A stretch of DNA of 63,803 bases, filler included, from Parachlamydiales bacterium (GCA_020051075.1; 3 parts of 3 records of this genome joined end to end with filler, not necessarily neighbours in it), one strand, 5' to 3'. Shown: positions 1 through 63,803, numbered from the whole stretch's first letter. Made by a program: numbers and translations. Notes: a model not told the origin generated them from the sequence alone.

Positions 1-38
1 CGCGAAGCGTTTGGAGTGCGGAAGTCCTCTTCCGCTTT
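1..38 (+). repeat. REP-like palindromic unit, family A (CGCGAAGCGTTTGGAGTGCGGAAGTCCTCTTCCGCTTT)
   Basis: Identical to the left end of the element at 39691 and nearly identical to that at 55679; internal hairpin GCGGAAG-TCCT-CTTCCGC. Confidence 0.9.
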
Positions 39-164
39 TACGATGATCCATTTTGACGGGCATCTGTGAGCATGGATTTGTAAGGCGAGAAGGGACTTAG
101 CCTGATGAAGATGAGAGACCACTCTGGAAGGGTTTTTTCTAACACACAGGTTCGTCATTTTGTG

Positions 165-198
165 TTGTAAATATCTCAGATATTTCATACAATTTACA
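165..198 (+). promoter_or_regulatory. sigma66/70-type promoter TTGTAA-N17-TACAAT overlapped by inverted repeat TGTAAAT/ATTTACA
   Basis: -35 at 165-170, -10 at 188-193; same arrangement upstream of the paralog at 3226-3254. Confidence 0.65.
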
Positions 199-230
199 TT
201 TATTCAAATTGTAAATAGGAATGTATTATT

Positions 231-1751
231 ATGAGTTTAATTAGTAACGCGTCATCCCGAGTGAGTGATAATTATATCGTTAAATCAGCTGGACAATTAT
301 TCAATACACCTACAAAAAAGGTAGCGATCGTGTTCCTTGCAGTCGCTGTGATTGTTGCCTTGGGCGTTTATCTTCTCGGAGCAGGTGACTGCCTCCGCCG
401 CTTCCGAGCCGCCACTCCAACGCCGCCTCCTTCTCCTGATCCAAGTGTATCGACAGCCTCTTTGTCAAGCCCATCGATTGTGACGGCAGCGCCTGATGCT
501 ACGCATCTATTGAACGTTCCTCCTAGGAATGTATTCGAACAGGGGGAGCGTAGGGGTATAACGCATTATAAACGTTCAGACTCTCTTGCGGGGTGGATTT
601 TCATCCGTGCATCTGTAGAAGGAAGCATAGAAGCAAGGATGTTCTTGCCATACGATCCAACGTTTCTTACAAACCAAATCAATGAGGAGGCTCTTAGTAA
701 TGAGGTACCCAACTTGGATGGATGCATTTCAGCTCAAGAGGTCGAAACCTCTTTGGCAGAGCAAGCACGAGTGGAGGAAGCTTCGCCATTTTTGATGCCA
801 GACACTCGTGCTTCTAAAGTGCCAGCAAATGTAGTTCAAGAGGGGGAGCGTTTGGGAGCCACTCATTACTTACACCGAAATGTTAGGAGTTCATTTTTCG
901 ATGATGCTAATGAGCCCATCTGTTCTGGTTGGATCATCATCAACGATCGGCTTCTGACGAGCTGCTTCATTCCAAGCGGAGAGGATGAAATAGCAAATGT
1001 TTGTCCTTATCCGACCGACACGACTGGATCGATTACCGCGGAAGAAGTCAGAGCCTGTAGACCTACAGGCAGTTTCATGGATCCTGATAATCAGACAAAT
1101 TTTCCTCCAGAGTTCGTTTTGGTGTTTGGGGAAGAGCGTGGGGCAACAGGTTATACGTATCAACCGCCGTTTAACTGTTGGGAAGTTTTTTGCGGAAAAA
1201 AAACTTATAGCTTTAAACGTGATGGTTGGTTTGTTGCATTCCCAGGCCGTGAGAATCCTCCTCAAGCAACCGATTGGGACAGATGGGATCAGCCCTATTT
1301 CTTTACTCCAGAACAAGTCAGAGCACACTATGAGCAGCATCGGCCAAGACAGCCGGAAAATCGCTCATCGATCGCATCCAGTGCGTCTAACGGATCAAGT
1401 GGAATGTTGATCTCATCGACGGGTAGAGATGTTCCCGAGATTATAGCAGAATTTGGCGAACGCTGTGGTGCAACTCATTATGAATGGACTTCAGAAGATG
1501 AGTGGGTGATTTATTTTGGGGAATCTCAAAGTTATGTTTACGCACAAGATACATTTACTCTACGCCCTGGCCTTAGTCAAGAGGTTCTTAATGAGAAGTT
1601 GGAGAATGATTTCACACGAGTCTTCAATCCAGAACAGGTAAAAAATGATTCGAGTCATGTACGGAGTCTTCGACTTCAAGAGGAGCAGATTATAGCTGAG
1701 CGAGATCGAGATAGTCGGGAAAGGTTTTCAAATCTGTTCACTAGATCATGA
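231..1751 (+). CDS. Membrane-anchored hypothetical protein with four GxxxGATHY repeat units (paralog of 3290-4705)
   Basis: 506-aa ORF; one hydrophobic helix near aa 31-50, P/S/T linker, repeats GERRGITHY, GERLGATHY, GEERGATGY, GERCGATHY. Confidence 0.85.
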   Translation: MSLISNASSRVSDNYIVKSAGQLFNTPTKKVAIVFLAVAVIVALGVYLLGAGDCLRRFRAATPTPPPSPDPSVSTASLSSPSIVTAAPDATHLLNVPPRNVFEQGERRGITHYKRSDSLAGWIFIRASVEGSIEARMFLPYDPTFLTNQINEEALSNEVPNLDGCISAQEVETSLAEQARVEEASPFLMPDTRASKVPANVVQEGERLGATHYLHRNVRSSFFDDANEPICSGWIIINDRLLTSCFIPSGEDEIANVCPYPTDTTGSITAEEVRACRPTGSFMDPDNQTNFPPEFVLVFGEERGATGYTYQPPFNCWEVFCGKKTYSFKRDGWFVAFPGRENPPQATDWDRWDQPYFFTPEQVRAHYEQHRPRQPENRSSIASSASNGSSGMLISSTGRDVPEIIAEFGERCGATHYEWTSEDEWVIYFGESQSYVYAQDTFTLRPGLSQEVLNEKLENDFTRVFNPEQVKNDSSHVRSLRLQEEQIIAERDRDSRERFSNLFTRS

Positions 1752-1754
1752 TTG

Positions 1755-1801
1755 AAAAAAAAACCCGAAGTTAGCCTCTAAGGCTAACTTCGGGTTTTTT
1801 T
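1755..1801. terminator. Bidirectional intrinsic terminator
   Basis: A-run, ACCCGAAGTTAGCCT-CTA-AGGCTAACTTCGGGT hairpin, T-run, between convergent ORFs. Confidence 0.9.
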
Positions 1802-1827
1802 ATTCAGGAAATCTGTTGAAAATCAGA

Positions 1828-1968
1828 TTAACAAGGTTTCCCATGGGAGTGTTTTGCATCTGCACTCCAATCTGTTTTACAAGAAGGATCTTTTGCTACA
1901 CCAGGTGCAGCTTGATGTTTTTCAGTTTGAGCTGGTTTCTTTAATTTTGATTTTTCTCTTTTAGACAT
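1828..1968 (-). CDS. 46-aa small basic protein MSKREKSKLKKPAQTEKHQAAPGVAKDPSCKTDWSADAKHSHGKPC (not in the ORF track)
   Basis: Hand-translated; AAGGAG Shine-Dalgarno 6 nt before ATG; ends just before the bidirectional terminator. Confidence 0.7.
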   Translation of the reverse strand: MSKREKSKLKKPAQTEKHQAAPGVAKDPSCKTDWSADAKHSHGKPC

Positions 1969-2281
1969 AACAAACTCCTTTTTTAAGTAATAAGTCTTCA
2001 TGGAGATAGATCAGAAAATTGTAGTGATATCATCAACTATATTATTCTGAGGAACCACCATTTTATGAAGACCCTTTCTAAATGTGATCTTATCTTATTT
2101 GGAATTTAATCAAAATAAAATTTTAAGTCGTTTGATTTGCCCTTGAGAGATGGCGCCCTAGGGGGAACTTTTCCCATCCCTTGAGTCCTGTAGGGGTGGC
2201 ATTTTAAAGGTTTGCAACTATACTGGCGTCACTGTATATACCGATAATGAGGCAACAATCTATGTAATGAGGGAGATGACG

Positions 2282-2965
2282 ATGAAGCGATGGGTGGTCG
2301 TAGCAGCAATAGGAGTGATGACATCACTGTATGGAAGTCAGCAAAATGGTGGTGTTGAACAGCGCAAAAATGACGGAAAAAATTCTGCGTCTCAGGAGCC
2401 GAGGCCTGAAGTGAAGAACCGCTATCATAAGCGAGGAGATGAGCTACTGGCTGAAATAGAGTCGAATATGAGCGCAGCAAGGCAGTATTCAGCTCCGAAA
2501 GATGAGCAGCTGGCGGAATCGATACGGACTAAAGTGTTGGATAGTTCATCCGACAAATATGACAGAATCGGAGTGATCGTTAACCGAGGCCATGTTTCCC
2601 TCTGGGGAGAAGTTCCCACGCAGCAAGATAAGGAGTTTATTGAGGGTAAAGTGCGCCAGATGGGTGGAGTGCTCAGTTTCAATAATCAGCTCACTGTGGC
2701 TGGACATTCTGGCGAAGGCGATAAAATTGAGTTTAAGGATCGTTATAATTCGCGCGGGGACGAGGAGATCATCAAGAGGATTCGGGATAAGCTTAGCGGC
2801 GAGCCGTTATGGAATCAGCATCTGAATCTCGAACTCGACGTCTATGATGGCATTGTAACGGTAAAGGGGAATGTGAAAGGAGTTGAACTTCAACGCCAGG
2901 TGGTAGACCTGATTAATCAGGTGCAGGGTGTTCGAGGGGTTAACAACCATCTCGAAGACAGATAG
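2282..2965 (+). CDS. Exported BON-domain protein (two BON domains, OsmY-like)
   Basis: Signal-like N-terminus MKRWVVVAAIG; two copies of D..I...IR..L / GxVxLxGxV / GVxxVxNxL. Confidence 0.85.
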   Translation: MKRWVVVAAIGVMTSLYGSQQNGGVEQRKNDGKNSASQEPRPEVKNRYHKRGDELLAEIESNMSAARQYSAPKDEQLAESIRTKVLDSSSDKYDRIGVIVNRGHVSLWGEVPTQQDKEFIEGKVRQMGGVLSFNNQLTVAGHSGEGDKIEFKDRYNSRGDEEIIKRIRDKLSGEPLWNQHLNLELDVYDGIVTVKGNVKGVELQRQVVDLINQVQGVRGVNNHLEDR

Positions 2966-3225
2966 CGTTCTAAATCCTTCTCGAAGCGGCATTTATATTT
3001 CTAACTCACCTTACGCGCCTGGAGCCACCAAGCGAAGTCGACCCTTATATCAAGAAGAAACACTGCCCAGAGCTTCCCTACCATCTTTCTTTCTCCTTAT
3101 TCTGATTTTATAGGATGTGGAGAATAGGAAAGGTGGTAGGAAGTTGCTGATACTTAAACTCATAATCAGGGGATTGATTATGGTTGGGCCGTTTCTTTTT
3201 AAAACACAGGTTAGTCATTTGGTGC

Positions 3226-3259
3226 TTGTAAATATATGAGATAATCTATATAATTTACC
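3226..3259 (+). promoter_or_regulatory. sigma66/70-type promoter TTGTAA-N17-TATAAT with TGTAAAT/ATTTAC inverted repeat
   Basis: -35 at 3226-3231, -10 at 3249-3254; flanking block ACACAGGTT.GTCATTT shared with 144-160. Confidence 0.7.
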
Positions 3260-3289
3260 CTTATTAAGCATTTTAATAGAGGTTTTTTT

Positions 3290-4705
3290 ATGAATATAAG
3301 TAGTAATGCGTCATTCCGATTGGGTGATGCCGTTCTTGGAGCAAAGCAATTCTTTAACACTTCTCCGAAAAAGGGAGTGATCGTGCTTGTTGCTGTTGCT
3401 GTGATTATAGCCTTGGGTCTTTATCTTTTCAGGGCTGGTGATTGTCTGCGTCGCTTCCGAGCGATGACTCCAAGGGTGCCACCTTTTCTTACTCCCTCAC
3501 TAACACCCGCATCAACCTCAACCTCAACCCCAACTTCAGCGCCAGCACGTATGCCGGAAGTTCCTCTGAGTGTTTTAGATGTGGGATATGATTGGGGTGC
3601 GACGCATTACAAACGTTCGGAATCTCGTCAAGGGTGGCTTTTGATTCAAGCAAACGAACAAGGACCGACTAAAGTAGGATTCATGCCTTATGATTCGAGG
3701 TTAGAGATTCAAGAACAGGTTGGTCTCGCTGCTGATGAGATTATCGATCTCAGTGAATGTATTCAGCCAGAAGATGCGGATTATTATGCAGAACAATTGC
3801 AAGACCGCCAATTTCTCATGCCAGATAATCGTGCGTCTAAGGTTCCAGAAGGGGTCTATCAAGAAGGATTGCGTTTGGGGGCAACTCATTATTTACAACT
3901 GAACGTTCGAGAAACAATTACCGATGAAAACGGGAACACCTTTCGCAGAGGTTGGTTTCTTATTAACGATCAGAGTCAGACGACCTTTTTCATTTCAGAC
4001 GGAGAGGATAATGCAGAGCCTTGTCATTATCCCTTCGATACAACTGGATCGCTCATTGCGGCAGAAGTGACAGCGTGTAGGCCGGCAGGTTTACTGACTG
4101 ATCCTTATAATCAGACGAATATTCCACCAGAATTTGCTTTGGTATTTGGGGAAGAGCATGGGGCGACGAGTTATATGCATCAGGTGTCGTTTGACTGCTG
4201 GTATATTTTTTGTGGAGAGAAAACTTACAGTTTTAAACGCAATGGTGTTTATGCTTTGATACCAAACCTACAGATCGTCCCTGAAGTAGCCTATGCGTCG
4301 TATCCGAATAGGTTCTTTACTTCAGAGCAAGTTAGAACATACTACGATGAGCGTCGGCCAAAGCAGCCGCAAAATCTCTCATTGATGCCAACAAAACTGT
4401 CGAACAGAGGAAGTGGGATGTTAACCCCTGTTCCGACTGTAGAAGTTCCTGAGGTTGTAGCACTATTTGGCGAACGTTGTGGTGCAACTCACTATGAATA
4501 TTCCGAGCAAGATCGAAATTGGGTGATTTATTTTGGAGAATCTCAAAGTTATCTTTACGCACAAGGAACATTTAGGCTACAGCCTGGTCTGAGTCAAGAG
4601 GTTTTGCATGAGAGGATTGAAAATCATCCCTTGACCGTCTACACTGCAGAACAAGTCAAGAATAGCCTAAGAGTGATGAACGGAATCGTTCCTGACTATC
4701 AATGA
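3290..4705 (+). CDS. Membrane-anchored hypothetical protein with four GxxxGATHY repeat units (paralog of 231-1751)
   Basis: 471-aa ORF colinear with 231-1751 (shared GDCLRRFRA, RASKVP, FGERCGATHYE, WVIYFGESQSY); GAGG RBS. Confidence 0.85.
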   Translation: MNISSNASFRLGDAVLGAKQFFNTSPKKGVIVLVAVAVIIALGLYLFRAGDCLRRFRAMTPRVPPFLTPSLTPASTSTSTPTSAPARMPEVPLSVLDVGYDWGATHYKRSESRQGWLLIQANEQGPTKVGFMPYDSRLEIQEQVGLAADEIIDLSECIQPEDADYYAEQLQDRQFLMPDNRASKVPEGVYQEGLRLGATHYLQLNVRETITDENGNTFRRGWFLINDQSQTTFFISDGEDNAEPCHYPFDTTGSLIAAEVTACRPAGLLTDPYNQTNIPPEFALVFGEEHGATSYMHQVSFDCWYIFCGEKTYSFKRNGVYALIPNLQIVPEVAYASYPNRFFTSEQVRTYYDERRPKQPQNLSLMPTKLSNRGSGMLTPVPTVEVPEVVALFGERCGATHYEYSEQDRNWVIYFGESQSYLYAQGTFRLQPGLSQEVLHERIENHPLTVYTAEQVKNSLRVMNGIVPDYQ

Positions 4706-4791
4706 TGAATCATCATCCGCTGAAGGTGAAAAATCCCGAAGTTTCTCCTCGACCTTTTGCTTGAAAAATTCTGGGCAATGGTAGCGACTCA

Positions 4792-4852
4792 CCCAGACCT
4801 TCGTCAGGCCTGGGAATAGTTCCTTCTCTATTGCCGCTGAAAGGGCGACATC
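4792..4852 (-). repeat. Palindromic repeat family D (CCCAGGCCTGACG / CGCCCTTTCAG)
   Basis: 4802-4818 is the exact reverse complement of 21773-21789, and 4837-4847 of 21741-21751. Confidence 0.7.
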
Positions 4853-4870
4853 TTGATGTGTGGGGGGTTA

Positions 4871-5437
4871 TTAGGAGCGGTTGGTTGTGAGCAATGCTCC
4901 TTCAGCCATTTTGGTGAATCTTTTGTCGGTCGCAGATTTTTCGTCTAATGTTTCGTTGAGGAGATTGGCGATTTCGCCGAGTTCGAGGCATTTAGCGTGA
5001 AGTTTGGCTGTTCCATAAGCTGCGATTTCATAGTGTTCGACTTTCTGCGTTGCTGCGATGATGGCGACATCTTTAGCTGTCGTTTGCGGACGTGTCAACA
5101 CTTCTTGCCCTTCTTTGAATATGCCGGTTAATCCGATGCATGACCGTTCTTTTTCTTTGACACCCAAGATGAAGAAAATCTGTTCCAGTCGTTCGACTTG
5201 ATCTTGTGTTTTTTTATAGTGTTGATTGAGAGCGTCTTTAAGTTCGTCAGATGCTGCGGCTCGCATCATTTTTGGGAGTTCTTGGAGGACTTGATTTTCG
5301 GCGCTATAGAGATCTTGGATTTCTTCGACGAAGAAACCGAGGAAGTTATTGTTTTTTTTCGGTTCTTCTTTATTTTGTACTCTCGGCTGTCGTCCAGCAG
5401 TAGAAATTTTATCAGTTTTTTTATTGATTTGCGGCAT
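4871..5437 (-). CDS. Ferritin-like DUF892 (YciE/YciF family) protein
   Basis: DLYSAENQ, LEQIF, QKVEHYEIAAYGT motifs. Confidence 0.9.
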   Translation of the reverse strand: MPQINKKTDKISTAGRQPRVQNKEEPKKNNNFLGFFVEEIQDLYSAENQVLQELPKMMRAAASDELKDALNQHYKKTQDQVERLEQIFFILGVKEKERSCIGLTGIFKEGQEVLTRPQTTAKDVAIIAATQKVEHYEIAAYGTAKLHAKCLELGEIANLLNETLDEKSATDKRFTKMAEGALLTTNRS

Positions 5438-5727
5438 ACAATTCCTCCAGAGAATTAGGTTTCATAACAATTTGAAGCGATTCAAAAAACCCAGTGTAGA
5501 GAGTTTGCAACTTATTGATTTCAAGATGTTTGCGATATGGAATAGTGGGTTCGTTAAACTAGAACATAGGCAAGAAATCCGATCTTGTAAACAGATTTTT
5601 TTAAAAAAAATGAGGTTCACTCGGGAACTTTTTTCGTCCTCCGAGTGAGGAGTTTTTCAGGAATTTTGGTGATTTTTGAGTATTTCCCCCTTTTTTTTAA
5701 TGCAAAGGAAGCGGTCCATAGTTTTTA

Positions 5728-6513
5728 TTAAGCAGGAAAACGGAAGAGGTCTTCAAGGGCTTGTTTAGTGACGGCGCGACCCACTTCGGCGATGGAGTCG
5801 GCTAGGGGGATCTCTTTTGGACAGACCTGCACGCAGTTTTGGCTGTTGCCGCAGTCGCTGATTCCTCCTTCTTCCATGAGGGGGCGGAGGCGTGCCGCTT
5901 TTTGGGTTTCTCCAATGGGATTGGCATCGAACAGACGGACCTGTGAGATGGCGGCAGGGCCGATGAATTTCGACCGGTCATTCACTTGCGGACACGCTTC
6001 TAAGCAGCAGCCGCAGGTCATGCAGGTCGAGAGCGAGTACATGATTTTCTGTTTTTCGGGGCTGATGCGCGGAGCAGGCTCCTGGTTGTAGGTACTGTCG
6101 ATGTCAATCCAAGCGTGGACTCGCTTCAGATCTTCAAACATCCGTGTGCGATCGACGATGAGGTCTCGGATGAGCGGAAATTTGGAGAATGGGGCCAGGC
6201 GGATGGTGCGGCTGCCAGATTCTTGGATGATATTCTCAATCAAGGCGGTGCATGCTTGCCTTGGGCGGCCGTTGATCAACATGGAGCAGGAGCCGCATAC
6301 TTCTTCTAAGCAGCCAGACTCCCAGACCACTGGCTTCACTTTTTCTCCTTTTCGGTTGACAGGGGTTCGCTGGATTTCCATTAAAGCTGAGATGATATTG
6401 GCTGAAGGGATCCATTTGAGGTCAAATTCTTCCCAGTATTGCCGGCCAGGTTCACCGCGATAGATTTTCAAGGTGTAGATGTCGTCGGTGCTACTCATAA
6501 CATGTTTTCTCAC
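5728..6513 (-). CDS. sdhB: Succinate dehydrogenase iron-sulfur subunit
   Basis: CLEEVCGSC, CMTCGCCLEACP, CGNSQNCVQVCP Fe-S motifs; downstream of sdhA. Confidence 0.97.
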   Translation of the reverse strand: MRKHVMSSTDDIYTLKIYRGEPGRQYWEEFDLKWIPSANIISALMEIQRTPVNRKGEKVKPVVWESGCLEEVCGSCSMLINGRPRQACTALIENIIQESGSRTIRLAPFSKFPLIRDLIVDRTRMFEDLKRVHAWIDIDSTYNQEPAPRISPEKQKIMYSLSTCMTCGCCLEACPQVNDRSKFIGPAAISQVRLFDANPIGETQKAARLRPLMEEGGISDCGNSQNCVQVCPKEIPLADSIAEVGRAVTKQALEDLFRFPA

Positions 6514-8399
6514 AGAGGCAATTTGATCGTTGACGGAACATTTTCTAGCTTTGGCTCCACTTTCTTCGCATGGGTATAATCCCGATGGATCGGCTGCAGA
6601 TGGCGCATGTCGATGGCTTCGTAGGTGATGACAGGTTCATCCTCATTTTGATTATAGGAAGCGAGCGTTGTTTTCAACCAATTTTCATCATCTCTTTGAG
6701 GAAATTCTGGTTTAAAATGGGCTCCACGAAATTCGTCTCTCAGCAGGGCGCCTTTGGTAATCACCATCGCCACCTCTAGCATCGGTCCGAATTGGTTGGC
6801 GAAGGCGTAGGTTTGGTTGGCAAATTGTCCTTTGTCGTCGAGAGAAATTCGTTGGTAACGCTCTCTCAGCTCTTTCAACTTGTCTAAGGTTTTTCTTAAG
6901 TCGCTGTTGTCCCGCTTGACCGTGACATAGCGAATCATCCAATCGGATAATTCGTCATGGAGATGGTGGATGTTTTCAGGTCCTTGCCGATTGAGCAGGT
7001 CGGTCTTGAGTTGCTCTTCAAGGCGGAGGGCGTTCTCATAGACCGTCGAAGGGGTGTCGTTAGCTGATGAAGCGAGGTTATCAATGTAGCGGGGGACTTC
7101 ATCGCCGACGACGAGTCCACTGAAAATGCAGGCGAGGAGGGCATTGGCTCCGAGGCGGTTGGCTCCATGGTATTGGTAGTCGGCTTCGCCGACGCTGAAG
7201 CAGCCTGGCAAGTTTGTCATCTGGCGATAGCGGTCGAACCTGTCAGCGTCGTCGGCAGCAGGCCAGTCGACCCAGGCGCCCCCCATCGTGTAGTGCATGG
7301 CAGGGAAGATCTTCATTGGGACTTTTTTTGGATCTTCTCCGGTGAATTTAACGTAGATATCTAAAATGGCTTTCAGTTTATCTTTTTTCTCTTGGGAGAG
7401 GTGTGACACATCCAGGTAGACCTGCATCTCTCCGTCGATGCCAAGCCCCATCTCGCAGATGCGGAGGATCTCTCTGGAGCCGATATCTCTTGGAACGAGG
7501 TTGCCAAAGGCAGGGTAGAGCTCCTCAAGGAAATACCAGGGCTCACCGGTCTTGCCGCAGGGGATTTCCCGTCCATCGGGGATTGCAATCCTCTTCGTTT
7601 CGTCGCCCCACACCCAGATGCGCCCACCCTCTCCTCGTGCTGACTCAGACATCAGCCTTTGCTTATCGATGCCTGGAATCGTTGTCGGGTGCACTTGGAT
7701 GAACTCTCCATTTGCATAGAACATCCCCTGTTTGAAGAGCCGGCCATTGGCTGCTCCGGTGCAGAAGGTTGAGTTGGTCGATTTTTTGAAGATGACGCCG
7801 ATGCCTCCTGTTGCGACGACGACGGCATCGGCTTTGAGGACAAATAACTTCATGTTGAAGAGGTCCATCAAGATGACGCCACGGGCGATGCCTTGGCTGT
7901 CTAGAACCAGCCGCATGAATTCGTGCGATTCATATTTGTCAATCCGACCTAGTGACTCATGTTTTCTGACTTGTTCGTCTAGAGCATAGAGGAGCTGCTG
8001 GCCTGTTGAAGCTCCGCAGAAAGCTGTGCGGTTGTAGAGCGTTCCTCCGAAGCGGCGGAAGTCCAATGTGCCTTCTGGTGTGCGGTTAAAAGGGCATCCT
8101 AGCCGGTCCATCATCTGGATGATGAGTGGGGCTGCAAGGCACATCTCCAAAACGGGAGGTTGGTTAGCTAAGAAATCTCCTCCTTTGATGGTGTCATAGG
8201 CATGGATGAGCGGAGAATCTCCTTCTCCCTTGGAGTTGATGGCGGCGTTGATGCCCCCTTGGGCACAAACGGAATGGGATCTTTTCACTTTAGTGACAGA
8301 GACGATTTTGACATGGCAGCCATTTTCAGCCAGGCGCATGGCTGCAGATAAACCTGAGAGGCCGCCTCCGACGACGATTACATCTTTATGTTTTGCCAT
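6510..8399 (-). CDS. sdhA: Succinate dehydrogenase flavoprotein subunit
   Basis: GGGLSG FAD motif, RSHSVCAQGG, QVHPT, HGANRLGAN. Confidence 0.97.
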   Translation of the reverse strand: MAKHKDVIVVGGGLSGLSAAMRLAENGCHVKIVSVTKVKRSHSVCAQGGINAAINSKGEGDSPLIHAYDTIKGGDFLANQPPVLEMCLAAPLIIQMMDRLGCPFNRTPEGTLDFRRFGGTLYNRTAFCGASTGQQLLYALDEQVRKHESLGRIDKYESHEFMRLVLDSQGIARGVILMDLFNMKLFVLKADAVVVATGGIGVIFKKSTNSTFCTGAANGRLFKQGMFYANGEFIQVHPTTIPGIDKQRLMSESARGEGGRIWVWGDETKRIAIPDGREIPCGKTGEPWYFLEELYPAFGNLVPRDIGSREILRICEMGLGIDGEMQVYLDVSHLSQEKKDKLKAILDIYVKFTGEDPKKVPMKIFPAMHYTMGGAWVDWPAADDADRFDRYRQMTNLPGCFSVGEADYQYHGANRLGANALLACIFSGLVVGDEVPRYIDNLASSANDTPSTVYENALRLEEQLKTDLLNRQGPENIHHLHDELSDWMIRYVTVKRDNSDLRKTLDKLKELRERYQRISLDDKGQFANQTYAFANQFGPMLEVAMVITKGALLRDEFRGAHFKPEFPQRDDENWLKTTLASYNQNEDEPVITYEAIDMRHLQPIHRDYTHAKKVEPKLENVPSTIKLPL

Positions 8400-8412
8400 A
8401 GTATGCTCCCTT

Positions 8413-9228
8413 TCACGATTTTAGATTGATCCAATAGGTGGCCCAGATGGCAGCTAATCCGAGGAAGGAGATGAGCACCATTAAAACGACGGCACACTTG
8501 CGCATCAGCCGCTGTGAAGCTGTTGTTAGGGTGATGCCCCAGGTGATCATAAAAGTCCACAGTCCATTGAAAGCATGGAAGGTGGCTGCTAAGACGAAGA
8601 CTGTGTAGAGGAAGATCATCAGAGGGCTTTTGAATGTCTCTCTGACCATGAGCAGGACCGCCGTGCCGAAGTTGGGAGAGAGGGCGGTCACCTGGTTCTG
8701 ATCGGCCGTCAGTTTAACATCCAGCCGTTCTGCGAGGGAAGATAAACCAGCGTCTTGGGTTAAGCTGACAGTGTAATAATGGTGGTTGTCGACCTGGATG
8801 GGAGTGGGGTATTCGACGAAGCGCATCTGGACGACATGGGCGATGATGCCGACGAGGAGAATCCAGGAGGTGATCCGCTGCCAGGTGTAGGCGCGGTTGC
8901 GGGGGTATTCGGGTAGGGAAGGGGTGGTGCCGTCAGAGGAGAAAGAATTGTATTTAGCGGTGTGGAGGTATTTGATGCCCCACCAGCCATGGATGACGAG
9001 GGGGATGCCGATGAGGGTAACTTCGATGGCTTGAAGGTAGGGGAGGTCTTTGAGGAAGTTGACGGCTCTGATGAAGCCGCTGCCATCGTCGCCGATGTAT
9101 AGAGCAGCTTGTGAATTTGTCAGGAGGTGCTCAATGAGGAAGAGGACGAGCCACAGTCCTGTGAGGGAATGGAAGCGCCGCCAGATAAAAGCTTTTGGGA
9201 TAGGTGGTGCATTATAGTAGTAGGGCAT
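8413..9228 (-). CDS. sdhC: Succinate dehydrogenase cytochrome b558 subunit
   Basis: RRFHSLTG, QRITSW, FHAFNGLWTF; multiple TM helices; upstream of sdhA. Confidence 0.93.
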   Translation of the reverse strand: MPYYYNAPPIPKAFIWRRFHSLTGLWLVLFLIEHLLTNSQAALYIGDDGSGFIRAVNFLKDLPYLQAIEVTLIGIPLVIHGWWGIKYLHTAKYNSFSSDGTTPSLPEYPRNRAYTWQRITSWILLVGIIAHVVQMRFVEYPTPIQVDNHHYYTVSLTQDAGLSSLAERLDVKLTADQNQVTALSPNFGTAVLLMVRETFKSPLMIFLYTVFVLAATFHAFNGLWTFMITWGITLTTASQRLMRKCAVVLMVLISFLGLAAIWATYWINLKS

Positions 9229-9306
9229 AAGCTTTCAAATAAAAATTAGTAGATCAATCTTGTAACATTCTTGGCAATATCATTCAAGGATCGTGAATCA
9301 CAGATC

Positions 9307-9447
9307 AACAGGATAAGCAAAAGGACAGAACAAGATAAGCAAAAAGGACAGGACAAGATAAGCAAAAAGGACAATCTGGCACGGGCACGAAAAGCGAGTT
9401 AGCCTGCGATCCTGCCTATCCTGTTTGTCCCTTTTGCTTATCTTGTT
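9307..9447. repeat. Family B CAGGATA/CAAGATA inverted-repeat element (degenerate)
   Basis: Three tandem ACA(G/A)GATAAGCAAAA units followed by the inverse GCGATCCTGCCTATCCTG...GCTTATCTTGT; overlaps the tatD stop. Confidence 0.75.
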
Positions 9448-10238
9448 TTGTTGTTGATCTTGTCGATCTTGAATAGTAAGCGGGCGTTGGCTGCTGTTGC
9501 AGCAGCAACGGTTTCGACGGGAACCTGTTTCAATGCTGCGATGAAAGCAGCTGTCTCGGCGACGTAGGCAGGTTCGTTGGTCTTTCCTCTCTTAGTTTGT
9601 GGAGCAAGGTAGGGGGCGTCGGTTTCGATGAGGAGCTGATCCAGAGGAATGGCACGGGCCACTTCCTGAAGCTCCACACTTTTTTTGAAGGTGACGATTC
9701 CGCTCATCGAAATGAACCATCCCCTGGCGATGAGCTCTTCAGCCTCCGTCATCGTCCCGGTAAAGCAGTGAAGGACCCCTGGGCCGAGCTTACCACCCAC
9801 TCGGTATTCTTCATCCAGAATTTGGAACAGGTCATTGAAGGCTTCTCTGCAATGGATGATGACAGGGAGCTGGCATTCCAAAGCGAGTTGGAGGTAGCGG
9901 CGAAGGAAGTGTTTCTGAATTTGCCTGTTAGAGTATTCATAATGATAATCTAACCCTGTTTCTCCCACAGCGGCGAGATGCCCCTGCCGGGCGGCTGTTG
10001 CGATGGGGTCAAAGGCTTCTTCGCCCTCTTTTTCGACGTCGTGAGGGGTGGTTGCAGCAGCTTGGTAGATCCACGGGTGCTTTTGCGATAGCAGCAACCC
10101 TCTTTCAAGGGAGAGAGGGTCGGTGCAGATGTTAACGATGGCGTCGATGCCTGCTGCCTGTGCCCTGATTAAAATTTCTTCTACGTTCTCGAAGAGTTGA
10201 GAACTCGTTAAATGGGCGTGAGAATCGAAAAACATCAT
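9438..10238 (-). CDS. tatD: TatD family DNase
   Basis: DSHAH, GETGLDY, HCREA, HCFTG, ETDAPYL. Confidence 0.95.
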   Translation of the reverse strand: MMFFDSHAHLTSSQLFENVEEILIRAQAAGIDAIVNICTDPLSLERGLLLSQKHPWIYQAAATTPHDVEKEGEEAFDPIATAARQGHLAAVGETGLDYHYEYSNRQIQKHFLRRYLQLALECQLPVIIHCREAFNDLFQILDEEYRVGGKLGPGVLHCFTGTMTEAEELIARGWFISMSGIVTFKKSVELQEVARAIPLDQLLIETDAPYLAPQTKRGKTNEPAYVAETAAFIAALKQVPVETVAAATAANARLLFKIDKINNKTR

Positions 10239-12541
10239 TCGTTCAACGCAATTTCTTCTTTTGATTCTGCATCTTCGAGGTAGCTGAGGACAACATCTGG
10301 TGTCAGCACCTGAGGAAGGATCGTTGCTTTTGCCTCTCCGGGCTTATATAAGACATAGAGGGGGACGCTGTTCCGTCCAAACTTCCTTAGCTCTTCGGTA
10401 ATCGCCGGGTCGTTTTTAGTCCAATCGGCTTTAATACGAACGACGCCTGCATTGTCCAGCGACTTCACTACTTCGCCTGAGTTTAGGACGAGGTGGTTGG
10501 TTTGGCAGATCAAGCACCATTTCGCGGTGAAATCGATTAAAACTGGCCGTCCCTCTTGTTTCAGCTGTGCGACGAGTTCAGGTGAGAAATTCTGCCATCC
10601 TGACAATGAGTGCCCTTCTTGTTTTGAAGGGGTGTCTTCGACATCCCAGGTGTTGACAGGAAAGAGCATCGACTTGACTCCGAGGAAGGCGAAGAGTGCG
10701 ACGAAGCCAAAAGCGAGAACCCGTTTCTTCTTGCTGATCGAAGGGACACACCCTTTTCCATAGATCCAGCAGCTTATAGAGAGGAGGAAAAATCCCGCTA
10801 ATAGGCAGATGATAGAAAAGCTATTGGTTTGAGCGCTGAAAACCCAGAGGAGCCAAAGGACTGTGGCCATCAAGACGAAGCCCATCAGCTGTTTGAACGT
10901 TTCCATCCAGGGTCCTGGCCTAGGCAAAAACTTGAGGCAGGCGGGGAATCCGGCTAGAAGGAGGTAGGGGAAGCTCATTCCCATTCCCAGAGAGGTGAAG
11001 ATCAGCAATGCCTGGAAGGCCGGGAGGGTGAGGGCGAAGCCGACAGCCGAGCCGAGAAATGGGCCTGTGCATGGCGTGGCGACCGCAGTGGCGAGGACGC
11101 CGCTGAAGAATGAGCTTGCGTAGCCGTCCGACGAGCGATTTTTTTGTTGGACCTGCTTTTCTCCCGCCCAAGACGAGAGGAACATGCCCCATTCGAAGAG
11201 GCCGAAGAGGCTCAGAGCAAAGATAAATAAAATCGTTGCTAAAACGACCACAAAGAGGGGATGCTGCAATTGGAATCCCCATCCGACAACTTGTCCATAC
11301 GCCCGTAAGGAAAGAATCGCTGAAGCTAACGCCCAGAACGAGACGATGACGCCAAGAGAGAAGATCAATCCATGGCGGAAAGTGAGAGACCGGCTTTGCC
11401 CTGCCATTTTGACGAAACCCATCACTTTGAATGACATCACAGGCAAGACACAGGGCATCAAGTTTAAGATCATTCCTCCAATAAAAGCAAAAGCTAAGGC
11501 GAGGGCTAAGCCCCCTTCAAAAGAATGTCCATCGGAGGAAGTTTCAGACGCTGTCTGTTCCACATGGCGAATGTTGCTGCTAGGAACGGAAGCTAGGGTG
11601 AGTTCGGTTGTGTTAAGGTTGTTCATTTGGCTGTCAATCGCGATGGCTTCGATCCCGATTTCTCCGTTCTGCTTTTTAATGGGCAGGATGAGGATGCCTT
11701 GTAATTTTTCGGTTTGGGCCGCCTCTTCATCACCCTCTTTCATGTTGAGAACAAGCCGTTTCGGATTTCCTTCACTCTGGGTGATTGTTTGAGGCCACGA
11801 GAGGTCGAGTTGATTTTGTTCTTCAGGGAAGAAATAGATGTGTTGCTGCGCGTTGTCATCGAAGAGACTGTCGATTTGGGGGAGTTCCAGTTGGATAAAA
11901 CCCTCTTTTCTGGTTGATGGTAGGGTGAGATGTTTGACAGGGATTTTTTCTTTCGCTTTTGCAAATAAGGAGGCGCTGAGTCCGTTGGCCTTGGCGGCAG
12001 CTGCGCTCACCGTTAGAGGAATTTCCAGTGTTTTCTCTCCCGGTTGGCAAGATGTCGGAGAGCAGACAAGCCAAGAGATCTTTGCCTTCAAGGGGTGGTC
12101 TTTGTTTTCTTGCAGTTCTTTAGGTGGAGTGATCTGAGTGAGAAGAGTCACTTCGTTTTCATAGCCGAAGCCGGTCAGATCTTCAAAAGAAAATTTCTCT
12201 GGGAATGGCCATTCGAGGGGGCTGGCGGTAAATCCAGGGGGAAGGGCCCATTCAACTTTTACTGGGACACCGGCGTCGCCTGGATTTTTCCAATAGACAT
12301 GCCATTCCGGTTCAATGGTTAGATGGATAGCAGCCCAAAACGGGCGGCCTGGAGCAATCGTCTCCTCTTCTTGAAGCATTTTAACTTTCACATGAGGTTG
12401 ATTAGCTTCGGTTCTGTCCTTGTTTTCGGTTCCTTGAAGAGGAAATAAGGCAAAACCGGCGATGAGTAAAAGGAGCCATAGCAGCCTAATGTTGGTTTTC
12501 GGTGGATTGTTACTTTCCATTAAACGGTTAAACAGCATCAA
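10235..12541 (-). CDS. dsbD: Thiol:disulfide interchange protein DsbD
   Basis: WHVYWKNPGD N-domain, LNLMPCVLP, TPCTGP, C-terminal WCLIC thioredoxin. Confidence 0.93.
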   Translation of the reverse strand: MMLFNRLMESNNPPKTNIRLLWLLLLIAGFALFPLQGTENKDRTEANQPHVKVKMLQEEETIAPGRPFWAAIHLTIEPEWHVYWKNPGDAGVPVKVEWALPPGFTASPLEWPFPEKFSFEDLTGFGYENEVTLLTQITPPKELQENKDHPLKAKISWLVCSPTSCQPGEKTLEIPLTVSAAAAKANGLSASLFAKAKEKIPVKHLTLPSTRKEGFIQLELPQIDSLFDDNAQQHIYFFPEEQNQLDLSWPQTITQSEGNPKRLVLNMKEGDEEAAQTEKLQGILILPIKKQNGEIGIEAIAIDSQMNNLNTTELTLASVPSSNIRHVEQTASETSSDGHSFEGGLALALAFAFIGGMILNLMPCVLPVMSFKVMGFVKMAGQSRSLTFRHGLIFSLGVIVSFWALASAILSLRAYGQVVGWGFQLQHPLFVVVLATILFIFALSLFGLFEWGMFLSSWAGEKQVQQKNRSSDGYASSFFSGVLATAVATPCTGPFLGSAVGFALTLPAFQALLIFTSLGMGMSFPYLLLAGFPACLKFLPRPGPWMETFKQLMGFVLMATVLWLLWVFSAQTNSFSIICLLAGFFLLSISCWIYGKGCVPSISKKKRVLAFGFVALFAFLGVKSMLFPVNTWDVEDTPSKQEGHSLSGWQNFSPELVAQLKQEGRPVLIDFTAKWCLICQTNHLVLNSGEVVKSLDNAGVVRIKADWTKNDPAITEELRKFGRNSVPLYVLYKPGEAKATILPQVLTPDVVLSYLEDAESKEEIALNE

Positions 12542-12729
12542 ATTCAGCTCCTTGGTTTAGCGGCCCTCAGCAAAATTTCTAGCATCTGGGAGAATTGCTG
12601 AAGAGTCATCACAGTTCTTGACAAATAGGGTAATTTCAGAAAAAATGCTTGTAAATTCAACCCTAACATAAGAATCCGGATAAGTATTAAAGTTATTATT
12701 TTCATAGTCAAATTATAAAGGAATTGTAA

Positions 12730-13506
12730 ATGTATGTAAACACCATTCTGCTAAATGGTAATCCTTTTTTTGAAGCTTACTCGGGATCCGACGTTTTGGG
12801 TAAACTAATTTTTTTAGGATTATACGCTCTTTCAATTTGCAGTTGGACTGTATTATTACATAAACTCTGGGTGACGCATCAAGCGAAGAAACATGCGCGT
12901 CAGTTCTATGAGGCATTCCTCCTGCAGAAATTGAATCCTCTTAATTTAGATTGTGAAGGAATGAAGAAACGACAGAAAGTCAACCCTTTCTTGGATCTCT
13001 ACCAGGTTTTAAAAAAGCAGTGTTTAGATGTTTTGGCCAAAAACCGCCATTTCAATAAGCTCATGCAGAGCGAGGCGCAGCAGGAGGGAGGAGGGCAGAG
13101 TCAGCTTTCTCCGACATCATTGTCTTTAAGCGATATGGATTACGTGGCGTCTCACTTATCGACGCAAGTGGCCCGCCAAGTGAAATTTTTAGAGAAAAAC
13201 CTCTATATCTTATCGACGACAGTGAGTTTGGCCCCTTTTTTAGGGCTGCTTGGGACTGTATGGGGAATTCTTACCACGTTTTCAGAGATGCAGTCGCAGG
13301 CGGCTGGCAGCACACATCAGATGGTCCTTGGGGGATTATCCCTTGCATTGGCAACGACAGTCTTGGGATTGCTTGATGCGATCCCTGCTTTAATTGGGTT
13401 GAATTACTTAAAAAATTCTATCCGGGAGTTTACAACTGAAATGGATGGATTTTCAAACGATATTTTAGCTGCTGTTGAAATGCAATACCGCAGAGTGGAC
13501 AATTAA
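12730..13506 (+). CDS. tolQ: TolQ/ExbB/MotA proton channel protein
   Basis: APFLGLLGTVWGI, ALATTVLGL. Confidence 0.9.
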   Translation: MYVNTILLNGNPFFEAYSGSDVLGKLIFLGLYALSICSWTVLLHKLWVTHQAKKHARQFYEAFLLQKLNPLNLDCEGMKKRQKVNPFLDLYQVLKKQCLDVLAKNRHFNKLMQSEAQQEGGGQSQLSPTSLSLSDMDYVASHLSTQVARQVKFLEKNLYILSTTVSLAPFLGLLGTVWGILTTFSEMQSQAAGSTHQMVLGGLSLALATTVLGLLDAIPALIGLNYLKNSIREFTTEMDGFSNDILAAVEMQYRRVDN

Positions 13507-13507
13507 G

Positions 13508-13936
13508 ATGACGAGGAGCCGTCTAGTTTTTCCCAGTCGATTAGCTGATGAAGAGCCAACGGTCAATTTAACGCCATTGATCGATGTTGTGTTTGTGATC
13601 TTGATTATGTTCATTGTGATTGCCCCTCTCCTCGAGCTTGATCGTGTGGAATTGGCTGATGCTCCGCTGGCAGGTTTGGGTCAAGCGCACTCTGTTCAGG
13701 AGAGTAGCCCAATCACCATTCATGTTCTTCAAGACAATACGATCCGTTTTAACGATCAAATTGTCTCGCCCACAGAGTTGACGGCGTTGCTGCTAGACGC
13801 GAAGAGACATTATCCACAGGCCCGTCCTCAAGTTTTTCATGATCGACGCGCCTATTTTGGGACTTATCAATTGGTAAAAAATGCTGTTGAATCAGCAGGG
13901 TTCTCTCAGATCGACATTATTTTAAAACCTTCATAG
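13508..13936 (+). CDS. tolR: TolR/ExbD protein
   Basis: NLTPLIDVVFVILI; ATG 1 nt after the tolQ stop. Confidence 0.9.
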   Translation: MTRSRLVFPSRLADEEPTVNLTPLIDVVFVILIMFIVIAPLLELDRVELADAPLAGLGQAHSVQESSPITIHVLQDNTIRFNDQIVSPTELTALLLDAKRHYPQARPQVFHDRRAYFGTYQLVKNAVESAGFSQIDIILKPS

Positions 13937-13943
13937 AATTTAG

Positions 13944-14954
13944 ATGGCATCCTCTTACGACCCTTCATTATCTTTGTTAAGCCAACAGCCGAGACAAGGT
14001 TGGGTGTTGACCGCTTTGATCGTCGTTGCGATCCACCTTGGGGCAATCGCCTTTGTACTATTCTATTCTCCTGCTGAACCCCAGCTGAAAAAGAAGGCAA
14101 AAGTGATTGTCCAAACAGTCCAATTAAATTCACAACAGCGCATTCAACTGACAACGCCTGTGCCGCCCCGTCCTTTACCGGAGGCTGGAACGAAAGAACA
14201 GAATGAAAAAGTTGCAGCAGCACCTGAAGTTTCCCCTGCTAAGCCGAAAGCTCCGCCGCCACCAGCGAAGTCAGAGCAGAAGGAAGTGAAAAAAACTGAG
14301 CTGACTCAACCGGTCCAAAAACCTGAAGCTGTTAAAAAAACTGCTGCACCAGCCAAGCCGGCTCCCGCCAATGTTGCTAAACCTAAAGCACCTGCCCAGC
14401 CTCAAAAAAAACAGGTCGATGAAAAAGCCGAACTAGAGAAGAAGAAACAGCAGCGGGAAAAAGCCGAAACAGAAAAATTGAATCGAAAAAAGGCTGAAGA
14501 AGAAAAGGTCAAGCAGGAACGGCTCGCTGTGGCTTTAGGGGCATTAGGGAAATCTAAACAGTCGCGCGAGCAGATGCATCACCAGCCAGATCGGACCAGT
14601 CTAGAACAAGTGGCAGACCCGAAAGCCATCGAAAGTTTATCAATAGATGTTTGGTTGTCTGATCCAGGGGAAAAAGGGGACACTTGGGGTGTGCAAGAGG
14701 TGAATTATCGCGACCAGGTGGGAAAAACTCTCAAGTCCGAGTTGAAGTTGCCAGAATATGGGGCAGTCACGATGCGGCTGACACTCGATCACCTCGGAAA
14801 GGTGATTAAAGTTGAGATTGTGAATAGTCAAAGTTCAAAAAATAGAGCCTATGTAGAAAAAAACATCCCTATGCTATCATTTCCCCCTTTTGGCCAACAG
14901 TTTAAAGGAGAATTGCAGTGCACGTTCTCATTCATCTTAAAAAATCATTCTTAG
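13944..14954 (+). CDS. tolA: TolA/TonB-like energy transducer
   Basis: N-terminal TM with His, K/P/A/E-rich linker, TonB-C-like end; between tolR and tolB. Confidence 0.8.
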   Translation: MASSYDPSLSLLSQQPRQGWVLTALIVVAIHLGAIAFVLFYSPAEPQLKKKAKVIVQTVQLNSQQRIQLTTPVPPRPLPEAGTKEQNEKVAAAPEVSPAKPKAPPPPAKSEQKEVKKTELTQPVQKPEAVKKTAAPAKPAPANVAKPKAPAQPQKKQVDEKAELEKKKQQREKAETEKLNRKKAEEEKVKQERLAVALGALGKSKQSREQMHHQPDRTSLEQVADPKAIESLSIDVWLSDPGEKGDTWGVQEVNYRDQVGKTLKSELKLPEYGAVTMRLTLDHLGKVIKVEIVNSQSSKNRAYVEKNIPMLSFPPFGQQFKGELQCTFSFILKNHS

Positions 14955-14965
14955 GTTACATATAT

Positions 14966-16342
14966 ATGATATTTCTGTTTCGATTTACCTGTATGCTCTG
15001 CCCCTTTGTTTTCTCAGGATTGTTTGCCGCAATAGAGGAAGAGCCTACTGTGGTTGAATTAGCCACAGGAAGCAGCCTTGAACCGTTATATCTATTGCCT
15101 ATCGAGGGGAGGGCTTCCCATTTTGATCAGACTTATTTAGACAAACTTGAAGAGGTTCTAGCGTTTGATTTGAATCACAACGGCGTTACCCTCGTCGTTC
15201 AAGCGCTTGCCGATTGCGACCAGGCTGGACGAAGCACGCCGCCAGCGCAGCTTGCATCGATTGATCTATGGAAACGGCGTCATCTTTCCTATGTTGTCAA
15301 GTTGGAAGCTGAAGAGCAGTCTTTAGCCGTTGCGATCTTGGATGTGCAAAAGAAAGCCTTGAAAACCTCTGCCCCTTTGACGTTGTCTGGGAATTTTGCG
15401 GTAGATAGACGGACCATTCATCGCACCGCTGATCTCATCCATCGCACGCTATTTGGAGCCGATGGGATCGCTTCGACCCATCTCCTCTATGCGATGACAG
15501 TGAAAAACTCTCTCGATAGCAGCAAGTGGATTTCAGAAATTTGGGAAATTGACTATGATGGGGCGAATGCCCGTCAGTTAACGCATGACAACTCTTTCTC
15601 CATTACCCCTGTTTACCTGCCTCCCAAACCTGGCTTCAAGCCAGGCGGTTTCCTCTACGTCTCTTATCAGCAAGGTGAACCAAAAATCTACCTATCGACA
15701 TTAAAAGGGGGGAAACCGCAACGGATCATCTCTCTACTGGGGAACCAGTTTATGCCATCCATCTCGCGCCAAAGAGATGCAGTCGCTTTCATCAGCGATG
15801 TCACAGGCAACCCCGATCTCTTCTTCCAGCCTTTCTCTCCTGAACAAGGTGCGCAGGGGAAACCCTACCAGATTTTCTCTGCGAAACAGGCGACGCAGGG
15901 ATCTCCAACGATCAGTCCAGATGGCAAGCAGGTGGCTTTTGTCTCCAATAAGGATGGCTCGCCAAAAATCTATGTGATGCCGATTCCTGATCCAGGTGTG
16001 AGTTTAAGGGGTGTTCACCCCACCCTCATCACCAAACGAAATCGGGAGAACTCCGCGCCAGCCTGGTCGCCTGATGGCAGCAAAATCGCCTACTGCGCGC
16101 GGGGGAATGGGGATCGACAGATCTGGGTGTATGACCTCAAATCTAAAAAAGAAACACAGGTGACGGAAGGTCCAGGCAATAAGGAAAACCCCTCGTGGGC
16201 GCCTAATAGCCTCCATCTCGTTTATAACTCATCAGACCAAAACAATGGCGACCTCTTCCTGATCAACCTCAATCAGCCCGAACCCACTCAAATCACTGCT
16301 GGGAAGGGGGAAAAGCGGTTTCCTAGCTGGGAACCTCGTTGA
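14966..16342 (+). CDS. tolB: TolB beta-propeller protein
   Basis: DYDGANARQLT, PD40 repeats (SPDG, PAWSPDG, PSW). Confidence 0.93.
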   Translation: MIFLFRFTCMLCPFVFSGLFAAIEEEPTVVELATGSSLEPLYLLPIEGRASHFDQTYLDKLEEVLAFDLNHNGVTLVVQALADCDQAGRSTPPAQLASIDLWKRRHLSYVVKLEAEEQSLAVAILDVQKKALKTSAPLTLSGNFAVDRRTIHRTADLIHRTLFGADGIASTHLLYAMTVKNSLDSSKWISEIWEIDYDGANARQLTHDNSFSITPVYLPPKPGFKPGGFLYVSYQQGEPKIYLSTLKGGKPQRIISLLGNQFMPSISRQRDAVAFISDVTGNPDLFFQPFSPEQGAQGKPYQIFSAKQATQGSPTISPDGKQVAFVSNKDGSPKIYVMPIPDPGVSLRGVHPTLITKRNRENSAPAWSPDGSKIAYCARGNGDRQIWVYDLKSKKETQVTEGPGNKENPSWAPNSLHLVYNSSDQNNGDLFLINLNQPEPTQITAGKGEKRFPSWEPR

Positions 16343-16353
16343 TCAAAGATATG

Positions 16354-16583
16354 CAGGATAGCAAGCAACAGGATAAGCAAAAGGGACAAAACAGGATAGG
16401 CAGGATCGCTTCGCGGCAAGATAGACAGGATATTTTACAGGATGGGAAGGATAGGAAAGATGATGATAAAAAGGAGATAAACTTTTCTTTTATTGTTTGA
16501 TTGACTGGACTTTCCTATTATCTTGCTTATCCTACCGCGAAGCGATCCTGCCCATCCTGTTTTGTCTCTTTTGCGTATCCTGT
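16354..16583. repeat. Family B long imperfect inverted repeat
   Basis: Left arm CAGGATAGGCAGGATCGCTTCGCGGCAAGATAG, right arm CGCGAAGCGATCCTGCCCATCCTG; between convergent tolB and MATE. Confidence 0.9.
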
Positions 16584-16605
16584 GATGGGGTTGGGACATT
16601 TGTGT

Positions 16606-17982
16606 TTATGGTGTGGCTTCAAGGTGAGGGCTTGCCGTCATGGGCAAGGCCGATTCCAGCTTTTTCATGCGCCATTGGTAAAGGAGAGCGTTAACCGCAT
16701 ACGTGATCGCCAGCATCGACCAAAACTGATCTGCTGGAATCACGAAAACCTCAATTGCAACATACATGAATAGATATCCAATCATCCAGCACATTAATCC
16801 CATAAACAACGAGAAATTGGTGTCTTTAAAGGCCAAAACGTAGCTGATCGGAATGCATGCAAAGGTGGAAAATACAAAAGATGCCCATACGCCAAGGAAG
16901 ACATTTTTGATCGATTCTGGAGTCATCTCAACTTTGGAGAAGAGAAGGTCGAACGTTTGAAGGGGGAAAACAACGAGTGGAATGCCACAGAGAATAATAG
17001 TGGTGGATACAATCGTTAATCCAGATCTAAACGCTCGGTTTAACTCTAAGTAGCGCTTTGACCCTAAAAGGTGGGAAACCACTGTGATTTGTGCTTGACA
17101 AGTGGCATCTCCTAAGAAGGGGAGAAACAAAAATAACGTCCCACCCACCGACAGAACGAGTGGGTAATCCTCCTCTTTAGTTGTCATGAGGTGAGCGATG
17201 GCTGCCCAGCTGGTGATGATGAGAACTCGATTCATCGCTCTTAAGATTCCCGGTTGGATGCATTCCCAAAAGAGTTTGGGTTTAAATGTCCAATTGCTAG
17301 AACTGTAAATTTTCTTAAAATCGGGCTGCAGAAAAACACCCAGCAACACTAAGCAGAATCCCCCTTGTGCAAGGAAAGTGCTAAAAACTCCTCCTAATAA
17401 CCCCCATGCGGGGATCAGATTCCCCCAGCCAAAAATGAATAGATAGGCGAAGAGGATTTTTATCCCTTGTGAAATTAATGTTAAAACTAATATGAGTCGT
17501 GTTTTACCCTGTCCAAGAAAAAAGCAAGAGAGGGTGGCTGCAAGGGGAAATAGGAAATTAATCGAAAGCAGTGTTCGATAATAGGGCAACACAATGGCTT
17601 CAATGGAGGTCCCATGAAAGTAATATCTCTCATAAAGCAATCCGATCGGGACAGTGATCAACATGGACAGAAGAGAAAACCAGATGAATTGCCAGATTCC
17701 TGGACCAATCGATGTCCATTCTTGAGCTCCGTACCATCTTCCAACACAAACCTGAGCCATCATGGCTAGAGCAACAGTGGGGAGTTGCGTCACCTGGCAG
17801 GCATAAGCGGCACTGACGGCAGCTGTCATTGCTTCTGAAGATAGTTGTCCGAGAAATATTTTTTCGATAAAAAGAAAAAGACAGTTTGAAAAGGTCATCA
17901 ATAAGATGGGAAAGAAAAGGAGGAGCAATCCTTTTATTTTCCCATCTAACAAGAGAGATGGTCTCTCAGATAATCTTTGCAT
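16606..17982 (-). CDS. MATE family efflux transporter
   Basis: About 12 TM helices; FIEKIFLGQL, FFLGQGKT, IFGWG..P..GLLGG, VSHLLG; start taken at MQRL. Confidence 0.85.
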   Translation of the reverse strand: MQRLSERPSLLLDGKIKGLLLLFFPILLMTFSNCLFLFIEKIFLGQLSSEAMTAAVSAAYACQVTQLPTVALAMMAQVCVGRWYGAQEWTSIGPGIWQFIWFSLLSMLITVPIGLLYERYYFHGTSIEAIVLPYYRTLLSINFLFPLAATLSCFFLGQGKTRLILVLTLISQGIKILFAYLFIFGWGNLIPAWGLLGGVFSTFLAQGGFCLVLLGVFLQPDFKKIYSSSNWTFKPKLFWECIQPGILRAMNRVLIITSWAAIAHLMTTKEEDYPLVLSVGGTLFLFLPFLGDATCQAQITVVSHLLGSKRYLELNRAFRSGLTIVSTTIILCGIPLVVFPLQTFDLLFSKVEMTPESIKNVFLGVWASFVFSTFACIPISYVLAFKDTNFSLFMGLMCWMIGYLFMYVAIEVFVIPADQFWSMLAITYAVNALLYQWRMKKLESALPMTASPHLEATP

Positions 17983-17996
17983 TGGTTTTGAACTGA

Positions 17997-18401
17997 TTAT
18001 TCCTTTCCGAAGAGATAAGGTGTGCATTCCCCTTCATTGCAATGCATAATTCGATGAAGAGCCACATCATTGAATAACTCATGCTCGGCGCAAGGTCCTC
18101 CTGGACAGTAATTTTCCCAGCACCATCCTTCAGCGGTCATTGTGACGACGAATGGTTGGTGTCTGACATGACCGTCTGAATGAATGAATGTGACATAATA
18201 ATATGTCGCATGATTCTCTTCGTCATTTTCTGCCTGTTCTCCGGCACGTAAAACATAGAGGTAAGGGATTTTCAAACCCCTGAGCATTTTCTCTGCCTTT
18301 AATCCAGGAATATGACCCACCCAAGCAGGATGATTTTGGATTTCCTGATTGACCCTACTCAGTTTGGTTAGCTCAAAATCTAAAATAGCTTCTTGTGACA
18401 T
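17997..18401 (-). CDS. Small SH2-domain-like protein
   Basis: W-VGHI...AEKML...YVLRAGE (FLVRES equivalent)...YYVTF...VRH follows the SH2 pattern. Confidence 0.7.
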   Translation of the reverse strand: MSQEAILDFELTKLSRVNQEIQNHPAWVGHIPGLKAEKMLRGLKIPYLYVLRAGEQAENDEENHATYYYVTFIHSDGHVRHQPFVVTMTAEGWCWENYCPGGPCAEHELFNDVALHRIMHCNEGECTPYLFGKE

Positions 18402-18402
18402 G

Positions 18403-21400
18403 TTAGCGCTCCTTTATTTTGTAATACCCTCTAGCCAAATTGAAAGGCCCAGTAGGTGTTCGATAAGTGACTTGCAAATCTTTCTTTATCAATGCCTGAT
18501 TAGGCTGATAAAATAATGGGAAAACAGGAACCTCTTCGCACAAAATTTTTTCTGCGTTTAAGAGGTAAGTAGAACGTTGAAAAGGGCTCACTTCATGTTC
18601 TCCCAGTTCAATGAATTCTTTAAATTGTGGGTGTTGCCACTTTGTAAAATTGATTTCTTGATTTCTTGATTTGAATGAATATAGCGTATAAATAGGATCG
18701 TCGACCCAAGGCTGCCAATGCATCAAAGCGATCTGGAAATTCCCTTTGCTCAGCTTTTTGAACATCGTATTCCATGTTTGAGCTTTGAGTTCACATTTGA
18801 TACCAAAACACTCTTGAAACTGCTCTTTTAAGCATTTGGCTGTATATTCCCGTATTCCTTTTTCCACGAACATCAGGCTTAAAGGAGCGAGATCTCTTTT
18901 GGTCATATTTAACTCATCCAAAGCCTCATCCATCAATTGTCGTGCTTTATCCGGATCGAAATCTGGAAATGAGCAGCCTCGCTGCTCGTTCTTGTTAGGT
19001 AGGTGGATTGAGAAGGCTGGATTGATCGGGAGGAATGCTTCCGAAACAATCTTGGCCCGTTGAACGGCGTAAGCAAAGGCTTGTCGTAATTTGATATTTT
19101 TCAAGGGAGGATAATTTAAACTCATTGCGCACCAGCACACAAGGCTATTTGTAAACGAGAGGATTCTTTCATTTTCCTCAGGTTTATAAAATGATTGCCA
19201 TCCCCCAAATGGATTACCAACCCAATCGACCTCATTATTTTGGAAGGCTTGCATTGCTTGAGTTGGGCTGAGGTGAGAGAAGATCACTTGATCCAAGACA
19301 ATTTGATTGTTTTCCCAATAGAGAGGATTTTTGATTAGCTGGAAGCCTTGAGAGGGTTGGTTCAATTTGAGTTGGAATGGCCCGTTGCATGGGTAGTTAT
19401 GTTCACATTGATAGGACCACTGTGGATGCTGTTGGTCAATGTGTCGATGGACTGGGGAGTAGAGAGGGTGTGCTGTTAACTGAAGGAAATAAGGAGTTGG
19501 ACTAACCAGTTCTACCTTTAATGTGCGGTCATCGAGGACGTGAATCCCAATGTCGTCCGCAGAAACTTTTCCCTCTTTAGCCTCTTCAGCATTTTTGATT
19601 GGGAAGAAGAGGTAGGCAAAAGTTGTCTTAAAATCAGGAGATAAAATCTTTTTCCAAGCATATTCGAAGTCGTAGGCAGAAACAGGACTCCCATCATTCC
19701 ATGTTGTGGAACGGAGTTTAAAGGTATAGCTCTTCAGATCAGGGGAGATCTGAATGGTTTCGGCGACAGCATTTTCCACCTGTCCATTGAGATTGAAGCG
19801 GGTGAGCCCTTCGAAGAGAAGACGGATCAGTTCTCCCGATACAGATTCTCCACCGATACGAGGATCTAAGGAGAAGATCGAGTATTCAAAGCCAATCCGG
19901 AGCACCTGTTGATTTTTCCTCTTTTCTTGCCACTGATGGAGAGTCTGGCTGACGCTGTTGATGAACGTGTCGACATCTTCGGCTTCAGCTTCAGGGAAGA
20001 CACAGCTAAAAAATGTTTTGCCAGAGTAATTGATAAAATTGTAAGCGATATCTAAATGGCTGAAGGTTTCTTCTTTAAGCAGATTTAATAAGGTCTCTTC
20101 GAGAGAAGATCCTTCTGCTTGGACAAATAAATAGACTTGATCATCTTTTCGGAAGGTTTTGATTTTATAAGACGAGTTTTTTGAGATTTTTTGTCTGTAG
20201 GTCTCTAGAAAATATTTGAATAGCGTCTCTAAAATGTCCTGATGTAAGACAGCTTGTTTTTCTAATGGGGTCAAGGCATAGAAAAACGTTTCGAGGAGTT
20301 CGTGATCGTCCTGAGTGATTCCAGGGAAGCGCTCTTTGAAATCTTGCAGCAGCTCTTGTTGTTTGATGATGATCCCACCATTATAATCGCGGAATTCTCC
20401 GATCGCAGCGGTGATGAGAGCAGCAACTTTTTGTCGAGCGATGTAATAGTTGAGCGAACCGTCGGATCTTAGGAGAGAAGAATCACGAGGGAGGTGGATT
20501 TGGAAGATGTGTGCTTCGATCGGGTGGCTGTCAATGTGTCTAACAGTGATGATCTTTTCTGAAACAAATTTTGTGTTGTAGAAGCAGTCTTTTAAAGAGA
20601 AGCGGTGGAATGGTGAGATGTGCACTAATGTGATGCGGAAGACGATCTCAGTCCCTGTTTGCTGGTCTAGATGGATGCAAGCTTGAGGGATATCTTCTTG
20701 AGATTGGATTTCTTGGCTCAAGACGAGGATATTTTTATAAACTTCTTCTTCGTTCAATCCCATGTAAATGGAAGGAGAAAGCTTCTGGATGCTGTTTGAG
20801 ACTTTTTGCGTTAAGTAGTCATTGAGGAGGATTTTTTCATTGAGCGAGAAGGGAGTCGCATCTTTTTTCTCAATCTCGAAGTAGAAGATTTTCAGGTTTT
20901 TATGCTGTGACGTATGGTGATAGGAACTTTCTTTGACCAATCTCAAGTGAGGGATGGGGAGGTGCTTTTGCAGAGCCAAAACGATGTTTTCTTCATCGAA
21001 GAGCTCATATCTATCCATGACATTGAAACCGATGAGGCAGCCTAACACTGGCTTCGATGAGAAGGGAAATTGTAGCGCGATGGAGACCAGGCGGACTTCT
21101 AGGTGTCTTTCATTAGGGAGAAGGGTTGTTTTTCGTAGCAGTTTTTTCTGCATGAGGTTCGTTGCCAGCACAACGCGGAACAGATGAGCAGAGTTGCGGT
21201 GGTCTAAGTATTTTCGCGAGGCAATCAAATAGAAAAGGAAGAGGTCGGAATAGATGGAGTTATCTGTGGATTGCGGGAAGCGGGCGATCCATTTGTGAAG
21301 TTTTTCGCAAACTTCGTAGTATGACGAATGTAAAAAAAGTGGAACTTGGTCGAGGTAAATTTCTCTTGCAAGTTCTGGTTCCATGTCTGCCTTCAACTCA

Positions 21401-21405
21401 ATCAT
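18403..21405 (-). CDS. OppA/SBP_bac_5-family peptide-binding domain fused to a ~500-aa unknown N-terminal region; no signal peptide
   Basis: SLDPR, LFEGLTR, YTFKLR, WNDGSPVSAYDFEYAWK, NGPF, KNPLYW; start uncertain (21474, 21405 or 21384). Confidence 0.85.
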   Translation of the reverse strand: MIELKADMEPELAREIYLDQVPLFLHSSYYEVCEKLHKWIARFPQSTDNSIYSDLFLFYLIASRKYLDHRNSAHLFRVVLATNLMQKKLLRKTTLLPNERHLEVRLVSIALQFPFSSKPVLGCLIGFNVMDRYELFDEENIVLALQKHLPIPHLRLVKESSYHHTSQHKNLKIFYFEIEKKDATPFSLNEKILLNDYLTQKVSNSIQKLSPSIYMGLNEEEVYKNILVLSQEIQSQEDIPQACIHLDQQTGTEIVFRITLVHISPFHRFSLKDCFYNTKFVSEKIITVRHIDSHPIEAHIFQIHLPRDSSLLRSDGSLNYYIARQKVAALITAAIGEFRDYNGGIIIKQQELLQDFKERFPGITQDDHELLETFFYALTPLEKQAVLHQDILETLFKYFLETYRQKISKNSSYKIKTFRKDDQVYLFVQAEGSSLEETLLNLLKEETFSHLDIAYNFINYSGKTFFSCVFPEAEAEDVDTFINSVSQTLHQWQEKRKNQQVLRIGFEYSIFSLDPRIGGESVSGELIRLLFEGLTRFNLNGQVENAVAETIQISPDLKSYTFKLRSTTWNDGSPVSAYDFEYAWKKILSPDFKTTFAYLFFPIKNAEEAKEGKVSADDIGIHVLDDRTLKVELVSPTPYFLQLTAHPLYSPVHRHIDQQHPQWSYQCEHNYPCNGPFQLKLNQPSQGFQLIKNPLYWENNQIVLDQVIFSHLSPTQAMQAFQNNEVDWVGNPFGGWQSFYKPEENERILSFTNSLVCWCAMSLNYPPLKNIKLRQAFAYAVQRAKIVSEAFLPINPAFSIHLPNKNEQRGCSFPDFDPDKARQLMDEALDELNMTKRDLAPLSLMFVEKGIREYTAKCLKEQFQECFGIKCELKAQTWNTMFKKLSKGNFQIALMHWQPWVDDPIYTLYSFKSRNQEINFTKWQHPQFKEFIELGEHEVSPFQRSTYLLNAEKILCEEVPVFPLFYQPNQALIKKDLQVTYRTPTGPFNLARGYYKIKER

Positions 21406-21733
21406 CTTGTTTACACGTTGGTTTGATGCTATCAAGAAAAACATGTTGTATGTGACAGATGTTTTTGTCAACATGTTTTCAAAAAAAAATTGAGAAATAT
21501 TTTTTTTCTTGTCGTTACTTATTCAAAATCAAGTGTTTATAAAATAAAATTTTTTTTTTCAAAAAACAAAGTTTGACATTTTTTTTGGTTATTTCAAATG
21601 AGATTGTCTGTTTTTGCTTGTTCAAAAGATAAAATATTGTTCTAAACCGTATTTTGAGCTAGTTATTGCGCATGTTGTGATCCATCGATAAAAATAAAAT
21701 AGCCCTAAGGGTAAGGGACAATGGGCTTTAAAT

Positions 21734-21792
21734 GATGTGCCGCCCTTTCAGAGCTCATCATTTGGGTTTGAATATTCCCAGGCCTGACGGCC
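21734..21792 (+). repeat. Palindromic repeat family D
   Basis: CGCCCTTTCAG and TATTCCCAGGCCTGACG; inverse copy at 4802-4847. Confidence 0.7.
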
Positions 21793-21924
21793 TTATCTTT
21801 ATACACATCTTCCCAGTGCTTGTTCTGGCAACGAGAATTGCCCGTTTTTCTTTCGCTGCTACCGCAGCTCTGGATTGGTCTGCGCCTTGACCCCACGTTC
21901 CGGTTGCGGAGCTCCCTTCACGCG

Positions 21925-21984
21925 CATACTTGTACCCACATCTTTTTGCCATGCGCATCAGTCTAAAACCTTTGCCCTCTTGCA
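21925..21984 (+). repeat. 60-bp dispersed direct repeat (other copy 39591-39650)
   Basis: 58/60 identical by eye, first 43 nt exact. Confidence 0.9.
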
Positions 21985-22022
21985 ACCCTTCAGGCTGCGA
22001 TATTTAACTTATTCATACCCAG

Positions 22023-22122
22023 NNNNNNNNNNNNNNNNNNNNNNNNNNNNNNNNNNNNNNNNNNNNTTAATTAATTAANNNNNNNNNNNNNNNNNNNNNN
22101 NNNNNNNNNNNNNNNNNNNNNN
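22023..22122. other. Artificial contig-join spacer (N44-TTAATTAATTAA-N44)
   Basis: Six-frame stop linker inside an N-run. Confidence 0.98.
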
Positions 22123-22214
22123 ACAGCGGGCAAATGCGTTTGAGAGTTATTATGAAGTATGTGTATAATTGTAAATTATTAAAATTAGGTGTATTATGTT
22201 AGCTTAACGCGTAT

Positions 22215-22363
22215 GAAGAGGACTTCCGCACTCCAAACGCTTCGCGAAGGCATGGAGAGTTTTGGAGACGCGAAGCGATAGAGTAATTCTGGAGAAACGA
22301 ATGCCTGAGAAATTGATCTAGAATAAAGCGGAAGAGGACTTCCGCACTCCAAACGCTTCGCGA
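22215..22363 (-). repeat. Two tandem family A REP units with part of the REPIN interior
   Basis: GAAGAGGACTTCCGCACTCCAAACGCTTCGCGA at 22215-22247 and again near 22331-22363; AATTGATCTAGAATAAAGCG shared with the elements at 39691 and 55679. Confidence 0.9.
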
Positions 22364-22370
22364 AGTACAA

Positions 22371-23645
22371 TCAAGACCAGCCAGCTTTTGCATTGAGGAT
22401 CTTGAGCGCCTCATCTTTGATTCTAACCTCTCCCTCAGGGGCGCCACACCAAGATTTTTTTTGAATACGGGCATAGTTGGGAAGTGCTTGCAAAAGAGAT
22501 AGGAGTTTTACACTCTGTCGATGCTCAGTTAAGTTCTCTACGATTTTCAAGAAAAGGAGATAGTCATCCAATTGCCGTTCGATGAATACATGAAGTGTGA
22601 GGATGGCCCCCTCAATCTTCTTTGAAGTCGCAACCAAGGGCAAATCCTCCGCAACTATTCGTGTTACAACCCAATTTGCAATTTCCAATTTGTTCTGTTC
22701 TATTGCCACAAAAGCCATCTCAACAAAGATGTTTCCCGAATAGGGGCCCATTCTTTCGACGGCTTGCAGCGCAAGGTCATAATACCCACTTTCAAACAGC
22801 TTGGTGGCCAATGATTGAAAGCGCTCATTCAAAAGGGCTTCCTTTTGGTGACGAGGAAAGCGTGAGGAGTCAAAAGGAAGAAGGCGCTTAGCAAATAGAG
22901 CCTTAGCATCATCCACTAAGCTGAGATTTTTTTGTGATTGAGAAGAGGCCCCCTGTTGAGAAAGTCCTTCTTGGATTTGCCTCTGATACTCATGAATAAA
23001 TGCTTCGCAGTACCTACAGTCAAAAGGAACGTCGGGAGAGAGTTCTCTTAATGCCTTGCAAATCACCAGTGGGGTAGGGACCATGTTGTTGTCTTGAGTA
23101 TTAATCTCAATCAAATCTACCCTGACAGATGAGATCTGAAGTTTTTGCAACAGAGCCTCTTTTAACCAAGAGGGAAGCTCTCTGAAGACAGTATTGAGCC
23201 TTGTTGCGATGTTCTTATAACGCTCTGCTTCAAGGCGATGATAGGCCACATGACGATACGAGGTTGATATGGAAGGAAGCTGCGAATCCCTGCGTTGATA
23301 CATTTTATGATTTTCGGCTTTCTCGACCCCTTGGATCAGATCGATGAGTTTTTGAATCTCCTTGCTTCTTTCGAAAGGTTCGACAATCGCTTCGAATTCT
23401 CGTTGAATCTCTTGTAATAATTGATGTGATGAATCACCTTCACTTGTTGCTTGGACCTCTTTGAAGAGATGAAATAATTGGCAGATCCGCTCTGAAACCC
23501 TCTCAGCTCCAGACTTGATCTTTTCAAACTCAGCTCTTTGAGTCGAAAGGTCTCTGACCAGAAGAGGACGATAGGGGAAGGTAGGCGGCATAACAGTTTG
23601 CGCTGTTCCCATAGATGCGTGAGAATAAGAAGAAAAGTGTTGCAT
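22371..23645 (-). CDS. Hypothetical helical protein (possible effector)
   Basis: 424-aa ORF, AAGGA RBS, S/T-rich N-terminus, no recognised motif. Confidence 0.7.
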   Translation of the reverse strand: MQHFSSYSHASMGTAQTVMPPTFPYRPLLVRDLSTQRAEFEKIKSGAERVSERICQLFHLFKEVQATSEGDSSHQLLQEIQREFEAIVEPFERSKEIQKLIDLIQGVEKAENHKMYQRRDSQLPSISTSYRHVAYHRLEAERYKNIATRLNTVFRELPSWLKEALLQKLQISSVRVDLIEINTQDNNMVPTPLVICKALRELSPDVPFDCRYCEAFIHEYQRQIQEGLSQQGASSQSQKNLSLVDDAKALFAKRLLPFDSSRFPRHQKEALLNERFQSLATKLFESGYYDLALQAVERMGPYSGNIFVEMAFVAIEQNKLEIANWVVTRIVAEDLPLVATSKKIEGAILTLHVFIERQLDDYLLFLKIVENLTEHRQSVKLLSLLQALPNYARIQKKSWCGAPEGEVRIKDEALKILNAKAGWS

Positions 23646-23773
23646 AGGTATCCTTGGGTTAAGGGTAGGCAGTTCGAGTTAAGAGCGTAGATGATGCGTG
23701 AAATTAAACCAAGAAAAATGAAGCCCTCATATGTCTTGTAATACAAGACATACAAGGAGAAGATTCATACTCG

Positions 23774-24751
23774 TCACCGCGTCGGATACAGAATCTCATA
23801 AGAGTGCTGCACCCCTTTCAACACTGCTTCAGTCGCGGTTGTCGGATTTTGACCGGAATCTCGAAATGAAAAGAAAGCAACAAGGATATCATCTCCCATC
23901 GCAGCTGGTGGAAGTTTGAATTTTTGTAACACGTAATCCATCACCATTCTTGAAGTTCTTCCGTTTTGATCATGAAACGGATGGATCGATACAATCCGTT
24001 GATAAGCTTTTCCCGCGGTCTCTATTGGGTTGAGTTCTCCTTTTTTGCACTGCTTTAAAGCAAAATTCAACCAACCAACTAATTGCTCCATTTCCTCTTT
24101 TACACGTCCTGAAGGAGCATAGAGAAAATCGGTACGACCTCCAGCAGCGACTCCTGCGTCGCCTTCTTGGCGGAGCCTCCCTCCCCCTTTCTGACCCAAT
24201 AGTCGATTGATCTCACAAATCCATGCAAGAGTTGGCTTATGTTTGGGATCGTTAGCGGCACTGCGGACCATTTCGTCTGCAACCTGCCAGCATTTTATCG
24301 CAGTTGGATCTGCTTTTAACGTATTAGATCCTTGCATTCTCTTTGACTGAATTTCTTGGATCCTTGATTGCTCCAGCGGTGATCGAGGAGAGAAGTCAAC
24401 TGGTGTTCGATTTAAAAAGAAAGCATGACATTTTTTAGATGTCTCTGGATCAATCTCTGCTTTGAAATTCTCTTTCGCCGAAATCCAGCAGACTCTTAAA
24501 GTTGTGTCATTTGGTGCTATCCCGTCGCTCTTCATCTTTTCATACAAATCGTAGACCAAGTGTGATTCACTCCAAGTCTTCGATAGGTGAAAGAGTTTAT
24601 TATAAATATTAATATTGGGTTCAATTCGACGGTTTGAAAAATCCGTGAAGAGATTCTGATAGAGGTTGTGATCTTTTTCCTGTCCACAGGCATGGACAAG
24701 TTTTAAGAAGGTTGCTTCATTAATTTCTAATCTAAAGGGGTATTTAATGAG
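23774..24751 (-). pseudogene. PPR-repeat + Fic-domain protein, apparently 5'-truncated
   Basis: Fic motif HPFHDQNGRTSR; frame stays open upstream of the TTG at 24559 up to a stop at 24752-24754 with no ATG/GTG, encoding PPR-like repeats. Confidence 0.7.
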
Positions 24752-24766
24752 TTAAGCTTTAACGAG

Positions 24767-27421
24767 GTGCTGCAAATTCTTCTCTTTTGTAGTTTTAATG
24801 TCAAAGAGCAGGACAACAGATTGCCATTTAATCTTGCATCATGTTCTACACAACCTTTGCGGCAGGCGTCGTCTTCTTCTTCTTCCTCCTCTTTACACTC
24901 AGATGCTGCGACAATCGAATCAACAACAGTCAATCAAGGAAATATCCTTTTATTTGGAAAGGCCTTGCATATGTTGGATGGTGGCGCCATTAACAACGGA
25001 TTTCTCTCCTTACTAACTTCCTTGATTGCCTATTTAGGCGGAGTATCTGCTCGGAAAAGCCTTAAATCTAAAGCACTGGATGGCATTCCCTCTTTAGTCC
25101 TTGAAGAAATACAAAAGCGCTTCACAGTTGGTCTAGGAAGTAATCCTTGCAATCGTTTGGGTGAGGTTCTTTACTCGCAGTTAAATGAACCTATTAAAAA
25201 CCTTAAAAGAACCAGAGGGTCGCAAGAGGAGCTGCTTTCCCCCTATCTTATTCACTTCACCGTTCTGGTCAAGAACTTGAAGTCAATGCTTATTGGATTA
25301 GCAGCTAATCAGCGTCAATATGATGTTGAACTCTTTAAGCCGCGGATTCATCAGCTTATCGAGGAATGCGCAAAGAGACAGAACTGGTCCACGGACAAAG
25401 TCAACAGCGTGCAAACGTCAGTTTGCGAACAATCCAAGCAAATTTTGCAATTCTATAACTTTTTTTTAGACCAAGAATCAATATTAGAAGAGTTTTCATC
25501 TCAAACCTTGAGTTTGATTCCGCTATCAAAGCTTGGACGATTACGCCAAGAAGGGAAAGGACAAGAGATCTATGCCTGGGTTCAACGAAATTGGACTGAT
25601 TTAGAAACCGTAAAAGATCTTGTGAGCATGCAACTGGTTCAATTTAAAAATTTCTGTTCCGAAAGAAGCAAATTCTTGGGGGACAGTCTCGCATTAATCG
25701 GAGAGCATGGTCTTTATGATCAAACAGAAAATCTGGCTTTACCCACAGTTCGGGAGTTAGTCTCGTCAGCACCTGAAAATGAGATAGCGGGTTTAATGGA
25801 ATTGTTCGCAGGGTATTATCTCAAGATCGACTACATGCTTTGTTTGTGTGAGAAAGGAAATAATCTCCTTGAAAAGCTATTTACAGGCCTTAGAACAGAA
25901 AGAGAACGTCATGTCAATTTAGAAGAGCTAATGACATCGTCATCGTCATCGTCTTCTTCTCGTCCTTCCTTAAGGGGGAGAGCCCGAAAGGTGCAATCTA
26001 AAGGGCGGAAAAAGCGAGCTCCAGAGAGGGGGAAAGCTGCGCAAAGCCAAGGTGCGAAAATTGAAAAAGAGAAGCTGCTTGGACCGGCCGAACAACACTC
26101 TTTGAAGATGTTTGTGACTCAAGATCCTATAGGAGAGGTACATACCTCTATGCTAGAGGGGATCAACAATTTTGGAATGAGTTTAACCAACCTTGATGCA
26201 AAAAAGATGTTGGATAATGTTCTTGAATTCTATAAAGATCTGTTTTCAGAGCTTTGCGATCTCCCCGATCCTAATCAGTCTTCGCATGTTGTCGATTACA
26301 CCCAACGGGTCGTTGTTCTTCTTAGCCAGTTATTAGAACAGGTTATCTCCTTACACAAGGTGCAAAGACAGGATTTTCAGGGGCCAATTCATAGACTTGT
26401 CAGTCATAATTCTCTTTCCATGTTGCCTGATAGTGGATTAGAAGAGACATTTCCAGAGATTCGCAATGCTGTCGAGTCTGTCAATCTCATTGAATGGTCT
26501 GCAAGACACTTCTATACCCACGAGCCAGCAACTAGAGAAGCTTTAGGGGTTCAACTACTCAATTCAGCAGATGAACTTTTGACACAGCCAGAAAGCGGGC
26601 CTTCTAGCGGTATTGACCGAGCAGCAAGAGCTCTCAGCCTTATCACGACAACAAAGGAGCTAGCATTTGATCATCTGAACCTGATTTCTAGGATTCTAGG
26701 AGTTTCTTTAGACTTCACACCTATTCGTGATCTTCCCCCCTCTACATTTCCCCTTAGAAGATCTGAATCTGATTCTGATCTTGCTGCACCACTAATTAAA
26801 AGAGTAGATCCTTTACTCAAGCGTATGGAGCGGTTGATCGGCCAGGATTCTGTAGGCTCTTCTACTGATCGGCCTTTTCAGAGCTATTTGAAGGATGCTC
26901 GCCGTCTGTTAGTGCTGATCAAAGCCCGTCTTGAACGTCATTCAGAAGAGAATAATGCGCGTAACTTTTTCAAAACATTGGCGACTTTAACCGCTTTGGT
27001 GTTGGAATTTACAGCAGTCACGTTGGCAGTAAAAAGTGGAAAAATGAAGTCATCGCGTGTGAAGTGGAACAGTTCCTCCCATCGTTTGACTCACTGGTTT
27101 GAGAAATTAGGATTTTATCACCTCACACCTGCTGAAGAGGAGTTTCTGGAAGCTTGTGACCGCATTCATAGTCTCATGCGTTACAGCGCCCACTATCAGG
27201 AGCTGCAAGGGGTTGACCCAGTGCAGGAGCTTTACCTCCGTCTGAAGGATTTGCGACCTTCTGACCCAACAAATCTAGGGGGGATTGGTGAAACTGCTTG
27301 GCAGCCAGTTAGAGGAAATCTGAAAAAAGCTGTCGCAGGCGCAGTGAAAGATGTTTACGAACGAGTGGAAACAGGTCTTGGATTGCTTTCGCAGTTGCTG
27401 GATAAGCTCGAACCAACGTAA
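24767..27421 (+). CDS. Large hypothetical protein with poly-Ser tracts, basic NLS-like patch and two HEPN-like units
   Basis: 884-aa ORF; start uncertain (GTG 24767 or TTG 24821). Confidence 0.75.
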   Translation: MLQILLFCSFNVKEQDNRLPFNLASCSTQPLRQASSSSSSSSLHSDAATIESTTVNQGNILLFGKALHMLDGGAINNGFLSLLTSLIAYLGGVSARKSLKSKALDGIPSLVLEEIQKRFTVGLGSNPCNRLGEVLYSQLNEPIKNLKRTRGSQEELLSPYLIHFTVLVKNLKSMLIGLAANQRQYDVELFKPRIHQLIEECAKRQNWSTDKVNSVQTSVCEQSKQILQFYNFFLDQESILEEFSSQTLSLIPLSKLGRLRQEGKGQEIYAWVQRNWTDLETVKDLVSMQLVQFKNFCSERSKFLGDSLALIGEHGLYDQTENLALPTVRELVSSAPENEIAGLMELFAGYYLKIDYMLCLCEKGNNLLEKLFTGLRTERERHVNLEELMTSSSSSSSSRPSLRGRARKVQSKGRKKRAPERGKAAQSQGAKIEKEKLLGPAEQHSLKMFVTQDPIGEVHTSMLEGINNFGMSLTNLDAKKMLDNVLEFYKDLFSELCDLPDPNQSSHVVDYTQRVVVLLSQLLEQVISLHKVQRQDFQGPIHRLVSHNSLSMLPDSGLEETFPEIRNAVESVNLIEWSARHFYTHEPATREALGVQLLNSADELLTQPESGPSSGIDRAARALSLITTTKELAFDHLNLISRILGVSLDFTPIRDLPPSTFPLRRSESDSDLAAPLIKRVDPLLKRMERLIGQDSVGSSTDRPFQSYLKDARRLLVLIKARLERHSEENNARNFFKTLATLTALVLEFTAVTLAVKSGKMKSSRVKWNSSSHRLTHWFEKLGFYHLTPAEEEFLEACDRIHSLMRYSAHYQELQGVDPVQELYLRLKDLRPSDPTNLGGIGETAWQPVRGNLKKAVAGAVKDVYERVETGLGLLSQLLDKLEPT

Positions 27422-27436
27422 CCTCTGACATTATCA

Positions 27437-27483
27437 ACAGGATGAGAAGGTCTTAGCTGATGCGTATGCCTTCCCATCCTGTC
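27437..27483. repeat. Short family B-related hairpin
   Basis: ACAGGATGAGAAGG...CCTTCCCATCCTGT; CTGATGCGTATGCCT recurs near 40106-40120. Confidence 0.55.
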
Positions 27484-27608
27484 ATTCCTACAGACTCAAA
27501 CCAATATTACATGGCCCCTTTATGAGTAGGTAATAGGGATAATTCTGGACAGATGTTTGTTTGAATGCTATTTTTTGAAATGAGAGGCGAAGTCGCTTGA
27601 GTGGTCCA

Positions 27609-27860
27609 TCACGACTCTCTAATGGTATGGACTAACCTGATTCCTTGCGGGGTGATTGAGATATCAGCTGGCCCACTTTTCTTAATAAAATTCGCCTGCC
27701 CTAATAGAACGCAGATCGTATCTACAGCCTTGGGTTGCAGGCCAACAAGCTGGCCGATTCTATAGCGGTCAAAAGCAGCATCAAAGTCATTGATCTTGGA
27801 CGCTTCATCATAGAGGCGGAGCATAAAACTTTCGTCTTTGGTGCGGTGTCGTTCAGCCAT
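27609..27860 (-). CDS. Small hypothetical protein (winged-helix-like)
   Basis: 83 aa, GAGGA RBS, 12 nt after cysS; ITPQG end typical of wHTH. Confidence 0.7.
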   Translation of the reverse strand: MAERHRTKDESFMLRLYDEASKINDFDAAFDRYRIGQLVGLQPKAVDTICVLLGQANFIKKSGPADISITPQGIRLVHTIRES

Positions 27861-27872
27861 ATCGTCCTCTTA

Positions 27873-29327
27873 TCATCCTTTTTTTAAACGTGGTCCATGG
27901 GGGGTGTCTTCGATGAGGTATCCCCTTTGTTGAATCATGTCTCGCAGTTCATCTGCCAGTTTCCAATTTTTATCTTGCCTTGCTTGAAGTCGTTGTTCGA
28001 ATACAGCTTGGAGATCTTCGGGAATGGGAGGGTCCTGCTTCTCAAAGGTCAGGATCCCAAGGACTTTATCGACCGTTTTGAGCAGCTCAAGCGCCTGCAG
28101 CGCCTCGACTTTACCCACCCCTCCAGCGTCGCACTCGCCATTCATGTCCCGGACAAAGTCAAATAAAGCAGCAAGAGCAGCAGAAATGTTTAAATCGTCA
28201 GCTAACGAAGCGCTAAAATGCTCTAGTGTTCTTTGACAAAGGGCACTGACCTTGCCTCCGCCTTCACTCTTCTTATCCCCAACATCGATGTCGTGGAGAC
28301 GTTGGATGAAGTCATTCAACCTTTGCAGAGCTCCTTTAGCGGCTTCGAGGCCTTGGAAGGTGAAATTCAGCTGCGTCTTATAATGGGTCTGAATCAGAAG
28401 GTAACGGACTTGAGCCCCAGTGTACCCTTTATCCAGCAGATCGCGCAAAGTATAGAAGTTGCCTAAGCTTTTCGACATTTTTTTATGGTCGACGAGAAGG
28501 TGTTCAACATGGAGCCAATGTTTTACGAAGGCCTTGCCAGAACAGGCTTCTGACTGAGCGATTTCATTTTCATGGTGGGGGAACATGTTATCCACCCCGC
28601 CAACATGGACATCGATGGTCTCTCCAAGGATCTGCATAGCCATTGCCGAGCATTCGAGATGCCAGCCTGGACGTCCCCGTCCAAAGGGGCTTTCCCAAAA
28701 GATGCTGCCATCACGAGAGGGATCATAGCATTTCCAAAGGACAAAGTCGGCGACATTATCTTTTTCATATTCATCGCTTGCAATCCGTTCAGAAGCACCG
28801 GATTGAAGTTCATTTAATTTGAGGTGGGACAAGCAGCCATAATTTGGAAATTGGGCGATAGAGAAGTAGATGCTGCCATCATTGCCTTGATAGGCAAAAC
28901 CCTTTTTTAGGAGGACTTCGATCATCCGAATCATTTCGGTGATGTAATCTGTTGCAGCAGGATAGTATTCAGCAGGTTCAATATGAAGTGTTTTCAGGTC
29001 TTCAAAAAAAGCGTCAATAAAGGGTTGGGTGTATTCATGAAGTGAAAGATTGCCTGAAATCGCCCCTTTAATGGTTTTATCGTCCACGTCGGTTAAATTC
29101 ATCACTTGTGTGATGCTAAAGCCAAAGAACTTGATGGCTCTTCTTAACAGATCTTCGAAGACATAGCACCGGAAATTTCCGATATGGGCAAAGTTGTAGA
29201 CGGTGGGACCGCACGTATACATATGTATATGGTTCCCGTGCTGCGGCGTCAACAGCTCCTTTTGTCGTGAGGCTGTGTTATAAAGTCTGAGAGGTGTTTT
29301 CTTTATGATTTCTTTTGCGATCATCAT
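27873..29327 (-). CDS. cysS: Cysteine--tRNA ligase
   Basis: CGPTVY, HIGN, GRPGWHLEC, KMSKS. Confidence 0.98.
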   Translation of the reverse strand: MMIAKEIIKKTPLRLYNTASRQKELLTPQHGNHIHMYTCGPTVYNFAHIGNFRCYVFEDLLRRAIKFFGFSITQVMNLTDVDDKTIKGAISGNLSLHEYTQPFIDAFFEDLKTLHIEPAEYYPAATDYITEMIRMIEVLLKKGFAYQGNDGSIYFSIAQFPNYGCLSHLKLNELQSGASERIASDEYEKDNVADFVLWKCYDPSRDGSIFWESPFGRGRPGWHLECSAMAMQILGETIDVHVGGVDNMFPHHENEIAQSEACSGKAFVKHWLHVEHLLVDHKKMSKSLGNFYTLRDLLDKGYTGAQVRYLLIQTHYKTQLNFTFQGLEAAKGALQRLNDFIQRLHDIDVGDKKSEGGGKVSALCQRTLEHFSASLADDLNISAALAALFDFVRDMNGECDAGGVGKVEALQALELLKTVDKVLGILTFEKQDPPIPEDLQAVFEQRLQARQDKNWKLADELRDMIQQRGYLIEDTPHGPRLKKG

Positions 29328-32047
29328 CCAATGTCCATTTCCGAAAGTTGTGCTTCTAATGCACGATAATTGATTTTACCTGATCCCATCAAGGGAATTT
29401 CTGATAATTGTTGAACTTTACTGACTTTGACTAAATTGCTAAAGCCTGCTTCCCTTAACGTTCGGTTCATCTCTTCTAGAGAAATAGGGAAGAGGGTAAA
29501 GACAAAAATCTTGGTTTTCTCTCCCGCTTCTTCCTTCGCACAGACAGCCAAACGAGGACCCTCTTGATCTTTTTGATGTTCTGGTAGAATGGGTTGAAGA
29601 GCGTCTTCAATGGCTACTAAGCTTACCATCTCTCCTCCAATCTTAATGAATCTCTTGAGGCGGCCTGCGAGGATTAAAGACCCTTCAGGGGTCAAATACC
29701 CTAAATCGCCTGTCGAGTACCATTGCTGACCATTAACGGTGATAAAGGGAGAAGCCGCTCCAACATTTAAATACCCTTTGAAAACATTAGGTCCCCGTGC
29801 AAGGACGAGTCCTCTTTCTCCTTGTGGCAGAGGTTCATGCGTTTCGAGGGAAACGATGCATAACTCTGTCCCTGCAAAAGGTTTTCCAACCCCTTGACTA
29901 GGGTCTCCTGATAGGTTAGCCGTCAGGATGGGGGAGCATTCTGTGATGCCATATCCTTCCATGAGGCGGCATTGGGAGAGTTGGGCGGCGATTTTAAACA
30001 GGTCTTCAGGGGCCTTTTCTGCTCCAGTGAAGCAAATGCGAATCGAGTCCAGTTGGTGCGGGGCGCTATTTTTGAAGATTCCTTTTAAAAATGAAGGGGC
30101 GCCGCAGACGATCGTGGTTTTCCATTTCTCTATGACATGGGCGAGGTGTTTTCCATCTGTTGGATCAGGGGAGTAGGCGACGCGGATTCCTGCAAGCAAG
30201 GGGAGCAGCCCTGTCACCGTAAACCCAAAAGAGTGGAAAGGGGGGAGCATCCCCAAGAGGATATCGTCTTGGTAGATTTTAACTTCTTTGATCGCACCGC
30301 GCTTATTGCTGAGGAGGTTGTCATGGGAGAGGGGAACGCCTTTAGGCATATTTTCTGTTCCGCTAGTGAAGAGAAGGACAGCAGGTTGATCTTTAGTAAT
30401 GTGATTGAGATTTAGTTTGTTAAGCAATGTTTTTGTGCTGAGTTTGGAGTGGTATAGGGCTTTAATTTTATCTTTAATGGACAGCTGGCGCCGGACATCT
30501 TCCAACATGAGAATCTTCTCTTCAATGGGGGTGAGGTCGACATTTTCTAAACGGTCGATAAAAGCCCAAGAAGAGAGAATCACTTCGACATTGGAGACGG
30601 CCAGAACGGATTCGAGGTGGCGCGGCCCGACGGTCCAGTTGACCATCAGCGGAGTTTTGCCGGCAAGCTGGCAGGCGAAGACGGAGACATAGGCGGCAAC
30701 GCTGGAAGGGAGCATGATCCCGATGTATTCTCCAGGAAGATTTTTGATATAGCCGGCAAGGAGGAGAGCTCGCATCTTTAGGTCGTTATAAGTGAGAATT
30801 CCAGCCATGGCATCGCCGCAAGCTGCTGCCCCTTTTCGCTTTTGACAGCTATTTAGAAAAGCTTCGAAGGTGGTCTCTCCATCTGCTATGTCTGCTTGCA
30901 CATGAGGGTAGGGTTTATTCCATTTGGAGAAATTCAGGTTCTGGTCCTCTTCTTTAACTTTACCGTAGGCGGTGACATGGGCTGCTAAACCCATCAACTG
31001 ACCCACCGTTGTCAAGTCATTGACAGGAACGCTAGAGACCTCGAATTCATCGTCGAGAAAGGCGATGAGTTCTGCGTTGTCTAATGAATCCATGCCCAGA
31101 TCAATAGCTAGGTTCATTTCAGGGGTCAGCTTCTCAGGTGGGAGCTGTGTCATCTGGGTGAGCTTCTTTTTAACTTTGGTCTGAATTTCATCAGGAATGT
31201 TAGCGATGTTGACTTCGCTGCCTTCCTGAAGGACAGTATGAACTTCTGGCAGTTCTTCTCTCCAGGCACTATAAGACACTAGGTTTAAGCTCTCTCCTGG
31301 TTCGTCGCCTTCTTGAGGTATGATTCCATCGGGGCGGTTATACCATTTTTCGAGATAGCGATTCATCTCCATCCGCGAAGAGTTATAGGGGAAATCGGGC
31401 GGTGCGGGGACAAACTCTATAGTCACTTGGCGTCGTGGAGTAAAGAAAAGGAGATTTTTTAAGCATACTTTAATCCCCCACCAGATGATTTCGAACATTG
31501 CCGGAGGGGTGCCGCATAAGGCTCTTGAGAAGCGGCTGCCCCATAAACCGGTGATTCTGACGAGAACGATATTTGCTTCTGGAGTTGCTTCAATGATTTT
31601 ATGAACACCTGAAGCGCTGATGATCTCTTTGGCTTGATGCTTTGTTTTTCCGGCAGGGTAGATCAAGAAGTTCTCTTTATGTTTTAAACCCTCGATGACG
31701 GCGTCAAACACCTTTTCCGCCTTTCTCTTTTTGAGGCTGTTGCTCGAAGTGACAAAGTTTGGGATGGGGAGGGCGTTCATGACGCGCATGATAGGGTGAA
31801 CGGCGGGGTGGTAGAACATGTATTCAACGGCCATTGGACGGACAGGATAGTTTTTCCAAGCAGCGATGGTGATTAAACTGGGGTCGACGAAGAAGGTGGG
31901 GTGGTTTGGAAGAAATAAAACGCCACCTGGCTTAGTTAAGACGGAAGGACTCAAATTTTCGAGCCCACGGATGGTGACTTTATAGCGGAACCAGAGCGAG
32001 AAGCGGATGAAGTAGAGAATGAGTAATGCGAGAATTTTTTTGAACAT
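29324..32047 (-). CDS. aas: Aas-like acyltransferase / acyl carrier / acyl-ACP synthetase fusion
   Basis: NH and YPAG PlsC-type motifs, LGMDSL carrier motif, FTSGTENMPKG, EGYGITE, TGDLG. Confidence 0.88.
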   Translation of the reverse strand: MFKKILALLILYFIRFSLWFRYKVTIRGLENLSPSVLTKPGGVLFLPNHPTFFVDPSLITIAAWKNYPVRPMAVEYMFYHPAVHPIMRVMNALPIPNFVTSSNSLKKRKAEKVFDAVIEGLKHKENFLIYPAGKTKHQAKEIISASGVHKIIEATPEANIVLVRITGLWGSRFSRALCGTPPAMFEIIWWGIKVCLKNLLFFTPRRQVTIEFVPAPPDFPYNSSRMEMNRYLEKWYNRPDGIIPQEGDEPGESLNLVSYSAWREELPEVHTVLQEGSEVNIANIPDEIQTKVKKKLTQMTQLPPEKLTPEMNLAIDLGMDSLDNAELIAFLDDEFEVSSVPVNDLTTVGQLMGLAAHVTAYGKVKEEDQNLNFSKWNKPYPHVQADIADGETTFEAFLNSCQKRKGAAACGDAMAGILTYNDLKMRALLLAGYIKNLPGEYIGIMLPSSVAAYVSVFACQLAGKTPLMVNWTVGPRHLESVLAVSNVEVILSSWAFIDRLENVDLTPIEEKILMLEDVRRQLSIKDKIKALYHSKLSTKTLLNKLNLNHITKDQPAVLLFTSGTENMPKGVPLSHDNLLSNKRGAIKEVKIYQDDILLGMLPPFHSFGFTVTGLLPLLAGIRVAYSPDPTDGKHLAHVIEKWKTTIVCGAPSFLKGIFKNSAPHQLDSIRICFTGAEKAPEDLFKIAAQLSQCRLMEGYGITECSPILTANLSGDPSQGVGKPFAGTELCIVSLETHEPLPQGERGLVLARGPNVFKGYLNVGAASPFITVNGQQWYSTGDLGYLTPEGSLILAGRLKRFIKIGGEMVSLVAIEDALQPILPEHQKDQEGPRLAVCAKEEAGEKTKIFVFTLFPISLEEMNRTLREAGFSNLVKVSKVQQLSEIPLMGSGKINYRALEAQLSEMDIG

Positions 32048-32118
32048 TATGAGTTTCTCCTTAAATCGGGAATCCATTCTCCGAGATTGTCGGAAAATTT
32101 ACAACCTTATTATTAACT

Positions 32119-32366
32119 ACAACAAGATAGCAAAAAAACAGGATAAGCAGGATAAAAACAAAAAACAGGATAGGCAGGATCGCTTCGCGGCAGGATAGGC
32201 AGGATAGGCAGGGTAAAAAAAGAAGAAAGGAATGATAAAAAAAATGATATAATAAAAAAAATAATATAATCTTTTTAATTTATCCTTTCTATCCTGCCGC
32301 GAAGCGATCCTGCCCATCCTGTTTTTTGTTTATCCTGCTTATCCTGTTTTTTTGTCTATCCTGTGT
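32119..32366. repeat. Family B long inverted repeat
   Basis: CAGGATAGGCAGGATCGCTTCGCGGCAGGATAG ... CTATCCTGCCGCGAAGCGATCCTGCCCATCCTG around an AT-rich spacer. Confidence 0.92.
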
Positions 32367-32369
32367 TTG

Positions 32370-33593
32370 TTATCTTTCGTTCATGCAGGAGAAGTCGCGT
32401 GGTTCCGTAAAACCCAGCGCTTGTCTGACATCGCCCATGATGAAGAAAGAACCGCAGATCACCAAGACTTCACTTTGCTTCAAAGAAGCTTCCATTGCCA
32501 GGGCTACCGCCTCAGCGATGTTGCTATGAGCTGTAATAGCCTCTATCGGTACGTGCAGCTTTGTCAACAAAGGAACTAATTCTTCTTTGGAAGCTCCCCT
32601 CCCATTCAACGCTTCGACGACATGGAAACAGCTTCCGCTTTTAGCGAGGAGTTTGATGCATCCTTCAAGATCTTTGTTTTTAGACAGGCCAAAGAGCACT
32701 CGGATAGGAAATTTTGGAAATTCGCTCTTTACCGCATCGAAAAGATGAGCCAGCCCATCCGGGTTGTGTGCGACATCTAAAATCATTGGAGGCGATTCAT
32801 TAACGACCTCGAAGCGGCAGGGCTGCCTTCCATTTAAGCCTTCTTCGATCACTTTGGGAGTGAGTTCGAACGACTGTGCCAGCATTTTCAACGATTCCTG
32901 GGCGATCAGACGATTTTCCATTTCAAACGTTGCCGCAGTTTCGCTGCAGATCATGCAAGCCGATGCATTTGTCTTTGCGATCTCTTGGATCACCTGTCGT
33001 GGAACTCGCGGACCAATGACCACAGGGACTCCTGGCTTGATGATCCCTCCTTTCTCTTTGGCGATCTCGTCAACTGTGTTTCCAAGGATTTCAGTGTGGT
33101 CCATGCTGATTGAAGTGATGACCGATAAGCAGGGGATGATGATATTTGTTGCATCCAATTTCCCTCCCAATCCCGTTTCTATGACTGCGACGTCGACATT
33201 CTCTGCCTCAAAATGAAGAAAGGCCAGCAATGTTGTCAGTTCAAAAAATGTGGCTGGGATCTGTTCTCTTTCTGCTAGCTCAAAAAGATTTGTCAGGAGC
33301 TTTCCGACGGCATCTTCAGAAATCATGGTGCCGTTAACGCGGATTCTTTCTCTAAAACAGGTTAGGTGGGGGGATGTATAAAGTCCTGTGCGATAACCTG
33401 CTTGCTGAAAAGCCAGGGCAATTTTTGTGCAGACGGATCCTTTGCCATTGGTTCCAGCGACGTGGATCGATGCAAATTTCCTGTCTGGATAGTTAAGGTG
33501 CTGCTGGAGCAGCTGAACATTTTGCAGCCCAAGCTTCATCCCATGGAAGAGGTTGACTTGGAAAAGATGGTGAATGGCTTCATCGTATTGCAT
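32370..33593 (-). CDS. folC: Folylpolyglutamate/dihydrofolate synthase
   Basis: HVAGTNGKGS, YTSPHL, ETGLGG, DVAHNP. Confidence 0.95.
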   Translation of the reverse strand: MQYDEAIHHLFQVNLFHGMKLGLQNVQLLQQHLNYPDRKFASIHVAGTNGKGSVCTKIALAFQQAGYRTGLYTSPHLTCFRERIRVNGTMISEDAVGKLLTNLFELAEREQIPATFFELTTLLAFLHFEAENVDVAVIETGLGGKLDATNIIIPCLSVITSISMDHTEILGNTVDEIAKEKGGIIKPGVPVVIGPRVPRQVIQEIAKTNASACMICSETAATFEMENRLIAQESLKMLAQSFELTPKVIEEGLNGRQPCRFEVVNESPPMILDVAHNPDGLAHLFDAVKSEFPKFPIRVLFGLSKNKDLEGCIKLLAKSGSCFHVVEALNGRGASKEELVPLLTKLHVPIEAITAHSNIAEAVALAMEASLKQSEVLVICGSFFIMGDVRQALGFTEPRDFSCMNER

Positions 33594-34440
33594 CTTCTTG
33601 AACTTGCTTAAAGTGATGATATAGGATGTTAAAAGTCTCTTCAGGAACCCATGAACTACCTAAATGATGATACGGTTTAATCGTCCCGTGATAATCTGAT
33701 CCTCCAGTGATCAACCACCCCTTCTCGGTTCCAATTTTAATCCAGGGGGCGTTTGCTCTTAGCGGAAAGTGGGCATAGTAACCCTCGATGCCGTCGAAAT
33801 CCATCTGCATCAGCTGATTAAATACTGTTCGATTGTTGATCAAATGGGGGTGTGCAATCACTGCAAAGCCTTTTGCTTGATGGATGATATCGAGGGTTTC
33901 TTCTACAGTATGTGGTTGGCCAGGATGGTAGCATGGCTTTCCTTCGCCAATATAGTCGCTGAAAGCTTGCTGTAACGATGGAATATACCCTTTTTTCATC
34001 ATCATATAGGCGATATGGGGACGGCCTATTGTGCGAAATGAGGATTCTTCGAAGAAATCTGATGGAAAGTCCTCTTCATTTAAGAAAATGTTCTGCTTAG
34101 ATAAGAGCTCCAAGATCATGCGGAAACGGTTGATCCGTCTCTTCCGGTGCAGTTTGCAGAATGCGGCGATCGATTCAGCTTTCAGGTCGAAGCTGTAGCC
34201 TAAGATATGGACGTTGCATCCTTGATGGACAGCTGAAAACTCGATCCCTGAGATGATTTTGAGTCCCTTCTGCTGAGCTAATGGCATTGCCGTTTCATAA
34301 GCGCCGATATTGTCGTGGTCAGTGATGGAAAGTCCTTGCAAGTTTACTTGACAGGCGAGTTCTATCACTTCGCTCGGCGTCGAAGTCCCATCCGAGCAAG
34401 TGGTGTGGCAATGGAGATCAGCGCGGAAGCTATGTATCAT
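33580..34440 (-). CDS. PHP-domain phosphoesterase (YciV/TrpH-like)
   Basis: DLHCHTTCSDG, ITDHD, AHP, GGSDYHG. Confidence 0.92.
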   Translation of the reverse strand: MIHSFRADLHCHTTCSDGTSTPSEVIELACQVNLQGLSITDHDNIGAYETAMPLAQQKGLKIISGIEFSAVHQGCNVHILGYSFDLKAESIAAFCKLHRKRRINRFRMILELLSKQNIFLNEEDFPSDFFEESSFRTIGRPHIAYMMMKKGYIPSLQQAFSDYIGEGKPCYHPGQPHTVEETLDIIHQAKGFAVIAHPHLINNRTVFNQLMQMDFDGIEGYYAHFPLRANAPWIKIGTEKGWLITGGSDYHGTIKPYHHLGSSWVPEETFNILYHHFKQVQEDAIR

Positions 34441-35323
34441 GACATCCTGCCTCTAAGGGGTTAAAGGGGATGCAGCGGATTTCGCTTTCCAATTCCACTC
34501 CAGTCAACTCTTTCACGCGCTTACGAATCTCTTGGATGAGAGCTTTCACCTCTGACGCCGTTGCTTTGCCGGTGTTGATGACGAAGTTGCCATGGAGTGC
34601 CGACACCTCAGCACCTCCGATAGAGAATCCTTTCAACCCGCATTCGTCGATGAGCTTCCCAGCAACGTTAGCTGGAGGATTTCTGAAAACGCATCCTGCT
34701 GATTTAGCGTTGTAGGGTTGTGTCTCTTTGCGGTAGCTGATAATTGAAAGTTGCTTCTCTCGAGATCCAGTTTGCGGTGTCAGTTGAAATTGCGCAGAGG
34801 CAATAGCGCCCGGCATCGCCTGAAATGAGGAGAAGCGGTAATCAAAGACGATCTCTTCTCTTGTAAGGGTGACTAAAGAGCCGTCAGGGCGAACAAACTC
34901 AACAGATTCCACTGTCTCAGCAGTCTCCGAACCATTGGCGCCGGCATTCATGAACACGGCTCCTCCAACGCTTCCTGGGATTCCCGAGGCGAACTCAAGC
35001 CCTCCATACCCTTGACGGGCTGTCTGCGTTCCGAGGAGTGAGAAGCTATAACCTGCTCCGACCTTCCAACAGGCAGGTTTAATTTCTTCGATGAAGTCGA
35101 TCCGGTTAGCGATCACCATCCCGGCGAAACCACGGTCGTCGAATAAGGTGTTTGATCCTTTTCCAAGGATAAAAAAGGGGATTTGCTGTTCAGCGCAGAG
35201 TCGAAGAGCTTGCTGCATTGCCTCAATGGAGCGAACTTCAATGAAGTAGTTTGCTTCGCCGCCAATACCGAAGGTTGTCAGCCCATTGAGCAGGCGATGA
35301 CGTTCGATCTGTTCAAGTTTCAT
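34430..35323 (-). CDS. murB: UDP-N-acetylmuramate dehydrogenase
   Basis: TTFGIGG, GKGSN, GIPGSVGGAVFMNAGA, SAGCVFRNP. Confidence 0.97.
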   Translation of the reverse strand: MKLEQIERHRLLNGLTTFGIGGEANYFIEVRSIEAMQQALRLCAEQQIPFFILGKGSNTLFDDRGFAGMVIANRIDFIEEIKPACWKVGAGYSFSLLGTQTARQGYGGLEFASGIPGSVGGAVFMNAGANGSETAETVESVEFVRPDGSLVTLTREEIVFDYRFSSFQAMPGAIASAQFQLTPQTGSREKQLSIISYRKETQPYNAKSAGCVFRNPPANVAGKLIDECGLKGFSIGGAEVSALHGNFVINTGKATASEVKALIQEIRKRVKELTGVELESEIRCIPFNPLEAGCHDT

Positions 35324-35858
35324 CTTCCTGCTGTTCCAGTGAATTTAAAGAAGATTCTTTTTGTCTGAGCGCCTCTTCAGCCGCCAGGGCTTCAGAGTGT
35401 TCCATGGCTGCAGCAAGGTGTTTGACTTTCGCTGGGTCGATTTGCCCATCGCCGATTTTGGCATGGTAGAGGTTGTCGAGGAGGGCGTTGACGAAAGAGG
35501 CAGATTCCGGGGTGTTGAATTTTCGGGAGAGGCGCATCGCTTCAGCAATTGCCACTTTAGGGGGGACTTGATCGTCAAAGTAAATTTCAAATACCCCTAA
35601 CCTAAGAATCGTTAAAGTGACTGCTTGAATCCGTTCAAACTCATAAGAGACTGAGACGGTGGTGATGAGCCGATCGATTTCAGAGAGTTTTTCCTCGATT
35701 TGAGATACGCGCTCTAATGCAAGGCGGACGTTTCTTTTGGAGACAGCCAATTCGCCCATCATCATCGTCATCATCACTTCGTTGTCTGGATCGAAGAGTT
35801 CATGGCTATAGAGGAGTTGAAAGACAATTTCGCGGAATTTCTGTTGCGGTAATGCCAT
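35313..35858 (-). CDS. nusB: Transcription antitermination factor NusB
   Basis: REIVFQLLY, ILRLG, VAIAEA, FVNALLD. Confidence 0.95.
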   Translation of the reverse strand: MALPQQKFREIVFQLLYSHELFDPDNEVMMTMMMGELAVSKRNVRLALERVSQIEEKLSEIDRLITTVSVSYEFERIQAVTLTILRLGVFEIYFDDQVPPKVAIAEAMRLSRKFNTPESASFVNALLDNLYHAKIGDGQIDPAKVKHLAAAMEHSEALAAEEALRQKESSLNSLEQQEDET

Positions 35859-35901
35859 AGAGTCCTAAGTTTAAATGATCAGACGTTTTTTTGGAGGTTG
35901 T

Positions 35902-36279
35902 TTATTTAGAAATGGGGATTTCATATTTTTGTTTGAGGTCTTTATGACAGAGATAGATTCTTCTCAATCGGGAGTGTATATCAAATTGGAGAATAAACTC
36001 CATCCATCCGCCATTGAAGTGATAAGAAAAGAGAGAATCTTGAGCAAAACGTTCTTTCCTTAACGCATTCCTGAATATGATTTCGGCTTGGTCGCGCAAC
36101 ATAAAGCGGGTGAGTTTTGTCGGAGAGTGCAGTGGATCTGTTAAACGAGAAATAAATTCATCAAAAGTCAGTCTGTTACTAAGATTCAAGCCTAAATCTG
36201 TGGCGACATGTTCAGGCAATGAAACGGGATAGCGAAAACGGACAAAAACCCTGGATAACGAGCTAAGCAAGTTGTTCAT
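35902..36279 (-). CDS. Hypothetical protein
   Basis: 125-aa ORF co-oriented and 43 nt upstream of nusB. Confidence 0.7.
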   Translation of the reverse strand: MNNLLSSLSRVFVRFRYPVSLPEHVATDLGLNLSNRLTFDEFISRLTDPLHSPTKLTRFMLRDQAEIIFRNALRKERFAQDSLFSYHFNGGWMEFILQFDIHSRLRRIYLCHKDLKQKYEIPISK

Positions 36280-36424
36280 GGATTATCTTATTGTTATGAT
36301 TTGATCATCAATAGTTTCGTTTAATTCTAACAATAAATGAATTCTGATAGCAACAAAAATTTTTGCGTCCGGAGTCACCTCAGGGAAATTGCATGAAGAA
36401 TCTGAATATAAACTTAGAATAATA

Positions 36425-36500
36425 GAAACACAGAGGCACAGAGAACACAGAGAGGAAAAAATATAGCTCGCTCTCCGTGTCCTCTGTGCCTCTGTGTTTC
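36425..36500. repeat. Family C CACAGAG inverted repeat (30-bp arms, 16-nt loop)
   Basis: GAAACACAGAGGCACAGAGAACACAGAGAG / CTCTCCGTGTCCTCTGTGCCTCTGTGTTTC, two mismatches. Confidence 0.9.
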
Positions 36501-36551
36501 AATTTTTTGAGTCTGGGTTCAAAAAATGTACAAAGTTGAGATAAAAATAGG

Positions 36552-36580
36552 TTGAATCTCTGCTCTATATTTGTTATACC
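36552..36580 (+). promoter_or_regulatory. Putative promoter TTGAAT-N17-TATACC with extended TG
   Basis: Spacing and position 32 nt before the exonuclease ATG. Confidence 0.45.
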
Positions 36581-36612
36581 GACAGGATTATTGATGAGGA
36601 ATCATTTATCTC

Positions 36613-37191
36613 ATGCAAGCTATTTTTTTAGATATCGAAGCGACAGGGTTAAATCCAAGCTGCCACCGTGTGATTGAGATCGCCTTTAAACTTGTCGATC
36701 TCCCTACAGGAGAGGTTAAATTAAGCTACGAACGGATCGTCAAGCAGCCTTTAGAGGTGTGGAATAAGAGTGATCCTGTCAGCTTGGAAATTAATGGATT
36801 CACGTGGGAAAAAATTCAGAGTGGAGTCAGCGAAGAAGTTGTAGCGAAAGAAATCATCCAACTCTTCAATGACCATCAAATTCTCAGAGGGAGGTCGATC
36901 TATATTTGCCAGAATCCAGCTTTTGACAGGACATTTTTTACCCAACTGATTGATATTCCTACTCAAGAGAGCTTCCAATGGCCTTATCATTGGCTTGATT
37001 TTGCTTCGATGTTTTGGGCCCTTTTTGTTGAGTCGATCCACGACAAACGGGAGTCGTATCCGGAGGAGCTTAACCTTTCAAAAAATGCGATCGCCTCTCG
37101 TTACGGCCTTCCTGTTGAAACTTATCCCCATTCTGCCCTCAATGGCGTTGAGCACCTGCTTCTCTGCTATCGCACCGTCATCGGTTTCTAA
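36613..37191 (+). CDS. DEDDh 3'-5' exonuclease (oligoribonuclease/DnaQ-like)
   Basis: FLDIEATGL, QNPAFD, LD, HSAL. Confidence 0.88.
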   Translation: MQAIFLDIEATGLNPSCHRVIEIAFKLVDLPTGEVKLSYERIVKQPLEVWNKSDPVSLEINGFTWEKIQSGVSEEVVAKEIIQLFNDHQILRGRSIYICQNPAFDRTFFTQLIDIPTQESFQWPYHWLDFASMFWALFVESIHDKRESYPEELNLSKNAIASRYGLPVETYPHSALNGVEHLLLCYRTVIGF

Positions 37192-37462
37192 GACAAGATA
37201 GCCAGGATAGAACAAAAACAGGATAGGCAGGATCGCTTCGCGGCAGGATAGGCAGGATAAAAAAACAGGATAGGAAAGATATTAGAAGCATGAATAAAGG
37301 CTCTTTTTTATTATGAAAAAGAGAAAGGAAAGGGTCTATTGGCCTATCATCTTCTATTTCCTCTTTATCCTTTCCATCTTACCTATCCTGTTTTTTATCC
37401 TGCCTATCCTGCCGCGAAGCGATTCTGCCTATCCTGTTTTTGTTCTATCCTGTCTATCTTGT
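37192..37462. repeat. Family B long inverted repeat filling a convergent intergenic gap
   Basis: Starts right after the exonuclease stop; core GGATCGCTTCGCGGCAGGATAG and its inverse; overlaps the methyltransferase stop. Confidence 0.92.
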
Positions 37463-38056
37463 TTGGATGGCTTTTTGGATGAGTATTAGGCTTGGGGAAT
37501 CGTTACGGTTCATCCAGCGATGGAAGCATACGCTCCACTCGGTAGGCAAAAGGGTTCTTGCAAAAGCCAGCAGAGCATCCTCTTCTTTTTTTCCTTCGTC
37601 ATGCCCTGGGTAGCATGTGATGCTGACAGCGCCTCCTGGTTGAATCAACTCGAGAGCCTTTCCCACACTCTCCAGTGTCGTTGCCAAATGTGTCGTCAGC
37701 CCCTTATTCCCCTTAGGCAGATATCCGAGGTTATAGACGATAAGCTTGATGGTGTCCTGTTTACAGTGAGATGGGAAAGATGAGTGGCAACGGCAGATGA
37801 GCTCAACCCGGGTGCGTTGTTCTTCACTCAGTTTCAGGTCAAGGAGGCGGGACGTTGATTCGACGGCTGCTAATTGAATGTCCATTCCAACCACCTTGCC
37901 TTCCCCTCGCCGCAAGGCAAGTTGACAAATTTTCAATGTATCAGCCCCATTGCCGCATGTCGCGTCAATGACCCAATCTCCTGGTTCAATGAGTTTCTCC
38001 CAGTAGCTATGTGCTAAATCAAGATGGGATTGGAAAAGAGGAAACTGAGAACGCAT
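37454..38056 (-). CDS. Class I SAM-dependent methyltransferase (YtqB/MnmM-like)
   Basis: DATCGNG, DIQ, NLGYLPKG, YPGH.EG. Confidence 0.9.
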   Translation of the reverse strand: MRSQFPLFQSHLDLAHSYWEKLIEPGDWVIDATCGNGADTLKICQLALRRGEGKVVGMDIQLAAVESTSRLLDLKLSEEQRTRVELICRCHSSFPSHCKQDTIKLIVYNLGYLPKGNKGLTTHLATTLESVGKALELIQPGGAVSITCYPGHDEGKKEEDALLAFARTLLPTEWSVCFHRWMNRNDSPSLILIQKAIQTR

Positions 38057-38123
38057 TTTTTTTCTTTACCTCATGAAATAGTTAATGATGAAGAGAATAG
38101 AGGAACTGAAAAGAAAAATCAAC

Positions 38124-38152
38124 TTGAGAGGAGCGGGGATTTGGAGTATACT
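38124..38152 (+). promoter_or_regulatory. Promoter TTGAGA-N17-TATACT
   Basis: Near consensus, 31 nt before ATG 38184. Confidence 0.6.
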
Positions 38153-38183
38153 TTCCTTCCTTCAATTTTTTATTAGGTTGATT

Positions 38184-39632
38184 ATGAAGACTCGAGATGT
38201 TCTCATTATTGGGGCAGGAATAGCAGGATGTGCGGTTGCTTTAGCGTTAGTCCGACGTGGTATTGCGGTCACAATGGTGACATCAGCCTATGATGAAAGG
38301 GTTTATCACTCGTCGTTTATTCAACATGACCGCCTCGAAGAAGGGGTGAGGGAACTGCAGCAGATCTTCCAGGAAGACCTGTGTTCCTCACGAGCTTTTG
38401 AGCAGCTCGTCTCGCAAGTCAAGAAATCTGCCGATGAACTTCTTAAATCAAACTATCTCGTCGATCGGAACGGCAATGTCGATATCCATCGCTGCCTTAA
38501 AGAACAGCTGGAGCAATATGATTCGATCGAATGGCTTTCCCATCATACCCTCATTGAATTACTCACACTCGACCAACATTCCTTGAAGCGTTCTGATACA
38601 TTTAAAAAGCCTGCTTGCCTCGGGGGGCTCTTTTTCAATCAGGAAACAAACTCCCTCGAGCGTATTCTCGCTAAAGAAACACTCCTTGCAACAGGCGGTG
38701 CTGCTTCCCTTTACCCTTATTCGACACACCCGCATTGGGCTTGTGGACAAGGATTGGCGATAGCGAACCGAGCGGGGGTACGTACGCTCAATATGGAACA
38801 GATTCAGTTTCATCCATTGGGATTATATGAGAAAGGCTTTTCTACATTCCCTCTTCCTACACAACTTCTAGAGGAAGGAGGGGTCTTGTATGCAGAAAAG
38901 GGCTCGCCGTTAGAAGGGAGATTTTCTGAGAGCGAATGGTTAGATGCCATCTACCTTGCTCTCAGACAACGCAATCAACCTCATCTTTGGCTTGATTTGA
39001 CTTCGTTTGATCCAGCTGCAATTCAAACCAAATATCCTGCTATCGACGCCTATTGCCACTTCCATGGCTTCAACATCGCAAGTGGTCCACTCCCTGTTGT
39101 CCCTGTGGCAAGTTTCACATGCGGCGGCATCGCAGTGGACAAACATTCCCAAACAAATATCCAACGTTTGAGAGCGATAGGGGAAGTTGCCTGCACAGGG
39201 CTGTTTTGTGAGGACAAAGACGAGTCGATGGCGGTTCTTGAAAGCTTGACATGGGCCGTCGCCTGCGCAGAAGATATTGTCAAACAGCTTTCGCGATTTG
39301 TCTACTATTTTCCAGAGCTGCGGGAAGAGCTAGGGTCTTTAGAGTCAAACTCCACAGTAGTGCAGGAAGATTGGACCATGCTGCGGCAGGTGATGTGGTC
39401 CTACGTCGGTATCCACCGCAGCCGAGCCTCCCTTGAGAGAGCAAAAGGGATCTTAGAGCAGCTGCTTCTTGCCAATATCCCGGATGAATTGACTGCCTGC
39501 TCGATCGATCAGATCCAGCTCTTGCATGCGATTCAAACAGCACAGCTCATCACACATAGCGCCCTTGCAAAGTGGAGCCCCGCCGTGAAACATACTTGTA
39601 CCCACATCTTTTTGCCATGCGCATCAGTCTAA
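38184..39632 (+). CDS. nadB: L-aspartate oxidase (NadB)-like flavoprotein with degenerate active site
   Basis: GAGIAG, LATGG, QFHP, FTCGGI, AIGEVACTGL, MWSYVGIHR; several catalytic motifs missing. Confidence 0.7.
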   Translation: MKTRDVLIIGAGIAGCAVALALVRRGIAVTMVTSAYDERVYHSSFIQHDRLEEGVRELQQIFQEDLCSSRAFEQLVSQVKKSADELLKSNYLVDRNGNVDIHRCLKEQLEQYDSIEWLSHHTLIELLTLDQHSLKRSDTFKKPACLGGLFFNQETNSLERILAKETLLATGGAASLYPYSTHPHWACGQGLAIANRAGVRTLNMEQIQFHPLGLYEKGFSTFPLPTQLLEEGGVLYAEKGSPLEGRFSESEWLDAIYLALRQRNQPHLWLDLTSFDPAAIQTKYPAIDAYCHFHGFNIASGPLPVVPVASFTCGGIAVDKHSQTNIQRLRAIGEVACTGLFCEDKDESMAVLESLTWAVACAEDIVKQLSRFVYYFPELREELGSLESNSTVVQEDWTMLRQVMWSYVGIHRSRASLERAKGILEQLLLANIPDELTACSIDQIQLLHAIQTAQLITHSALAKWSPAVKHTCTHIFLPCASV

Positions 39633-39650
39633 ACCCTTTACCCTCTTGCA
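39591..39650 (+). repeat. 60-bp dispersed direct repeat supplying the last codons of the NadB-like gene
   Basis: Matches 21925-21984. Confidence 0.9.
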
Positions 39651-39690
39651 GGCTGAAGGGCCGTTGCCCTTACCAAACCCATTTTTTCAT

Positions 39691-39930
39691 CGCGAAGCGT
39701 TTGGAGTGCGGAAGTCCTCTTCCGCTTTATCGACGAACAGCATTGATAAGAGCTTGTGGATAGATTATAGTTAGTTTTAGGCGATAGCAGGAGACGTGGA
39801 TAAGCTTGAGAGAAAAGTAGGAGATACTGAGCGCTGCGCGAAGCGGTAGAGAAATTCAAAAGACACGAATGTCTCAAAAATTGATCTAGAATAAAGCGAA
39901 AGAGGACTTTCGCACTCCAAACGCTTCGCG
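39691..39930. mobile_element. 240-bp REPIN/MITE-like element (family A) with ~40-bp terminal inverted repeats
   Basis: Colinear with 55679-55919; ends exactly at the contig break. Confidence 0.85.
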
Positions 39931-40030
39931 NNNNNNNNNNNNNNNNNNNNNNNNNNNNNNNNNNNNNNNNNNNNTTAATTAATTAANNNNNNNNNNNNNN
40001 NNNNNNNNNNNNNNNNNNNNNNNNNNNNNN
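39931..40030. other. Artificial contig-join spacer
   Basis: N-run with TTAATTAATTAA at 39975-39986. Confidence 0.98.
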
Positions 40031-40233
40031 AAACACATTAATTGGAGTGTTCGCTCTTTTTCAAGAAAGATCTTTATAAGATCGACTCGAAATCCAGCAT
40101 AGCAACTGATGCGTATGCCTGCTTATCCTGTTTATCTTGTTAAGTTCTCGCATTCAAAAATTCTAGCTGAAAAATTAAATTTTATATTAAAATGTTTCCC
40201 TAATTGTGAAGTTAACACTATTACTGAGGTTTT

Positions 40234-41034
40234 ATGACATTTTCTCATCCGAAAAGAGGCGAAATCATCCAATTTCTACATGCATTGAGGGGTGACATCA
40301 TCCAAGCATTTGAAAAGTTTGAAAGATCCTCGCGATTTAAGAAAGAAGAGTGGGCTTATCGAGAAGATGGCGGAGGAGAAATGGCTGTTCTACGTGGAGA
40401 ATTTTTTGAGAAGGCGGCTGTGAACTGGTCTGGTGTTGGCGGTTCAAAACTCCCATTGCAAGAGAAAGACGAACCTTTCTTTGCGACCGGGATCAGTCTG
40501 ATCACCCATATGGCAAATCCTCACGCTCCCACAGCCCATTTCAATATCCGCTTCATCGAAACGGCCCATCGATGCTGGTTTGGCGGCGGGTACGATCTGA
40601 CTCCAATGGGATTCACCTATGATGAAGATACACGCCATTTTCACCAGACTGCTAGGGAGGCTTTAAATCCGCATGGCTCGGAAATTTATCCGGCATTTTC
40701 TCAAGCAGCAGCCGAATATTTCTATATCCCTCATAGAGCGAAAGAAAGAGGAGTTGGAGGGATATTTTTTGACTATTATAACACTGGGAACTTTGAGAAA
40801 GATTTTGCATTATGGAAAACGGTCGGGTTGTCATTCTTGCCAGCACTCATCCCGATCTATGAAAGAAGAAAAGATCAGTCTTTCACCGATGAAGAACGAG
40901 AGAAGCAGCTTCATCTCCGAGCGCATTATGTAGAATTTAATCTTCTATATGACAGAGGCACTCGATTTGGTTTTCAATCAGGGGGGAATCCAGAGGCGAT
41001 TCTCTGTTCGATGCCCCCTATCGTTAAATGGTGA
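40234..41034 (+). CDS. hemF: Oxygen-dependent coproporphyrinogen III oxidase
   Basis: FEKAAVNWS, FFATGISL, WFGGGYDLTP, RGVGGIFFD, YVEFNLLYDRGT. Confidence 0.95.
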   Translation: MTFSHPKRGEIIQFLHALRGDIIQAFEKFERSSRFKKEEWAYREDGGGEMAVLRGEFFEKAAVNWSGVGGSKLPLQEKDEPFFATGISLITHMANPHAPTAHFNIRFIETAHRCWFGGGYDLTPMGFTYDEDTRHFHQTAREALNPHGSEIYPAFSQAAAEYFYIPHRAKERGVGGIFFDYYNTGNFEKDFALWKTVGLSFLPALIPIYERRKDQSFTDEEREKQLHLRAHYVEFNLLYDRGTRFGFQSGGNPEAILCSMPPIVKW

Positions 41035-41087
41035 GTAGTTATTTGACTTCTCATTAATTCATATTAATCGCTTAAAAAGAGGTGATT

Positions 41088-41762
41088 ATGGCTCATATTA
41101 TCATTAGGGCTTTATTGTTGATTTTGTTCTCCAGTTCTGTTTATGGAGAGGTGCATGGAAAACTTGATTTAGGAGGCGGTTGGTTGGATGTCGATATCCT
41201 AGAATCGGGAAAAACAATTGAAACACTGCACATGACTGGAGCAAAAGGAGATGCCACAGTTTTAATTTATGAAGGAATCGCTGTCAAAGGAGGATTCGTT
41301 TACGGCTGGGGCGACGGGCAACTGAGAAGCGGCACCGTTGCAGCGGGGTATTATCTCCCCCTTTTCAAAGGATTTTCTATTCTGCCAACGGTTGGAATCA
41401 CATTTACTTATTTAAGCACGCGTGTCGATTTAAGCCCTGATATCTCTGACTTGAAAGACCTTAAAGAGCGCTTCCGCTCTGACAGCCCATTTATCGGCTT
41501 TGACTTTGGTTATACCTTTTTTGAGAAATGGACGATTATGGGGACCTATCAATATGGTTGGAGCCGCACCCATACAAAAATCAAGCCTTTTGTTTCAAGC
41601 AAAAGCCACTCAGATGGTCCAAACTATAATTTGGGCATTGAGTATAACTTTGATGAACATTGGGTGATCAACTTTGGTGTGGGGTATAACATCATGCTGT
41701 CTCATGAGAAACATGGTCTGAGGGGCAAAGGGGCTAAGCTAGGCGTTGCTTATTATTTCTAG
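41088..41762 (+). CDS. Outer-membrane beta-barrel protein
   Basis: Signal peptide, G/Y-rich alternating strands, C-terminal AYYF. Confidence 0.8.
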   Translation: MAHIIIRALLLILFSSSVYGEVHGKLDLGGGWLDVDILESGKTIETLHMTGAKGDATVLIYEGIAVKGGFVYGWGDGQLRSGTVAAGYYLPLFKGFSILPTVGITFTYLSTRVDLSPDISDLKDLKERFRSDSPFIGFDFGYTFFEKWTIMGTYQYGWSRTHTKIKPFVSSKSHSDGPNYNLGIEYNFDEHWVINFGVGYNIMLSHEKHGLRGKGAKLGVAYYF

Positions 41763-42667
41763 GGCTCCCAATAATATTTCTGGCTGCTCAATCTCTTTTT
41801 AAACCATTGAGGGGCATTTAGGCTGGCTTGCCCCAAGCGATATCCGCAATATTTGGCTGCAATTTGCAGGATTCCATAGGGGATTTTCCATGGGGCTTTC
41901 TTTAAAAGAGTTTTTAGAAGAGTTTTCACATAGGCAGTTCCTCGCTGGCTGTCTTTTCCGCCTGCTTTAATGAGATCTTGATAGCTATGGCGGGCCAATC
42001 CAATGTCGAAGTGGCGTGAAAACTCTTCTGATAAGCTGTAATCGTGTGAATGGAACACTGTTGCCTCTGCGACATAAGCGATAGAATGGTTTTGGTGCAG
42101 AAGTTTTGCCACAGCAACAGTGTCTTCTCCGAATAGGACGTGAGGAAAGCCCCCAACTTCATCTAAAGCACTGTTGAGATAGGCTGCGCAAGAATTTGAA
42201 CAAAAAAAAGTGTAAACACCGTAATGGTCAATATCTTGTATGCTGCGGATGTGGCTTGTTCCCGAATAATTAAATTCTCTTGCAAAAGAACCAAAAAAAC
42301 CTGCTTGCAAGTGAGGGAGCTGTCGTCCGTAGCTCACCGATGCCTGGTTGTCAATGATAGGTTGGATCAAGTTCTCAAGGGTGCTGGACGAGGTGATATA
42401 GGCATCCTGGGTGATCATCACAACAATGGAAGTATTGAGATGCTTTCTCCCCCATTCGCGCGTCGTCCCATGATTAAACGATTTCTGAGGAATGATCACC
42501 ACTTCAACGCCCTGTGAGCGGGCAAAATCGACTGTCTGATCAGTTGAAGATGAGTCGATGATGAGAACTTTTGGTTTGAGAGGGGATTGCAGGAGCGGCG
42601 GCAGGCAGTGTTGAAGGTGGCGAGCACCTTGATAGGTGGGAATGATAACGCCTACAGATGGTGCCAT
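41759..42667 (-). CDS. GT2 glycosyltransferase (rhamnosyltransferase-like)
   Basis: IIPTY, IDSSSTD, FNHG.TR, TQDA, FGED, HSHDY. Confidence 0.9.
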   Translation of the reverse strand: MAPSVGVIIPTYQGARHLQHCLPPLLQSPLKPKVLIIDSSSTDQTVDFARSQGVEVVIIPQKSFNHGTTREWGRKHLNTSIVVMITQDAYITSSSTLENLIQPIIDNQASVSYGRQLPHLQAGFFGSFAREFNYSGTSHIRSIQDIDHYGVYTFFCSNSCAAYLNSALDEVGGFPHVLFGEDTVAVAKLLHQNHSIAYVAEATVFHSHDYSLSEEFSRHFDIGLARHSYQDLIKAGGKDSQRGTAYVKTLLKTLLKKAPWKIPYGILQIAAKYCGYRLGQASLNAPQWFKKRLSSQKYYWEP

Positions 42668-42742
42668 GATTTTATCCTTGTAACTATTCACGTCTCTCCT
42701 TAAATACACTATGATGCTTGTGAATGCAGAGTGGTCCTTATC

Positions 42743-43900
42743 TTACTCTTTAAGCGGCGGGAGAACGAAAACGAGGTTCAGATTCTGAAGAGGAGAAACA
42801 ATTGGTTTTGCTTGAATATTATAGTAGTAATCCCCTTCTTTTAGCAATTCGATTTTATCGACTTTGGCCACTTGAAATCCAGGGGGGAAGATTCCATCCA
42901 TCCCTGTGGTGACTAAGATGTCATTGACTTCAAGGATAGGGACAGAGGTGTTTGATCCTCCTTGCAAGATTGAGCCATTCCTTAAATCGTGAGCTTCTCC
43001 TTCCTCATCTTCAAAGTCATAGTTGAATCCGGTGCCATTCAATGTAAAAGTATGCCGTCCTCTAGAGAGAGACGGAGAGCCTGTTAATTCCCCTTTGGCG
43101 AGATAATTTGATTCATTCAAAGGCTTTAAATCAGACCTCGCTTTTTGAAGCAGCATAGTCATCTGGTTTTGTTCCATGGAGGAAAGGGAATCAAATTTGT
43201 TCTGGTTTATTTGGTCTAAGACTTCTTCAATAGATTGGTAGGTTAAGAGTTCTTGCTCACCCCCTCTTGCAGCTCGTACAGATGGGGTTAGATTAGGGTC
43301 GGAGAGCAAGCGGACATGAGATTGATGCTCTCCGACATAGTCGATTAACCCGACGATAGCTCTTCCGACGACGACAGGGCTGTTTTTTGCAACAATTGAA
43401 ACCTGATGCAATTGATTTGTCGACTCCCCGACATTAATCCATAGAGAGCTGTTCCACGTGTCAAGAGTACGAAATATCACTCTGGCAGGAATCCCTTTGA
43501 GAGAAAGTGTGATTTGTTTTAAGAGACGTTCAGCTGATTTTGCAGAGGATTCATTCAGCTGTTTTCTCTTCTCGGGCAGTGCTGTTGAGATCAAATCAAT
43601 TTGTTCAGAAAATTGAACTTGCTGCTTCAAAATTTGTTGTAGATAGATTAATTCGTTGAGAAGAAGCTGATTTTCAGATTGAAGATTTTGTTTTTCCTCT
43701 TCAACGGACAATTCGGTGAACGGAGAAGGTTGCATGGGATGAATAAAGAAATGTTTAGTGGACAAGAGAGTTGTCCAAAAAGGGGCGAAGACCTCTGCGG
43801 CTTTGCCTCGAATAGTGTCAGTGGAGTGGCGAGAGAGGGTCATCGCCACTAAAAGGATGCTGAAGATTAGAAAATATGTGATAACGAATCTTTTTTGCAT
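42743..43900 (-). CDS. mreC: Rod shape-determining protein MreC
   Basis: N-terminal TM, coiled coil, ARVI, DILVTTGMDGIFPPG. Confidence 0.85.
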   Translation of the reverse strand: MQKRFVITYFLIFSILLVAMTLSRHSTDTIRGKAAEVFAPFWTTLLSTKHFFIHPMQPSPFTELSVEEEKQNLQSENQLLLNELIYLQQILKQQVQFSEQIDLISTALPEKRKQLNESSAKSAERLLKQITLSLKGIPARVIFRTLDTWNSSLWINVGESTNQLHQVSIVAKNSPVVVGRAIVGLIDYVGEHQSHVRLLSDPNLTPSVRAARGGEQELLTYQSIEEVLDQINQNKFDSLSSMEQNQMTMLLQKARSDLKPLNESNYLAKGELTGSPSLSRGRHTFTLNGTGFNYDFEDEEGEAHDLRNGSILQGGSNTSVPILEVNDILVTTGMDGIFPPGFQVAKVDKIELLKEGDYYYNIQAKPIVSPLQNLNLVFVLPPLKE

Positions 43901-43912
43901 CGCTTCTTTTTT

Positions 43913-45115
43913 TTATGTAATTCTTGTTGCAGAGGCTATAGCGTGAGCTACGTACGGGATGTTTTGAGAGTTAAGGCCTGCAATGTTTATTCTACCACTG
44001 CTTAGGATGTAGACAGCTTTTTCTTGACGAAGCCACTGAACTTGGTTGGGAGTGAAACATAATACTGAAAAAAGTCCAAAGTGGTTTTCCAGATAGGCGA
44101 AATCTTGGTTTGACCTTTCGACATATAGACTCGCAATCAAGGCTTTTCTTGTTTCTGATATTCTTTCACGCATGTTTGTTAATTCCCTCTTCCACTCCTC
44201 GAGTAATTCCGGGGATTTTAATAGGATTGAGATAATTCTCGCTCCGTGAATAGGAGGGTTGGAATAGCTGGTGCGGATGAGGTTTTTGATATGATTTCCT
44301 ATTTTCGGGACGTTTTCTTCCTTTGACGTTGCGGCAAGCATTAAACCGATTCTTTCACCATAAATTCCAAAATTTTTCGCAAATGAATAGCTGGCGATCA
44401 ATTCATGACCTTCTCTAAGAAATAGTCTAAGAGGCTCGATGTCTTCATCAAGTCCCTTTCCGAATCCATGATAAGCGATGTCAAATATGGGGATGAGCTG
44501 TTGTTTTTTGATAAGAGCTGATAGTTCTTTCCACTGCTCAGGCGATGGGTCTGCCCCAGAAGGGTTATGGCATGAAGCTTGCAACAAGATTGCACTGTTA
44601 GGAGGCATGTGTTTAATCGCCGCCGATATGCCCTCAAAATCAATTAGGCCTGTTTTAATGTTAAAATAGGGGAAACTTCCAATATTAAGACCTGCTTCTT
44701 CAAAGATGGGTTTGTGATTCGGCCAAGAAGGTTGCGATAGAAAAATCGATTGACATCCTAATCGTCTTAAAATATCACCAGCAACACGCAGGCCATTTGT
44801 CCCTCCAACAGTTTGTGCAGTGAAATAGTGAAAGGATTTAGAGGAAGAGAGTTTTTCTCCTAGAATTAATTTTGACGAACGCAAGTTAAACTCATAACTC
44901 CCATCTATAGGTGAGTAATCTTTATTGGGATAGTGTTGAGAAATGAGGCTTTCGGCTTTGCGGACAGCAGTCATGACAAGCGATTGGTTGTCTGCTGTTC
45001 TGTAAACGCCAATTCCTAAATTGACTTTATTGGGTCTGAGGTCTTCTTGAAAGGAATTTTGCATTGTAAAAATTTCGTCTTCTGTGATGTCTGGAAGTAT
45101 ATTGAAGAATGACAT
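43913..45115 (-). CDS. aspC: Aspartate/aromatic aminotransferase
   Basis: NLGIGVYR, CHNPSG, DIAYHGF, SFAKNFGIYGERIG, GRINIAG. Confidence 0.93.
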   Translation of the reverse strand: MSFFNILPDITEDEIFTMQNSFQEDLRPNKVNLGIGVYRTADNQSLVMTAVRKAESLISQHYPNKDYSPIDGSYEFNLRSSKLILGEKLSSSKSFHYFTAQTVGGTNGLRVAGDILRRLGCQSIFLSQPSWPNHKPIFEEAGLNIGSFPYFNIKTGLIDFEGISAAIKHMPPNSAILLQASCHNPSGADPSPEQWKELSALIKKQQLIPIFDIAYHGFGKGLDEDIEPLRLFLREGHELIASYSFAKNFGIYGERIGLMLAATSKEENVPKIGNHIKNLIRTSYSNPPIHGARIISILLKSPELLEEWKRELTNMRERISETRKALIASLYVERSNQDFAYLENHFGLFSVLCFTPNQVQWLRQEKAVYILSSGRINIAGLNSQNIPYVAHAIASATRIT

Positions 45116-45176
45116 GATATTCCTTTAATTAGTCGATTTTGAGCGGAAGACGGTATATACAGGTGTAAATTCGATT

Positions 45177-45659
45177 TTAATATGATCGAGTCAACAGGTG
45201 TGGGGGAAACAGCTGACAGGAAACTAGACAATTTAGCTGATCACGTATTTTTTCATAAAGGATTCCTTGTAAATCGAAAGATTCAGCAAGCGGGGGGAGG
45301 AGTTTTCTGCCATAAAAGTCGTAGGCAGCTGTCATGGGACCAAATCCCTTTCCTTCGAGGTAAGCTCTAAAAATATTATAAAGGCCATGATTAAAATAGA
45401 GAATTCCCAATGAGAGAGCTTGTTGTGATAATGTAAGATATTTCTTTGGACCCGTATGCGTTGACAGGGCCTCATAAAGAAAAGCAAAAGCGCATAATGC
45501 GATACCTATCACAGCTTGACAATTGCCAAAACGGGTGCGCCATTTCACAGACCAGGCATTCAACTCTGAGAATTGGTCTTTAGGGAGGTACCCGAGAAAA
45601 TTAAAAACATTTTCCGTTAAGGTGACGACTCCATTGAAATAAGGGATAATTTTTATCAT
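45177..45659 (-). CDS. Hypothetical membrane protein
   Basis: 160 aa with a hydrophobic segment. Confidence 0.6.
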   Translation of the reverse strand: MIKIIPYFNGVVTLTENVFNFLGYLPKDQFSELNAWSVKWRTRFGNCQAVIGIALCAFAFLYEALSTHTGPKKYLTLSQQALSLGILYFNHGLYNIFRAYLEGKGFGPMTAAYDFYGRKLLPPLAESFDLQGILYEKIRDQLNCLVSCQLFPPHLLTRSY

Positions 45660-45711
45660 TATTTTCTTTGTGTTTTCTATTAATTTAGATTATTAATGGT
45701 AAAACTAATAG

Positions 45712-46599
45712 ATGAAAAAAGTCAACCCGTATTCAGAAGTATTGTTTAGGAGAATTGAAGAGATGGCTAAACCAACGATAAGAAGAGCATCTTTAGAGGA
45801 CATCGACTTTTTTCTTACTCTTGCAAAAAAAGAAGGGTGGAATCCTGGATTGCATGATGCTCTCCCTTTTTACTCCATCGATCCCAGCGGTTTTTTTGTC
45901 AGCGAACTTGATGAGAAAAAAATCGGGTGCATTTCTGTTGTTGCGTACAATGATGCGTTTGGTTTTTTAGGCTTCTATATCATCATTCCGGAATATCGTG
46001 GTAGAGGATGGGGGCTTCAAATGTGGAATCATGCAATGAAACATTTGGGAAGTCGCTGTGTGGGCTTAGATGGTGTCATTGCTCAACAAGAAAATTATAA
46101 GAAATCCCATTTTCAACTTTATTATCGAAATATTCGATTTGAAGGGAGAGGGGCTTGCTCAGGTCCAACCTCGTTGATAGATTTGCGCAAAATTCCTTTT
46201 GAAACGCTGTTGAAATATGATTCATTCATCTTCGGACTTGCTAGGCACACTTTTTTACCCCATTGGATCGAGATGCCAAATGCCTATTCATTAGCTAAGG
46301 TGGAAAACAGTCAGCTGAAGGGTTACGGTGTGATACGAAAGTGTGTGGATGGATATAAAATCGGACCTTTATTCGCGGATGATCTAGACACTGCTCAAGA
46401 AATCTATGCAGGGCTTTGTGATAAAGCAGTCAACAACCCCGTTTTTATCGATGTCCCTGAAGTCAATCCACTCGCAATGAAACTCGTTCATGAGGCTGGG
46501 CTTAAAACTGTATTTGAAACAGCTAGAATGTACAACAAACCACCCCCTAAGCAGCAACTCAATAATATTTTTGGGGGCACGACCTTTGAGGTGGGATAA
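45712..46599 (+). CDS. Tandem GNAT acetyltransferase
   Basis: EGWNPG, PEYRGRGWG, KIGPLFAD, FETARMY; alternative start 45763. Confidence 0.9.
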   Translation: MKKVNPYSEVLFRRIEEMAKPTIRRASLEDIDFFLTLAKKEGWNPGLHDALPFYSIDPSGFFVSELDEKKIGCISVVAYNDAFGFLGFYIIIPEYRGRGWGLQMWNHAMKHLGSRCVGLDGVIAQQENYKKSHFQLYYRNIRFEGRGACSGPTSLIDLRKIPFETLLKYDSFIFGLARHTFLPHWIEMPNAYSLAKVENSQLKGYGVIRKCVDGYKIGPLFADDLDTAQEIYAGLCDKAVNNPVFIDVPEVNPLAMKLVHEAGLKTVFETARMYNKPPPKQQLNNIFGGTTFEVG

Positions 46600-46606
46600 A
46601 ATCCGA

Positions 46607-46635
46607 TTGCAAAACAAGAAGGGATCCGGTATTCT
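46607..46635 (+). promoter_or_regulatory. Putative tRNA promoter TTGCAA-N17-TATTCT
   Basis: Ends 14 nt before the tRNA 5' end. Confidence 0.55.
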
Positions 46636-46649
46636 GATATTTCTTTTTT

Positions 46650-46722
46650 GGGGCGTTAGCTCAGTTGGTAGAGCGCAACGATGGCATTGTTGAGGCCAAC
46701 GGTTCGACTCCGTTACGCTCCA
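46650..46722 (+). tRNA. tRNA-Ala(GGC)
   Basis: Acceptor GGGGCGT/ACGCTCC with G3:U70, anticodon arm CAACG-ATGGCAT-TGTTG, GGTTCGACTCC T-arm; CCA not encoded. Confidence 0.97.
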
Positions 46723-46734
46723 TTCTTATCATTA

Positions 46735-49380
46735 CTACTCTTTCTTTTTGATGTGGACGTTGATCAAGGCTGTCATCTTGAACATATCGACAGGTTCATT
46801 GGTTCCAAGTACTTTAGCTAAAGAGGCATCTGGTCGGATCATCCGTTTATTTGCAGAATCTTGCAGTTCGTGGCTTTTAATATAGTCCCAAACCTTTTTT
46901 GTCACCTCTCCGCGTGTCAGCTCAGTTTCTCCAACAATAGCTGCTAATTCCCCTGTAAGCGAGTAGGAAGGCATTTTGCGAGGTTTTTTTTCTTTAGTCG
47001 TTTTTTCTTTAGTCGCTTTCTCTTTCACTGCCGCTTTTTTCTTTACTGCCGTTTTGGTTTTCGACACAGTTTTTGCTTCTTTACTCGTTGTTTTCTTTGC
47101 TGCAGGCGATTTTCTGCCACCTTTCTTATCTTTTTTGACGTAGGGTGTCCGTGGATGATCTGGGTATTTCGTTTCCAATTGTTCCAAAGTATTGACGATC
47201 ACATCGCACTCTGGATAGGTTGAACAAGAATAGAACATTTTACCGAAGCGAGATTTGCGGCCCACCATCACACCCGGGCAATCGATCGCTGGGCATGGCG
47301 GAAGATTTTCTTGTGAAATCACCTGCTCTCCCTTTTTAGGGATGTTGACGATCCCTTTGCATTCAGGGTAACGTGTACACCCTAAGAAAGTTCCATAACG
47401 GCCATGTCGGACTTTCATTGGAGAGGTGCTGCACAGCGGGCAAGGTTGTTCCCAATTGAAATCCGCGGCATAGTCTTCTTTATTGAACGAAATTTCTTCT
47501 ATTGGAGCAGAATAGTCACAGTCTGGGTAGCGTGAACATCCATAAAAATATTTCGAGCGAGCCCAGATCTTCTGCAGCTTACCTTCTTTGCATTTTGGAC
47601 AGTCGATATCAGTCATCACTTTTGGAACAAAGGCTTCTTTAAGTGCGATTTCGAGGGTTGGATGAAAGTCTTCCCAAAATTCTCGGATGAGCAGCTTCCA
47701 ATCTTTTTGATTTTCAGCCACCCTCTCAAGGTCATCTTCCATGTGTGCAGTGAAGCTGATGGTCATGATTTTCTGAAAGCTGGCTTCGAGCATCTGCACG
47801 ACAATTTGTCCGAGTTCAGTCGGTTTCAACCGGCCGCTTTCTTTGATGGTGTATTCACGGCTTTGAATTTTGTTCATGATAGAAACATATGTTGAAGGCC
47901 GTCCAATGCCCACTCTTTCCAACTCTTTTATCAACGAAGCTTCTGTATAGCGTGGAGGAGGACGAGTGAACGCCTGTTCAGAAGTCAACTCCCTGAGTTC
48001 AAGCGCTTGCCCTTCGTTAAGAGGAGGGAGCATGCGTGTATCGTCGCTTTTTTCTTCATCGTCGAATTTTTCTTCATAAACGGCGAGGAATCCAAGGAAT
48101 TTGATCACAGAGCCTGTGGCACGCAAAATGATGCCTTCGCCTGCTTCAATGTCAGCTGAAACCGTATCGTAGATCGCAGGGACCATTTGTGAAGCAACAA
48201 AACGGCGCCAGATCAGTTGATAGAGGAGAAATTGCTCGCGAGTCAAATATTTTTGAATGCTTTCCGGCGGATGCTGCAGACTTGTTGGTCTGATCGCTTC
48301 GTGAGCATCTTGTGCGGTCTTAGAACTGGCATAAAATTTTGCATCAACTGGGATATAGTCGTTACCATATTGCTTCTGTATAAATGCACGTGCTTCAGCG
48401 ATAGCTTCAGGGGCGATTCTAACAGAGTCGGTTCTCATATAGGTGATTAACCCTTCAGCCCCTTCTGTTCCGAGGTCTACCCCTTCATACAATCCTTGAG
48501 CTATGCTCATCGTCTTTGCAGAGGAAAATCCATAATGACGGCTGGCTTCTTGTTGGAGTGTAGAGGTGATGAAGGGAGGAATTGGATTTCGTTTCTTCTC
48601 TTTCTTCTCTACTTTCAATACTTGGAATGGTCCAGGACGCATTCTGCTTAAAATGGAGTCGGCAGTGTCTTTATTATCGATCAGGAGGAAATCTTTCCCT
48701 TCAACAGCTTCTTTCTCAAACCGTTTTCCATCGACAGAGTAGAGCGCGGCTTTAAAGAGACGTTCATCTTCTTCTGTTTTAAATTGTGCTGCAAGATTCC
48801 AATATTCGACGGGGACGAAGGCTAGGATCTCTTTTTCTCTGTCGACAACGAGTTTAAGAGCAACGGATTGCACACGTCCCGCTGAGAGGAAGTTCTCCTT
48901 GCCTCGTTGAATTCGACGATTTAATAAGGGGGAAATTTTATAGCCGACGATTCTATCAAGCATGCGACGTGCTTGTTGCGCATTGACAAGAGCTGTATCG
49001 ATATTGCGCGGATTTTCTAATGCTTTGAGCACTGTATCTTTGGTGATCGCATTGAATGACACTCTTTTAGTCTTCGTGTCAGGAGGTAAAATCTGCAAGA
49101 TATGCCAAGCAATCGCTTCTCCTTCACGGTCAGGGTCGGGAGAAAGGTAGACAACATCGCATTGTTTAGCAGCTTTTCTCAGCTTAGCGACGACCTCTTC
49201 TTTATTCGGCATGGTGACGTATTTAGGCTCAAAATCGTTTTCGATATCGATCCCAAATTCTCGTTCCGGCAGGTCACGAACATGGCCGATTGAGGACTCA
49301 ATAATGAAATTTGGGCCTAAAAATTTTTTCAGAGATTTGATTTTCCCTGGAGATTCTACGATAATAAGTGATTTAACCAT
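46735..49380 (-). CDS. topA: DNA topoisomerase I with Zn ribbons and C-terminal SWIB domain
   Basis: IVESP.K, DPDREGE, SAGRVQS, ITYMRTD, three CxxC ribbons, RGEVTKKVWDYIK..LQD SWIB motif. Confidence 0.97.
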   Translation of the reverse strand: MVKSLIIVESPGKIKSLKKFLGPNFIIESSIGHVRDLPEREFGIDIENDFEPKYVTMPNKEEVVAKLRKAAKQCDVVYLSPDPDREGEAIAWHILQILPPDTKTKRVSFNAITKDTVLKALENPRNIDTALVNAQQARRMLDRIVGYKISPLLNRRIQRGKENFLSAGRVQSVALKLVVDREKEILAFVPVEYWNLAAQFKTEEDERLFKAALYSVDGKRFEKEAVEGKDFLLIDNKDTADSILSRMRPGPFQVLKVEKKEKKRNPIPPFITSTLQQEASRHYGFSSAKTMSIAQGLYEGVDLGTEGAEGLITYMRTDSVRIAPEAIAEARAFIQKQYGNDYIPVDAKFYASSKTAQDAHEAIRPTSLQHPPESIQKYLTREQFLLYQLIWRRFVASQMVPAIYDTVSADIEAGEGIILRATGSVIKFLGFLAVYEEKFDDEEKSDDTRMLPPLNEGQALELRELTSEQAFTRPPPRYTEASLIKELERVGIGRPSTYVSIMNKIQSREYTIKESGRLKPTELGQIVVQMLEASFQKIMTISFTAHMEDDLERVAENQKDWKLLIREFWEDFHPTLEIALKEAFVPKVMTDIDCPKCKEGKLQKIWARSKYFYGCSRYPDCDYSAPIEEISFNKEDYAADFNWEQPCPLCSTSPMKVRHGRYGTFLGCTRYPECKGIVNIPKKGEQVISQENLPPCPAIDCPGVMVGRKSRFGKMFYSCSTYPECDVIVNTLEQLETKYPDHPRTPYVKKDKKGGRKSPAAKKTTSKEAKTVSKTKTAVKKKAAVKEKATKEKTTKEKKPRKMPSYSLTGELAAIVGETELTRGEVTKKVWDYIKSHELQDSANKRMIRPDASLAKVLGTNEPVDMFKMTALINVHIKKKE

Positions 49381-49402
49381 ACGATTTGACTCCGTCACAC
49401 CT

Positions 49403-50491
49403 CTAAACTTTCTTATAAATTTTCCCTGGATATTCTTTAACTATTTTTTTTAATACAAGACTCATCAGGATTGTATTTAATTTTGTTATCGGCATTTTTG
49501 TGTGAATAATTAATTCTTCGATTGTCAACTCTTGTTGGGGGAGTAGATGTAAAAATTCGGATTCCTCTTTTTCTAGTGCGACTGTTGTTGATCCGGAAGG
49601 TTTAAAAACAAGAGGGAGTGAATCATTGCCAAAATAAGAGAGGATATCATGGACATCGTCGATCAATTTTGCTTTTTGCTCTTTGATCAAAGAATGATTT
49701 CCCTTAAAACTATCGTAATCTGCCCGGCCGGAAAGGGCGAAAACAGGACGTCCTTGTTCAATGGCTTTTTTAGAGGTATGCATCGCTCCGCTTGCTACCG
49801 GCGCCTCAATTAAGAGGGTTCCTAGCGTCATCCCACTCACAATCCGATTTCGTTGAGGGAAATTTTGTTTATCTGGAGGAGTCGTCATCGTAAATTCTGT
49901 CACCAACGCCCCCTTTTGTTTAATTTCTTCGGCGAGCATTTTATTTTCAGCAGGATAGAGATTAGCTAAACCAGAACCCAATACAGCTAAAGTTCTCCCT
50001 CCCTCAAGGGCTCCGCGGTGCGCTGCTGTATCGATGCCTCTTGCCATTCCGCTGACGATAGTATAACCATTTTCGCTAAGTTCCCGACACAGTTTTCTAG
50101 CCATTTCTTGGCCGTAGATAGTGGATTGGCGCGAACCGATGACTGCTAAGGAACGTTCATCTTGTTTTAATAAAGTTCCTGAAACATACAAAATGAGGGG
50201 GAAGTCACTGATTTCTAACAGTCTCTTTGGATATCTAGAGCTGGTATAAGGGATGATTTCGATACCATTGCGCTCTGCGAGTTCCAGTTGATCGTGCCAT
50301 TGTTGATCTGTGATCCCTTTTGACCATGCTTCTAGAATTTTAGGGCCGAAGCCCGGAAATTGCGCCAATTCTTTTATAGGGGCTTTCAAGGCATCCGCAG
50401 CGGTGCCGTAGTGCTGGATCAGAAGACGGATTTTAATCGATCCAATATAGGGAATATTTGATAAAATAAGCAGCGCTTCTAATTCGTTCAA
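49403..50491 (-). CDS. dprA: DNA-processing protein DprA/Smf
   Basis: VSGMARGIDTAAH, FPQRNRIVSG; TTG start with AGGAG RBS. Confidence 0.95.
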   Translation of the reverse strand: MNELEALLILSNIPYIGSIKIRLLIQHYGTAADALKAPIKELAQFPGFGPKILEAWSKGITDQQWHDQLELAERNGIEIIPYTSSRYPKRLLEISDFPLILYVSGTLLKQDERSLAVIGSRQSTIYGQEMARKLCRELSENGYTIVSGMARGIDTAAHRGALEGGRTLAVLGSGLANLYPAENKMLAEEIKQKGALVTEFTMTTPPDKQNFPQRNRIVSGMTLGTLLIEAPVASGAMHTSKKAIEQGRPVFALSGRADYDSFKGNHSLIKEQKAKLIDDVHDILSYFGNDSLPLVFKPSGSTTVALEKEESEFLHLLPQQELTIEELIIHTKMPITKLNTILMSLVLKKIVKEYPGKIYKKV

Positions 50492-50652
50492 AAATGCTCC
50501 TCTAAAAATACTCTGATAATATGTGTGGGAAAGTCCACAAGGACCATAATTCCTATGTGGAGATTATGGCAAGGAAAAAGATTTGTACTAGACACCTTGC
50601 GAGCTATCTTGCCACTTTTCACAAGAAAACGCAAGAATTTTTCTACAGCCTA

Positions 50653-50941
50653 AACAAGGTGATAGGATAAGTAAAGGGACAGAACAGGATAAACAAAAAC
50701 AGGATAAGCAGGATCGCTTCGCGGCAGGATAGGAAAGATAAAAAAAGAAATATCCTGTCAAATAATTTGAAGATAATAGTCTTTTTCATTTTCATTAACG
50801 GCATTTTGAAACTCTCTTTCCTGCCCAGCCTATTTTTTCTTTATCTTTCCCATCCTGCCGCGAAGCGATCCTGCTTATCCTGTTTTTTTGTTTATCTTGT
50901 CTATTAGCCTATCCTGTTCTGTCCCTTTTGCTTATCTTGTT
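50653..50941. repeat. Family B long inverted repeat
   Basis: CAGGATAAGCAGGATCGCTTCGCGGCAGGATAG ... CATCCTGCCGCGAAGCGATCCTGCTTATCCTG. Confidence 0.92.
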
Positions 50942-51078
50942 TTTCTATGCTTGTGAGTTGCAATTTTTGTCGTCCTGTGCATCTTGAATAGCTGGAGTTG
51001 CTAGAGAAATCGGACTTCTGTATTGTGTGTCGTCAGTAGAGTCAAATCTCATAACAATATTTTTAGGTAGTGATTAAA

Positions 51079-51756
51079 ATGTTATTAACTATCCTCAGTC
51101 TCTTTGGCCACTCTCCTTTTGCTCCATTGCAGGCACATATGGAAAGTGTATCGCGCTGCGTTCATCAGCTACTCTTACTTTTTGAGGCGCTAGAACAGCG
51201 CGATTATACAAGTTTAGAGCTCATCGCTGAAGAAATTTCCCGTCTAGAAAACGAAGCTGATCTTATTAAAAATGACATTCGTAATCATCTTCCTAAAAGT
51301 TTGTTTTTGCCTATCGATAGAGGAAATCTGCTCGAGATCCTCTCTGTCCAAGATCGAATCGCTGATAAAGTTGAAGATGTTGCCGTCTTAGTGACGTTAA
51401 TTCCGCTTCAAATCTTGCCTATTTTTCAGGATGAGTTTAAACTGTTCCTTCAAAAAAATATCGAGACTTTCGAAGGAGCTCATGCAATTATTAAAGAACT
51501 TCACGATCTTGTTGAATCGTCATTCGGAGGGATCGAAGCTGAAAAAGTCCGAGCAATGGTCCATGAGGTTGCTTTCAACGAACATGAAGTCGATCTCATC
51601 CAGCGTCAATTACTTAAAAAATTATTTCAGGGAGAAGCTGAGTTGACTTACATCACTTTTGATTTATGGCAGCGGTTATTTGAAAATATCGCAGCGGTCT
51701 CGAACCTTTCGGAGAATTTAGCCGATCGTCTTCGAATGACTCTGGAATTGAAATAG
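51079..51756 (+). CDS. DUF47/TIGR00153 phosphate transport accessory protein
   Basis: LFGHSPFAPLQAHM, ENEADLIK, LFLPIDRG, upstream of a PiT transporter. Confidence 0.9.
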   Translation: MLLTILSLFGHSPFAPLQAHMESVSRCVHQLLLLFEALEQRDYTSLELIAEEISRLENEADLIKNDIRNHLPKSLFLPIDRGNLLEILSVQDRIADKVEDVAVLVTLIPLQILPIFQDEFKLFLQKNIETFEGAHAIIKELHDLVESSFGGIEAEKVRAMVHEVAFNEHEVDLIQRQLLKKLFQGEAELTYITFDLWQRLFENIAAVSNLSENLADRLRMTLELK

Positions 51757-51763
51757 CAGCTTT

Positions 51764-53182
51764 ATGGAAACAATATTATTTGGCCTTATCATCTTGACAG
51801 CCTTTTACATGGCTTGGAACATCGGTGCAAACGACGTTGCTAATGCCATGGGAACCTCTGTTGGATCGGGAGCCCTCTCGTTGAGGCAAGCAGTTCTTAT
51901 CGCTGCAGTTCTTGAGTTTTCGGGAGCGTTCTTTTTTGGGTCTCATGTTTCAAAGACGGTGCAAAGCGGCATCATTAATGAAGAGATCTTTGTTCAAACT
52001 CCTCAGATACTAGTTTATGGGATGCTCTCAGCTTTGGCCTCTGCAGGCATCTGGTTGCAGATTGCTTCTTATAACGGATGGCCCGTCTCTACGACTCATA
52101 CGATTATTGGAGCTATTGTTGGTTTTGGTGCAATTGTAGGAGGGGTCCACGCAGTGCAATGGGGCGAAGTCGCCTATATCGTCACAAGCTGGATCCTCTC
52201 TCCTTTGTTAGGAGGAATCCTTGCTTTTGTAATTTTCTCAGTTTTACGAAGGATGATTTTTTATCATCCAAGGCCTTTAGAGGCTACTCGAAGGCTTGCC
52301 CCATTAATAGTATTTTTTGTGATCACTGTTTTATCCTTTGTCCTTGTTTTTGAGGGATTGCGCAACGTCAATATTGAGATCGATTATCCAATAAAAGGGT
52401 TGATCCCAATCGTCATCGGGGCTATCGCTTCCTTTATCTGCTTTTTGCTTGTTCGGCGCACAACCGTATTGAAGGAAGTTGCCGTCCCTGAAACCAGTTA
52501 TGGAGCTGACCTGACGAGCTCCTTAGAAAAAGCACGCAAGCATCTGCAGAGAGTTCGTTCGCTCTCTCACGGAGATCTCAGCTATCATGTTCGGCTTCTG
52601 GTCGATGAAGTTGAGGAATTAGAACAGTCGGTCAAAAAAACTCAAGAGATGAGCAGCAGTCACTCAGAATATCTAGCAGTAGAAAAAATCTTCAGTTATC
52701 TCCAAATCATCAGTGCATGTATGATGGCTTTTGCCCATGGTGCAAATGATGTTGCAAATGCTATCGGTCCGTTATCTGCCGCTCTTGCAATATTGACAAC
52801 GGGAATTTACACTGTTGACTCTCCAGTTCCCACATGGACTCTTGCATTGGGAGGGGTGGGGATTGTCGTTGGCTTAGCCACTTGGGGATGGCGTGTGATT
52901 GAAACGATAGGAAGAAAAATCACAGAACTTACTCCAAGCAGGGGATTTGCAGCGGAGTTTGGTGCTGCGACAACAATTGTCCTTGCTTCAAGGCTAGGTT
53001 TGCCCATCTCAGCCACTCACACACTCGTTGGTGCTGTATTAGGTGTTGGACTGGCACGCGGATTAGAGGCTGTGAATTTAAACACCACTCGCGATATCCT
53101 GGTTTCCTGGGTTGTCACTGTGCCCATCGGAGCGCTATTAGCTCTTGCGTTGTTTTATCCTATACGTGCTATTTTTGGTTAA
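51764..53182 (+). CDS. PiT family inorganic phosphate transporter
   Basis: Two GANDVANA motifs, PVSTTH and PISATH. Confidence 0.95.
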   Translation: METILFGLIILTAFYMAWNIGANDVANAMGTSVGSGALSLRQAVLIAAVLEFSGAFFFGSHVSKTVQSGIINEEIFVQTPQILVYGMLSALASAGIWLQIASYNGWPVSTTHTIIGAIVGFGAIVGGVHAVQWGEVAYIVTSWILSPLLGGILAFVIFSVLRRMIFYHPRPLEATRRLAPLIVFFVITVLSFVLVFEGLRNVNIEIDYPIKGLIPIVIGAIASFICFLLVRRTTVLKEVAVPETSYGADLTSSLEKARKHLQRVRSLSHGDLSYHVRLLVDEVEELEQSVKKTQEMSSSHSEYLAVEKIFSYLQIISACMMAFAHGANDVANAIGPLSAALAILTTGIYTVDSPVPTWTLALGGVGIVVGLATWGWRVIETIGRKITELTPSRGFAAEFGAATTIVLASRLGLPISATHTLVGAVLGVGLARGLEAVNLNTTRDILVSWVVTVPIGALLALALFYPIRAIFG

Positions 53183-53246
53183 CATGAGAGAATGGCGATC
53201 TGCTGACAAAAGCCGGCCATTCTCTTAAAATGAAAACGGAGGAAGT

Positions 53247-53825
53247 ATGTCATCAAAAGAATCGCTGATTACTGATTCGAAACCCCTTAGAATAATTATT
53301 GGTGCGATCATCGCCTTGCTGTTGCTAGCGCGAATTAGCTACGGTTATTCACAGCCAACAACATCTTCAGTAGATCTTAAGCAGGCAATCTTGCAGGGGA
53401 CCATTCATCTTAAACCTACAGTCACTCATGGAACCGATCAAACAGTAAAAATCCAGCCTGGAACCGGAGTGAATTTTGTTGTCACTGTAGAAAACAAAGG
53501 CGATCAGGAAAATCCTCCTGCACAATTGTTTATTCGATACTCATATGCTAAACCGCTCGATAATGAAGCTCAAAGCATCATCTTTTCTACTGAAAAGAAA
53601 ACAGTCCCCTCTATCCAGCCAGGACAGTCAGTCGATATCTCGTTTGATGCTGCCCACCAAACCCCTTCGCTCATTGACTTTGTAAAATATGATTGGCCAA
53701 TCAGGGAATACCAAGCCATTTTGGTCACCAATCATGAAGAGCATCTGATTGGGACTCTAGCGATGACCTTTTCGGCTTATTACTACCCTGGCATTCGGAG
53801 AGAATTCCCCGTTAAACACCGCTAG
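53247..53825 (+). CDS. Exported hypothetical protein (Ig/CARDB-like beta fold)
   Basis: N-terminal hydrophobic segment; VTVENKG and IQPGQS motifs; GGAGG RBS. Confidence 0.7.
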   Translation: MSSKESLITDSKPLRIIIGAIIALLLLARISYGYSQPTTSSVDLKQAILQGTIHLKPTVTHGTDQTVKIQPGTGVNFVVTVENKGDQENPPAQLFIRYSYAKPLDNEAQSIIFSTEKKTVPSIQPGQSVDISFDAAHQTPSLIDFVKYDWPIREYQAILVTNHEEHLIGTLAMTFSAYYYPGIRREFPVKHR

Positions 53826-53860
53826 GAAGATCTGTCACTGTAACAAGATTCGGCATGCAA

Positions 53861-54244
53861 TTAAACCACAGAGGCACAGAGATCATAACAATCAAATTCT
53901 GGCGTGAATACGCCTAAGTGTACGATATGTTTTACCCCAGCTTTTTTGGCAGCATCAACGACAGCTTTGCTTTGAACGAGCATTGCGACTGTGTATCCAG
54001 TCAGGATAAATAATCTGTCAACTCCTTGCAGAGCATTGTCAAAAGTTCGGGGATCGTCGAGGTCCATAAAGACCGCGTTTCCGTATTGTTCTTTCAATTT
54101 CTTAAGCTGTTCATGTTTACGCGTTGTGACACGCAAGGTGACTGTGTCATCTTGGTGCAGGCGGTCGGCGACGATTTTCCCTAACTGCCCTGTCGCCCCC
54201 ATGACCAGTGCAACAGGTTTGCTATTGGATGAAACCATAATCAT
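53861..54244 (-). pseudogene. 3'-truncated NmrA-like NAD(P)-binding protein
   Basis: GATGQLG, GVDRLF, AAKKAGVKHIVHL; only 127 aa, the last residues LCASVV* are read from a CACAGAG repeat. Confidence 0.8.
53863..53881 (+). repeat. Family C half-element AAACCACAGAGGCACAGAG
   Basis: Matches the left arm at 36425. Confidence 0.75.
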
Positions 54245-54319
54245 CTACCCTTTTTTGGGGAAGCTATCAAAATAAATGTTTTATATCAATTGTAGCTCTT
54301 CCGTGCGATTCATCGGTTA

Positions 54320-55429
54320 TCATTCACCTCTTTTTTGCAGCTCAGTTTCAATTTCTTCGATGGTGGGTAAACTTGATTTCAGATCTTCGGGCACGGCTTT
54401 CGTTAACATAGTCTCGTATTCGATCGCTGCCATCGGTCTGTCTATATGTCTAAAGGCATATTCTGCTTTGATTTTTTTTCTCGTTTTGCATAATAAAATG
54501 CCGATTGTCGGATGATCGCTAGGGTGTTTTAAGATGTCGTCTACAGCTGACAAGTAGAAATTAAGTTGTCCAGCATCCTCAGGTTTGAATGCTCTTGCCT
54601 TCAATTCTATGACGATGAATGATCGCAGCTTAACGTGATAGAAAAGCAAGTCGATGTGATAGGGATCGCCTTCTACAGTGATTTGATATTGCCTGCCCAG
54701 AAATGCAAATCCCTGACCGAGTTCCAGTAAAAACTTCTGGATATGGCTTACAAGTCCATCTTCAAGGTCTTTTTCTTGATGATCCTTATGTAGAGTGAGG
54801 AAATCAAACAAGAATGGATCTTTTAGCGTTTGCTGTGCTAAATCTGATTGAGGGGTGGGCAAGGTGGTTTTGAAGTTTGTTATTGCTTGTCCTTCTCGTT
54901 GATGAAGTTGTGAATCTATCCACGTACCGAGGGTATCTCTGCTCCAGTTATGTTTTAAAGTCTTATTTGCGTACCAGATCCGATCCTCAATGTTATCGAG
55001 CTTTTCCATCAAGATCACATTGTGACTCCATGGAATTTGTGCTAAAATGCCAAGATGTTCGATTTCGTTTATTTGTCCCACTGCTAGTGGGATTATTTTA
55101 TATTCCCGATAAAAAGCTCTCATTCTGAACACGTTTGTCCGTGAAAACCCTTCAATCCCCGGAAATGCATTTTGAAGATCTTTTACCAATTTGTCGATAA
55201 AATTGCTTCCCCAACCATGATTTTCTTGTTTTTCCACGATGGTTTTTCCAACCATCCAATACAGGCGAACCAACTCTTTATTGGCCGCAGTGATCGCTTT
55301 GAGTTGGCACTGTTGGATGGTTTCTTTGAGTTGGGCTAAAGTTGAAACGTAGTCTTTATTCAAAAATAACTCGCTCTCCTTACTTTTGGCTGGTAGAGTT
55401 TTTGATTTTTTTCCTTTTGGCATTTTCAT
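54320..55429 (-). CDS. DUF1016 / YhcG PD-(D/E)xK nuclease family protein
   Basis: LYW..G, WGS.FI, GFS..N, PWSHN, KDPF.FDFL, ELGQGFAF, IDLLFYH, IELK, GQLNFY. Confidence 0.93.
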   Translation of the reverse strand: MKMPKGKKSKTLPAKSKESELFLNKDYVSTLAQLKETIQQCQLKAITAANKELVRLYWMVGKTIVEKQENHGWGSNFIDKLVKDLQNAFPGIEGFSRTNVFRMRAFYREYKIIPLAVGQINEIEHLGILAQIPWSHNVILMEKLDNIEDRIWYANKTLKHNWSRDTLGTWIDSQLHQREGQAITNFKTTLPTPQSDLAQQTLKDPFLFDFLTLHKDHQEKDLEDGLVSHIQKFLLELGQGFAFLGRQYQITVEGDPYHIDLLFYHVKLRSFIVIELKARAFKPEDAGQLNFYLSAVDDILKHPSDHPTIGILLCKTRKKIKAEYAFRHIDRPMAAIEYETMLTKAVPEDLKSSLPTIEEIETELQKRGE

Positions 55430-55456
55430 TCTCGATAGCGATTTTTTAGGCCGCTC

Positions 55457-55485
55457 ATCCTAACCAATAAATTTTCTTTTGTCAA
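55457..55485 (-). promoter_or_regulatory. Promoter TTGACA-N17-TAGGAT for the DUF1016 gene
   Basis: Perfect -35, 27 nt before the ATG. Confidence 0.6.
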
Positions 55486-55678
55486 CAGGTTTATGTGTTA
55501 TGAATTTTTTAATTCCTTTTTGTGTTTTTATGCGAAAATAAAGATGAACGTGTGTTGTTTAAGATGGAAAAGATAGAAATTGTAGTTTTTCCGGTTACAA
55601 AAACAGAATTAGGATAAGCAAGATGAAGGAGGGGTTCTGACGGCGTTGTTGCATAAATCACCATATTCTCGATAGCTT

Positions 55679-55919
55679 CGCGAAGCGTTTGGAGTGCGAA
55701 AGTCCTCTTTCGCTTTATCTACGAACAGCATTGATAAGAGTTTGTGGATAAATTATAGTTGGTTTTAGGCGATAGCACGAGACCGTGGATAAGATTTAGA
55801 GAAAAGTAGGAAATACGAAGCGCTGCGCGAAGCGGAAGAGAAATCCAAAAGATACGAATGCTTCACAAATTGATCTAGAATAAAGCGAAAGAGGACTTTC
55901 GCACTCCAAACGCTTCGCG
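55679..55919. mobile_element. 240-bp REPIN/MITE-like element (family A), second full copy
   Basis: Terminal inverted repeats CGCGAAGCGTTTGGAGTGCGAAAGTCCTCTTTCGCTTTAT; interior colinear with 39691-39930. Confidence 0.87.
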
Positions 55920-56000
55920 AGGTCATCGAGAATATGGAACGCCGTTCTGACAAGACTTAAAACAAATAAATCCAAGAGAAACTTATTCCTCTATATCTCA

Positions 56001-56040
56001 CTATCCTTCCCATCCTGTGAAATTGTCAGGATGGGAAAGA
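56001..56040. repeat. Short family B-related hairpin
   Basis: TTCCCATCCTG ... CAGGATGGGAA. Confidence 0.55.
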
Positions 56041-56048
56041 TGAAAAGG

Positions 56049-56438
56049 CTATTTCTTATGGATTTGTGTTGTCTCAGTCGGTTTTCCTTGAGTTGATGCT
56101 CCTGGGGCAAAGACCTGCCTTTGAGCTCCACCGTGCTCATCAACAATGATGAACTCGTTTGCCCCATTCTTCCATTGAATATGGACTTTTCTTTCACTAA
56201 CAACTTTCCATTTGCCGTGTTCAAGGGTGCTCCATGTGCTGGTAGCAGTCCCATCTTTGCTTAGAGTGATGTCAAATTTGTTGCCATTTTGATCGGTAAC
56301 GCCCCAAATTCCATCAACGTTGAGGTTCGCTGGTTTTGATTCTGTCACGTGGTCTTTAGATCGATCACATCCACTGAACATGAAAATCAGTCCAAACAGC
56401 AATGCCATCGAAGAAAATATTTTAGCTAAATTTCTCAT
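56049..56438 (-). CDS. Hypothetical lipoprotein
   Basis: Signal peptide with FSGC lipobox; GAGGA RBS. Confidence 0.8.
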   Translation of the reverse strand: MRNLAKIFSSMALLFGLIFMFSGCDRSKDHVTESKPANLNVDGIWGVTDQNGNKFDITLSKDGTATSTWSTLEHGKWKVVSERKVHIQWKNGANEFIIVDEHGGAQRQVFAPGASTQGKPTETTQIHKK

Positions 56439-56507
56439 GATTCCTCCTTAAGGGTGAAAATTATTTTCTTACTCTTGAGGAGAGATAATGTCAAATGAAT
56501 TTTAAAA

Positions 56508-56537
56508 CTCTCAGTGCTCTCACTGACTCTGTGGTTA
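56508..56537 (-). repeat. Degenerate family C half-element overlapping a stop codon
   Basis: CTCTCAGTGCTCTCACTGACTCTGTGGTTA. Confidence 0.5.
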
Positions 56538-57404
56538 TTTCACAGCGAGATAGCGGGGGACCATCTGTTTTCCAGTTAAGGCATTCCATTCGCTTGCTTG
56601 GATCGATCCGTCAGGATTCAAAATCTCAAAACGATAGACAGGCAGGAAAACTTCTTCTTCAGAACGAATTTTTAAATCGCTGCCAAAAGCTGCTTGGGTG
56701 ATGCCAACCATTTGGCTTCGGCTATACGTTTTGGAACTCTTTTCATTTTCGCCGAGCGGTTTTGAGACAAAAGACTGTTTCACTTTAGTTTCTGGAACCA
56801 TGACGAGCTTGGGATTTTCAAAATGGAGCTGGACTTGATTCCCCTTTTGAACAACGAGGTGCTTCTGTTTAGCTCCCTCAACCCAAATTTCGAGGACTTC
56901 ACGTTCAACTTTAAGTTCTTTTTGGAGGTCGTCCAGGCTCGCTGCTCCCTGTTTTTTTGCTAACGCTTGCAAGACCTTAAAGTCATTGCGAGACGCTTTG
57001 CATTCTAGGCAATCTCGGAATCCATGTGTGGTTTCCCATGTTTCCGTATTCAGCACCATCTCACCGTTGTTCATCCCCCATAGCAGGACTCCTTCCCGGG
57101 TTTTATGATCATCGGTGGTATATTTGATCTCCAAAAGGAGATAGGGATAGTACTTAACAATGGTATTGTGAAGGGTTCTTTTCTCATTGCCGAAAAGTTC
57201 CTTCCGGTGGCCTTCGATGATCTGCTCTGGCCGATAACGGGATTCTAGGGTGGTGATTTCGCGGTTGTCCACATAATGGAAGAGGTTTTCTCTCCATTGT
57301 GTCAAATGACCTCCATCCCATAACCACCATCCTGCGGTGGCTATAAGGATGAGGAAGATCAAATAAAGACGTTTAGAAGGAGCTGCTGCTTCCCGTTTAG
57401 CCAT
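56535..57404 (-). CDS. Hypothetical membrane-anchored protein downstream of rho
   Basis: 289 aa, single N-terminal TM, starts 3 nt after the rho stop. Confidence 0.8.
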   Translation of the reverse strand: MAKREAAAPSKRLYLIFLILIATAGWWLWDGGHLTQWRENLFHYVDNREITTLESRYRPEQIIEGHRKELFGNEKRTLHNTIVKYYPYLLLEIKYTTDDHKTREGVLLWGMNNGEMVLNTETWETTHGFRDCLECKASRNDFKVLQALAKKQGAASLDDLQKELKVEREVLEIWVEGAKQKHLVVQKGNQVQLHFENPKLVMVPETKVKQSFVSKPLGENEKSSKTYSRSQMVGITQAAFGSDLKIRSEEEVFLPVYRFEILNPDGSIQASEWNALTGKQMVPRYLAVK

Positions 57405-57407
57405 ATG

Positions 57408-58790
57408 TTAATCCTTCATTGAGAGCAAGAATTCGACGTTGCTATTTGTCTTTCTAAGACGTCCGAGAACAAGGTTCATCGCATCGACTGGAGTCAGGTC
57501 GGCAACAGCTTGGCGGAGGAGGTAAATTTTTTCTAGTTCATTGGGATGATATAGAAGTTCTTCTTTACGGGTTCCGCTCTTGACAAGGTCGATGGCAGGA
57601 TAGAGGCGCCTGTCTGCAAGCCGTCTGTCCAGGACGAGCTCCATGTTGCCTGTTCCTTTGAACTCTTCAAAGATCACCTCATCCATTCGCGAGCCAGTAT
57701 CGATAAGAGCTGTCGCGATGATCGTCAGCGAACCGCCAAACTCGATATTGCGGGCAGCACCAAAGAAGTGTTTCGGCTTATGGAGGGCGTTGGCGTCGAT
57801 ACCGCCTGATAAAATTTTCCCAGAATGAGGTTGGATGGTGTTATAAGCACGCGCCAACCGAGTGATCGAGTCGAGGAGGATGACGACGTCTTGGCCATGC
57901 TCAACTAAGCGACGCGCTTTTTCGATGACCATCTCAGCAACTTGTACGTGCCTTTCTGGCGGTTCATCGAAGGTTGACGAGATCACTTCCCCTTTGACAA
58001 TCCGCTGGTTGTCAGTCACCTCTTCAGGTCGCTCTCCAATCAATAAGACGATTAGGACGATTTCGGGGTTATTGATCGCAATAGCATTTGCGATGTTTTG
58101 GAGAAGGATGGTTTTTCCCGAGCGGGGCGGTGCAACAATAAGTCCTCTTTGCCCCTTTCCGATTGGAGCAACTAAATCCAAAACACGGGTTGCCAGCCGC
58201 TCTTTTACGGTTTCCATGACAAGCCGTTCATTGGGGTAGAGCGGTGTCAGGTTTTCAAAGAGAATCCGTTCTCTTGATTTTTCTGGCGAACAGCCATTGA
58301 TTTTATCGACTTTGAGGAGGGCAAAATACTTCTCTTTTTCTTTGGGAGGGCGGATGGTTCCGCATAATGTATCCCCTTTTTTCAGATCGAACCGTCGAAT
58401 CTGCGCTGGCGAAACATAAATATCTTCGGCTGAAGGGAGATAGTTATAGTTTGGAGAGCGAAGGAATCCAAACCCATCAGGGAGGATTTCAAGGACACCT
58501 TCTCCATAGAGGACCTCGTTGGGATTATCTGAAATTGCTTTTACAATTTCGAAGACCATCTGCGATTTCGTTAAAGAGCCGAGATGCTTGAGGCCTATAT
58601 TTTTTCCATATTGATTCAATTGCTCGATATTCATTCGTTGGATATCGGCGATTTTAGTGATGACTTCAGGCTGGTCTTTCCGCTGATGGGCAGACGCCTG
58701 GTCGTTTGTTGCCTTTTCTTGGGCTTTTTCCTCACTGTTTAACGAGGTATCTAATGAGGGGGTGTTATTTTCTTGGTTTTCTGGGTCCAT
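57408..58790 (-). CDS. rho: Transcription termination factor Rho
   Basis: [44 protein letters not shown]. Confidence 0.98.
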
Positions 58791-59410
58791 TAAAAATAAG
58801 ACTCCGATTGTGAGAGGTTAGTAAAAAGGGTTTGAGTAGCTTCTTTAAGGTCTTCTAAGGTTCCATCATTCCGAATAATATAATCGGAAAGCAAGGCTTT
58901 ATCTTCGGGAGGCATTTGTTGTTTCATCCGTTGATAATAATCCTCTTTTCTATTTCCCGTTGATTGGCAAAACCGTTGACAGCAAAGCTCTTCATTAGCT
59001 ATGAGGGCAACAACTTTGTCAAAATAAGGATTCCAGTTACTTTCAAAGAGCAGTGGAACTTCTGCAACAAAAAGTGGTGGAGGTTCTGGTCGGTTGCATT
59101 GCTCTTGGTATTGTTTTGTTATTTCGCGGTACACAGCCGGGTGAATGAGTTTTTCTAAAGCTTGTAGTAAATCCTGATCATGAAAGACAAGTTTGGCGAT
59201 GCTTGAACGGTCTAATTGGTTGTTCACCCATATGCTTGGTCCTAGTAATGTAACGATTTGTTGACCAAGGTTTGCATCGGAAGACAATAGTTGATGAACG
59301 ATGTTGTCAGCGCTTACGACGTAAGCTCCAAGTTCTTTTAAGATACGACAAACGGAGGATTTGCCACAAGAAAGACCGCCCGTTATGGCCACCTTTTTTA
59401 ATTTTAACAT
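58790..59410 (-). CDS. coaE: Dephospho-CoA kinase
   Basis: [26 protein letters not shown]. Confidence 0.95.
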
Positions 59411-62079
59411 TCTTCCCAATTTTTGCCAATGCTGATATCAACAACTAAAGGAACTTTTAATTTTGCTACTCCTTCCATCATTTGATGAGCGAGGAGGGAT
59501 ACCTCTTCTAGTTCATCGTTTGGTACTTCAAATAAGAGTTCATCATGGATTTGTAAGATTAAATAGCCTTTTAATTTTTTTTCAGCAAGCTGTTTATCAA
59601 TCTCTAACATTGCCATTTTGATCAGATCGGCTTGAGTTCCTTGAATTGGAGTATTGACAGCAAGTCGTTCTGCCATCATACGGATGTTGGCATTTTTACT
59701 ATTGATTTCTGGGATTAATCTCTCCCTTCCGTATAGAGTGACCGATTTATTCGTTGCCCGCGTTGTTTCCTTGCATTTTTCTAAATATTCTTTAACCTTC
59801 CCATAGCGTTCGAAATACATATGGATAAATGCCGCAGCAGCTTTAGGATTGATCCCAAGTTCCTGAGAGAGGCCAAAGGCTTGCTGTCCATACATAATCC
59901 CAAAATTCACTGTTTTGGCTTGGTATCTTTGTTCTCTCGTGACCTGATCGATGGCGACATTGAAAATTTGTGAAGCGGTGAAGGTATGGATATCTTCATT
60001 GGCTTTGAATGCATGAATGAGCATCGGGTCGTCGCTGAGATGGGCTAATAAGCGCAGCTCGATTTGTGAATAGTCAGCAGATAGATAGCTCCACCCTTGT
60101 TTCTCAGGGCGGAAAGCGGCTCTGATCTTCCGGCCGATCTCAGTCCGGACTGGGATGTTTTGCAGGTTAGGATCTTGACAGGAGAGACGGCCTGTTGCAG
60201 CGACAGATTGATTGAATTGGCAGTGGACTCGGTGAGTATGTGGATTGATTTGAAGCGGTAATGTTTCAACATAGGTTGAGCGGAGCTTTTCAAGGGTGCG
60301 GTATTCGAGCAGCTTGGTTGCTATGGGATAGGCTCCTTTTAAGCTTTCTAGGACTTCTGCATTCGTAGAGTGTCCTGTAGCGATCTTTTTTGGGGGGCTT
60401 ATTCCGAGCTTGCCAAATAGAACCTGGCTGAGTTGTTTCGGCGAGTTTAAATTGAACACTTCATCAGCCATTTCATAAATGGATTCCGCTAAAGCGGCGA
60501 TTTCTTTATTGATTTCTGTGGAAAGCTGGTTCAAATAATGCCGGTCAATGAAGATTCCATGCCGTTCCATCCTTGCTAAAATAGGGAGCAGGGGGAGCTC
60601 CAGATTGTACATCAGCTTAGATAGACCCCTCTCATCAAGTTGGGGGCTGAGCTTCTCTTTTAAACGGATGGTGTAGTCCACATCTTCACAGCAATAGGCG
60701 CAGACCTTGTCTATTGAGACTTCACGCATTGAAATTTGATTTTTTCCTTTCCCAATTAACTCTCCGATAGGAATTTTAACTTTCCCAAAGAGGTCTAAAG
60801 AAAGGGCATCAAGAGAATGTTGCCGGCTGTGGGAGTTAAGCAAATAAGAAGCTAAAATCGTATCAAAGGAGAGGTTGGCAATTTCGATATTGTAGTTGAG
60901 CAAGACATGATAGTCATACTTGATGTTATGTCCGTAGAATCCAATCTTTGGATTCTCTAGGATAGGCTTTAGCCCTTTCAAGACATGTTCGAGTCCCAAC
61001 TGTCCATTGACGGGAATATACCAGGCTTTTCCAGGCTCGACACCCAGTCCGATACCGACAAGTTCTGCTCTCATCGGGTGTGTGTCAGTCGTTTCGGTGT
61101 CGATGCAGATCTCTGCTTCTTCGGTCAACAGTTCGATCAACCGATTAAAGTCTTCTTGAGTGTCGACAAGTTGGTAAGCGATCATTTCCTCATGCTGAGG
61201 CTCTTGTTCCTGCCCTTTTGATGGCGCAGCTTCGAGCTCTCTTAAAAGGGAGGAGAAGTTCATGTAATGATAAAATTCACGCAGCTCTGCAAGCTGTGGA
61301 GGGGTCAGCAGATAGAAATCAGAGTTTTCCGGGATCGGCACCTGGATGTCGATAGTGACGAGCTGTCTGCTAAGAAGGACTTTTTCCCGTTCTTGAATGA
61401 GAGTCTCCTTCTTCTTTCCCGATGCAGCTTCATCTGGATGTTCGAGGATATAATCCAAAGTCCCAAACTTTTGAAGGAGAGCCGAAGCTGTTTTAGGACC
61501 AAATCCGGAGAGTCCTGGGACATTGTCAGAGGCGTCGCCATTGATAGCGAGATAGTCTATCATTTGGTCGGGACGCACGCCGAATTGTTCTTCAACGCCA
61601 GCGGCATCGAGGATAAGATTATCTTTGAAGGTGTTGAGGATGAAGGTGTGCTTATTGACAAGTTGGCACATGTCTTTGTCGCTGGTGCATAAATAGGCTT
61701 CAGAATGATGCTTAGCAGCCCACAGAGCAATAGTCCCCATTGTATCGTCAGCTTCGACTTCAGGGATCATCAGTTCAGGAATGCCCATGAGCTGGCAGAA
61801 CTGTTTTGCCCAATGAATTTGATAGAGGAGGTCCTGCGGCATTTCTTTACGGTGCGCTTTATAGTCTGCATACAGGGCTGTTCTCTTCTTGCCATTGTGT
61901 GGACCGTCAAATACTGACACAAGATAGGTTGGATTAAAATCTTTAATCAGCTTGAGGATAGAACGGATGAAGCCGAACAAGGCGTTCGTCGATTCCCCTT
62001 TACTATTCGTCATGTGTCGAATAGCAAAGTAGGAACGGTAGATGTACCCTGAAGCGTCTAAGATATAGAATTTATCCAT
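59404..62079 (-). CDS. polA: DNA polymerase I
   Basis: EADD, DTET, TGRLS..PNLQNIP, ADYSQIELR, QIHDEL. Confidence 0.98.
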   Translation of the reverse strand: MDKFYILDASGYIYRSYFAIRHMTNSKGESTNALFGFIRSILKLIKDFNPTYLVSVFDGPHNGKKRTALYADYKAHRKEMPQDLLYQIHWAKQFCQLMGIPELMIPEVEADDTMGTIALWAAKHHSEAYLCTSDKDMCQLVNKHTFILNTFKDNLILDAAGVEEQFGVRPDQMIDYLAINGDASDNVPGLSGFGPKTASALLQKFGTLDYILEHPDEAASGKKKETLIQEREKVLLSRQLVTIDIQVPIPENSDFYLLTPPQLAELREFYHYMNFSSLLRELEAAPSKGQEQEPQHEEMIAYQLVDTQEDFNRLIELLTEEAEICIDTETTDTHPMRAELVGIGLGVEPGKAWYIPVNGQLGLEHVLKGLKPILENPKIGFYGHNIKYDYHVLLNYNIEIANLSFDTILASYLLNSHSRQHSLDALSLDLFGKVKIPIGELIGKGKNQISMREVSIDKVCAYCCEDVDYTIRLKEKLSPQLDERGLSKLMYNLELPLLPILARMERHGIFIDRHYLNQLSTEINKEIAALAESIYEMADEVFNLNSPKQLSQVLFGKLGISPPKKIATGHSTNAEVLESLKGAYPIATKLLEYRTLEKLRSTYVETLPLQINPHTHRVHCQFNQSVAATGRLSCQDPNLQNIPVRTEIGRKIRAAFRPEKQGWSYLSADYSQIELRLLAHLSDDPMLIHAFKANEDIHTFTASQIFNVAIDQVTREQRYQAKTVNFGIMYGQQAFGLSQELGINPKAAAAFIHMYFERYGKVKEYLEKCKETTRATNKSVTLYGRERLIPEINSKNANIRMMAERLAVNTPIQGTQADLIKMAMLEIDKQLAEKKLKGYLILQIHDELLFEVPNDELEEVSLLAHQMMEGVAKLKVPLVVDISIGKNWEEC

Positions 62080-62086
62080 TTCTCTC

Positions 62087-63127
62087 TTATTGCGGATAAT
62101 AGAGGTAAAGAAATTTATTGTGGCACATCAAATCTATTTCTGGTGAAAGGGAGATCTGGTGCTTGACCTTGCCAGTGAATAGAGAGGAATCGCTAGAAAA
62201 TAAACTTTTCCACCATTTCCTACTTTCTAGTTTAATCACTTGGTAATTGTCATCTGTGATGTTGACTTTTTCTAAGAGATGACTGAGAGCGTCGGATAGG
62301 CTTGCATCATTGACATCGATGAATCCTCTCTCTAAAGCTTCTTTGGAGGTGAAAATTTTTGCCCCATAATCGTTGATGAGGAGTTCTTTGTTAACTTTAG
62401 GGCGATATTGGGTGACGAGATCGACAAAATGATTATAGAAATAATCGATCAGTTGTTTGTAGTTTTCACTTTCTCCTGCCTTCCACGGGCGCAGGGGATT
62501 CATGGCATCTTTGTCTTTGCCGGCAGACAACGTCAAAGTTTCAATGTCATATTTTTCCAGCAATTTGCTCACGTTGACAAAGCTTGGAACAATCACCCCG
62601 ACGCTTCCAATCAGGCTCACGTTTCTTGAAAAAATTTTGTCGGCTGCTAATGAAATGTAGAGGCCGCCCGATGCGCAGAGTCCGTCAACGAAGGCATAGA
62701 TGGGAACGTTGTATTTCTTCTTATAGGTGAGCAGAGCATTGAAAATACCATCGGCATCCATCACAGTGCCGCCAGGAGAATTGATGTAGAGGAGGATCGC
62801 TTTGACACGGTCTTTTTTATAAACCCCTTCGCGCGATTCAACAAGCTGTTGTGTCACCGTACTTGTGTTGAGAATTTCTGTTCCAATCACATTGTCGATA
62901 TTCACTTGTAAGATAACGGGAACGTCATATCCAAGAGCTTTTCTTTCTCCTTTAGCGTTTGGAAGAATTTCTTCGGTCGTGACCGTGGTCAGCTGTGTCT
63001 CAGCTTCAGTCCCTCCAAGTAAACCAAGAACCATGGCCATAAAGACGAAAGCTAATGTCAAACCGATGATGACACAAAAAGAGACAAATAGCGCCCGAAT
63101 AGCTGAATATAAAATAGAGTCTCTCAT
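62087..63127 (-). CDS. sohB: S49 family peptidase (SppA/SohB-like)
   Basis: NSPGG, CASGGLYI, GSVGVI, AGKDKD. Confidence 0.85.
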   Translation of the reverse strand: MRDSILYSAIRALFVSFCVIIGLTLAFVFMAMVLGLLGGTEAETQLTTVTTEEILPNAKGERKALGYDVPVILQVNIDNVIGTEILNTSTVTQQLVESREGVYKKDRVKAILLYINSPGGTVMDADGIFNALLTYKKKYNVPIYAFVDGLCASGGLYISLAADKIFSRNVSLIGSVGVIVPSFVNVSKLLEKYDIETLTLSAGKDKDAMNPLRPWKAGESENYKQLIDYFYNHFVDLVTQYRPKVNKELLINDYGAKIFTSKEALERGFIDVNDASLSDALSHLLEKVNITDDNYQVIKLESRKWWKSLFSSDSSLFTGKVKHQISLSPEIDLMCHNKFLYLYYPQ

Positions 63128-63242
63128 GCTTCACCTCTGAGAAAGCTGTTGGAAACCTCCGTTATAATATAGAATGGCATTTATGGGAAGAGCGGAAATT
63201 TAGGTCCTCAGGGCGCAGTAAATTTAAACAAATGTTTGACCA

Positions 63243-63362
63243 ACAGGATAAGCGGCAAGGATAGAACAAGATATACAAAAAGGACAAAAAACAGGATATG
63301 CAAGATCGCAAGCGGCAGGATAAGCATGATGACAAGATAGTTCAGACTGAATGACAGGATGG
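63243..63362 (+). repeat. Family B single arm (degenerate)
   Basis: ACAGGATAAG, ACAAGATA, GATCGCAAGCGGCAGGATAAG units. Confidence 0.75.
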
Positions 63363-63402
63363 GGATGATAAGAAAGATAGGACTGGATGGTGTGTTACTC
63401 AG

Positions 63403-63428
63403 AAGTGCGGAAGCCCTCCTCCACTTTT
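63403..63428 (+). repeat. Degenerate family A REP unit
   Basis: AAGTGCGGAAGCCCTCCTCCACTTTT versus GAGTGCGGAAGTCCTCTTCCGCTTT. Confidence 0.5.
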
Positions 63429-63803
63429 CGATGGCCAATTTTGGAAACAACCTGATTGAATAACAGTCTCTTGTTGGCGATACCCAGAGAGCGCTGATAC
63501 ATATCCAGGGATGTGTACACAGAAAATGATACATGTAATCGACTCAACATAAACGTTTTACATGTAAATGTAAATCTTCTGTTTCCCTAAAACGATTCCA
63601 TCATGTATACCAGATTGAACTTATTCAAAAATAGGTGTTCAATGTCAAGAATCTGGTACAGCAAATCTCTAAGGTCAATCGTTTGGCTGCTTTTTCTTCT
63701 CATCCTCTCATGTTCCGGAAAAGAGATTGCTGCCGAAGAATATGGCGGCGCCCAAGAGGTGACGGCGACCGAATGCATGCCTTCAAGCCTCGTCAACCAG
63801 GCC

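Follow-up and report, generated by a model that had tools for sequence, protein, structure and literature searches.

Receptors of the OppA/DppA type (cluster C substrate-binding proteins, PF00496) serve ABC importers, and in TRAP and TTT systems periplasmic proteins of the DctP or TctC type work with transporters that import the substrate. The MATE family (NorM/DinF type, PF01554) is known for exporters of drugs and metabolites, with twelve membrane helices and cation-coupled efflux; the usual neighbor of a MATE gene is a repressor gene, and MATE proteins are not known to require a binding protein. SH2 domains are the classic phosphotyrosine readers of eukaryotes. For bacteria, PMC6208348 describes SH2 domains from Legionella only, and the majority of these proteins are translocated into host cells. 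ACT-type domains are presented in passages of PMC8175468 as metabolic sensors for allosteric control, and the sensor arm of the large glutamate dehydrogenase L-GDH180 combines ACT*1-3 with helical motifs (PDB 7jsr).

We analyzed a window of 63,803 nucleotides, filler included, from a Parachlamydiales bacterium (GCA_020051075.1), in which three contigs are joined by N runs with TTAATTAATTAA linkers. One contig encodes, side by side, a fusion of ACT-like modules with an OppA-type domain, a stand-alone SH2-domain protein and a MATE-family transporter. Taken singly, the domains all have known superfamilies; what is new is their combination into a module, for which any function is a prediction. As far as the sequences indicate, an OppA-type domain without an export signal, joined to ACT-like modules and accompanied by a MATE protein, matches none of the transport or signaling architectures that we compared. 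The likeness to TRAP and TTT systems is one of concept only, a substrate-binding protein together with a secondary transporter that is not of the ABC type, whereas here the binding domain is OppA-type and apparently cytoplasmic, and its partner is a MATE protein. Literature searches found no published description of the trio, in line with the earlier note on this DNA, whose author knew of none. Databases name the three proteins, and the family of the fusion's N-terminal domain, "hypothetical", and the anti-phage defence models of PADLOC gave no match to any of the three proteins.

Anatomy of the gene block

All three genes lie on the minus strand, separated by 1 nt and 14 nt (Table 1); reading the sequence confirmed the three co-oriented genes and the gaps of 1 and about 14 nt that the earlier note had given. 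Alignments of the fusion with its relatives begin at about residues 24-50 of the longest ORF, and the ATG of the transporter was taken at 17982 within a longest ORF of 16606-18027. Upstream of the fusion's longest ORF, just 548 nt remain before the contig ends. This upstream stretch contains no minus-strand ORF of at least 80 aa and gave no match near the gathering score in an Rfam scan, and promoter-like sites within 16200-22022 do not exceed their frequency in shuffled sequence.

Table 1. Features of the gene block, with positions counted from the first letter of the window
Feature	Position	Strand	Basis or remark
MATE-family (MOP superfamily) membrane transporter, 458 aa	16606..17982	-	PF01554
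14-nt spacer, SH2 gene stop / transporter ATG	17983..17996	-	read from sequence
Stand-alone SH2-domain protein, 134 aa	17997..18401	-	Arg52 codon 18246-18248; His81 codon 18159-18161
1-nt spacer, fusion stop / SH2 gene ATG	18402..18402	-	read from sequence
Fusion gene	18403..21405	-	about 1000 aa counted from Met24 (position 21405) of the longest ORF, 18403-21474 (1023 aa)
Fusion, OppA-type (cluster C, SBP_bac_5) substrate-binding domain, full length	18403..19944	-	PF00496
Fusion, N-terminal half, ACT-like	19945..21405	-	AF2 model and structure matches
Upstream non-coding stretch to contig end	21475..22022	-	promoter presumed here

Tight spacing is a general property of the block. Across related loci the gap between fusion and SH2 gene is mostly −4 to +26 nt (based on longest ORFs), and gene gaps in the block usually fall between −4 and about +25 nt; junctions of this kind suggest coupled translation. 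One metatranscriptome contig, belonging to a relative about 91% identical, runs from the start of the MATE gene through the SH2 gene into the fusion (corresponding to 17850-20073 of the window). A contig that spans genes is no proof of a single transcript and the library may contain DNA, and we take this contig as a weak hint of co-expression.

No ABC permease or ATPase was found among the 50 window ORFs scanned, as the earlier note had remarked for OppBCDF. Taken alone this absence is weak because the contig ends so close to the block, but it is backed by the 41 related loci described below, across which no opp genes are conserved. A canonical oppA-oppB-oppC set is present on another contig of the same genome, which suggests that the block is distinct from peptide uptake.

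The fusion protein

The C-terminal part of the fusion is a full-length homolog of the OppA/DppA receptors. SBP_bac_5 (PF00496) matches residues 566-938 (E = 1.6e-62); the closest solved relative of the domain is OppA 8are (E = 4e-85, query 8-509 against chain 15-525), and the E. coli and Salmonella OppA proteins match at E = 2e-43. It differs from these receptors in its setting, as it sits behind a 487-aa ACT-like segment, without a signal peptide or lipobox and without OppBCDF genes nearby.

We found no signal peptide, lipobox or membrane segment in the fusion. Among 42 members of the fusion family, 39 have no 19-residue hydrophobic window reaching 1.6, and in the remaining three the window sits inside the N-terminal half. 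When the N-termini in the cluster were ranked by their most hydrophobic 12-residue window within the first 70 residues (best 8 of 42), the top two were neighboring stand-alone OppAs (in loci L039 and L041) with lipobox signal peptides, and the next six start like the fusions, without a lipobox. The lack of an export signal agrees with the cytoplasmic fusion that the earlier note had supposed and sets the domain apart from the stand-alone OppAs beside it, and the alternative named there, a fusion that normally lies beside oppBCDF and is exported, finds neither opp genes nor an export signal in its favor. From these sequence features we infer a cytoplasmic location.

In S. enterica OppA, Asp419 binds the amino terminus of the peptide, according to the part of PMC5736914 that deals with this residue. 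Pairwise HMMER alignments, on which the equivalence is based, place Trp413 of the OppA-type domain (codon 18706-18708) at this position. Across 35 domains the position is W in 22, P in six, L in four and K, C or A in one each, and Asp in none; with the anchoring residue replaced throughout, a free peptide of the usual kind is no obvious ligand.

For the N-terminal half, Pfam gave nothing up to E = 10, GDH_ACT1-3 and GDH_HM included. Its AF2 model (pLDDT 83) contains three ACT-like modules, and its closest structural counterparts are 7jsr, 9hv0 and 7a1d; the best two Foldseek matches are the 180-kDa glutamate dehydrogenase of M. smegmatis (E = 5e-7). VIA-align placed two segments of the model on glutamate dehydrogenase residues 463/500-612 with Z scores of 8.1-8.2, a level rated borderline by the tool, and the global TM score against L-GDH180 is low (0.22). 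Low-score neighbors in the ESM Atlas carry GDH_ACT and GDH_HM domains, and the topology agrees with the description of ACT* given in passages of PMC8175468. With moderate scores (Z about 8) and no sequence match, the modeled N-terminal half appears to be a set of three ACT-like modules comparable to the sensor arm of the large glutamate dehydrogenases. The L-GDH180 arm is its best structural likeness, but there is no dehydrogenase domain in the fusion, whose remainder is the OppA-type domain; the N-terminal half resembles the ACT* segment and is not a member of that family.

The SH2 protein and the transporter

The 134-aa protein of the window draws no hit from NCBIfam, nor from Pfam with the limit relaxed to E = 10, and its assignment draws on its family and on its model. 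Of 52 relatives (112-150 aa), 39 hit PF00017 with E ≤ 1 (the best at 5.5e-5), and all 38 weak PDB profile matches of the family are SH2 proteins (best E = 0.023). The AF2 model (pLDDT 85, pTM 0.79) has the central antiparallel sheet with a helix on either side that makes up the SH2 fold (PF00017). Foldseek returned 22 PDB matches at E ≤ 0.001 (TMq 0.35-0.57), and every match listed is an SH2 domain (SOCS2, Src, p85, PLC-gamma1, Grb7/10/14, LNK and others).

Twelve residues are invariant in the family (W27, G29, A36, E37, K38, R52, G54, Y69, H81, P83, F84 and W93). R52 and H81, unchanged in all 52 proteins, align with phosphotyrosine-pocket residues of SH2 domains, the HMMER alignment placing the family's "yvlRaGe" over "flvREs" and its "ikHqPF" over "vkH" of the p85 SH2 domain. 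We take R52 to be the FLVRES-type Arg of strand βB and H81 the His of strand βD. In contrast to usual SH2 domains, at least 90% of the family keeps a Gly (Gly33) at what is presumably the position of the αA Arg. The family profile also aligns, with 96% probability (E = 3.6e-9), to a chlamydial protein of 280 aa that scores 27.2 bits with PF00017, where the cut-off is 21 bits; such proteins form a second chlamydial SH2 class outside the trio operon. On this combination of sequence and model, the 134-aa protein, called SH2-like in the earlier note, is an SH2 domain for which phosphotyrosine binding is predicted at most.

The conserved βB Arg is common to this family and to the Legionella SH2 effectors (PMC6208348), but the chlamydial proteins are small, stand-alone, found in Chlamydiota and share their operon with genes for a binding protein and a transporter. 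The Legionella precedent raises the alternative that the SH2 protein, perhaps with the fusion, is delivered into the host cell by type III secretion and binds phosphotyrosine proteins of the host, the MATE protein having no mechanistic link to it. The invariant pocket-aligned Arg and His and the existence of the 280-aa class are in keeping with such a role, and the eukaryotic ESM Atlas cluster closest to the family, an amoebozoan SH2 (score 0.88), is a lead only.

The third protein scores 54.1 bits with MatE (PF01554), above the cut-off of 24.9. TIGR00797 scores 78.6 bits, below its cut-off of 147.4, and we therefore regard the transporter as a divergent member of the family. It is polytopic, with 6-10 hydrophobic windows by a crude hydropathy count in 39 family members, and no solved relative was found by sequence. 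What sets it apart from MATE proteins of the NorM/DinF type is that its gene is co-encoded with an apparently cytoplasmic binding protein.

Conservation of the block and a possible mechanism

Co-occurrence in other genomes, the check that the earlier note had set beforehand, bore the grouping out. The block is conserved among environmental chlamydiae. We compared 41 SH2-gene loci from many chlamydial families, one being the contig of the window and the other 40 fetched, and 33 of them carry fusion, SH2 and MATE genes in this order on one strand (30 plain, one with two and one with three SH2 copies, and one with extra fusion copies). Among 400 sampled chlamydial genomes the SH2 family occurs at 98 places in 74 genomes, with both partners within 6 kb at 64 of the 98.

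Could the order persist without shared function, the trio merely moving as a mobile unit or staying together through descent? Flanking genes do vary between loci, and the fusion tree mixes chlamydial families, as transfer would allow. However, order and tight spacing are kept at 30-60% protein identity across at least nine family labels, the genes remain adjacent even in four rearranged loci, and no mobile-element gene is conserved beside the trio. The only ORF families shared across loci are the three themselves, the next-commonest occurring in seven. We consider this explanation very improbable.

The earlier note had treated the trio as one module. The conserved, tightly spaced block upholds that view, but not for all three members equally: the SH2 gene is not obligatory, and the fusion family is far wider than the trio. 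Eight fusion-MATE pairs, 50-205 nt apart, have no SH2 gene, which makes SH2 accessory, and on the fusion tree the SH2 gene was lost or gained at least four times. No column in fusion or MATE separates SH2-linked from SH2-less copies, and no docking motif is visible.

This patchy distribution, with families intermixed on the tree, recalls accessory host-interaction genes and bears on the host-directed alternative, as do the tandem SH2 copies (those in the two loci above and three SH2 places on one contig of genome G135). Against it, junctions of 1 nt or −4 nt with transporter and binding-protein genes persist across many families, and one database protein of 1134 aa is a natural fusion of the binding protein and SH2 in a single chain. 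Weighing both sides, we find action on the host unlikely.

We favor, tentatively and with somewhat less than even confidence, a self-contained chlamydial operon in which a cytoplasmic ligand receptor works with an exporter and SH2 serves as an optional adaptor. The core would be the gene pair of fusion receptor and MATE-type secondary transporter. A single receptor chain would combine two types of module that bind small molecules, the three ACT-like modules and the OppA-type clamp. Receptor and MATE protein would act on the same compound, bound in the cytoplasm, which the receptor may hand to the exporter or use to gate it. The ligand probably derives from amino acids or peptides but is other than a simple peptide whose amino terminus is free. 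The SH2 protein would join as a third, optional subunit whose conserved Arg/His pocket may dock on a phosphorylated or otherwise anionic motif of a partner. Sensing, adaptor action and export, roles proposed in the earlier note, are predicted here, as are the direction of transport and every contact between the proteins.

A stronger version, which at present strikes us as unlikely, would have SH2 work inside the bacterium by reading a phosphorylated or anionic mark on the chlamydial binding protein or transporter, with fusion and MATE forming a "reverse" binding-protein-dependent secondary transporter, in which the cytoplasmic OppA-type clamp with its ACT-like sensors captures a metabolite for export. 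A chlamydial SH2 family in an operon with two "housekeeping-type" genes does raise the question of whether SH2 has a job inside a bacterium. If true, this would be the first endogenous role of a prokaryotic SH2 domain, bearing on the origin of the domain, and the "reverse" export would be an undescribed transport logic; cooperation of the fusion-MATE pair would by itself be a new coupling of ligand recognition to secondary transport.

A further alternative is that the fusion senses or sequesters amino acids or peptide-like compounds in the cytoplasm and acts on targets encoded elsewhere, the MATE gene being merely co-regulated and its product handling related metabolites. The metabolic-sensor role of ACT-type domains (passages of PMC8175468) fits this, as does the occurrence of the N-terminal domain family (FusN) without an OppA domain, in proteins of about 640-660 aa. 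Among fusions of at least 900 aa in the list of the best 150 FusN matches, 46 of 135 have neither partner nearby, and in two genera of one family (f9; g96 and g128) the MATE orthologue lies on another contig than fusion and SH2; a MATE gene next door is therefore not needed for the fusion to work. Yet the fusion has no output domain recognizable by Pfam or NCBIfam, the gene junctions are suggestive of coupled translation, and the MATE orthologue group closely tracks the fusion subfamily. All but one of the genomes with the 93 best MATE places also have a FusN frame of at least 900 aa among the 150 listed; in the exception (G273) the fusion lies on a 2.5-kb contig. We judge a sensor or buffer of this kind possible but doubtful, and retain the receptor-exporter pair as the preferred reading. 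The breadth of FusN speaks for the sensor or buffer: the family is present in 361 of the 400 genomes and nearly universal outside one chlamydial family (f4), and, carrying only the name "hypothetical" in databases, it represents a large unstudied part of chlamydial biology.

Anatomy and expression of the block

Three minus-strand ORFs occupy 16606-21474 of the window. A single nucleotide separates the stop codon of the fusion from the ATG of the small gene, and 14 nt lie between the stop of the small gene and the transporter ATG; ORFs and junction sequences thus agree with the earlier note, which described three co-oriented genes 1 nt and about 14 nt apart. The block end proposed there, 21405, coincides with Met24 of the first ORF, but the longest form of this ORF reaches 21474. 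Relatives of the fusion start aligning at about residues 24-50 of the longest ORF.

Features of the block and its surroundings (window positions unless stated otherwise)
Feature	Position	Strand	Length	Remarks
Fusion, longest ORF	18403-21474	minus	1023 aa	
Small gene (SH2)	17997-18401	minus	134 aa	
Transporter ORF	16606-18027, ATG at 17982	minus		ORF call and junction sequence
SBP_bac_5 domain	fusion residues 566-938			Pfam E 1.6e-62
tolQ, tolR, 336-aa protein without Pfam match, tolB	12730-16342			converging; MATE gene directly after
90-aa ORF	16501-16773		90 aa	no Pfam match
Contig G000:C60	1-22022			carries the block; sole part contiguous with it
Contig G000:C65	40031-63803			
Contig joints	22023-22121 and ~39930-40030			N runs and TTAATTAATTAA linker

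Two N runs around the TTAATTAATTAA linker join the three contigs of the window, and the contig of the block stops 548 nt upstream of the fusion's longest ORF. The non-coding segment 21700-22020 upstream of the fusion, which reaches the contig end, is by eye richer in G+C than the A+T-rich 21475-21700 and contains neither a minus-strand ORF of at least 80 aa nor an Rfam match approaching any gathering score. The neighbours of the block are sdhCAB, tatD, dsbD and the genes tolQ-tolR-(unnamed)-tolB, whose run converges with the transporter gene; no gene resembling pal was observed in this run or in 16343-16605. Metatranscriptome contigs stack up at 16300-16486. Elsewhere in the window are a TopA-SWIB fusion and a Pom-type porin, consistent with an environmental chlamydia. 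Close to where the second contig begins, we noted by eye a direct repeat some 35 nt long (~22215-22249 and 22331-22365), inside or beside an ORF (22371-23645) that is followed by a Fic-domain gene (23774-24559).

Evidence on expression comes from three RNA runs. One contig of the metatranscriptome run X1 (2242 nt, ~91% identical to the window) spans 17850-20073, from the transporter start through the SH2 gene into the fusion, a weak hint of joint expression of the block genes in a relative. Run X3 gave short pieces and X2 none; parts of the block without such coverage carry no information. Promoter-like sites were no commoner than in shuffled sequence (8 versus 10.4 +/- 3.2), and there were 10 terminator-like sites versus 5.7 +/- 2.3 in shuffles. 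Neither kind of site falls, on the strand of the block, in the gaps that separate its genes, and no Rfam family was found in or upstream of the block.

Domain content of the encoded proteins

Neither Pfam, even at E 10, nor NCBIfam gives a match to the window's SH2 protein. The protein collection contains 51 relatives, 112-150 aa long, one of them a Parachlamydiaceae MAG protein annotated as hypothetical, and their alignment has 12 invariant positions, including W27, R52, H81 and W93. Searched against solved chains, the family profile matched 38 sequences at E<=10, all of them SH2-bearing proteins (p85, SHP-1, SHP-2, Grb2, Src) though the best E was only 0.023; YVLRAGE aligns on FLVRES and HQPF on the betaD His. 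PF00017 is detected at E<=1 in 39 of 52 family members (best 5.5e-5). A confident AlphaFold2 model (pLDDT 85, pTM 0.79) retrieved SH2 domains throughout the Foldseek PDB matches listed (22 at E<=0.001; TMq 0.35-0.57). Fold, sequence and key residues therefore all bear out the earlier view of the small protein as SH2-like, and we conclude that it belongs to a divergent but genuine SH2 family. In this family, Gly33 takes the place usual for the alphaA Arg of SH2 domains. The nearest language-model neighbours of the protein are chlamydial clusters with PF00017 in 16-29% of their members; an amoebozoan SH2 cluster comes next, as a lead only.

A second chlamydial SH2 class lies outside the fusion-MATE block (L059:1962-2804, G320:C124); it has 280 aa, with SH2 located C-terminally in the second half. 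The protein at L059:1962-2804 scores above the PF00017 cut-off (27.2 versus 21 bits) and aligns with the profile of the block family (96% probability, E 3.6e-9); its neighbours are small membrane proteins on the opposite strand. Similar weak SH2-profile places lie in open frames of ~245-290 aa.

The C-terminal half of the fusion is a complete OppA-type domain. Among solved structures the top match is OppA 8are (E 4e-85; query 8-509 aligned to chain 15-525), and E. coli and Salmonella OppA match at 2e-43; OppA-type NCBIfam models score far below their equivalog cut-offs. Asp419 of Salmonella OppA, whose side chain, according to PMC5736914, forms a hydrogen bond with the amine of residue 1 of the peptide, aligns to Trp413 of the block's domain. 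Among 35 aligned family domains the equivalent residue is W in 22, P in 6, L in 4 and K, C or A in one each, and never Asp, so an ordinary peptide gripped at its free amino terminus is not the obvious ligand, as far as the alignment predicts. An N-terminal hydrophobic stretch is absent from all 42 fusions examined, and 39 of these have no membrane-like window anywhere. Two stand-alone OppAs beside fusions, in L039 and L041, start with typical lipobox signal peptides. The fusion is thus most likely cytoplasmic, unless it is exported by a route without a recognisable signal.

The N-terminal half, FusN (487 residues), has no Pfam match at E 10, and a sequence search of the PDB returned only two chance-level rows. 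Its AlphaFold2 model, built from 38 sequences (pLDDT 83, pTM 0.53), has as its top two Foldseek matches the M. smegmatis 180-kDa glutamate dehydrogenase, L-GDH180 (E 5e-7, probability 1.00); the TM of only 0.22 is expected for a flexible multi-domain chain. VIA-align placed model residues 28-209 and, separately, 222-339 onto glutamate dehydrogenase residues 463/500-612, with Z of 8.1-8.2, a level that the tool itself terms borderline. Low-score ESM Atlas neighbours carry GDH_ACT and GDH_HM families. According to PMC8175468, the L-GDH180 arm contains ACT-like (ACT*) domains, of the same topology as the FusN modules, and helical motifs, and is proposed as a metabolic sensor. FusN resembles this arm in appearance but is no member of it by sequence.

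Against 1.84 billion representatives the FusN profile matched 839 clusters at E<=0.001, the best 150 of which fall mainly into three length classes: ~1000 aa (FusN and OppA), ~1150 aa (an extension of 150-200 aa, FusN and OppA) and ~640-660 aa (extension and FusN only), the latter two confirmed directly. The cluster of a 663-aa member holds Candidatus Protochlamydia amoebophila proteins labelled hypothetical or uncharacterized in NCBI and UniRef. A FusN-only paralogue (L043:6666-8657, similar in L044 and L045; ~640-660 aa, with a 180-aa extension and no OppA domain) is present in G099 and in four further genomes from the family to which the window belongs; the L043 copy adjoins an amino-acid-kinase-family gene. 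The window's own genome (99.9% complete) has no copy and encodes one FusN protein only.

Distribution and gene neighbourhood

SH2 family members occur in 74 of 400 sampled chlamydial genomes. All 74 belong to a single order, and the window's own family accounts for 4 of them, out of its 46 genomes. FusN is present in 361 of the 400, with none in the 29 genomes of family f4 (1.0-1.3 Mb), and the transporter at E<=1e-40 in 107 of 401. To the window's contig we added 40 fetched loci, which account for 43 of the 46 top-ranking SH2 places beyond the window; G272:C113, G272:C324 and G332:C40, at contig starts, were left out. The trio singled out in the earlier note recurs in this survey: the order fusion, SH2, MATE is colinear in 33 of the 41 loci (30 plain, one with two SH2 genes, one with three, one with extra fusion copies). 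The other eight comprise two cut by contig ends, one SH2-MATE pair without fusion, one SH2 gene alone and four rearranged yet adjacent sets. Spacing between the genes mostly falls in the range from -4 to about +25 nt.

ORF clustering of the 41 loci revealed only three widely shared families (41, 38 and 39 loci), the next reaching 7, so the block is conserved despite changing flanks. The flanking families tested were a ClpB-like ATPase, a methyltransferase, a 226-aa ABC ATPase, mannose-6-phosphate isomerase, an amino-acid permease and a hydrolase, with no Opp permease among them in the 41 loci. The earlier claim that the window lacks opp permease and ATPase genes also holds: none of 50 scanned window ORFs is an ABC permease or ATPase. 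The genome has an ordinary oppA-oppB-oppC set on a contig other than the block's.

Looser linkage is also found. Among 98 SH2 places in the matches listed, fusion and MATE both lie within 6 kb in 64 cases, the fusion only in 12, MATE only in 5 and neither in 17; most of these 17 are weak matches in ~245-290-aa frames, the length of the second SH2 class (one viewed directly). For 135 fusions of at least 900 aa the counts are 63 with both, 16 with MATE only, 10 with SH2 only and 46 with neither. Both sets of counts are floors, as they cover the best 150 of 670 FusN matches and MATE to E 1e-40, with many short contigs. We regard linkage of the three genes without any shared function as highly improbable.

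Direct inspection showed eight fusion-MATE pairs that lack an SH2 gene (L047, L049-L054, L056). In a quick maximum-likelihood tree of 47 fusions with midpoint root, the SH2 label changes at least 4 times, SH2-linked rows lie on both sides of the root, and chlamydial families are intermixed. Fusion and SH2 share one frame in a single database protein (P0055, 1134 aa), with the SH2 Met right after the OppA end; this one instance, on one contig, could be a real gene fusion or, equally, a lost stop codon. Elsewhere two or three SH2 genes in tandem (L011, G118:C58; L006, G358:C55; G135:C7) sit between fusion and MATE or downstream of the fusion. In locus L022 (G188:C1:49000-68999) a single SH2 gene and a single MATE gene are surrounded by three full-length paralogues of the fusion, and a short OppA-like fragment follows MATE.

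Proposed function and alternatives

The transporter scores 54.1 bits with Pfam MatE (cut-off 24.9) and 78.6 with TIGR00797 (cut-off 147.4), and has no match to solved structures by sequence. We propose that the fusion would act in the cytoplasm as a receptor that carries ligand-binding modules of two kinds. As it has no output domain, its output would have to pass through partners: the MATE transporter, probably the partner that tracks it best, and SH2, a putative optional third component acting as adaptor. We hold this receptor-plus-exporter module with SH2 as adaptor tentatively, at slightly less than an even chance. Counted against this reading are the fact that no MATE transporter is known to depend on a binding protein, the many fusions without adjacent MATE, two f9 genera in which MATE and fusion plus SH2 lie on different contigs, and the lack of any fusion column separating SH2-linked from SH2-less copies. 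The same comparison in MATE gave one column, hydrophobic Ile430, and no Tyr or acidic docking-motif candidate in either protein. A complex prediction for the OppA domain and SH2, both as alignments, scored 0.00, which speaks neither for nor against binding. A rival reading, a sensor or buffer that is no more than co-regulated with the transporter, we consider rather unlikely.

Importer OppA receptors are homologous to the block's OppA-type domain, which nevertheless fails three of their hallmarks (export signal, permease genes, anchoring Asp); ABC-type uptake was set aside on these grounds. TRAP/TTT-type uptake was likewise considered and set aside, and an anti-phage defence system was rejected, PADLOC giving 0 matches. 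The block's SH2 protein passes the fold, sequence and key-residue tests of SH2 domains and differs from the Legionella SH2 proteins in being stand-alone and operon-embedded. That SH2, and possibly also the fusion, are host-directed proteins would draw on the Legionella precedent; we judge it unlikely. The accessible part of the Legionella SH2 paper (PMC6208348) makes no mention of chlamydiae, and we found no report of SH2 in environmental chlamydiae or of a signal-less OppA fusion, though supplements of Parachlamydiaceae genome papers could mention the genes. From these comparisons and the literature we therefore rate the module as assignable to no known kind of system; its every domain is a member of a known superfamily, and its function is predicted.

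In G099, four ORFs of 133-140 aa lie in tandem (L046:2044-3924, on G099:C1), roughly 1 kb away from the MATE gene at this locus; neither Pfam nor the SH2 profile matches them. On its flanks, the block of this genome has a stand-alone SBP_bac_5 protein of 596 aa and the lipid II flippase MurJ (L046:10490-13918). MurJ and MATE both belong to the MOP superfamily, and the presence of MurJ beside this block may be a coincidence.
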